Positions 1 to 64,000 of a stretch of DNA of 64,000 nt are shown one piece after another. Positions within the stretch are counted from its first letter, which is position 1. The number at the start of each line of letters is the position of its first letter. The stretch spans positions 19,592,001 through 19,656,000 of the forward strand of contig OX597842.1 in assembly GCA_951406725.2 (NCBI GenBank), in the 5' to 3' direction. Position numbers and translations under genes: made by a program. The notes beneath the pieces are model-generated. The model had not been told where the DNA came from. It was given only the letters and a program-made list of their open reading frames with translations, and made no database searches. The DNA comes from Octopus vulgaris. Its lineage: Eukaryota.

Positions 1-46
1 CCCATTGGGTGTGTATGTATATTGTTATATTATATTACAGATATAA

Positions 47-90
<44 letters not shown>

Positions 91-95
<5 letters not shown>

Positions 96-250
96 TGTGA
101 CCGACCAGGCTATCAGATGTTGCTAAACATCGCTGGTCACAATGCGCTTCGCATTGTTTTATCCTTCAAATAACACCCCCCCCCCCCCGCTGGCTAAGAA
201 GAAAGAGTGAGAGAAAGTTGTGGTGAAAGAGTACAGCAGGGATCGCCTCC
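91..250 (-). mobile_element. SINE 3' fragment (family also at 11990-12295 and 21220-21340)
   Basis: Shared gaccgaccaggctatcagatgttgctacacatcgctggtcacaatgcgc sequence. Confidence 0.75.
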
Positions 251-442
251 ACGCACACTGAAGAATGACATCAGTTTTTAGTGCATGTGCATTAGGGAAC
301 TTCCTTAGGCCTTTCCAGAAGGTTCCAGCCCCGCACACGCACACTGAAGAATGACATCAGTTTTTAGTGCATGTGCATTAGGGAACTTCCTTTGGCCTTT
401 CCAGAAGGTTCCAGCCCCGCACACGCACACTGAAGAATGACG
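251..442. repeat. 86-bp tandem repeat, ~2.2 copies
   Basis: acgcacactgaagaatgac starts at 251, 337, 423. Confidence 0.9.
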
Positions 443-669
443 TCACTACATGTTCTTGAGCAAAGCACTTTGTCTGCTGTTACTCTGCAATCACTTCAAC
501 AGCCAAGGTGAGGTGCACCACACACCTGTTCAGGTAATGTCGATTCAGTGGAGTGACCAAGCTTATGTACAGCGCATACAGTTGGTCACTATAAACAAAT
601 CATTTGTGCCGGTCGTGCACCAAGCACTGGACACTCACATGTCTTCTTCTGTCGGAGAGTCTATCATAC

Positions 670-874
670 AGGAGTGGCTGTGTGGTAAGAAGTTTGCTTA
701 CCAACCACACGGTTCCGGGTTCAGTCCCACTGCGTGGCACCTTGGGCAAGTGTCTTCTACTATAGCCTCGGGCCGACCAAAGCCTTGTGAGTGGATTTGG
801 TAGACGGAAACTGAAAGAAGCCTGTCGTATCTCATATTTAACTTTTAAATACTTTTTGATAGTTATATTTATAA

Positions 875-906
<32 letters not shown>

Positions 907-1119
907 TAAAAATAATAATAATATATATATATATATATATATAAATTTATAAGTATAAATTAATAATTTAAATAATTTTTTAAATTTTAACTTTAAATTT
1001 AAATTTTGAATTTTATATTTTATATATTTTGTATATTATATTAATTAATTTTATTGCTATGTATTGGTTTATGTTTTTCACTGTTTGATTTGCCTAATAG
1101 TGGTTTTATCTCTAATCTA

Positions 1120-1180
<61 letters not shown>

Positions 1181-1525
1181 TCTTTGTTTGTCCCCCCAAC
1201 ATCGCTTGACAACCGATGCTGGTGTGTTTACGTCCCCGTTACATAGCGGTTCAGCAAAAAGACACCGATAGAATAAGTACTAGGCTTACAAAGAATAAGT
1301 CCTAGGGTCGATTTGCTCAACTAAAAAAAGGTGGTGCTCCAGCATGGCTGCAGTCAAATGACTGAAACAAGTAAAAAGAGTAAACTTAGCGGTTCAGCAA
1401 AAGAGACCGATAGAATAAGTACTAGGCTTACAAAGGATAAGTCCTGGGGTTGATTTACTCGACTAAAGGCGGTGCTCCAGCATAGCCACGGTCAAATGAC
1501 TGAAACAAGTATAAGAGTAAAGAGT
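670..1525 (+). mobile_element. tRNA-headed SINE with internal AT/TA/TG microsatellite and a duplicated 3' module
   Basis: Head ggagtggctgtgtggtaag...gggttcagtccc; tail ggcggtgctccagcatggc...tgactgaaacaagtaaaagag present twice; same family at 10691-11140, 22200-22560, 25605-30195. Confidence 0.85.
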
Positions 1526-1739
1526 CAGAGTACACACATATATGCACACTCACATACACGCATCTGTGTTCGTTTGTATGTGTGTGATTTCGTCAATTCC
1601 CTTGCATTTGCTGGGTTTGTAATCAATGCTTTTCCCAGCGATGTCATTTGCTTGATGCCCACCACAAATGCATGTCGGGGCTTCTCGATGTGTTGCACAA
1701 TCTTAGTAAATAAAAGGCTCATTTATACAGCGTCATTTG

Positions 1740-2612
1740 TTAGCACGCCGGGCGAAATGCGTAGCCGTATTTCGTCTGTCGTTACGTTCCGAGTTCAAAT
1801 TCCGCCGAGGTCGACTTTGCCTTTCATCGTTTCGGGGTCGATAAATTAAATACCAGTTACATACTGGGGTCGATGTAATCGACTTAATCCGTTTGTCTGT
1901 CCTTGTTTGTCCCCTCTGTGTGTAGCCCCTTGCGGGTAGTAAAGAAATAGGTATTTCGTTTGCACTACGTTCTGAGTTCAAATTCCACCGAGGTCGACTT
2001 TGCCTTTCATCCTTCGGGGTCGATAAATTAAGTACCAGTTACACACTGGGGTCAATGTAATCGACTTAATCCCGTTGTCTGTCATTGTTTGTCCCCTGTG
2101 TGTTTAGCCCCTTGTGAGTAGTAAAGAAATAGATATTTCGTCTGCGCTACGTTCTGAGTTCAAACTCCGCCGAGGTCGACTTTGCCTTCTATCCTTTCGG
2201 GGTCGATAAATTAAGTACCAGTTACGTACTGGGGTCGATGTAATCGACTTAATCCCTTTGTCTGTCCTTGTTTGTGCCCTGTGTGTTTAGCCCCTTGTGG
2301 GTAGTAAAGAAACAGGTATTTCGTCTGCCGTACGTTCTGAGTTCAAATTCCGCCGAGGTCGACTTTGCCTTCCATCCTTTCGGGGGTCGATAAATTAAGT
2401 ACCAGTTACACACTGGGGTCAATGTAATCGACTTAATCCCGTTGTCTGTCATTGTTTGTCCCCTGTGTGTTTAGCCCCTTGTGGGTAGTAAAGAAATAGA
2501 TATTTCGTCTGCGCTACGTTCTGAGTTCAAATTCCGCCGAGGTCAACTTTGCCTTTCATCCTTTCGGGGGTCGATAAATTAAGTACCAGTTACGTACTGG
2601 GGTCGATAAATC
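1740..2612 (+). repeat. Tandem array of a second SINE family, ~183-bp unit x ~4.6
   Basis: tatttcgtctg...gagttcaaattccgccgaggtcgactttgcc...agtaaagaaatag repeats at ~1768, 1952, 2134, 2318, 2501. Confidence 0.9.
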
Positions 2613-2954
2613 GTTGTTCTATATTATGGACTTGTTTAGAAAGAGGGGTTTGGTGACAGGGAGAGCGTCCTCCTGTTGGAAACGTCAACTCAGATTCATT
2701 GAAGCATTGAAAAATAGGTGTTAAAATTATGATAAGCTTTTATTTGTTTCAGTCGTTGGAGCGTGGCCATGCTGGGGCACTGCCTTGAAGGCTTTTTTGT
2801 AGAATGAATTGACCCCTGTATTTATATGTTTTAAGTCTTCCTGGTACATATTCTATTGGTCAGTTTTGCTGAACCACTAAATTACAGGCACAAAAGACAC
2901 CAACACCGATTGTCAAGGGGTGGTGGGGGACAAACACACACACACACACACGCA

Positions 2955-3004
<50 letters not shown>

Positions 3005-3036
3005 CATACATATATATACATATATATATGTATATT

Positions 3037-3069
<33 letters not shown>

Positions 3070-3092
3070 GTATATATGTATATATATATATA

Positions 3093-3256
3093 CCGGAGTA
3101 AACACATAAATGTGAAACAAGGTGGAAAAAAGAGTACTCAAATACCAGGGGTAGAGTAATATGCTTTATTTAAAAGCAGCAGAAAACTGTCTGACAAACG
3201 GGAACGTGAAATTCAGAGTAACAGGTTTTGTTGAATTTCTGCTGCTTTTAAATAAA

Positions 3257-3294
<38 letters not shown>

Positions 3295-3760
3295 TGTATA
3301 GAGGGCATTATTACACATAAATGCCACACGCTAAGAGGGACATAAGTCATTACTACCAAAATTTAACTAATCATACCTAATGCAGTTCCCGAAGCAACAC
3401 ATTTAAAAAACTGAATTTAGTTCTATATCACCTGTGATTTCGCAATTAACGTACCAAATACGTCTTTTGTTCATCAGTAGGACAGATTCTGAACACATCA
3501 TAAATAAACAACCAACATACCTAGCAAAGCCAAACAGACATCTTCTCCCCTCGGCGAAGCACATGGAAATGTTTATTCATCATATATTCGGTAAATGGCG
3601 GGCTTTTTCGAACTGCATGTCGGTAGGAAAAGTTTTTCTTCGGAATAAATTTAACAATTAAGGATAAAATCTTAATAAGGAATCTTAACAAGAAATGAAC
3701 TACCTGATAATTTCTTGTTAAGATTCCTTATTAAGATTTTATCCTTAATTGTTAAATATA
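3093..3760. mobile_element. Penelope-like element terminal-repeat remnants with hammerhead motifs and inverted repeats
   Basis: Self-inverted segments, hammerhead motifs at 3187-3224 and 3420-3483, (TA)n flanks; related pieces at 11820-11957 and 51293-51510. Confidence 0.55.
3420..3483 (-). ncRNA. Type I hammerhead ribozyme motif
   Basis: Minus strand gtccta CTGATGA acaaaagacgta-tttgg-tacgttaattgc GAAA tcac-ag-gtga TA tagaac: core boxes and stems I-III present. Confidence 0.7.
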
Positions 3761-3945
3761 TATATATATATACATACAAACACGCGAAGGTTTCTTTCAG
3801 TTTCCATTTACTAAATCCACTCATAAGGTGTTGGTCAGCCTGTGACTATAGTAGAAGTCACTTTTCTCAAGGTTCCACAGAGTGGGACTGAACCCAGAGC
3901 CATGTGGTTGGGAAGCAAACTTCTCACCTGGTTTCTTTATTTCAG

Positions 3946-4194
3946 ATAATGGTACACTCAATGTAAGCGTTACTCTACTGATTGAAATACCAAACATAAA
4001 AAGACCGACCGTTTGGAAATTCAACAATTATAAATACGAATGTGATACGACATGCGCTAACAGCCCCGAATACAAAGTGACGCAGGATGGAGATATATCG
4101 ACTTTTTGGATCCGAAATGTAATTAAGGAACGATTGACTTGGAAATTTGAAGACGATAATTTGGAATCATCACAATTTGATTTGAAGATACACA
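3946..4194 (+). CDS. Exon: divergent Ig-like domain 1 of a single-pass membrane protein (5' end of gene not found)
   Basis: tttatttcag| acceptor and |gtaagg donor; 249 bp, phase 1-1, stop-free: DNGTLNVSVTLLIEI...TVWKF...YECDTTC...ISTFWIRNV...LTWKF...FDLKIH; paralogous to exon 7845-8093. Confidence 0.85.
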
Positions 4195-4236
4195 GTAAGG
4201 AAAATGATTTATAATATTAATAATCCTTTCTACTAA

Positions 4237-4832
4237 GGCAGCAAGATGGCAGAAACATTAGTACGCCGGGCAAAATGCTTAGCAGTATTTTGTCTGCCGT
4301 TACGTTCTGAGTTCAAAGTCTGCCGAGGTCGACTTTGCCTTTCATCCTCTTGAGGTCGATAAATTAAGTACCAGTTATGCACTGGGGTCGATATAATCGA
4401 CTTAATCCGTTTGTCTGTCCTTGTTTGTCCCCTGTGTGCTTAGCCCCTTGTGGGTAGTAAAGAAATAGGTATTTTGTCTGCCGCTACGTTCTGAGTTCAA
4501 ATTCCGCTGAGGTCGACTTTGCCTTTCATCCTTTCGGGGTCGATAAATAAGTACCAGTTACGCACTGGGGTCGATGTAATCAACTTAATCCGTTTGTCCG
4601 TCCTTGTTTGGCCTCTCTGTGTTTAGCCCCTTGTGGGCAGTAAAGAAATAGGTATTTATATTCTGAGTTCAAATTCCGCTGAGATCGACTTTGCCTTTCA
4701 TCATTTCGGGGTCAATTAAATAAGTACCAGTTACGCACTGGGGTCGATATAATCGACTTAATCCGTTTGTCTGTCCTTGTTTGTCCTCTCTGTGTGTAGC
4801 CCCTTGTGGGTAGTAAAGAAATAGGTATTTCA
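4237..4832 (+). repeat. Tandem trimer of the ~183-bp SINE unit
   Basis: Same unit as 1740-2612, preceded by head ggcagcaagatggcagaaacattagtacgccgg. Confidence 0.88.
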
Positions 4833-5359
4833 TCTATCTCTGTCACACACAGACAGAAAGAGAGAGAAATCAACAGAAAGAGTTGAGCTTTTAACAAATT
4901 TCCATAGGAAGTGGTTATCCGAAGTTTTAGACATTTTTTCTTCAGGGAACAAGACTAAAATAACGAGAAATACGGAAGAGATTAACATCCTATAAGTTAG
5001 AAAGAAAACTGATTGTTTTTATTTAATTTCACTCCTGTCAACTTCTTCCTGTACAAGGACTCTCTCCGAAAAGTTGGATTTTCCACTCACCATGGTCATT
5101 TCGCCAGACACTTTCCATTCATTACAAGTAGACAAGAGACGTCTTTCCAATGCAGACCATCACCAATGTCTTTGAATTCTGTGAAGGCATTCAACCACAT
5201 GTTCAATGCATTCACTCAAACTGCCGCTGTATATAATGTGTAATTCTATTTACAAATGATAATTATTATTATTTAATTATTCTAACATAAATTGCAATCA
5301 ATCTTGTTGATTAAATGTAAAATCTGAAAATGAAAAATTTTTGTTTTCTTCTTTTTCAG

Positions 5360-5398
5360 GTTTGGCAAGAAGAGAAAGTTACAATATTACTCAAAGTG
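5360..5398 (+). CDS. 39-bp linker micro-exon (SLARRESYNITQS) of the Ig-like gene
   Basis: Long polypyrimidine ttttcttctttttcag| acceptor, |gtaaat donor, phase 1-1, in frame between the two domain exons; contains NIT sequon. Confidence 0.65.
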
Positions 5399-5547
5399 GT
5401 AAATGGATCAACAAACCTTTTTCTCCTTTTAAACTAGAAATTGTCTTTTCAATTCCGTTTCTTTACTTAACTCAGTTTTTAGCCACTTTTTTTTTAAAAA
5501 ACTTTTTCCAACCAGATCAATTTCATTTAACATCACAAAAAAAAAAT

Positions 5548-5850
5548 TACAAGCATGGAAAAATGGACGTTAGAATGTTGTTGATGATGATGACGAAGAC
5601 GATTGATGATGCAATTGATGATGATTGATTGACGATGATTGATGATGATGATGATTGATGATTGATGATGATTGATGAATGATGATGATTGTTGATGATG
5701 ATGATGATTGATGATGATGACGATTGATGATGCAATTGATGATGATGGATTGACGATGATTGATGATTGATGATGATGATGATTGAGGATGAGGATGATT
5801 GAGGATGATTGAGGATGATGATGATTGATGCTGATGATTGATGGTGATTG
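5548..5850 (+). repeat. Retroposon tail followed by degenerate (GAT/GATT)n microsatellite
   Basis: caagcatggaaaaatggacgttagaatgttg then (gat)n; similar at 9709-10040. Confidence 0.85.
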
Positions 5851-6489
5851 AGTTGGATAATTATTAAGGATCCGACAGGCTGCAGGACTTTGACAAGGTC
5901 CAATGACTGAGGAGAGGGTGAGATAGCTGAAGGTAGAGAAAGGCTTCTATTTCTTTCTCTTAACTCCTAGTTTTTTGCCATTTTCTTTTGACTTTTTACC
6001 AATCGACTCAATTTTATTTAAGATCACAAAACTATAACCATCATCAAGTAATGGCCTCCTTCGATGCTGGCATCTGTTGGATAATTATTAAGGGTCCATC
6101 AGGCTGCAAGACTTTGTAGAAGCTCCAATGGTTGAGGATAGGGAGAGATAACTGAAGGCAGAGAAAGGATGTGACCAGTGAAGATAGTGCAGGAAAAGAA
6201 GAAGGGATAATGGAAATAAGGGATGGAGTTGTTCTGGCAGGATGGGAGGGAAATAAATGGCAATGGAAAGAAAATGGTGTGGAGTAATATGTGACGCTTC
6301 TGCTTCCAAATGAATGCAGCCCTTGATTAATGCCAGAGACAGATGAGTGATGGAGAACTGGGTGTTAAAGGGAAAGAGATGTGGGGAATGCTTGAGGAGG
6401 CAGAAGAATGGTTTACGAGCATAAACAGAATGTATTTAGGACATCATTTTTTGCTGTGATTGACAGCAAAAGATGATGTCTCAAGCATT

Positions 6490-7590
6490 GTGTTTTGTCA
6501 ATCATCCCAGTCTTTTGTCATCTCCTCCAACCGGCTCAGCATCTTGAGATCAGCCTTCACCACTTTGTCCCATGTCTTCCTGGGTCTCCCTCTTCAACAA
6601 GTTCTTTCCACTTAAAGCACCTTTTTAAACAGCTGATCCCATACATATGTCCCAACCAGTGCTGTCCCCTTTTCTGTACACTACCTCCGTTTCCTCTTTT
6701 GCCTAACTTTTCTTTTGATGCCTTTCTTTTGTATGTACACTGACATTGCACATCCAAAAGAACCAACTAACTTTATTCCTCTCTATTCTTTGTATGTTTT
6801 CTGCATTTAGGGCCCATCTCTCACTATAATGTAGCATTGCTGTTCATATACAAGCATTGTGGAGGCACATGGCCTAGTGGTTAGAGCAGCGGACTTGCAG
6901 TCGAGGGATCATGGGTTCGAATCTCGGACCGGGCAATGTGTGTGTTTATGAGTGAAACACCTAAACTCCACGCGGCTCCGGCAGAAGGTAATGGCGAACT
7001 TCTGCTGACTCTTTCGCCACAACTTTCTCTTACTCTTTCCTCCTGCATCTTGCAGCTCACCTGCGTCGGACTGGTGTCCCATCCAGATGGGGAACCTATA
7101 CGTCAAGGAAACTGGGAAACTGGCCCTTATGAGCCAGGCATGGCTCGAGAAGGATCAAACAAAAAAAGAAAAATATACAAGCATCATACAACGAGCCTTT
7201 CACTCTGAGAGAACTTTTGTTGCCCAATCTCCAAGCTTCCTCAGAGACCACCAAATCATGTCAAAAGCTTTCTCCAGGTCAACGAATACCAAGTGCAATG
7301 ATTTACTTTTAGCTAAAAACATCTCTTGCAGTTGTTTTACTAAGAAGATGACATCAATAGTCCTTCTTCCTGGCAGAAAACCAAACTGCATCTCATCTAG
7401 TTTAATTCTGTTTTTAATTAATTAGGCTTTAACTCTCTCTCTAACTTTCTTGACCTGGTCCACCAATTTGAAAGTATCTCCTTTACGCTTGTAACATCTG
7501 ACTACAATGCTGCTACATCAGTTGTTAATGTGACACTTTTCTGTACAACATGATTACATCTATGGTGACTTTGTTGTATCCTACTCTGCA
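6490..7590 (-). mobile_element. Decayed RTE-like LINE RT fragments, interrupted by a SINE
   Basis: MQFGFLPGRRTIDVIFLVKQLQEMFLAKSKSLHLVFVDLEKAFD (7200-7391); WLGH...PGRHGTKW C-terminal remnants. Confidence 0.8.
6859..7172 (+). mobile_element. tRNA-derived SINE with target-site duplication
   Basis: A box tggcctagtggtt, B box gggttcgaatct, A-rich tail; 12-bp TSD atatacaagcat at 6846-6857 and 7173-7184. Confidence 0.88.
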
Positions 7591-7844
7591 CAACCTTCGT
7601 AAACAAAAGGCTCGTTTATATGGTGTGATTTCTTTCCAGTCCACTAGGTAAAACATATCCAGGTTCTTTGTTGCTCAATAGATTGGGATATTAGGACCAG
7701 AAGAGTGTCCAGTTATGCACAAAGAAAACTCTGCTCCCAAACACGGAAATGTAGGTGTTAAAATGATGATGATGAAAAAAAGAAACCCTGGAATCTTTCA
7801 TATGGGAAACCAGTCACTAATGTTGATTTATCTTTTTACTTTAG

Positions 7845-8093
7845 AACCAGTTGCATTAGGACACAATGTTATACTTCATATTGAAGTAGCCGAGATGACA
7901 GGAATTGTTTTCTGGAAAAATGACAACGGTAGATATGAATGTAACCCGACTTGTTATAATTATGGTAACTATGAAGTTACACAAGTTGGTAGCATATCTA
8001 CTCTTTTGATCCGAAATGTCACCAAACAAGATTTGACTTGGCGTTTTTGTGACTTGTATCTCTGCTCTGGAAATTATACTTTAGTGAAAAAAG
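7845..8093 (+). CDS. Exon: divergent Ig-like domain 2
   Basis: tttactttag| and |gtaagg; 249 bp, phase 1-1: EPVALGHNVILHIEV...VFWKN...YECNPTC...ISTLLIRNVTKQDLTWRFCDLYLC...YTLVKK; same length and motifs as domain 1. Confidence 0.88.
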
Positions 8094-8127
8094 GTAAGGA
8101 AATAACTTTTGCTAAAAAAAAAAAAAA

Positions 8128-8168
<41 letters not shown>

Positions 8169-8179
8169 TAATAATAATA

Positions 8180-8517
8180 ATCATCATCATCATCTTCGTT
8201 TAACATCCGTTCTCCTTGCTTGCATGGGTTGGACGGTTCAACCGGGGATCTGGGAAGCCAGAAGGCTGCACCAGGCCCAGTCTGATCTGGCAGTGTTTTT
8301 ACAGCTGGATGCCCTTCCTAACGCCAACCACTCCGTGAGTGTAGTGGGTGCTTTTTACGAGCCACAGGTGCCAGGTGAGGCTGGCAACGGCCACGATTGG
8401 ATTGGTGCATTTTACGTGCCACCGGCACAGGTGCCAGGTGAGGCTGGCAACGGCCACGATCGGATTGGTGCATTTTACGTGCCACCGGCACGGAAGCCAG
8501 TCAAGGCTTCCGGCACG

Positions 8518-8520
<3 letters not shown>
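8180..8520 (-). mobile_element. RTE-tail-type SINE/LINE 3' end; other copies at 10281-10476(+), 12738-12885, 42733-42980, 52846-53280
   Basis: catcatc-gtttaac-tccg...gcatgggttggacggtt...gcccttcctaacgccaaccactc with internal tandem subrepeats. Confidence 0.8.
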
Positions 8521-8552
<32 letters not shown>

Positions 8553-8931
8553 GTTCTTTCTAACTTTGGTACAAGGTCATGAATTTCATGTGGAAGTGGT
8601 TCTTTGATTACATTAATTTGGGTATATTTAGCCGGTCCTTTATTTCATCAACCCCAAAGGGATGAAAGGCAAAGAGCTGACCTTTGCAGTATTTGAACCC
8701 AGGAGTGAAAGAGTCAGAAGAAATTCCACTGAACTTTTTTTTCTGGTGCAGCAACAATTCTCCCAGCTCACAACTATTGTTTGGAACATAAGGAAGGTTT
8801 TCTTTAAATCTCTTCAAAACTGAGGATTTGTACAATAGAAACAAAACCAATTTTAAGCAGGATGGTATGAAAAGGGTTAAACCTGGCTGATGTTACTATT
8901 TTTTTTAAATTAAAAACAAAAAGTATATGAT

Positions 8932-9120
8932 GTATATTTGCCATTTAAATATGGCTAACCCCTAAGGATGGATGCTACTGTAGTTTGTAGCCCCAGCAGG
9001 ACACCTTCTCCACCTGGCTATAGACACACTGGCTACAGCTGGAGGAGGTGTCCTCCTGGGGCTACAAACTACAGTAGCATCCACCCTTAGGGGTTTGCCA
9101 TATTTAAATGGCAAATATAC
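8932..9120. repeat. Long near-perfect inverted repeat (~80-bp arms)
   Basis: gtatatttgccatttaaatatggc...gccatatttaaatggcaaatatac; arms pair through ggatgctactgtagtttgtagcccc / ggggctacaaactacagtagcatcc. Confidence 0.92.
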
Positions 9121-9209
9121 GTCACGATGTGTTGCAGCTACTGTTTATAACTCGCTCTGAGATTTATTACTGCTTAAAAAGTATATGTTTTGCTGTTCAT
9201 CTTTTGCAG

Positions 9210-9533
9210 GTGAAAAAACAGAAACAACGACAACAAAAGATGCTGAAACAACGACAACAAAAGATGCTGAAACAACGACAACAAAAGATGCTGAAACAAT
9301 TTACTATTCATCTTTTGCAGGTGATAAAACAGAAACGACGACAACAAAAGATGCTGAAACAACCACAACAAAAGATGCTGAAACTAATGGATCAGAAAAC
9401 AGCTTACCAACCTATGCCATCGTCATCATTTGTATACTTGGATTTGTAGCCATCGTTATCATAGCCTTCGTTGTCATATTCAAATGCAAGGCATTCATTA
9501 AGGTCAAAACTTCTATCACCCAGTGCGTATCTG
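9210..9533 (+). CDS. Exon: Thr-rich stalk (ETTTTKDA repeats) + transmembrane helix + basic juxtamembrane segment
   Basis: cttttgcag| acceptor (second in-frame acceptor at 9321), |gtaaga donor, phase 1-1; TM LPTYAIVIICILGFVAIVIIAFVVIF followed by KCK. Confidence 0.85.
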
Positions 9534-10490
9534 GTAAGAAAGACTAGAACTGATATTGGCCAACCTTACTACTGACTTTCACTGATCCGGGTAGAATTGT
9601 TGGTTTTTGCATAAACTACCTCCATATTTTATGTAACATCATCATCATCATCGTTGGTTTGGCATCACCTTTTCCAAAACTCTGCTCCATCTTACACTTG
9701 CTTGTCCAATACAAGCATGGAAAAGTGGACGTTAGAATGTTGTCGTTGTTGATGATGACAATTGATGAGGATGATTGATGTTGATTGATGATGTTGATTG
9801 ATGAGGATGATGACGCGATTGATGATGATTGATGTTGATTGATGATGATTGATGTTAATTGATGAGGATGACGCGATTGATGATGAGTGATTGTGATTGA
9901 TGATGAGTGATGGTGATTGATGATGAGTGATGGTGATTGATGATGGGTGATGGTGATTGATGATGTTGATTGGTGATTGATGATGCTTGATGATGATTGA
10001 TATTGATTGATGATTGATGAGGATGATGCGATTGATGATGACTTCCACTGAAATGCTCTGCTTTTTTCAATCATTTTTGAAAATGGTGAAAAATTTCGTA
10101 AAATAGCTTTGCCATTATTAATCTGGTGTTTGGAACATAAATTAACATATTAGACATAAATTAACATAAATTAAACATAAATTAACATAGATTAAACATA
10201 AATTAACAGGAAATTCTGAATGGAAGGTTTTAATTTGGATCAGTTTAACCTGTTTGTTACCATAATTGTTGTCCTTTACAGGTGCCGGTGCCAAGTAAAA
10301 TGCATTTGAGCTGGTAGCACGTAAAAAGCATACAGCATATTCTATAGAGTGGCTGGTGCTAGGAAGGGCATCCGGTTGTTGGAACCATGCGACAACAGGC
10401 AATTGGAGTCGGGACAGTTCCACAGGTGACCAGATCCTGTCAAACCGTCCAACCCATGCCAGCATGGTAGACGAACTTTGAGCTATTATG

Positions 10491-10915
10491 TAATTCTTTT
10501 CTACCCACAAGGAGCTAAACATAGAGGGGACAAACAAGGACAGAGGGATTAAGTCGATTACATCGACCCCAGTGCGAAACTGGTACTTTATTTATCGACC
10601 CCGAAAAGATGAAAGGCAAAGTCGACCTCAACGGAATTTGAACTCAGAACGTAGCGGCTGACGAAATACCACTAAGCATTTCGCCCAGTGGTCTCTCTTT
10701 ACTCTTTACTCTTTTACTTGTTTCAGTCATTTGACTGCGGCCATGCTGGAGCACCGCCTTTAGTCGAGCAAATCAACCTCGGGACTTATTCTTTGTAAGC
10801 CCAGTACTTATTCTATTGGTCTCTTTTGCCGAACCGCTAAGTGACGGGGACGTAAACACACCAACATCGGTTGTCAAGCAATGCTAGGGAGACAAACACA
10901 GACACACAAACATAT

Positions 10916-10978
<63 letters not shown>

Positions 10979-11166
10979 TACGACAGGCTTCTTTCAGTTT
11001 CCGTCTACCAAATCCACTCACAAGGCATTGGTCGGCCCGAGGCTATAGCAGAAGACACTTGCCCAAGATGTCATGCAGTGGGACTGAACCTGGAACCATG
11101 TGGTTGGTAAGCAAGCTACTTACCACACAGCCACTCCTGCGCTAACGTTTCTGCCAGCTCGCCGCG
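10491..11166 (-). mobile_element. Nested SINEs (microsatellite-bearing SINE 10691-11140 inside a 183-bp-family SINE)
   Basis: 14-bp TSD tttgagctattatg at 10477-10490 and 11167-11180. Confidence 0.85.
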
Positions 11167-11989
11167 TTTGAGCTATTATGATGATGATGATGATTATGAT
11201 GATGACTTCTGTTGAAATACACTGCCTTTATTGCAAATAACCTTGGAAAAAACCAACCAACACCAGTTGTCAAGTGATGGGGTGGGGGAAAACACATAGA
11301 CACGCATACTTAAACCAGGGGCTTCAACACAGTTTCCGTTTTCCAAATCCAATCCCAAGGCCTGTAAACAAGTTGTCATTTTGATTCTCACTGTCTCCCA
11401 TGCATCCAACGATGTATTACACATCCTACCAAAAAGAACACCACCCCACCATCCAAGCAGTTTCCTAATCGTTGCTAATTTCGGATCTTTTCGGTTTGAA
11501 CGGCAGTTTTTCCTAGCGGTGTCAAATGAAATTGTCACCCATAATTATGACCCTAGTATCGATCTATTGCATTTCAATCTGTTTTAGGGTTAGGGGTGGG
11601 GGGAAGAGTATTTTTTTTTCTTCAGAAATGTAAATAAACCCAATCTGTTTCTTTAACGAGGGACATATTCATACGGCACAGAATGTTTTTTTACATCAAT
11701 AGACGTCAGTGATTGGTTGAAATTGTAGAAAAAACCCAACAAATATCTTACAAACTATAGAATTTTCTCAATAAAGCTAAGAGAAAAAGATGTTTTATAA
11801 ACACATTCTACCAGTATACGACAAACGGGAACGTGAAACTCCAAGTAACAGGTTTTGTTGAATTTCTGCTGCTTTTAAATAAAGCATATTACTCTACCCC
11901 TGGTATTTGAGTACTCTTTTTTTCCACCTTATTTCACATTTATGTGTTTACTCCGGTATATATATATATATATCTATATATATATATAT

Positions 11990-12293
11990 CACCATGATCA
12001 CCGTGGCCGACCAGGCTATCAGATGTTGCTACACATCGCTGGTCACAATGCGCTTCACATTGTTATAGCCTTCGAGTGACGCCACCCCGCTGGCTAAGCG
12101 TGCAGGCCAGCAGAAGAAAGAGTGAAAGTTGCGACGGAAGAGTACAGCAGGGATCGCCACCACCCCCTGCCGGAGCCTCGTGGAGCTTCGGGTGTTTTTG
12201 CTCAATAAACACTCACAATGCCCGGTCTGGGAATCGAAACCGCGATCCTACGACCGCGAGTCCGTTGCCCTAACCACTGGGCCATTGCGCCTC

Positions 12294-12295
<2 letters not shown>
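11990..12295 (-). mobile_element. Full-length tRNA-derived SINE
   Basis: Minus-strand head ggaggcgcaatggcccagtggttagggc...ggtttcgattccc followed by SINE body. Confidence 0.85.
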
Positions 12296-12349
<54 letters not shown>

Positions 12350-12387
12350 TAGATAGAGATAGATAGATAGATAGATAGATATAGATA

Positions 12388-12418
<31 letters not shown>

Positions 12419-12424
12419 ATATAT

Positions 12425-12497
<73 letters not shown>

Positions 12498-12686
12498 CAC
12501 TGCCAGCAATTTTTCTTCCTCTGTCTTCCCTTCTCTGGATCTTTCCTTCTCCTTTGTTTCCGACGAAGAGCTCCGCTCGAAACGTTAAACTCTCCTTCTT
12601 CCCTTCTTTTCTGAGCGTCCAATAATACTTTATTTGTTCCACGTCCTCGCGTTGCTGTGTTTTTTTGTGTGTTTTCTTGTTTGGAT

Positions 12687-12739
<53 letters not shown>

Positions 12740-12888
12740 TCATCATCATCATCATCGTTTAGCGTCCGTTTTCCATGCTAGCATGGGTTGGACGGTTCTA
12801 CTGGGGTCTGTGAAGCCAGAAGGCTTCATCAGGCCCAGTCAAATCTGGCAGTGTTTCTACGGCTGGATGCCCTTCCTAACGCCAGGGT

Positions 12889-12961
<73 letters not shown>

Positions 12962-12969
12962 GTATATAT

Positions 12970-13028
<59 letters not shown>

Positions 13029-13366
13029 TAGATATATACATACATATATATGTATATGTGTGTTGGTGTGTAGATGTGGTGTGTTGGTGTGTGTGTGTGT
13101 ACACCATACCACCTGCGAGAACTGAATAGATGACCTCAAATCAACAGGTACCACACACGTCACCTTTTGACGAGAACACAACAATATTGACCGCTCCAAA
13201 ATATTCCATTTCTTCAGTCTTGATGGACTCAACTCTTCTTCTCATTTTTCTCTCTTGATATTAATCTTATATTTATTCTTATCTTTATTTTTATTTATAT
13301 ATTTATTTTTTTCTTTATTTCTTCTTTGCCTTCTTTCTTTCTTCCTTCCTCCCTCTTGTTGTTTTC

Positions 13367-13942
13367 GTTCTTCTTCTTCTTCTTCTTCTTCTTCTTCTTC
13401 TTCTTCTTCTCCTTCTTCTTCTTCTTCTTCTTCTTCTTCTTCTTCTCATTCTTCTTTTTCCTTCCTTCTCTTTCTCCTTCTCCTCCTTCCTTCTTCTTCT
13501 TCTTCTTCTTCTTCTTCTTCTCATTCTCATTCTTCTTCTTCTTCTCATTCTTCTCCTTCTTCTCCTCCTTCTCCTCCTCCTTCTTCTTCTTCTTCTTCTT
13601 CTTCTTCTTCTTCTCCTCCTCCTTCTCATTCTCATTCTTCTTCTTCTTCTCATTCTTCTCCTTCTTCTCCTCCTTCTCCTCCTCCTTCTTCTTCTTCTTC
13701 TTCTTCTTCTTCTTCTCCTCCTTCTCATTCTCATTCTTCTTCTTCTTCTTCTTCTTCTTCTTCTTCTCTCCTCCTTCTTCTTCTTCTTCTTCTTCTTCTT
13801 CTTCTCCTCCTTCTCATTTTCATTCTTCTCCTTCTCCTCCTCCTCCTCCTCCTTCTTCTTCTTCTTCTTCTTCTCCTTCTCATTCTTCTTCTTCTTCTTC
13901 TTCTTCTTCTTCTTCTTCTTCTTCTTCTTCTACTTCTTCTTC
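13367..13942. repeat. (TCT/CCT)n polypyrimidine microsatellite
   Basis: Direct inspection. Confidence 0.97.
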
Positions 13943-13955
13943 GTCCTAATGTTTT

Positions 13956-14004
<49 letters not shown>

Positions 14005-14296
14005 TTTTATAATCCCCCTCCTTTTTTGTGCATAAATTTTTTGTTAGTAAGTAAGTATACTTGTAAGAAAAAAATCTTTTGCTGTATAGCAACCAGTAAA
14101 ACCTACATTTTTCAGTCTGAAAACGGCTACTTGAAGCCCGATACTCCATATCAGAATAACTCATTGCAAATATTTATTATTACGATTAAAATAAAACTTG
14201 TCCTCACCAAAAATCCATCTCTACTCATTTTTCCAAATATATATAATACTGTATCAAGGACGTTATTTTATTATTGTACTATATATATATGTATAT

Positions 14297-14813
14297 AAGT
14301 TAAGTTAATTTTTTGGCTCAAAAAGCAAAAGGTAAGACCATGTAGGGGGACATGGAATTATGTACAGGGTGGTGTTCATGCAAAGAGTTCAGGCCATTTC
14401 TGGTCAAGAGAGACCTTGAACCGAGCGGTCGTCGGCATCTACACTAACTCGTCCGGCAGCTTATTCCACGGATCCGCAACCCGGACGGAGAAAGCACCTC
14501 TCCTTCGATTGAGATGAAATCGTCGCAGATAGAGCTTTTCGGAGTGACCCCGCAGCCGACGCTCTGGAGCAGGAGTGAAGAACAGCTCTTTCAAGATGTT
14601 ACACTTTTCGCTTATGATGTTGTGAGCGAGAATGAGATCACCAAGGCGTCGTCGTTTTTCTAGAGAATAAAGGTCGAGCGTCTTCAGCCTTTCTTCATAA
14701 GACAAATGCTTGAGACCAAGAACCATGCGGGTAGCCAGCTTCTGTACTCTTTTGAGATGATGTATGTCTTTGCGGAGAAAAGGAGAAGAGGAGGCTTGAA
14801 TCCCGTACTCCAA
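14297..14813 (-). mobile_element. CR1-like LINE 3' fragment
   Basis: RVQKLATRMV...LSYEERLKTLDLYSLEKRRRLGDLI...RGHSEKL...FSVRVADPWNKLP; (TTAAC)n tail; same 3' end recurs at 25293-25430. Confidence 0.9.
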
Positions 14814-15407
14814 TATATATATACATATAAAATTTAGAGTGGACAGACTGTATGCTAGACATAGACGTCAAATCGCCATTACCACGAAGAATATGTTTTC
14901 AAAAAAAAATTTCAGCACAAAACCAAAATGTTAAAATAAGCAAGACAAATCAAAATATACAAAATAAAAAACAAGGAGATTTGACATACATACACACATA
15001 CATATGAACCACCAGTTTTAGACGTATCAGTTTTCCGATTCAGTGTTTTTGTCTGACATTTCAAATCAGGATAAAAATTCTTAAAATATTTGAAACGAAC
15101 TCAAAATAAAGAAACAGGATGGAAATTGATTGTTGCATAAGAAAATATGATAGCAGAGAGTGTAAAGCAATATTTATGTTGAATACAACGTGACTGACAT
15201 CTCAGGTGTGGCGGTATCAATTGACGATATGAAATAACTACAGGTGTGTTCATTGTTCTCAACTTGTTACCTTAAGAAAAATGATCCTGTCTATAATTAA
15301 CGATGGTTATCTTGATGGTGCAGTGGTGGTGGCGTTTTGTGCGTGTGTGTACTTGATATTGTTGGCGTTGTTATTGTCGTTACCCTATCTTCCAGTTATC
15401 TGATCAA

Positions 15408-15547
15408 ATTGCTGCATTGCTGCCACGCATATATTGTCCCGGATATACATATGACTGCATCAAGCTGACACCATACAGCACGGGTTCGATGTGTGATGCG
15501 GGAAATGCGGCCACGTCTACCTCTTGTGCTATCTCTAGTGAACATTT
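15408..15547 (+). ncRNA. Box H/ACA snoRNA-like copy 1 (degenerate in 5' hairpin; possible pseudogene)
   Basis: Two hairpins, H box ACAGCA 15475-15480, ACA 15542-15544 + TTT; guide GCTGAA changed to GCTGCA and upper stem TGCAG to TGCTG. Confidence 0.55.
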
Positions 15548-15797
15548 GATTTTAGTGAGTTCAAATTTTAGATGTTGTTCCGCTCCCAAATTACCTCTAA
15601 TCCAGAATCCATTTGCTTAAAATCGTTCTAGCCATGACCATCCTGTCTTTTGGTTATGAATAACGCCTAGCATAAAGGGAGTTCACTTTAGTGGTCATTC
15701 CTCTAAACTTTGTATGTAACACAATTTTTAATCTTCGGATTTTTTTAAAATATGCTAAGCCACTGGTTTTAATTGATTAATAGCGATTTCTATCCCT

Positions 15798-17110
<1,313 letters not shown>

Positions 17111-17181
17111 TATTTCTAAATCTGTTAACGAGAGACACTCAGTAACAGTACTTTAAAGCAAAGCTTATTTGCCAACATAAT

Positions 17182-19651
<2,470 letters not shown>

Positions 19652-19677
19652 ATTTATATTTATATATATATGTATAT

Positions 19678-20307
19678 ATAAATTTATATATGAGGATAAT
19701 ATCGATATTTAAGTATCAATATTATCAGGTGGCCAGCATGGAAAAAATACCGTACAAAGGTAATATTTTTTAACAATTAAAAATGAGGGTGTCTGAGAGA
19801 CACCAACATGCCGAAATAGCAGTCGAAATTCTGACTATAAAAACCACGTTAAGGGTTCATATCGGACCATGAGATAAGACAGAGGGACAAAATATACAAG
19901 CAAAAATTTTTGAATAATTCAAGATCCAGGATTTCAGGTTTTGCTTTAAATGAGCTTTACCGTCATCAATTGAATATATCAAGGGTACATAAATACACAT
20001 GTATATATGCAGAACAAACGATATACTTACATATACGAACGTCCATACATACATACATATGTACGTATGCACACGGCCAGTTAAATTGCCCGCCAAAACA
20101 TATAAGCACGATATGGTTAAAATAAACACCGCAGTGAATATAATAACGAATTATATAAATTTGTATATGAGGATAATATCGATATTTAAGTATCAATATT
20201 ATCAGGTGGCCAGCACGGAAAAAATACCGTACAAAGGTAATAATTTTTAACAATTAAAAGTGAGGGTGTCTGAGAGACACCAACATGCCGAAATAGCAGT
20301 CGAAATA
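19678..20307. mobile_element. Element with ~150-bp direct terminal repeats (Penelope pLTR-like)
   Basis: 19678-19830 repeated at 20155-20307 (gaggataatatcgat...gccgaaatagcagtcgaaat), (TA)n flanks. Confidence 0.5.
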
Positions 20308-20312
20308 TGTAT

Positions 20313-20494
<182 letters not shown>

Positions 20495-20599
20495 GTATAT
20501 ATATATATAAGTATATATATATATATGTATACATATATGTATATATATATATGTGTGTGTGTGTATATAAGTATGAATGTATATATACATTCATGTATG

Positions 20600-21060
20600 T
20601 ATATATATTAGGGAAAACTCTAGAAGGGCGTCTACCTAACTTCGGCACTGAGTGTTATACAAAAGCCAGAACTGCCCGCCATTATATTGTACTAAAGATA
20701 CCATCTACTTCGTCTAAATTCTAGACCAGGTACTGCCGTCGTCTAGGGTTCAAAGGCCCACAGCTCGCCCGTGCTCTGCCACAAAAATTAAGAAATCTGT
20801 ATAAGGTAGAAGTAAATATCTTCAAACAGGGACTAGACATACTCCTCTCCACAATATTGGATGAACCAACAACCCGACATGAGGTGCAGACGAGGATAGC
20901 AGAATGAAACTCCCTTATTCACCAAAAGGGCCAACAGCTGGGACAAAGGAACATACAGAAGCGGTGATGTGAAGCAGCCCAGACAGAGGAAATCAGAAAG
21001 ACCATAGGGGTGCTCTAGCGGGACTACATCTGCATGGCTGAAACGAGTAAAAGTAATAAA
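20600..21060 (+). mobile_element. Old decayed 3' end of the same CR1-like LINE lineage
   Basis: [22 protein letters not shown] matches LEGRVPNFGIESYTNARTGRHC. Confidence 0.8.
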
Positions 21061-21080
21061 CAAAATACATACATACACAT

Positions 21081-21130
<50 letters not shown>

Positions 21131-21170
21131 AATGTATATATATATACATATATATACCTATATATAAAAG

Positions 21171-21203
<33 letters not shown>

Positions 21204-21336
21204 ATATATATATATATATCATCGTGATCACCGTGACCGACCAGGCTGTCAGATGTTGCTACACATCGCTGGCCACAATGCGCTTCGCATTGTTTTAGCC
21301 TTCAAATGACGCCACCCCGCAGGCTAAGCGAGCAGG

Positions 21337-21404
<68 letters not shown>

Positions 21405-21410
21405 AATATA

Positions 21411-21443
<33 letters not shown>

Positions 21444-21482
<39 letters not shown>

Positions 21483-21512
21483 CAGAGAGAGAGAGACAGA
21501 GAGAGAGAGACA

Positions 21513-21564
<52 letters not shown>

Positions 21565-21711
21565 GAGAGGGAGAAAGATCGAGTTAGAAAGAGAAAGAGG
21601 GAGAGAAAGAAAAAGAGAAAGAAAGAGAGAGAAAGATGAGAGAGAGAGAGTGAAAGAGAGAGAGAGAATGAGAGAGAGAGATAGAGAGAGAAAGAGAGCG
21701 AGAGAGAGAGA

Positions 21712-21745
<34 letters not shown>

Positions 21746-21805
21746 TGCGAGAAAAAGAAACAGAGAGAGAGAAAGAGAAAGATGAGAGGGAGACAGAGAA
21801 AGAAA

Positions 21806-21852
<47 letters not shown>

Positions 21853-21958
21853 TGAGAGAGAGAGAGTGAAAGATGAGAGAGAGAGAGTGAAAGAGAGAGA
21901 GAGAAAGAGAGAGAGAGAAAGAAAGAGAGGGAAAGAGAGATAGAGAGAAAGAGAGAGG

Positions 21959-21989
<31 letters not shown>

Positions 21990-22006
21990 GGAGACAGAGA
22001 AAGAAA

Positions 22007-22051
<45 letters not shown>

Positions 22052-22154
22052 TGAGAGAGAGAGTGAACGATGAGAGAGAGAGAGTGAAAGAGAGAGAGAA
22101 AGAGAGAGAGAGAAAGAAAGAGAGAGAAAGAGAGATAGAGAGAAAGAGAGAGGA

Positions 22155-22191
<37 letters not shown>

Positions 22192-22202
22192 AAAAGAGAG
22201 AG
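21444..22202. repeat. (GA)n polypurine tract
   Basis: Direct inspection. Confidence 0.97.
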
Positions 22203-22560
22203 CACCACCTTTAGTCGAGCAACTCTACCCCAGGACTTATTCTTTTGTAAGCCCTGTACTTATTCTATCGGTCGCTTTTGCCGAACCGCTAAGTATCGGG
22301 GACGTAAGCACCCCTGCATCGGTTGTCAAGCAATGCTAGGGAGACGAACACAGACACACAAACACATACACACATATATATATATATACATATGTACGAC
22401 AGGCTTCTTTCGGTTTCCGTCTACCAAATCCACTCACAAGGCTTTGGTCGGCCCGAGGCTATAGTAGAAGACACTTGCCCAAGGTGCCACGCAGTGGGAC
22501 TGAACCCGGAACCATGTGGTTGGTTAGCAAGCTACTTCCACACAGCCACTCCTGCGCCTG
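22200..22560 (-). mobile_element. SINE (microsatellite-bearing family)
   Basis: Reverse complement of the 670-1380 family. Confidence 0.85.
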
Positions 22561-22590
<30 letters not shown>

Positions 22591-22591
<1 letters not shown>

Positions 22592-24221
22592 CTTATTATA
22601 AAAGGCAGATTTTATCTGCCTCCCTTTGTCTCTTATAGAAATCTACAATATAGGATTTCTTCAATTACAATTTACCTAGCATTTTTAAGAGTAGAATGCA
22701 TCGGGTCTTGCCAGGTCCACTTTTTAAAATTTCAACCCCAATTAAGCAAAATTTAGAGAAAACTCACATTGTGGTGTATGAGTCAAATGCTTTTCTTAGT
22801 GTGGGATACAGCATACGCACACGCACACACATAGTGTGCAACGAATAAAGTGAAAGTAATTCACTGTGTGTGTGTTGACAGGTAGACAATAGAATGCGTT
22901 GGCGATGTAATATTTGTTTCTGCCTATGACGCTGATAGATACATGAGTAAAATGTATGGGAAGCTAAGAGATAAGAGTGAGTGAAAATGTTCTTGGAAGA
23001 GAGTAAATAGCGAGAGAGTGATTTGAGGAAGACTTTACATTAAATAACCGTAGTGGCTTGTCAAATGAAGAGGAGTGAGAGGGTACTGGAGGAAATAGGG
23101 TGAGTGGGGAAGATGGCCCCTAGCAACCACACCTTTTAAGATAGGGATTTCTAAGGTAGCCCACGAGCATCGTCACCTCATTCTACATGTCCCTGCAAAT
23201 TTTGGAGCGAATCGGACGGGATAAAGTTATCTCTAAGAAACAGAAAGATCGCCCAAAAGTGTATATAGATATTTAAATGTATTTATATATTCATCTATAC
23301 ACACATGTATGTATAATGTGCGTGTATATATTTCCATAGAGGTAACCATTCAATCCATACAAAGTTTTTTAGGACGAAAATATTTATATATAAAAGAAAG
23401 GTTGTGTGTCTGTCTACTCCGATTTAGATTCCTAACTACTCCCACATTTTGCGATGCAGTTTAACCAAAACCGGGTATCTTATAGTCGTGATTCATATCG
23501 AGCCCTTCTGGGTATTAGCGCGTCTACGATGAGTCTATGATTTTACAAATAATTTACCATCATTTTTTCCATTTTAATGCATATTTTTAAATGAAGGGAA
23601 GTAACTCTCAAACTTAACACCAATATGCGTGCTCATATGCGACGTAATATCACATCAGCAGCATTTCCTCACACCCTCCTTGCACTTGGAGAAGGCAAAA
23701 TACCAGGGGATGAAATTGTTATATTGCCATCGATTCCATTTGTAACATTGTTAAGACGCCTTCTGATCTCAGAGATGCAGTGTTCCCAGATCTACAAGCT
23801 AATTATCAGAATATGGATTGGATTGGCAAAAAGGCTATACTGGCCCCGAGGAATAAAACTGTTCACCATATTAATGATGAAATGCTAAAACTCATTCCTG
23901 GGGAAGTCTATGTATATCAGTCTATCGATACAACTCCTGACCCAAAGGACGTCATCAACTATCCAATAGAGGTACTCAATTCCTTTGAGCACCCCGGACT
24001 ACCACCACACTTTCTCAAACATAAAGTTGGTGCCCCTATAATGCTCATCAGAAATTTGGTTCCCCCAAAACAATGCAATGGCACACGTTTGATCGTTAAG
24101 TCCTTATCTCCCACCGTAAACTTATATCAATATTTGCCTGAATAATCATCATAATTCAGTGCAATCATTAACAGTACTTTCAGGCAATTCAGCCCCGAGC
24201 AACGCCGGGCAATTCTGCTAG
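22591..24221 (+). mobile_element. Defective/composite Helitron with PIF1-helicase fragment (~23610-24118)
   Basis: KAILAPRN...INYPIEVLNSFEHPGLPPHFLKHKVGAPIMLIRNL...CNGTRL; 3' hairpin cccgagcaacgccggg + CTAG (24218-24221) before T; TC-type 5' end at 22591 and a second 5'-like end near 23381. Confidence 0.85.
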
Positions 24222-24254
24222 TATATATATATATAAATACAGGCGCACATATAC

Positions 24255-24289
<35 letters not shown>

Positions 24290-24393
24290 TATATATACAC
24301 ATACATATACATATATATATATATACATATATATATATACACACACACAAATACATATATATATATATATATATATATACATACACATATATC

Positions 24394-24433
<40 letters not shown>

Positions 24434-24483
24434 AATACATATATATATATATATATACATACACATATATCTAAATATATATA

Positions 24484-25552
24484 TTGGATCATCCCATAAA
24501 TGGTGCGACTTTTTCAATTGCATGAACTAAAAGTTGGAGGGGGACGGGATAAACTACCTGCATCATCTTATTAGAAAAGCAGCTGGTATTTTTACCTCCG
24601 CCTTATTCTTGTGCAAGGTTTGAATTGTGTGTTTTGATATCAGTTAATTTATCAAAGCTATAATGGAAGTGACAAAGAAGCATATTTGGCATATTTTGCT
24701 TCATGACTTCAATAAACGTAACAGCGCAACGAAAGTGCAAGGAATATTAATGCAGTCTATGGGGATCGGACAATAAGCGTAGGCTAGTGTCAATTGTGGC
24801 TCCAGAAATTCCGAGCCGGAAACTATATCCTAGAAGACGTCCTCATCCTGGAAGATCTGTAGAGCTTGACGAGGACGTCCTGCAAACCCTGGTGGAACAA
24901 AATCCCATCGTAACTGTTGAGGAACTGGCAGAGATGCTTGGATTTGTTCATTCAACCATACATCAACACCTGCATGCCATCGGAAAGACGACCATCTGTG
25001 GTTTCAAGATGAAAGGTGTTCTTCCATCAGGATAATGTTCAATCACATAGAGTGAGGATGACATTCAAGAGGCTGCAGCAGTTTGAATAAGAAAGGATAC
25101 CCCACCCACCCTATTCGCCTGAAATTGCCCCATCTGATTATCATTTATTCAAAAACACTTGGACAGAAAAAATAGGAATTCTGTAGACGAGGTCAGAAGA
25201 GGACTGGAGGAGATTTTTTCGTCAAGGACAAGTGGATTTTGGAAGGGGAGTCTTGCAAGTCTACCAGATATATGGAAGGGCATTGTAGAAAATAAGTTAA
25301 GTTAAGTTAATTTTTTGGCTCAAAAAGCAAAAAGCAGGGCCATGTAGGGGGACATGAAGTTCAGCATAGATGGCTGCTGCCCAGACCGATGTCTTGTCGG
25401 CTATTCAACCACGTCAAGAAGGGCCTAGCCGAACCGGGAAGATGATGTACAAAAGGGAGGAGAGTATATTTTAGATTAAAAAAGTTTGCTAATCTTAATT
25501 TTAGAAAATAAAGGAAGTACAAAAATACCGCATTATTTATGGGATGATCCAG
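24484..25552 (+). mobile_element. Internally deleted mariner transposon
   Basis: TIRs ttggatcatcccataaa / tttatgggatgatccag; decayed transposase HPGRSVELDEDVLQTLVEQNPIVTVEELAEMLG and PYSPEIAPSDYHLF; CR1 3' piece inserted at ~25293-25430. Confidence 0.88.
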
Positions 25553-25769
25553 TTTATGTCTTTCAAACACCGACTTCCACCTCAGTATTATTACAATACA
25601 ATATAGGCGCAGGAGTGGCTGTGTGGTAAGTAGCTTGCTAACCAAACCACATGGTTCCGGGTTCAGTCCCACTGCGTGGAATCTTGGGTAAGTGTCTTCT
25701 GCTATAGCCCCGGGCTGACCAATGCCTTGTGAGTGGATTTGGTAGACGAAAACTGAAAGAAGCCTGTCG

Positions 25770-25814
<45 letters not shown>

Positions 25815-25881
25815 TTGTGTATCTGTGTTTGTCCCCCTAGCATTGCTTGACAACCGATACTGGTGTGTTTACGTCCCCGTC

Positions 25882-28800
25882 ACTTAGCGGTTCGGCAAAA
25901 GAGACTGATGGAATAAGTACTGGGCTTACAAAGAATAAGTTCCGGGGTCGATTTGCTCGACTAAAGGCGGTGCTCCAGCATGGCCACAGTCAAAGGACTG
26001 AAACAAATAAGAGTAGCCTTAGCGGTTCGGCAAAAGCGACCGATAGAATAAGTACTGGGCTTACAAAGAATAAGTCCCGGGGTCGATTTGCTCGGCTAAA
26101 GGCGGTGCTCCAGCATGGCCGCAGTCAAATGACTGAAACAAATAAGAGTAGCCTTAGCGGTTCGGCAAAAGCGACCGATAGAATAAGTACTGGGCTTACA
26201 AAGAAAAAGTCCCGGGGTCGATTTGCTCGGCTAAAGGCGGTGCTCCAGCATGGCCGCAGTCAAATGACTGAAACAAATAAGAGTAGCCTTAGCGGTTCGG
26301 CAAAAGCGACCGATAGAATAAGTACTGGGCTTACAAAGAATAAGTCCCGGGGTCGATTTGCTTGGCAAAAGGCGGTGCTCCAGCATGGCCGCAGTCAAAT
26401 GACTGAAACAAATAAGAGTAGCCTTAGCGGTTCGGCAAAAGCGACCGATAGAATAAGTACTGGGCTTACAAAGAATAAGTCCCGGGGTCGATTTGCTCGG
26501 CTAAAGGCGGTGCTCCAGCAAGGCCACAGTCAAATGACTGAAACAAATAAGAGTAGCCTTAGCGGTTCGGCAAAAGCGACCGATAGAATAAGTACTGGGC
26601 TTACAAAGAATAAGTCCCGGGGTCGATTTGCTCGACTAAAGGCGGTGCTCCAGCATGGCCGCAGTCAAATGACTGAAACAAGTAAAAAGGTAAACTTAGC
26701 GGTTCGGCAAAAGCGACCGATAGAATAAGTACTGGGCTTACAAAGAATAAGTCCCGGGGTCGATTTGCTCAACAACAAATGACTGAAACAAATGAGAGTA
26801 GCCTTAGCGGTTCGGCAAAAGTGACCGATAGAATAAGTACTGGGCTTACAAAGAATAAGTCCCGGGGTCGATTTGCTCGGCTAAAGGCGGTGCTCCAGCA
26901 TGCCCACAGTCAAATGACTGAAACAAATAAGAGTAGCCTTAGCGGTTCGGCAAAAGCGACCGATAGAATAAGTACTGGGCTTACAAAGAATAAGTCCCGG
27001 GGTCGATTTGCTCGGCTAAAGGCGGTGCTCCAGCATGGCCGCAGTCAAATGACTGAAACAAATAAGAGTAGCCTTAGCGGTTCGGCAAAAGCGACCGATA
27101 GAATAAGTACTGGGCTTACAAAGAATAAGTCCCGGGGTCGATTTGCTAGGCTAAAGGCGGTGCTCCAGCATGGCCACAGTCTAATGACTGAAACAAATAA
27201 GAGTAGCCTTAGCGGTTCGGCAAAAGCGACCGATAGAATAAGTACTGGGCTTACAAAGAATAAGTCCCGGGGTCGATTTGCTCGGCTAAAGGCGGTGCTC
27301 CAGCATGGCCACAGTCAAATGACTGAAACAAGTAAAAGAGTAAACTTAGCGGTTTGGCAAAAGCGACCGATAGAATAAGTACTGGGCTTACAAAGAATAA
27401 GTCCCGGGGTCGATTTGCTCGGCTAAAGGCGGTGCTCCAGCATGCCCACAGTCAAATGACTGAAACAAATAAGAGTAGCTTTAGCGGTTCGGCAAAAGCG
27501 ACCGATAGAATAAGTACTGGGCTTACAAAGAATAATTCCCGGGGTCGATTTGCTCGGCTAAAGGTGGTGCTCCAGCATGGCCACAGTCAAATGACTGAAA
27601 CAAATAAGAGTAGCCGTAGCGGTTCGGCAAAAGCGACAGATAGAATAAGTACAGGGCTTACAAAGAATAAGTCCTGGGGTCGATTTGCTCAGCTAAAGGC
27701 GGTGCTCCAGCATGGCCACAGTCAAATGACTGAAACAAGTAAAAGAGTAAACTTAGCGGTTTGGCAAAAGCGACCGATAGAATAAGTACTGGGCTTACAA
27801 AGAATAAGTCCCGGGTCGATTTGCTCGGCTAAAGGTGGTGCTCCAGCATGGCCACAGTCAAATGACTGAAACAAATAAGAGTAGCCTTAGCGGTTCGGCA
27901 AAAGCGACCGATAGAATAAGTACTGGGCTTACAAAGAATAAGTCCTGGGGTCGATTTGCTCGGCTAAAGGCGGTGCTCCAGCATGGCCACAGTCAAATGA
28001 CTGAAACAAATAAGAGTAGCCTTAGCGGTTCGGCAAAAGCGACCGATAGAATAAGTACTGGGCTTACAAAGAATAAGTCCCGGGGTCGATTTGCTCGGCT
28101 AAAGGCGGTGCTCCAGCATGGCCACAGTCAAATGACTGAAACAAGTAAAAGAGTAAACTTAGCGGTTCGGCAAAAGCGACCGATAGAATAAGTACTGGGC
28201 TTACAAAGAATAAGTCCTGGGGTCGATTGGCTCGACTAAGAGGCGGTGCTCCAGCATGGCCACAGTCAAATGACTGAAACAAGTAAAAGAGTAAACTTAG
28301 CGGTTTGGCAAAAGCGACCGATAGAATAAGTACTGGGCTTACAAAGAATAAGTCCCGGGGTCGATTTGCTCGGCTAAAGGCGGTGCTCCAGCATGCCCAC
28401 AGTCAAATGACTGAAACAAATAAGAGTAGCCTTAGCGGTTCGGCAAAAGCGACCGATAGAATAAGTACTGCGCTTACAAAGAATAATTCCCGGGGTCGAT
28501 TTGCTCGGCTAAAGGTGGTGCTCCAGCATGGCCACAGTCAAATGACTGAAACAAATAAGAGTAGCCGTAGCGGTTCGGCAAAAGCGACAGATAGAATAAG
28601 TACAGGGCTTACAAAGAATAAGTCCTGGGGTCGATTTGCTCGGCTAAAGGCGGTGCTCCAGCATGGCCACAGTCAAATGACTGAAACAAGTAAAAGAGTA
28701 AACTTAGCGGTTTGGCAAAAGCGACCGATAGAATAAGTACTGGGCTTACAAAGAATAAGTCCCGGGGTCGATTTGCTCGGCTAAAGGTGGTGCTCCAGCA

Positions 28801-30195
28801 TGGCCACAGTCAAATGACTGAAACAAATAAGAGTAGCCTTAGCGGTTCGGCAAAAGCGACCGATAGAATAAGTACTGGGCTTACAAAGAATAAGTCCCGG
28901 GGTCGATTTGCTCGGCTAAAGGCGGTGCTCCAGCATGGCCACAGTCAAATGACTGAAACAAATAAGAGTAGCCTTAGCGGTTCGGCAAAAGCGACCGATA
29001 GAATAAGTACTGGGCTTACAAAGAATAAGTCCCGGGTCGATTTGCTCGGCTAAAGGCGGTGCTCCAGCATGGCCACAGTCAAATGACTGAAACAAGTAAA
29101 AGAGTAAACTTAGCGGTTTGGCAAAAGCGACCGATAGAATAAGTACTGGGCTTACAAAGAATAAGTCCCGGGGTCGATTTGCTCGGCTAAAGGCGGTGCT
29201 CCAGCATGCCCACAGTCAAATGACTGAAACAAATAAGAGTAGCCTTAGCGGTTCGGCAAAAGCGACCGATAGAATAAGTACTGCGCTTACAAAGAATAAT
29301 TCCCGGGGTCGATTTGCTCGGCTAAAGGTGGTGCTCCAGCATGGCCACAGTCAAATGACTGAAACAAATAAGAGTAGCCGTAGCGGTTCGGCAAAAGCGA
29401 CAGATAGAATAAGTACAGGGCTTACAAAGAATAAGTCCTGGGGTCGATTTGCTCGGCTAAAGGCGGTGCTCCAGCATGGCCACAGTCAAATGACTGAAAC
29501 AAGTAAAAGAGTAAACTTAGCGGTTTGGCAAAAGCGACCGATAGAATAAGTACTGGGCTTACAAAGAATAAGTCCCGGGGTCGATTTGCTCGGCTAAAGG
29601 TGGTGCTCCAGCATGGCCACAGTCAAATGACTGAAACAAATAAGAGTAGCCTTAGCGGTTCGGCAAAAGCGACCGATAGAATAAGTACTGGGCTTACAAA
29701 GAATAAGTCCCGGGGTCGATTTGCTCGGCTAAAGGCGGTGCTCCAGCATGGCCACAGTCAAATGACTGAAACAAATAAGAGTAGCCTTAGCGGTTCGGCA
29801 AAAGCGACCGATAGAATAAGTACTGGGCTTACAAAGAATAAGTCCCGGGGTCGATTTGCTCGGCTAAAGGCGGTGCTCCAGCATGGCCACAGTCAAATGA
29901 CTGAAACAAATAAGAGTAGCCTTAGCGGTTCGGCAAAAGCGACCGATAGAATAAGTACTGGGCTTACAAAGAATAAGTCCCGGCGTCGATTTGCTCGGCT
30001 AAAGGCGGTGCTCCAGCATGGCCACAGTCAAATGACTGAAACAAATAAGAGTAGCCTTAGCGGTTCGGCAAAAGCGACCGATAGAATAAGTACTGGGCTT
30101 ACAAAGAATAAGTCCCGGGGTCGATTTGCTCGGCTAAAGGCGGTGCTCCAGCATGGCCGCAGTCAAATGACTGAAACAAGTAAAAGAGTAAAGAG
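25882..30195 (+). repeat. SINE-derived satellite: ~32 tandem copies of a 135/137-bp SINE 3' module
   Basis: cttagcggttcggcaaaagcgaccg...tgactgaaacaaataagagtagc at 135-bp period (26018, 26153...), preceded by a normal SINE head at 25605-25880. Confidence 0.97.
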
Positions 30196-30906
30196 TATAC
30201 CATTTCTGCCCCTTCTCCTACCGATCCATCCCTCTGTTTTTCTACCTGCTTGTCAGACTGTCTCTCTCCCTCTCTTAACCACCCTCTCTCTCTCTCTCTC
30301 AATCTATCTAACTATTTCACACTGTCTGCGGCATATAGGCTGAAACCGCAATTACTTTTTTAAAGGGAGGTTACTCTCAAATACATTCATTCTCGTTTAA
30401 AAGTTATCTCCCTTTATGATAGTTATTAGAGCTGAATACGTAGAAGTTAACTTTTGAAGGGAGGCTACTCTCAAATATATGGCATTTTTGTTTGAAAGAT
30501 ATCTCCCTGCAAACCATATACCATAGCTTAATACGTTTAATTTTACTTTTTAAGGGAGGCTACTCTCATGTATATTGCACTTTTGCTTTGAGAGTTATTT
30601 CCCTTGACACTGCCAGCAATACTTTATTCTTGGTTTAGAAATATTTTGTTTATATTTAAGAGTTATCTCCCTTGACACTATAACGATCTTTAATACGGAT
30701 CTTAAAATAGATTCTATCGATCGTCGTTTACTTGTTTCAAACCTAGGACAACCGCCAAGCTGGAGCACCACATCGACGTGTTTACTAGCAGTCGTCGTTG
30801 GCAGTACTTCTCTCTCCTTTGACTGCTACTCATTCCCTCGTTCTTATTTTGTCGAATTGCTCGGTCACGATGACATAAAGATAGCCAAGATCGAATCGGA
30901 AATTGA

Positions 30907-31161
30907 TGTGTGTGCGTAACTGTGTGTGTGCGTATGTGTGTGTGCATGTGCGTATGTATGTGTGTGTAAGTGTGTGTGCGTATGTGTGTGTGTGTGCATG
31001 TGCGTGTGTGTGAGTGTTTGTGCGGATGTGTTTGTGCATGTGCGTGTGTATGTGTGTGTGCGTGTGTGTTAGTGTGTGTATGTGTTCGTGCATGTGCGTG
31101 TATATGTGTGCGTGCGTGTGTGTGCGTGTGTGTTAGTGTGTGTACGTGTTCGTGCATGTGC

Positions 31162-31203
<42 letters not shown>

Positions 31204-31230
31204 GTGTGTGTTGTGCATGTGCATGTGCGT

Positions 31231-31266
<36 letters not shown>

Positions 31267-31423
31267 GTGTGTGTATGTGTTTGTGCATGTGCGTGTGTAT
31301 GTGTGTGTGTGTGCGTGTGTGTGCGTGTGTGTTTCAGTGTGTGTGAGTGCGTGTGTATGTGTGTTTCGGTGTATGTGTGCGTATAAGTGCATGCGTATGT
31401 GTGTATGTGTGTGTATGTGTATG
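30907..31423. repeat. (TG)n degenerate microsatellite
   Basis: Direct inspection. Confidence 0.95.
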
Positions 31424-31689
31424 TATCCCCCCGGACTAGAAAATAGGTTTTATCGTGCATCGTTTATTTGATTCAGTAGTTTCATTACTGCCATGCTGCA
31501 GCACACTATAGACGCGATTATTCCAAGTAATCGACCGAACTACTTTTCTTTCTTGAGATCGTTACTCATTCAATTTTACTTCAGTTTTCTACACAAAAAT
31601 CGGAGGAGAATTAAGAAGGATTTTTAAAGAAGAAATTGACTCATTAAAGACGGGAACGAGGCTGTGTGGCAAAAGGTTTGATTCCCAAC

Positions 31690-31841
31690 CACACACACAC
31701 GTACATATATAATACATACACACATACACACATACATATATATATATACATACATACACATATATACATACACACATACATATATACATACGTTACATAA
31801 ATGCAGACATAAATACATACATACATACATATATGCATACA

Positions 31842-31873
<32 letters not shown>

Positions 31874-33158
31874 AACGTACGTACATACATACATACATAC
31901 ATGCACACATGCATGCATACATATATACATACATACATATTTACATACGTTCGTACATACATACATACATAAATACATACATACATACATACATATATAC
32001 ATACATACATACATGCAAACATACATACATACATACATACATACATACATACATACATACACACACATTAATACATACATATATACATATATACATACAT
32101 ACATACGTACATACATACATACATACATATATACATACGTACGTACATATATACATACATGCACACATGAATACATACATTCATACATATATACATACGT
32201 TCGTACATACATACATACATACATACATACGTGCATACATACATTCATACATACATACATACATACATACATACATACATGCATGCGTACGTACATACAT
32301 ACAGACGTACATACATACAGACATACATACATACATATATACATGCATACATAAATACATACATACATACATACATACATACATACATACATAAATACAT
32401 ACGTACATATATACATACATACATACATATATACATTCGTACATACATATATACATATACAAATTCGTAAATACATACATACATACATACATGCATGCAT
32501 GCATACATACATACATACATACATACATAAATTCATACATACATACATACATACATACATACATACATACATACATACATACATACATGAATGCATGCAT
32601 ATATGCATATATACATACATAAATACATTCATATATACATACATAAATACATTCATACATACATACATATATATATACATATGTACATATATACATACAT
32701 ACATAGATATATACATGCGTACGTACAGACTTACAAACATACATATATATATACATATATATATACATACGTATATACATACGTACGTACATACATACAT
32801 ATATAGATACGTACGTACATACATACATACATATATACATATATACATATGTACGTACATACATACATACATACATACATACATACATACATACATACAT
32901 ACATACATAGATACATACATACATATCTACATGCATACGTACATACATATATACATAAATACATACATACATATATACATACGTACATAAATACATATAA
33001 ACATACATACATATATACATACGTCCGTACATACATACATATATACCTATATACATATATACATATATACATACGTACGTACATACATACATACATATAT
33101 ACATACGTCCAGACATACATACATACATACACACATACATATATACATGCATACATAC

Positions 33159-33213
<55 letters not shown>

Positions 33214-33869
33214 AGTACATACGTACGTACATACATACATATATACACACGTACGTACATACAGACATACATACATATATGCATACGTACGCACATACAT
33301 ACAAATATTCATACATTCATATATATATACATACATACATACAGACATAAATGTATACATACATACATACATACATACATACATACATACATACATGCAT
33401 GAATGCATGCATATATGCATACATAAATACATTCATATATGCATACATAAATACATTCATACGTACATTCATACATACATACATACATACATACATACAT
33501 ACATACATACATACAAACATTCATACATACATATATACATACATACATACATACAGACATACATGCATGCATGCATACATATATACATACATACATACAT
33601 ATATACATTCATACATACATACGTACATTCATATATACATATATACATACATAAATACATTCATACATACATACAATCATACATACATGCATACATACAT
33701 ACATACATACATACATACGGACGTACATACATATATACATACATTACATACATACAGACATACATATATACATACATACATACATATGGATACATAATAA
33801 AATATATACATATATGTATGCAAACATACATACATACATACATACATATATGCATGCGTACATAAATAC

Positions 33870-33906
<37 letters not shown>

Positions 33907-34404
33907 CATACGTATATACATACATACATATATAAATATCTACGTACATACATATGTACATACATACATACATACATACATACAATATCCATACATACAT
34001 ATATACATACATACATATGTACATTCATTCATACATGCATACATGCATACATATATACATACATATATATATATATATATATACCTACATACTTACATGC
34101 CTACATACATATGTACATATATACATACATTCATATATACATACATACATGCATACATACATACATATAAACATACATAGATATATACATATATACATAC
34201 ATACAAGAATACATACATATATACATATATACATATATACATACATAAATAGATATAAATACATTCATACGTACATACCTACATACATACATAAATACAT
34301 AAATACGTAAGTACATGCATACATACATACACACATACTTACATACATATATATACATACATACATACATACATATATACATACATACATACATATATTC
34401 ATAC

Positions 34405-34439
<35 letters not shown>

Positions 34440-37400
34440 CATACATGCAAACACATATACATGTATACATACATACATACAAACATACACATATATATAC
34501 ATACGTACGTACATACATACATACATACATACATACATGCATGACTGCATATATACATACATACATACATACATATATATATACATACATGCATGCATAC
34601 ATACATACATTCATACATACATACATACATACATATATACATACAAACATTACATGCATACATAGATACATTCACACATACATACACACATGCATACATA
34701 CATGCATATGTATATACATACATACATGCATGCATGTATGCATATATACACACATACATACATACATACAAAAGTACATATATACATCCGTACGTACGTA
34801 CATACATATATACATACATACATTCGTACGTACATACATACATGCATGCATACATATATACATACATCCATACATTCATACAGACATACATGCAGGCATG
34901 CATGCATACATACATATATACATACATCCATACATTCATATATATGTATGCATGCATACATATATACATACATCCATACATTCACACAGACATGCATGCA
35001 TGCATGAATGCATACATACATACATACATACATGCATGCATACATGGATACATACATATATACATACATACATATATCCATACATACATACATGCATACA
35101 TACTTATATACTTACATATTTACATAGATACGTACATGCATACATACATATATAAATACATGCATACATGCATGCATACATACATACACACATACATACA
35201 TACATATACACATGCATACATACATGCATACATACATATATATATATATATATATACATATATGCTTGCATACATACATACAGACATACATACATATATA
35301 CATTCATGCATACATAGATACATTCACACATACATACACACATGCATACATACATGCATATGTTCATACATACATACATGCATGCATTTATGAATATATA
35401 CACACATACATACATACAAAAGTACATTCATACATACATACATACATACATATATACATTCGTACGTCCGTGCATACATACATACATACATTCACACATA
35501 CATACATACAGGCATGCATACATAGATACATACATACATACACACATGTATACATACATGGAATCATACATACATACATATATACATACATACATGCACG
35601 CATATATACATACATACACACTTATATACTTACATATTTACATAACTACATGCATGCATACATACATATATACATACGTACGTACCTACATAGATACACA
35701 CATGCATACATACATATATGCATGCAGTATGCATGCATGCATACATACATACATATATACATTAATATATACATACATACATATATACATACATGCATGC
35801 ATACATAGATACATACATACATACATACACACATAGATGGATACACACATATATACATATATACATGCATGCATACATACATACATACATACTTATATAA
35901 ATACATATTTACATAAATACATGCATGCATACATACATATATACATACGTACATACAAAGATACATACATGTATACATACATATATAAATATATACATAC
36001 ATGCATGTATGCATACATACATACACACATACATACATATACACATGCATACATACATATATATATATACATACATACATGCATACATACATACGCACAT
36101 ACATACATACATACATACATACATACATACATACATACATACATACATGCATGCATACAAACATATATACATGCGGACGTACTTAAATTCATACGTATAT
36201 ACATACGTACCTACATACATACATACATACATGCACACATACATACATACATACATGCAGACGTATATACATACACATATACATACAAATATAGGTAGAT
36301 GCATAGATACATGCCTACATACATACATACATACATACATACTATACATACATGCATTCATACATACATACCTACGTATATACATACGTACGTGCATTCA
36401 TACATACATACATGCATACACACATACATACATACATACATACCTAAGTACATACATACATACGCACGTAGTTACATACATACATGCGTATATACATATA
36501 TACATAATTACTTACATACATACATACATACATACATCCATCCATCCATCCATACATACATACATATATACATATATACATATTATATACATACGTACAG
36601 ACAAACATATATGCTTGCATACAATACATACATACATACATACATACATACATACATACATACATACATACATACATACATACATACATACATACATACA
36701 TACATACATTGATACATACATATATACATACGTTCGTACATACATACATATATATATATACATATGTACATATATACATACATACATATATATATACATG
36801 CGTAGGTACAGACATACAAACATACGAACATATATAAATACATATATACATACATACATATATACATACATACATATATACATACGTATATACATACGTA
36901 CGTTCATACATACATATATAGATACGTACGTACATACATACATACATACATATATACATATATACATACGTACGTACGTACATACATACATACATACATA
37001 CATACATGCATACATACATTTATACATGCGTACGTACATACATACATATATACATAAATACATACATATATACATGCGTACGTACATACATACATATAAA
37101 CATACATACATACATATATACATACGTCCGTACATACATACATACATACATGTATACCTATATACATATATACATATATTCATACGTACGTACATATATA
37201 CATACATATATACATATATACATACGTACGTACGTACATTCATACATACATACTTGCATACATACATTTATACATGCGTACGTACATACATACATATATA
37301 CATAAATACATACATACATATATACATGCGTACGTACATACATACATATAAACATACATACATACATATATACCTATATACATATATACATATATTCATA

Positions 37401-37497
37401 CGTACGTACATACATACATACATACATATATACATACGTCCAGACATACATACATACACACATACATATATACATGCACACATACTTACATACATAC

Positions 37498-37528
<31 letters not shown>

Positions 37529-38572
37529 AGTACATACATATGTACATACATACATATATACACACGTACGTAGATATGTACATACATACATATATACACA
37601 CGTACGTAGATACATACATAAATACATATATGCATACGTACGTACATACATACATGCATACATGCATACATACATACATGCCTATATACATACATACATG
37701 CATACATACATAACTGCATACAAACATACATATATTCATGCATACATACATATATGTATACATACAAACATATATACATACATATATACATACGTACATA
37801 TATACATACATACATTCAGATATACATACATACATACATATATACATAGATACATATATACATACATACGTACATACATACATACTTACATACATACATA
37901 TATACATATTACATACGTACATACATACATACATACGTGCGTACATACATAGATACATACATACATGCATGTATGCATATATACATACATACATACACAC
38001 ATATATACGTACATACATACACACATACGTACGTACGTACATACATACATAAATACATATATACGTACATACATACATTCATGCATGCATACATACACAC
38101 ATACATTCATACGTACATACATACATACATACATACATACATACATACATACATACATACATACATGCATACAGACATACATATATACATACATAGATAT
38201 ATACATATATACATACATAGATATATACATACATATATACATACATACATACATATATATATACATACATATATACATACATACATACATACATGCATGC
38301 ATACATTCATACATATATACTTATATACATACCTACATACTTACATACACACATACATACTGCAGATATTCATACATACATACATATATACATGCATACA
38401 TACATACATACATACATACATACATACATACATACATGCATACATAAACACATATATACAAACATACATACATACGTACTTAAACACATATATTCAAACA
38501 TACGTACATCCATACATACATACATACATGTATATATATACATATGTATATATCTACACGTATATATACATA
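31690..38572. repeat. ~6.9-kb degenerate (TACA)n array
   Basis: Direct inspection; source of dozens of spurious HTYI/MYVC ORFs. Confidence 0.98.
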
Positions 38573-38724
38573 ATGAACAAGAAAAAAAATGAAGAGTACA
38601 TAGATATAAGTTACTTTATTAATGTTTTCTTCAATAAAAATTAAAATGTTTAGAATTCCTTTCAGTTTTGCTCATTACATATTCATAAATAAATTAAAAT
38701 TTGCATTTCTTTGCATTGGAACGT

Positions 38725-39315
38725 CTGTGTGTGTGTTTGTGCGTCCGTGTGTGTTTGTGTGTGTGTGTGTGTGCGTGAACTCGTGCGTGTGCATGTGTGT
38801 GTGTGTGTGTGTGCGTAGATGTGCGTACGTAAGTGTGTGTGTGTGTGTGTGTGTGTGGATTCTATTGGCTATATCAATGTCGCTGTAACATGGCACTTTT
38901 GCAAAAAGAGATAAGGAACGAATGTGTAGCTGCCTGAGGAAAGACAATTACTGGGGGCGATTGGTTCAATTCAAGACATCAAACTGTGTGAATAGACACA
39001 CACACATACACACATACACACACACACACACTCACACACACGCACACATACACATTCATGCACATACGCACACGCACATACACACACACGCACACACGCA
39101 CACACACACACACGCGCGCACACACACACATACACATACACATGCACACACACGTACATATATACATACACACACACGCATACACACACATACACACACA
39201 CATACACACGCTCTCACACATACACACACGCACACACATACACACATACACACACGCACACACACGCACACACACGCACACACACTCACGCACACACGCA
39301 CACACACACGCACAT
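38725..39315. repeat. (TG)n and (CA)n tracts in opposite orientation
   Basis: TG 38725-38856, CA 38995-39315. Confidence 0.9.
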
Positions 39316-39479
39316 ATGATGGATTCTCTCGTCGTGAACGACAAATAGATTTTCAGTAAAATAAAGCGTTAGCCATGTTCTCTGGGCGCGAATGTCTCTC
39401 TTGATGCCCCCTGGGGCCTTGCAAATCTTTTGGCAAATAAAACCAGTTGAGTGCTCACTTGGCTTGAGTGCTTCATGAT

Positions 39480-39905
39480 CATTTACCATGTGTTTCCTTC
39501 AGCGGAAAATAAAGCCTGCTTTGCTTCGTGCCCCAAAACCACAATGACACGCGAGGTTTCTATTTAGTGGAGCAGTGTTTTGCCAGCGTACCTTTATGCT
39601 TGCACGAAGTTGTTCCCGTTGTTGGAGCCGATTATTCTCAAACCTGACGAGAAGAAGGTCTAGTACTAGGTCCTTGCTATGTGGTGCTTTGGCTTCCCAA
39701 GGAGAGAAGGGCATGTTGCATCGCTTCAGATTGTTTTTTAGTTTGCTTTTGAAGCGTAGGAGTCACCTTCCAACTGACCTTCCTTATAGGAAATGGCCTA
39801 AGAGAAGTTGCTTTGGAATACATGAGAGATGACCTGACAATCTCAGCTGTATGGTGATGAGGATGACTCCAGGACCTGATATGCTGCATTTTGATAGTAC
39901 TTCAC
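39480..39905 (-). mobile_element. Decayed RTE-type LINE C-terminal fragment
   Basis: Minus-strand IQLRLSGHL...IPKQLL-like segment and CHCGFGARSKAGF zinc-finger-like end. Confidence 0.6.
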
Positions 39906-39964
39906 TGTTATGAATATGGTCGCTCGGTTTTATGTTGGAAGTGGTACGCAAGCATCACATATTG

Positions 39965-40915
39965 ACGTCAATTTATCGATCCACCCTCGACGGAGCCAGA
40001 TACACACCAAGGCTGGCCATTCTGCTGGTTTACTGTCAATTCGATGTCAAATTCCTTTTCATCAGCGAACACCAGTTAGGGCAGCATGCCTTCAACAATC
40101 TCACGCATGCTAAAACGATTACCCTCCAGTTCCATGGCTTTGTAAACTTGTGTGAGCTCATGACAACGGATCATCTTCTATCGTTGGGTCCTGAGACCCT
40201 CCTTCAGCGCTTGGATACACCGATGTTTAGCTTATTTTTACTGTAGCATCCAGTTTTCTGAGGGAACGACGAGGATTTCACCGTATCTTTTCTTGGATAC
40301 ATTTGATAAGCTGAAGGGTTCGCACATTTCTTTTTTGGCCACGTCCAGGGCGCCTAGCCGTGGAACGAATCTCTTAAAATCTTTTGACAATTTTCTAGAC
40401 TGTTGTTCAGTTACTTCTAAAAAATCTTTTGCTATAGTTGTATTACACCTTCGCCTCCTTGTAGACTGTTATGATTGTATTTATGTCTATATCCATTATT
40501 AATATCTATGAAGCTGAAATGCGAAAAAGTTGTTTGATTTCTTGGTTATTTGTCTCATTTTGGGATGGGAACCGTTTATACTGGGCGGTAAAATGCGGTG
40601 GGCAATGGTATGAGGGGGGTTCCAAGTCGCCCGGGGCTACCGTTTAGTTGCCATGGTGAGGAATATGGGGAAAAGTGAGTTTTATGCGATAGACAGGTTA
40701 TAGTTGTATTACTTTCGCCTCCTTGTGGAGTATTATGGTTGTATTTCGGTCTATAACCATTATCTAATCTATAAATGTGAATTTATTTAGTCTGAAGCAA
40801 ACACAAGACACAATAAGCTTTTATAATGATGTATGGCTTTCATATCTTATCGCATCTATTGATTGTTGTTAAAGTCCGATACTTTGGTTGCCTTAATTTC
40901 GGAACGCCATGTGTA
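39965..40915 (-). mobile_element. Decayed Tc1/mariner-superfamily (maT/DD37D-like) transposon
   Basis: Minus-strand RRPGRG...NPRRSLRKL and LVFADEKEFDIELTVNQQN motifs with stops; terminal tacacatggcgttccgaaattaagg; deleted inverted copy at 61511-61800. Confidence 0.7.
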
Positions 40916-40931
40916 CACACCCACAACACGC

Positions 40932-41003
<72 letters not shown>

Positions 41004-41060
41004 AATATATATACATACATACGTATTTCTCTCTTTTTCTCTCCACTTCTCTCACTTTCA

Positions 41061-41145
<85 letters not shown>

Positions 41146-41707
41146 TAGAAATACACATATAAATACATACACATACATATATACTTATATACATACATGC
41201 ATGCATACATAAATATATACGCATATATATGCATTCATAGATATAAATACATATGCGCATGCATGTAAACACACATACATACACATATATACACACATAC
41301 ATATGCACCACAAGTTTTAGATGTATCAGTTTTCCGATTCAGTGTTTTTGTCTGACGTTTCAAATCAGGATAAAAATTCTTAAAATATTTTAAACGAACT
41401 CAAAATAAAGAAACAGGATGGAAATTGATTGTTGCATAACAAAATATGATAGCAGAGTGTGTAAAGCAATATTTATGTTGAATACAACGTGACTAACATC
41501 TCAGGTGTGACGGTATCAATTGACGAAATGAAATAACTACAGGTGTGTTCATTGTTCTCAACTTGTTACCTTAAGAAAAATGATCCTGTCTAAAATATAC
41601 GATGGTTATCTTGATGGTGGCAGTGGTGGTGGCGTTTTGTGCGTGTGTGTACTTGATATCGTTGGCGTTGTTATTGTTGTTGCCCTCTCTTCCAATTATG
41701 TGATCAA

Positions 41708-41847
41708 ATGGCTGAATTGCAGCCATGCATATATTGTCCCGGATATACATATGACTGCATCAAGCTGACACCATAGAGCACGGGTTCGATGTGTGTCGTG
41801 GGAAATGCGGTCATGTCTACCTCTTGCGATATTTCTAGTGAACATTT
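41708..41847 (+). ncRNA. Box H/ACA snoRNA candidate copy 2 (SNORA2/ACA34-like 28S guide pocket)
   Basis: ATGG/CCAT basal stem, GCTGAA / TCAAG pocket, TGCAG/CTGCA upper stem, H box AGAGCA 41775-41780, second hairpin, ACA 41842-41844 + 3 nt; 140 nt. Confidence 0.68.
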
Positions 41848-43019
41848 GATTTTAGTGAGTTCAAATTTTAGATGTTGTCAGCTCCCAGATCATCTCTAAT
41901 ACAAAAATCATTTACTTAAAAACGTTCTAGCCATGATCATCCTGTCTTTAGGATATGAATAATGTTGAAATTAAATTATCTACAATAACCTTTCTGTCTT
42001 ATAACAGTAAGGCCTGAGCTGAGTGAGGTTTAGCTGCTTTTTCTATCGGGTCATCACAACAGCCAATTGAGAGCTTTGCAGTAATTGTTGTGTTCTGAGA
42101 TCAAATCCAGCTGAAGTAAAATTCTTTCAGAGTCAGTAGATAAACTACTAGATATAACTACCTCACCTGTGGACAGCATTGATCCCATTAAGGGCCCAAC
42201 TCAAGACATTTCAATAAATCACAGAGTTGGTCTGAGCAGAAATGTGTAGGTCGGTTGTAGTTGTGGTTGTGGTTGTGTTGATGATGCAGGTGGTGGTTGT
42301 GGTGGTTGTGGTGGTGGTGGTGTAGGTTGCAGAAGTGATTGTAGTTGGGGTCATGGTGATAGTGGTGGTTCTTTTTGCAAGGAAAAGTCAGTTTTGGAGT
42401 AGTTGTAGCTTATTAGCCTTTTCAGCCCAAATCTTTGAAAACCTAGAAGCAAAGACACTCCACCCATGTCATACTCTTTGGATTAACTTTTCACACCATC
42501 CCACCACTGGTTGAAAATATTAAGTAGCAGTAATATACTGTTCTTGTTTATCTCATCTAATTCTCTTTCTCAGGTTTTGAGGCCTTGTGTAGGCTATGGG
42601 CACTGCCTTACTTTCTTTCACTAATTAATTAGCATGCTTTATGCACCAATACTTTATATGCATATATATGTGCATCAGTCTATGATTGTTACATGCACAT
42701 GCTGCATGCACATGTATATGTTTATGTATATATCATCATCATCGTTTAACGTCCGCTTTTCATGCTAGCATGGGTTGGATGGTTTGACCGGGGTCTGGGA
42801 AGCCAGAAGGCTGCACCAGGCCCAGTCTAATCTGGCAGTGTTTCTACAGATGAATGCCCTTCCTAACACCAACCGCTCCGTGAGTGTAGTGGGTGCTTTT
42901 TGCGTGCCACCGACACAGGGGATGCAGGAGGCTGGAAACGTCCACGATCGTCTGGTACTTTTTACGTGCCACTGGCACATGTATTACAACTACAAGTTCC
43001 AAATATCCGTCAAATGTAA

Positions 43020-43578
43020 ATAATGTTCTTTGCTAATGTTGATGTATTCCATCGTAAATGCCTCGCTGGTTATAGGTAAGGCAGTCAAGAAATCCACTGG
43101 TTCATTCACTTGTCTGTGTTCCAACGGAGTGGTAAAGATACTTTTGAACTGGTCATTCAGCATCTCACTGATCTTAGTTAGACTGTCTGTGAGGGAGCCA
43201 TCCTTTTGGAGGAGGGGTCCTATCTTGTAGTGCACTGAGACTGTTTCTTTCGCGTAATGAAAGAATGCCTTTGGGTTTGACTTAATGTTTTTTAGAACCC
43301 AGGTTTCTTTGTCTGCTTTCTCCCTCACATAGGATTGTTGCAGCCTTTTTTCGATCTCCATCAGTGTTGTTTTTAAGTGGGACGTTTCGATACTTTTGGG
43401 ATGTTGATTGAGACGATTTGTAACCTTCGTCTATCGTCTCATGAGGATCTTCCTGTCTCTTGGAATTTTGCTCCTATTTGTTTTGGCCTTGTGCTCATGG
43501 ACATATTTCTGGCATACGGCTTGCACAGAAGTCATGAAACATTCTAGTTTCATGTCATTGTCTGGTGTGGGGAGACAT
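43020..43578 (-). mobile_element. CR1-like LINE ORF2 internal fragment
   Basis: EKADKETWVLKNIKSNPKAFFHYAK...IGPL...SEMLNDQFKSIFT homologous to ORF 57808-59667. Confidence 0.88.
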
Positions 43579-43793
43579 TCACACACACACATAAACAACT
43601 ACATACTTAAATACATATAGAACTGCATACATACACACACATACACGAAATTATCTGCATATATGTACATATACATAGCTATTTGCGTACCACCTATTTG
43701 TTGCACAATGTAAGATTCGTTCGAATGCTGACTCACTATTTCTTTTCTTTCACAATTCTAAAGAAACTAAAAAATATCTCAATCTTTTCTCAT

Positions 43794-43889
<96 letters not shown>

Positions 43890-44233
43890 AATGGATAACT
43901 GAATTATTCTTTGTTTACCGTTAACATGGAAAATTCAATAAACAGTTACCAGGTAGCAAAATTCACGCAAGTAACAAGGATGTAGCGACCTATTCAAAGG
44001 TAGAAACTCCGGGTTAATGTGCAGTAATTTGTGTAGTATAAGTAAATAAATGGAGTTGAATGCAGATGTTATTCGAATTCTTTTATATTGGAAATATGTT
44101 TCAAAGACAACATTGGTTTTATTCCAAAGGAATAAACGGTGTAAAATATTGCAATCTTCTCATCAAGAAAGAAAGAGAACCTATCTCAACAACAAGACAT
44201 TATATTTAATAAAATATATGTATGTATATATAA

Positions 44234-44318
<85 letters not shown>

Positions 44319-44343
44319 TGTATGCATGTATGTATGTATGTAT

Positions 44344-44385
<42 letters not shown>

Positions 44386-44501
44386 TATTTAATACGCGCA
44401 TACATGCAACAAAACACACACATAATCAGATACACATCTCCACGTAAAACCAAAATACATATACGCTCACACATATCCACCAATTTATCAATCTGTCTAT
44501 A

Positions 44502-44537
<36 letters not shown>

Positions 44538-44565
44538 TGTATGTATGCATGTATGTATGTGTATA

Positions 44566-44798
44566 AAAGAAGGTTTGAAAATGCAATTTTAAAAGCTGTT
44601 AAAGGTGTTTAAAAGGTGATAATTTCTTGCAGCTTTGATTATTATCGTTATTTTCTTTAATTGAAAAAAAGCAAAGCAAAACAAATACATGATTTGTGCA
44701 CACATTTGGTGGCTAATGTGTTGTAATATGGATTACGGAATGTTTGAATTTGCAGCTGAAAGTAAACACCTTAAAAATTGCATTTTCAAACCTTCTTT
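44566..44798. mobile_element. MITE-like element with terminal inverted repeats (second copy 51670-51906)
   Basis: aaagaaggtttgaaaatgcaatttt ... aaaattgcattttcaaaccttcttt, non-coding ~230 bp. Confidence 0.7.
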
Positions 44799-44874
44799 CA
44801 TATATATTTCCACTCGTGCGGTATCTTAGAACCTCACTTTGTTATTTATATAAATATATATATACATACATACA

Positions 44875-44910
<36 letters not shown>

Positions 44911-44915
44911 ACATA

Positions 44916-44995
<80 letters not shown>

Positions 44996-45000
44996 CATAG

Positions 45001-45039
<39 letters not shown>

Positions 45040-45191
45040 CATAGATATATATATACATGCATACATATATACTTATATATATACATATATATATATACAC
45101 ACATACATACTTATTATATATATATATACATATATGTACATACATAGATATATACACACACACATATATATATACATATATATATACATAT

Positions 45192-45229
<38 letters not shown>

Positions 45230-45262
45230 TACATATATATATACATACACGCACACACACAC

Positions 45263-45324
<62 letters not shown>

Positions 45325-45733
45325 TATGTATGTATGTATGTATATAATTTATATCTATTTAAAAGAGAAAAATTAAACAAGATCGGTCCTCGTAAAATCC
45401 AAAAGAACACAATTTCACTTTGATGAAATTATACTCATGTCACATAAATGTAAATTTAATGTACAAATTTGTAGTAATTTCTTGAAATAGCTGTAAGCAG
45501 CAAAGATGGCCAATTTGATAACAAAAAGTATTAAATTCCTTATCTCTAATTTCTTTATTTCTTTTAAATGAATATAAACCATGTGCTTAGTATGATCTAT
45601 ATATAATATATATGCTGAATATAGATCTAATGATTTAAGGGAATTTCATTCCCCCAAAATTCTGGGTATTAAATCAGTATTACCTTGAATCAGTATTACC
45701 CTTCAAAAGGCTAACATATCCCCTAATAATATG

Positions 45734-45798
<65 letters not shown>

Positions 45799-46437
45799 GT
45801 GTGTTAAATACATTATATGTATATACATACATATATATATTATATGAATGTATGCATGTATGTATAAGGGCGTATATGTATTTCGGTTTTACATATTTTT
45901 CTAAATTCACACAAAAGGGTGACCTAAGATTAGAATAAAGACAAGTTTCTTAAGAGTTATAAGTTCAGTGATGCAGAGATGTAATAAGAAAAGATTGAGA
46001 TATTATTTAGTTTCTTTAGAATTGTGAAAGAAAAGAAATAGTGAGTCAGCATTTGAATGAATCTTTCATTGTGCAACAAATAGGTGGTACGCAAATGGCT
46101 ATGTATATGTACATATATGCAGATAATTACGTGTATGTGTGTGTATGTATACAGTTCTATTTGTATTTAAGTATGTAGTTGTTTATGTGTGTGTGTGAAT
46201 GTGTGTGAGTGTGTGTATACCTACGTTTGGATTTAGTTGTGTATGTATGATTTCCACACCCTTATCCTTTATTTCTCCTCTTTTGCCTGACCCCTCCTTG
46301 GAACTGTTGTCCACTCTGGTCGCGTCACACAAAACAAAGTATATACTTCATAATTTTAAACATAAATAGACACCTTATTTAAAGGAAGCAGTGGGAAGTT
46401 ATGGTGTTTTCAGTAGTGTGGTGTATATATATATATA

Positions 46438-46790
46438 TATATATATAAAGCTGAAGTTGTGCTGTGTATGGCAGGTTTGGTAGCCTTCAATTAACACTAT
46501 CTCCTCCGAGACCCTGCAGTGCAAGTTGACCGAAATTGAGAGTATGATAGAAGAAGGCTTGCTCCAAAAATTATTTACATCAAAAAGGTGCTTTTTTTCT
46601 ATGAAAATCCCTAGTTTTTTTGCGATCTTTTTACTGCTGTGTCGCCATTTTTAGGCGTATTTCAACCAGAAAAATGTTCACTTAAAGAGAATAACAAGCT
46701 ACATAATGCAAAAGTTTTAGTTTTCAAAAATTCTAATTCTAAAGGGTTGAAAAGAAAACGTACTCGAGTAATGCCGGGCGATACTGCTAG
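46438..46790 (+). mobile_element. Non-autonomous Helitron
   Basis: tatatataaagctgaagttgt 5' end; 3' ctcgagtaatgccgggcgatactgCTAG. Confidence 0.8.
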
Positions 46791-47348
46791 TCTTTCAATA
46801 TTTTTCAAAGTGAAAATAAATCCATCATATTTCCTTATTTTCAGGTGAAATTGTGCTGTACTCAGGGGATTACTTATTTGTGAATTCACGATACTCCTTC
46901 AAGTTTGTGACTCACCTTAGTTACATTATCATTATTTTCAGTGGTTTTATCATTTGTTAAATTCAACCACTTATCTATGAGCAACATATTTTGTCTTTGG
47001 TTCTATTAAAATAGGAAAATTACTTTGAGAGTCTTTGAGCAGAACAAGAAGATCTCACTCAGTAAAGGAACTGATTTGGGGTCGTCTCAGTTGAAACTTA
47101 TCCTTTTTAGTTTTAAAGAATCAGTAAAAGATATATATATATATTAAGTTTTGTAAATAAGTTTAAATCTAAAACTAAATATGTTCCCGTTAGTTTACAT
47201 AAACATAACTTATTGTTTCATACAACTTTCAGGAAGTAATTTCATGTTTATTATATTTTTGGTGTATTTTTACATTACATATTATATAATTTCACTCCCA
47301 CGTGTTGGAGCTAAAAATCAGTAAGATATGTTAGCAATTTATTTAAAA

Positions 47349-48149
47349 CTAGCAGTGTCGCCCGGCGTTGCTCGGGTTTGTTTCGACCCTTTAGAATTAG
47401 AATTTTTGAAAAGTAAATATTTTGCATTATGTAGCTTGTTATTCTCTTTAAGTGAACATTTTTCTGGTTAAAATACACTGAAAAATGGCGACAAAGCAGT
47501 AAAAAGATCGCAAAAAAAATAGGGATTTTCATAGTAAAAAAGCACCTTTTTGATGTAAATAATTTTTGGTGTTAACATGGTCCGATTTGAATTTTATCTG
47601 CTACGGAATGAAGAGCAAGCCTTCTTCAATCATATTCTCAATTTTGGTCAATTTGCGCCGCAGGGTCTGGGAGGAGATAGTGTTAGTTGAAGGCTACCAA
47701 ACCTGCAACACACAGACAACTTCAGCTTTATATATATAGACTAGCACTATGTCCCGGCAACGCCAGGTCATAGTTCTAGTGCATATACAGCTGCGTGCGA
47801 GAATACATACACGCGAGTACTGTCCAAATCTCCGACCAATCACATACAGCTAGCTGGCATTCAATTGGTGTATCAAGTTTCAAGCATTTTGATTGTATTT
47901 TGGATAGAAAATTCACAAAAAACATTTTTTGACTGCTTTGTCGCCATTTTTCAGTGTATTTCAAACAGAAAAAAGTAATTTCTGTTGATATTTTAATGGC
48001 TTTGCAGGGTGACTGAGGAAATGTAAAGATGTGTAGGACTACCCTCAGACGGTTTTGAATGACCATAGAAAGTGTGAGTCCTCTAACTGAAAAATTGTGC
48101 ATTTGTATAAAGGACACACACACAGACATTTTGCTGTTTATATATAGAG
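47349..48149 (-). mobile_element. Two head-to-tail non-autonomous Helitrons (47349-47740, 47741-48149)
   Basis: Each has a TC-(TA)n 5' end and hairpin+CTAG 3' end on the minus strand; first is the inverse of 46438-46790. Confidence 0.8.
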
Positions 48150-48271
48150 ATTATTTCTACAAACTTTGATACCAAATAATTTGTTTGGATACTAATAAAT
48201 TTTCATAGTAACTGTTGATCATTTTCTGAAATAAATTTGATGTCATTGAAATATTTTTTATTTAATTTCAG

Positions 48272-48329
48272 TTCAACCAGTTTTGTTTTCTCCTATCATG
48301 AGCGAATCTAATAACACGTTATTTGGAAG
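48272..48329 (+). CDS. Possible orphan exon (xQPVLFSPIMSESNNTLFG), phase 1-2
   Basis: tttaatttcag| and AAG|gtgaga sites; only one open frame. Confidence 0.3.
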
Positions 48330-48490
48330 GTGAGAGTCATTGTGTCTTTTCCACAACCACATTTGTATTAAAATCACAAATATACCATTATCTTAATAGG
48401 AAAGGATTTATCTACACATCAATAATTAAATTGTAAAATCATAAAGTTTTATTTTCTGCTGATAAAAAAATTGCAGTAATTAGTAACTAA

Positions 48491-48590
48491 NNNNNNNNNN
48501 NNNNNNNNNNNNNNNNNNNNNNNNNNNNNNNNNNNNNNNNNNNNNNNNNNNNNNNNNNNNNNNNNNNNNNNNNNNNNNNNNNNNNNNNNN
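48491..48590. other. Scaffold gap (100 N)
   Basis: Run of N. Confidence 1.
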
Positions 48591-49520
48591 GTCTCGCAGA
48601 AAATACAGAACCCCAGCAATATTGCATGCCTGCAGCAGGAGTTGGATGCAATTTACAGATGGGCTGAGGACAATAATATGCAGTTTAATGCTGGAAAATT
48701 TCAAGCCTTGTGCTACCAGTACCCAAAATTGAATGGAACACATACAGGGTATACTGGCCCAGGGGGAGGATTACAATCTCGTGTGTGATCTGGGTATCAA
48801 CATGAGTGACGATACCTCTTTCCAAGTGCACTTTAACAAGATGACAACGAAGTGCAGACAGCAGGCTGGATGGATTCTGAGAACCTTCAGAACAAGAGAG
48901 AAAGAAACCATGATGGTCCGCTGGAGGACATTCATCCTCAGCTGCCTGGACTACTGCTCCTAACTATGGTCACCCAACAGTGTAAAATTAACAGTGGACC
49001 TTGAAGCAATCCAGCGAAGCTACTAAAAGAAGATCATCTCATTGCAACAGCTCAACTACTGGGGAAGGCTGAAACAGATAAGGCTCTATTCCCTAGAATG
49101 AAGATGGGGGAGATATGCAGTAATATACATCTGGAAGATCCTGGAAGGGATTGTACCAAATTTGAAAGCTACACAAATGCCAGAACGGGTCACCACTACA
49201 CAGTGCCAAAGATCCCAAAACTGACGTCACATTTCAGGACCAGTTATTACTGCAACAGCCTGGGTTTCAAGTGCCTACAGCTTTTTGATATTCTCCCAAA
49301 GAGCGTGAGGGACCTACACAAAGTGGATGTAGGTGTTTTCAAAAGAAAACTGAACTTCTTCCAGTTGAGAATCCCAGATGAACCTACCTTGCAGCAGGAG
49401 GCGCAAATGAGGGCAATGATATCAAACTCCCTTATTGACCAAATACCACATAACAGAGGAGGTTCTCAGTAATAGCAGTGTGCTCCAGCATGGCCGCAGC
49501 TTTCAGTAGTAAAGGATAAA
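48591..49520 (+). mobile_element. Decayed CR1-like LINE 3' part
   Basis: AGWILRTFRTREKETMM...DEPTLQQEAQMRA with stops and frameshifts; tail gtgctccagcatggccgcag. Confidence 0.9.
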
Positions 49521-49575
49521 ATATTATATAAATATATATATGACAAGATTTAAGACAAGAAAATTTTTTCCTTAC

Positions 49576-49668
49576 CTTGAATCAGAAGTTTTCAGTTGGA
49601 TAAGTTTGAGTTTTAAGGTTTTTCACCTGAGTAAGTTTGTTTCGAGGTTTTCAGTTGGATTTCTCTCG
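49576..49668 (-). CDS. Possible orphan stop-containing exon (ERNPTENLETNLLR* in phase 2)
   Basis: tttgttcattccag| and AAG|gtaagg consensus sites on the minus strand. Confidence 0.25.
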
Positions 49669-50154
49669 CTGGAATGAACAAACTGGTTTTAGTTTCTTAG
49701 TTAAATAATAATCTGGAGGTAAGTCGTCTCAGCCGATAAGGCTATTCATATGTTTTTCGTGGAATTTTATTTATCTATACATTCTATCTTCTTATATTAC
49801 ATTCACTCAATATCAAGCCACTCCTTAAGAGACTTGAATCTCTGTAACCTTAAATGTTGTTTACAATTTATCCTTTCAAAGTGTAATTCAATTCATTTAG
49901 TATGACGTAAGCTTTTCATAATTTTTTGAAATGTACGTATCATCATGTACGTATCTGTGCATGTACGTATCATCATCATCATCGTTTAACATCCACTTTC
50001 CATGCTAGCATGGGTGGGACTTGTCTTTATTCTAAACTTAAGTCACCCTTTTGTGTGAATTTAGAAAAATATGTAAAACCGAAATACATATACGCCCACA
50101 TGCATACATTCATATAATATATATATGTATGTACATACATATAATGTATTTAAC

Positions 50155-50203
<49 letters not shown>

Positions 50204-50344
50204 CATGTATATATATATATACATATATATATATATACATATATATATATACATGTATATATATATATATACATGTATATATATATATACATATATATAT
50301 ACATATATATATATACATATATATATATATACATATATATATAC

Positions 50345-50391
<47 letters not shown>

Positions 50392-50552
50392 CATGTATAT
50401 ATATATATACATATATATATATATACATATATATATATACATATATATATATATACATGTATATATATATATACATATATATATACATATATATATATAT
50501 ACATGTATATATATATATACATATATACATATATATACATATATACATATAT

Positions 50553-50610
<58 letters not shown>

Positions 50611-51194
50611 GTATGTATACATATAATTAGGGGATATGATAGCCTTTTCAAGGGATAGTTGTATTCAAGGAAATACTGATTCAACACCTAGAATTTTGGG
50701 GGAATGAAATTCCCTTAAAACATTGGATCTATATTAAGCATATATATTATATATAGAGCTTATTAAGCACATGGTTTATATTCATTTAAAAGAAATAAAG
50801 AAATTAGAGATAAGGAATTTAATACTTTTTGTTATCAAAATGGCCATCTTTGCTGCTTACAGCTATTTCAAGAAATTACTACAAATTTATACATTAAATT
50901 TACATTTATGTGACATGAGTATAATTTCATCAGAGTGAAAACATGTTCTTTTGGATGTTATGAGGACAGAACTTCCTTACTTTTCTTCTTTTAAATGGAT
51001 ATAAATTATATACATACATACATACCTATCTCTATATATATGTATATATACATAAGTGTGTGTGTGTGCATGTGTGTGTGTGTGTGCGTGTGCGTGTGCG
51101 TGTATATATCTATGTATGTATATATGTGTATATATATATATGTGTGTATATATATATGCATGTATAGTCATACATAAGTATATATATATATATA

Positions 51195-51295
<101 letters not shown>

Positions 51296-51507
51296 GTAGT
51301 AAACACAGAAATGTGAAACAAGTTGGAAAAAAGAGTACTCAAATACCAGTGGTAGAGTAATATGCTTTATTTAAAGCACCAGAAAATTCAACAAAACCTG
51401 TTACTCTGAGTTTCCCGTTTTCGTTCGTCGGACAGTTTTTGCTAGCAATGGAAACGTGAAACTCAGAGTAACAGGTTTTGTTGAATTTTCTGCTGCTTTA
51501 AATAAAG

Positions 51508-51538
<31 letters not shown>

Positions 51539-51559
51539 ATATATATGTATATATATATG

Positions 51560-51603
<44 letters not shown>

Positions 51604-52604
51604 AATATATATATTTATATAAATAACAAAGTGGGGTTCTAAGATACCGCACGAGTGGAAATATATATGAAAGAAGGTTTGAAAACGCAATTTTTAAAGG
51701 TGTTTACTTTCAGCTGCAAATTCAAACATTCTGTAATCCATATTACAACACATTAGCCACCAAATGTGTACACAAATCATGTTGTATTTGTTTTGTTTTG
51801 CTTTTTTGCAGTTCAAAAAAACAACGATAATAATCAAAGCTGCAAGAAATTATCACCTTTTAAACACCTTTAACACCGTTTAAAATTGCATTTTCAAACC
51901 TTCTTTTATATACATACATATATATATATATATATGTATACTTCTATGTATATATATATATATATATATATAGACAGATTGATAAATTGGTGGATATGTG
52001 TGAGCTTATACGTATTTCAGTTTTACGTGGAGTTGTGTATCTGGTCATGTGTGTATTTTGTTGTGTGTATGCACGTTTTGAATATATGTATTTATATATA
52101 TAATATATAATATATATATATATATATATACATACATATATAAATTAAATTAGAGATAAAACCACTATTATGCACATCAAACAGTGATAGACATAAACCA
52201 AAACATAAAAAACAAAAAATAAATATAATTAATATAATATACAAAATATATATGAAATATAAAATTTTAAATTTTGAATTTTTAAATTCATATTTATAGA
52301 TTTTTATATTTTTATATTTTAAATTTTAAATTTATAAATTTTTAAAACTTTTAATTTTTTCTTCATAAACTATCAAAAAGTATTAAGATGTTTAATATAA
52401 TATAATAAGTAAATATTAATATATTTTTACTTATTATATTACTTATTATATTATATTAAACTTTTTAATACTATTTGATAGTTTAAAAAAAAATTTAAAG
52501 CTTTAAAAATTTATAAATTTAAAATTTAAAATATAAAAATACAAAAATTTATAAGTATAAATTTAAAAATTAAAAATTTAATAATTTAAATTTTATATTT
52601 TATA

Positions 52605-52848
52605 TAGAGCTGACCATGTACAGGCCAAAGGAAAGCATGGACATGCAGCCTACAAGAAACTCTCAGAATCTTTCCAGCTTGAACTTCCATAAGGCAAACT
52701 GGAAACAAATTGAGAAAGAGATCCTCAAACAAAACTGACCTGAATGTCTCTCCTCGCCAGACATCGACATGAAACTTCAACAATTCATGTCTGTAATGCA
52801 AGCCATATGCTACAAATGTGTCCCAGAAAGAAAGGCCACTGTACACAA
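52605..52848 (+). mobile_element. CR1-like LINE ORF2 fragment
   Basis: MKLQQFMSVMQAICYKCVPERKATVHK matches ORF 57808-59667. Confidence 0.9.
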
Positions 52849-53279
52849 GCACGGGTTGGATGGTTTGACCGGGGTCTGGGAAGCCAGGGGCTGCACCAGG
52901 CTCCAGGCTGATCTGGCAGTGTTTCTACAGCTGGATGCCCTTCCTAACGCCAACCACTCCGCGAGTGTAGTGGGTGCTTTTTACGTGCCGCCTGCACAGA
53001 TGCCAGGGGAGTCTCGCATCGACCACAATCAGTTGGTGCCTTTAATGTGCCACTGGCACGGGAGCCAGCCAAGGCAGCGCTGGCATCGGGCACGTTCGGA
53101 TGGTGCTTTTTATGTGCCACTTGCACAGAAGCCAGTCGAGGCGGTGCTGGCATCGGCCACGTTCGGATGGTGCTTTTTATGTGCCACTTGCACAGAAGCC
53201 AGTCAAGGCGGCGCTGGCATCGGCCACGTTCGGATGGTGCTTTTTATGTGCCACCGGCACAGAAGCCAGTCGAGGCGGC

Positions 53280-54620
53280 GTGCTTGACTACCTCATCCCA
53301 TGTCTTCCTGGGTCTACCTCTCCCCCTGATACCTTCAACTGTTTGGGAGTGGCACATCTTTACACATTTCTCCTCGTCCATCCGCAGTACATGACCATAC
53401 CATCGCAAACGTCGCTCTTGCACACCACATCTGATGCTTGTTATGTTCAGCATTTCTCTCAGGGTGCTTACCCTCTGTCGTGCGCGCACACTGACATTAC
53501 ACATCCAGCGGATCATGCTAGCTTCATTCCTTTCAAGTCTACGCATGTCCTCTGCAGTCACAGCCCATGTTTCACTACCGTGAAGCATGGCAGTTCGCAC
53601 ACGTGCATCATACAATCTACCTTTCACTCTGAGCGAGAGACCCTTTGTCGCCAGTAGGGGTAGGAGCTTTCTAAACTTTGCCCAGGCTATTCGTATTCTA
53701 GTGGTGACAGTCTCTGAGCATCCACCTCCACTACTAACTTGGTCACCCAGGTAGCAGAAACTATCAACTACTTCTAGTTTCTCCCCCTAGAGTGTGATGG
53801 AATCTGTTTTCTGAGTATCTGTGGTATCTATGGTCCCTGTGCATCTGCCGCACATGAAAGCTATCTTATCAGTTAATTTCCCTATGATGTTGCTGCACCT
53901 CTTATGCGTCCATAGCTTACGCTGGGTACATCTTATGGAGTTTCTACCTACACCTTTCCTACAGATTGAGCAGGTCCATCTGCCCGAGGGTGTGTGCTGA
54001 GTTCGCCTTTCTGCTTACTATAATTTGGTCTTTGCTACATTTACTCTAAGGCCCTTTGATCCTAACCCTTGCTTCCACACCCAAAATTTCTTTTCTGGTT
54101 CCGGTAGTGATTCTGCTATGAGAGCCAGGTCATCAGCATAGAGCTCCCAGGGGCAACTTGTTTTGAATTCCTCTGTTATTGCCTGGAGGACTATGATGAA
54201 TAAAAGGGGACTGAGGGCTGAGCCTTGGTGTACACCTACTTCTACCCGGAATTCTTCACTATATTCGTTGCGCCAATCCTAACCTTGCTGACAGCCTCTC
54301 TGTATAGGGCCTGTACAGCCCTTATTAGCCATTCGTCAATCTCCAGTTTCCGCATCGACCACCAGATAAGGGATCGGGGACCATGTCAAAGGCTTTCTCC
54401 AAGTCCACAGAAGCTATGTAGAGGGGTTTATCTTTAGCTAGGTACTTCTCCTGCAGTTGTCGGACCAGGAATATAGCATCCGTGGTGCTTCTACCTGGCA
54501 CAAAACCGAACTGAATCTCATCTAAGCAAATCCTCTCCCTAATGAGATGGGCTATGACCCTCTCTGAGACCTTCATCACCTGATCCAACAGTTTAATAAC
54601 CCTGTAGTTATTTGTATCTA
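53280..54620 (-). mobile_element. RTE-like LINE RT region, frameshifted
   Basis: QFGFVPGRSTTDAIFLVRQLQEKY...VDLEKAFD; RRLRWYGHVLRM...GRGRPRKTW. Confidence 0.93.
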
Positions 54621-54935
54621 GTAGTTTATCTATTGACCCTGAAAGAATTTGACTTCAGCTGGATTTGATCTCAGAACATAGAGAATCGCAACAATTACTG
54701 CAAAGCTCTCAATTGGCTATCGTGAAGACCCGATAGAAAAAGCAGCTAAACCTTACTCAGCTAACGCCTAACTGTTATAAGAAAGAAAGGTTATTGTAGA
54801 TGATGTAATTTCAACATTACTCATAGCCAAAAGACAGGATGGTCATGGATAAAACGTCTTTAAGCAAATGATTTCTGGATTAGAGATGATCTGGGAGCTA
54901 GACAACATCATCGAAAATTAGAACTCACTAGAATT

Positions 54936-55075
54936 AAATGTTCACTAGAGATAGCACAAGAGGTAGACGTGGCCGCATTTCCCGCGACACACATCGAACC
55001 CATGCTCTATGGTGTCAGCTTGATGCAGTCATATGTATATCAGGGACAATATATGTGTGGCTGCAATTCAGCCAT
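54936..55075 (-). ncRNA. Box H/ACA snoRNA candidate copy 3
   Basis: Reverse-complement copy, 140 nt, H box at 55003-55008, ACA at 54939-54941, pocket intact. Confidence 0.68.

Positions 55076-64000: not shown

Follow-up and report, generated by a model that had tools for sequence, protein, structure and literature searches.

The window analysed here, a 64-kb stretch of Octopus vulgaris DNA, carries on its forward strand four exons at positions 3946-4194 (249 nt), 5360-5398 (39 nt), 7845-8093 (249 nt) and 9210-9533 (324 nt). As proposed in the initial annotation, these are phase 1-1 exons with AG/GT ends and lengths divisible by three, and when joined they yield one open frame. They match the O. 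vulgaris models CAI9743580.1 and CAI9743579.1 letter for letter, and the GT..AG joint from 4194 to 5360 is spliced in all four runs examined, which stem from three studies and whose RNA status is guessed in the records, none of the listed runs being entered as RNA; on these two grounds, the exons are not a product of chance. The runs bear out the first of the proposed junctions, the only one listed as a joint; contig geometry implies the second, and there is no more than a hint of the third. A contig of run X1 covers positions 7844-8091 with 0 differences.

The first of these exons (3946-4194), whose 3' end forms the spliced joint, is the body exon of an Ig-like domain, the second of three, and encodes strands A' to G with a CxxxC motif at 4041/4053. 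The body exon of domain 3 (7845-8093) encodes a CxxxC at 7940/7952 and an additional cysteine pair, in the F strand and FG loop, at 8048/8063; the two body exons are 45% identical to each other (E 1e-21), and the strand motifs previously listed for them are all present. The mini-exon between them (5360-5398) had been read as a linker but, based on structural alignments, encodes a short linker and the A strand of domain 3. The structural alignments begin at residue 219, inside the mini-exon, and run onto residues 1-5 of V domains; the domains therefore comprise 96 aa rather than 83. First domains have a mini-exon of this type as well, placed directly after the leader exon. The matching annotated proteins possess a leader and three domains, and the former two-domain description is corrected accordingly. 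Since residues 1-131 of these proteins have no exact match within the window, the leader and domain 1 lie upstream of it. The four exons belong to a spliced octopus gene and supply the membrane-proximal portion of its product, a surface protein predicted to have three Ig domains; no further family copies were found within the window. The initial annotation had overlooked the existence of a third domain, the splitting-off of the A strand and the multigene cluster discussed below.

The last exon encodes a Thr-rich stalk built of 24-nt repeats (9210-9412), a predicted transmembrane (TM) helix of 23 aa (9413-9481) and a cytoplasmic tail of 21 aa (9482-9547, including the TAG stop at 9545-9547). 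The stalk is a low-complexity Thr repeat that is disordered in the AlphaFold2 model, and the start of its exon is duplicated, which creates a second in-frame acceptor at 9321; depending on the acceptor, 65 or 28 residues precede the TM-flanking motif, and both acceptors are used by annotated isoforms. Pfam matches to TMEM154 and similar families on the stalk and helix were compositional and were rejected. Eight N-glycosylation sequons were counted. Reading through the donor at 9534 leads to the stop at 9545-9547, in a stretch that a run contig spans and matches with 0 differences; the tail, for which an exon had previously been sought, therefore ends within the TM exon and needs no further one, the 9534 donor being either unused or alternative. 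An alternative tail exon of CAI9743579.1 (48272-48329, forward strand) is a prediction only. The leader, likewise missing from the initial annotation, exists in the matching proteins. A type I topology is supported.

The AlphaFold2 model of P0002 displays three β-sandwiches with a mean pLDDT of 74.6 (80-95 in the domain cores), while the whole-model pTM of 0.33 means that the relative placement of the domains is not given by this model. Its top structural matches are V domains at Z 10-11, with Ig folds in all top rows, and include CD58 (Z 10.7, rmsd 2.4, 88 aligned residues) and the CEACAM7 N domain (Z 10.0, rmsd 2.5, 87 aligned); the model of a single D3-type paralogue likewise gave a match at Z 10.7. 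V-set and titin I-set matches lie within 1 Z of each other, such that the likeness to CD58 and CEACAM is not singled out, and the C'' region consists of no more than short bridges in DSSP. Pfam weakly favours the I-set, which matches 17 of 36 family members at E ≤ 0.1; scans of single exons gave no Ig match for domain 2 and sub-threshold Ig matches only for domain 3. The named neighbours in the ESM Atlas are V-set/I-set clusters at 0.90. The domains are consequently predicted to adopt a Greek-key β-sandwich of the V/I type, in keeping with the Ig assignment made at the outset.

The domain signature was counted in 70 non-redundant family domains, with 65 or 69 residues in some columns. Loss of the canonical B-F disulfide (Cys23-Cys104), as originally noted, is a family trait: the B-strand position holds Cys in none of 65 domains and Ile in 48, while the F-strand position holds Phe in 64 of 69 and Cys in one. 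As known members of the Ig superfamily also lack this bond, its absence does not exclude membership. The C-strand Trp41 is kept in 69/70 domains and the E-strand Leu89 in 57/69, the remainder being hydrophobic. The V-set Arg75-Asp98 salt bridge and Tyr102 corner are not features of the family: Trp occupies the corner position in 66/69, the Asp98 position is Cys in 35 and Asp in 14 of 69, and Arg occurs in 3/70 at the Arg75 column, the mapping of which is uncertain. A 'DxGxYxC' pattern was found in 13 of 111 octopus domains, its matches most likely falling on the C' strand motif, and was set aside.

CxxxC occurs in 67/70 domains, and two optional cysteine pairs covary, the first with 33 domains carrying both cysteines, six and two a single one and 28 neither, and the second with 10, two and three, and 54, respectively (neither corrected for kinship). 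These counts suggest peripheral disulfides: a C'-C'' bond formed by the CxxxC nearly everywhere, and bonds from the C strand to the EF loop or from the F strand to the FG loop in subsets. A Trp-Ile-Phe-Trp core together with such disulfides is predicted to hold the V/I-type sandwich. A putative binding face is conserved family-wide (Arg 60/70, Pro 59/70, Glu 65/70 and Asp 64/69); its exposure, like the disulfides, was derived from strand order and covariation rather than from coordinates.

The family has 11 loci in O. vulgaris and 10 in O. sinensis, with one shared chromosome-scale sequence in each species. They are likely clustered on one chromosome, judging from equal chromosome-scale sequence lengths and accession order rather than coordinates. 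All family records are named 'uncharacterized' or 'hypothetical', in agreement with the earlier view that no well-described orthologue exists. Among matches whose source was looked up, the close family is confined to Octopus and Argonauta; no squid or cuttlefish protein occurs among the named matches, 16 matches of one search having been left unnamed. Matches to an obscurin-like protein and to long repeat proteins of bacteria were dropped as products of repeat summing or generic Ig similarity, the obscurin-like protein and one other serving as controls. No paper on the family was found in the non-subscription literature, with one query by locus id, and the brain atlas supplements searched as text (PMC9712504, one file not being searchable) contained none of six locus ids. 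The family is seemingly undescribed, unnamed and octopod.

Three Octopus species have retained the open frame, the cysteine pairs and the order of the three domains. At the window locus, O. vulgaris and O. sinensis differ in only seven of 310 ectodomain residues, none of them in domain 3. Many D3-only models lack a leader, and domain 2 appears, from sequence comparison, to have been exchanged between paralogues in a mosaic fashion. Among 101 family models, 53 end in a TM helix plus tail and 25 in a hydrophobic end, while 23 are without TM; the 24 distinct family tails contain no ITAM, and ITIM-like motifs occur in two, both from multi-TM proteins. YxxPhi motifs are present in some family tails. 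In RefSeq isoforms of O. sinensis, cassettes for leader, A strand, domain and tail are mixed across neighbouring loci: 24 models resolve into six leaders, nine mini-exon peptides, 11 bodies and nine tails, and one leader plus mini-exon is common to three annotated loci. Alternative starts spliced to common downstream exons are seen in these paralogous models, not at the window locus.

Several known systems resemble this family. Hydractinia Alr, as described in part of PMC9546547, is likewise an invertebrate multigene cluster encoding single-pass proteins with one to three V/I-set folds devoid of B-F cysteines, with novel peripheral disulfides, alternative tails and pseudogene-like partial copies. 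The same portion of that source indicates that the C-strand Trp, which the octopus family keeps, is mostly missing from Alr domain 1, and that Alr has an Fn3-like spacer where octopus has a Thr stalk, one exon per domain where octopus splits each domain over two with the A strand on a 39-nt exon, and ITAM/ITIM tails, in contrast to the ITAM-free octopus tails. No Alr protein appeared among the search matches with source looked up, and the octopus family is analogous to Alr, not a member of it.

The N-terminal V domains of CD2/CD58/SLAM and CEACAM proteins also lack the B-F disulfide, keep a DxGxY-type F strand and are not known to have the CxxxC loop. As in CD2 and CEACAM, some relatives combine a V with a C-like domain and exist as TM or hydrophobic-end variants. 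These are vertebrate families, placed at the level of Amniota or Mammalia in the available part of PMC13262535. The PDB searched with the family profile returned no sequence at E ≤ 1, the best single-sequence match was CD79b (E 0.11), and sequence gave no homology or orthology to CD2/SLAM or CEACAM; convergence is the most likely source of the likeness.

Chelicerate sDscam and clustered protocadherins share with octopus tandem few-exon cassettes whose alternative starts and splicing yield isoforms (PMC4835542, in part), the octopus mixing being known from RefSeq models alone. The Ig/Fn3 domains of sDscam are of the canonical Dscam kind and accompany a constant region, whereas no constant signalling tail is evident in octopus. 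Mollusc VIgL proteins (FREP/CREP/GREP) similarly contain divergent Ig domains poorly detected by automated tools, according to part of PMC9334734, but pair them with a lectin or fibrinogen domain, of which neither the architecture nor the Pfam scan of the octopus family gave any sign. A similar family, weakly linked to that of octopus, is formed by uncharacterised tandem Ig proteins of abalone (Haliotis; for example LOC124119024 and LOC124122840), many of which lie on one contig per species: CxxxC occurs in 29/29 domains and a W-x-hydrophobic-x-D F strand in 28/29, against 0/25 in control I-set domains. The abalone domains carry an extra A-G cysteine pair, the octopus-abalone profile-profile comparison (hhalign, E 1.8e-6) is no better than a generic I-set control (E 1e-7), and one profile search is circular for abalone, two of its proteins being inside the profile. 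Common ancestry of the signature is plausible. The term lineage-specific, used in the initial annotation, holds for the close family among looked-up matches, but the abalone proteins share the domain signature.

With gene structure, first-junction splicing, family membership and residue replacements observed directly, the window exons are best read as domains 2-3, stalk, TM helix and tail of a type I protein whose predicted Ig domains lack the B-F disulfide; on balance, it probably serves in adhesion or recognition as a CD58/CEACAM-like ligand. Its N-terminal domains would engage, via the conserved BC/C'/FG face, a counter-receptor carried by a second cell and most likely belonging to the same family. 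The stalk, likely O-glycosylated, may set the distance from the membrane, which the alternative acceptors would tune. The tail has two cysteines and no tyrosine, and the window member therefore resembles a ligand or a partner in adhesion more closely than a receptor that signals; it would anchor or present rather than signal. Two processes may diversify the family: a cassette made up of the A-strand mini-exon and the body exon would be duplicated in tandem, and paralogues would exchange sequence.

A rather unlikely alternative is a pathogen- or symbiont-binding immune receptor or decoy of haemocytes or epithelia, evolving by birth and death under microbial pressure, with differing tails giving paired outputs. 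The recent expansion into many genes, including D3-only duplicates devoid of a leader, the sequence exchange, the mixed C-termini and the YxxPhi tails are consistent with it, and CEACAMs also bind microbes (PMC13262535, in part); yet the putative binding face is conserved rather than hypervariable, and the tails offer no ITAM and ITIM-like motifs solely in multi-TM proteins. The cassettes shared and recombined between neighbouring O. sinensis loci could instead point to a combinatorial identity code resembling Alr, sDscam or clustered protocadherins, in which variant-specific homophilic binding serves self/non-self or neuronal self-recognition, and Hydractinia allorecognition does use clustered, disulfide-less Ig genes (in the part of PMC9546547 cited above). 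We consider this doubtful, given that the near-identity between species is unlike the highly polymorphic Alr1/2 and that short-read mis-mapping in near-identical repeats can create mixed gene models. That most copies are neutral debris of segmental duplication, surrounding one or two surface glycoproteins that are functional, with the window copy transcribed but dispensable, is very improbable: leaders are missing from many D3-only models and run X1 has a depth of ~2 on the exact copy (contig depth being a poor measure), but three Octopus species preserve frame, cysteine pairs and domain order, and Argonauta has related genes.

An octopus-own Ig recognition complex, in which clustered disulfide-swapped cassettes are mixed by cross-locus splicing and gene conversion into a combinatorial surface code by which self, kin or neurons would be recognised, is a speculative and unlikely proposal. 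If true, it would be a third solution next to Dscam and clustered protocadherins; cross-locus splicing would pick leader, A-strand mini-exon, body and tail separately, and skipping or doubling of the mini-exon would give strand-deficient or strand-donating domains with altered binding.

Multi-domain members of the family likely arose by reuse of the leader-flanking mini-exon as an inter-domain linker. The family adds to Alr and CD2/CEACAM another instance of clustered Ig genes that have lost the core disulfide. It is missed by domain annotation, and its signature (Trp for the Tyr corner, Ile/Phe for the pin cysteines, and the CxxxC loop) is usable for mollusc surveys. Little is known about self/non-self and immune recognition receptors in cephalopods, and this family represents a concrete, testable candidate.

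The four exons lie on the forward strand at 3946-4194 (domain 2 body), 5360-5398 (the 39-nt mini-exon), 7845-8093 (domain 3 body) and 9210-9533 (stalk and TM); each has AG/GT flanks, a length that is a multiple of three and phase 1-1 boundaries, and together they form one open frame, with 45% identity between the two 249-nt body exons. They are letter-identical to the O. vulgaris models CAI9743580.1 (385 aa) and CAI9743579.1 (443 aa), while LOC115230628 of O. sinensis is a near-exact match. The initial annotation's proposal of four phase-1 exons splicing in frame is thereby borne out, and the exons represent a real gene, previously predicted yet uncharacterised. As to the RNA-seq junctions suggested as a check, the GT..AG joint 4194->5360 was observed in every one of four runs, which come from three studies and whose records only guess at RNA status. 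In run X1, a 349-nt contig matches 7844-8091 with 0 differences from contig letter 102 onwards; the letters before that give exactly the space needed for the mini-exon plus the last part of exon 3946-4194, and contig and joint are equal in depth, from which the second junction is inferred. The third, 8093->9321, is only hinted at by a 235-nt contig whose start abuts the 349-nt contig in spliced coordinates; this contig equals 9319-9553 with 0 differences, passing the 9534 donor and reaching the stop at 9545-9547.

The protein, initially described as two-domain, has three domains after a leader; residues 1-131 of the matching proteins are absent from the 64-kb window. Nor is the mini-exon a mere linker: structural alignments begin at residue 219, within it, on the initial residues of V domains, and across the 31 parsed family models nearly all domain bodies have such an exon before them. 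Hence, the domains are 96 aa long and each is encoded on two exons. Some O. sinensis isoforms carry the identical mini-exon peptide after the leader and others carry it between domains, which makes tandem duplication of this two-exon cassette the likely origin of multi-domain members. The start of the stalk exon (9210-9320) is also tandemly duplicated, upstream acceptor sequence included, so that the long isoform translates what was once intron sequence; acceptors lie at 9210 and 9321, with more in-frame AGs, and stalk length varies among annotated isoforms in line with alternative acceptors. The 21-aa tail contains two cysteines and lacks tyrosine. Runs X2 and X5 carry T>C at 9545, which changes the TAG stop to CAG and adds two residues, giving the form annotated in O. 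sinensis.

The window also holds several repeats: a dispersed repeat of 173-184 nt, arranged head to tail at 1768-2607 and 4285-4830 and abundant in the sequencing runs; a ~32-copy tandem array at 25883-30183 (135-nt unit, 95% alike, long open frames throughout), whose unit resembles a dispersed repeat present also at 1200-1520; and a 6.8-kb ACAT microsatellite at 31691-38529. By eye, near-identical LINE-type endonuclease/reverse transcriptase frames were recognised at 17146-18819 (+) and 56561-59682 (-), and a Pif1/Helitron helicase-like fragment at 23714-24145. A 100-N assembly gap (48491-48590) lies shortly past the alternative tail exon.

AlphaFold2 predicts three beta-sandwiches for the 385-aa protein (mean pLDDT 74.6, cores 80-95, pTM 0.33). 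The top Foldseek and VIA-align matches of this model are all Ig folds at Z 10-11, with no clear winner among tandem I-set proteins, antibody/TCR V domains, CD58, nectin-1 D1, CD8 and CEACAM7-N, and the same result came from a paralogue with one domain, 87% identical to domain 3; the predicted structures support the proposed Ig superfamily fold. The sequence-level Ig signal is weak: Pfam ig matches domain 3 at E 0.04, domain 2 has no Pfam match, I-set is found in 17 of 36 family members at E<=0.1, and the family profile has zero matches among PDB sequences. The nearest ESM Atlas clusters are unnamed mollusc proteins (0.94).

Of 111 domains, 70 non-redundant ones were aligned by us and compared with the eight V-set landmarks of Huene et al. 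(PMC9546547). Both Trp41 and Leu89 are retained, while the V-set salt bridge is mostly gone. The canonical B-F disulfide is absent, as had been claimed, with Ile in 48/65 domains and Cys in 0/65 at Cys23, and Phe in 64/69 at Cys104; Tyr102 is replaced by Trp in 66/69. The N domains of the CD2 family and CEACAM are likewise without this bond. The first cysteine of the CxxxC loop is invariant and the second is present in 67/70 domains, in agreement with the initial annotation. Two further cysteine pairs are optional, with counts for both, single and neither of 33, 6 and 2, and 28 (C-strand W+2/EF-loop) and of 10, 2, 3 and 54 (F/FG, as in domain 3); although uncorrected for kinship, this covariation fits disulfides.

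A profile search returned 30 clusters, all named Octopus, and a full HMMER scan 41 representatives, the 10 looked up including six from Octopus, two from Argonauta and one from Haliotis. Records give a longest contig of 34.56 Mb for 11 O. vulgaris loci, and contigs of 21.33 Mb for 10 O. sinensis loci and of 11.99 Mb for three O. bimaculoides loci, which we read, from the shared contig figure rather than coordinates, as one family cluster per species; nine further O. sinensis loci, on 35-85-kb scaffolds, may include haplotypes. Family models have one to six domains, several being leaderless domain-3-plus-TM duplicates. A separate branch elsewhere combines V and C-like domains, some with several TM segments. 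The Octopus records P0053, P0075 and P0112 pair a single V-like domain of the family with a cysteine-rich C-like domain and add roughly three hydrophobic segments, a topology that is CD47-like by eye; this type is kept in three species, on another chromosome. A literature search found no description of the family, the accessible portion of a 2025 invertebrate IgSF review makes no mention of octopus or cephalopod (PMC11999971), and this octopod Ig-like receptor family with its distinctive domain is apparently undescribed.

In its way of working, the protein may be likened to CD58/CEACAM-type ligands, vertebrate families placed at amniote or mammal level in the accessible part of PMC13262535, and to Hydractinia Alr. 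As it has no sequence homology to CD58/CEACAM, and its family lacks the Fn3-like spacer, single-exon domains and ITAM tails of Alr (PMC9546547), it belongs to neither group; sDscam, as far as the portion of PMC4835542 available goes, is an analogue in organisation only. An abalone family carries the same signature (CxxxC in 29/29 and a Trp-type F strand in 28/29 domains; controls 0/25), though its profile score is no better than that of a generic I-set control. The Haliotis records P0094, P0101, P0102, P0107 and P0115-P0129 show tandem CxxxC Ig-like domains and mucin stalks, many on one contig and some with tyrosine-rich tails.

Between CAI9743524.1 of O. vulgaris and its O. sinensis counterpart, 14/371 residues differ, 7 of them within 163-198 (shuffle p 0.005, the interval being picked after viewing the data); at each of these 7, CAI9743524.1 agrees with both the window's gene and LOC115227428. 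Between the latter and the window's gene, identity is 88% in domain 2, against 60% in domain 1 and 71% in domain 3; in a domain tree (84 columns, rough support), domains 1 and 2 of LOC115227428 have different partners. Judging from these comparisons, domain 2 looks to have been exchanged between paralogues; assembly or model chimeras may instead lie behind the mosaic. The 24 O. sinensis RefSeq models examined, from five paralogous loci, recombine 6 leaders, 9 mini-exon peptides, 11 bodies and 9 tails. A leader-plus-mini-exon combination is common to three loci, and the mini-exon is doubled in two models; it is skipped in one isoform of the orthologue of the window's gene. Short-read mis-mapping could be the source of such models. 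A combinatorial self-recognition code seems unlikely to us, and the O. vulgaris and O. sinensis orthologues of the window's gene differ at only 7/310 ectodomain residues, which argues against strong polymorphism at this locus.

A family of microbe-binding immune receptors is somewhat less improbable, though doubtful, and neutral debris is hardly credible. We lean towards the window's protein being a putative glycosylated adhesion or recognition ligand. No ITAM occurs in 24 distinct family tails, and the ligand itself would carry no signalling motif; its Ig domains would be extended on a tunable mucin-like stalk and may bind in trans through conserved BC/C'/FG residues, predicted to be exposed.
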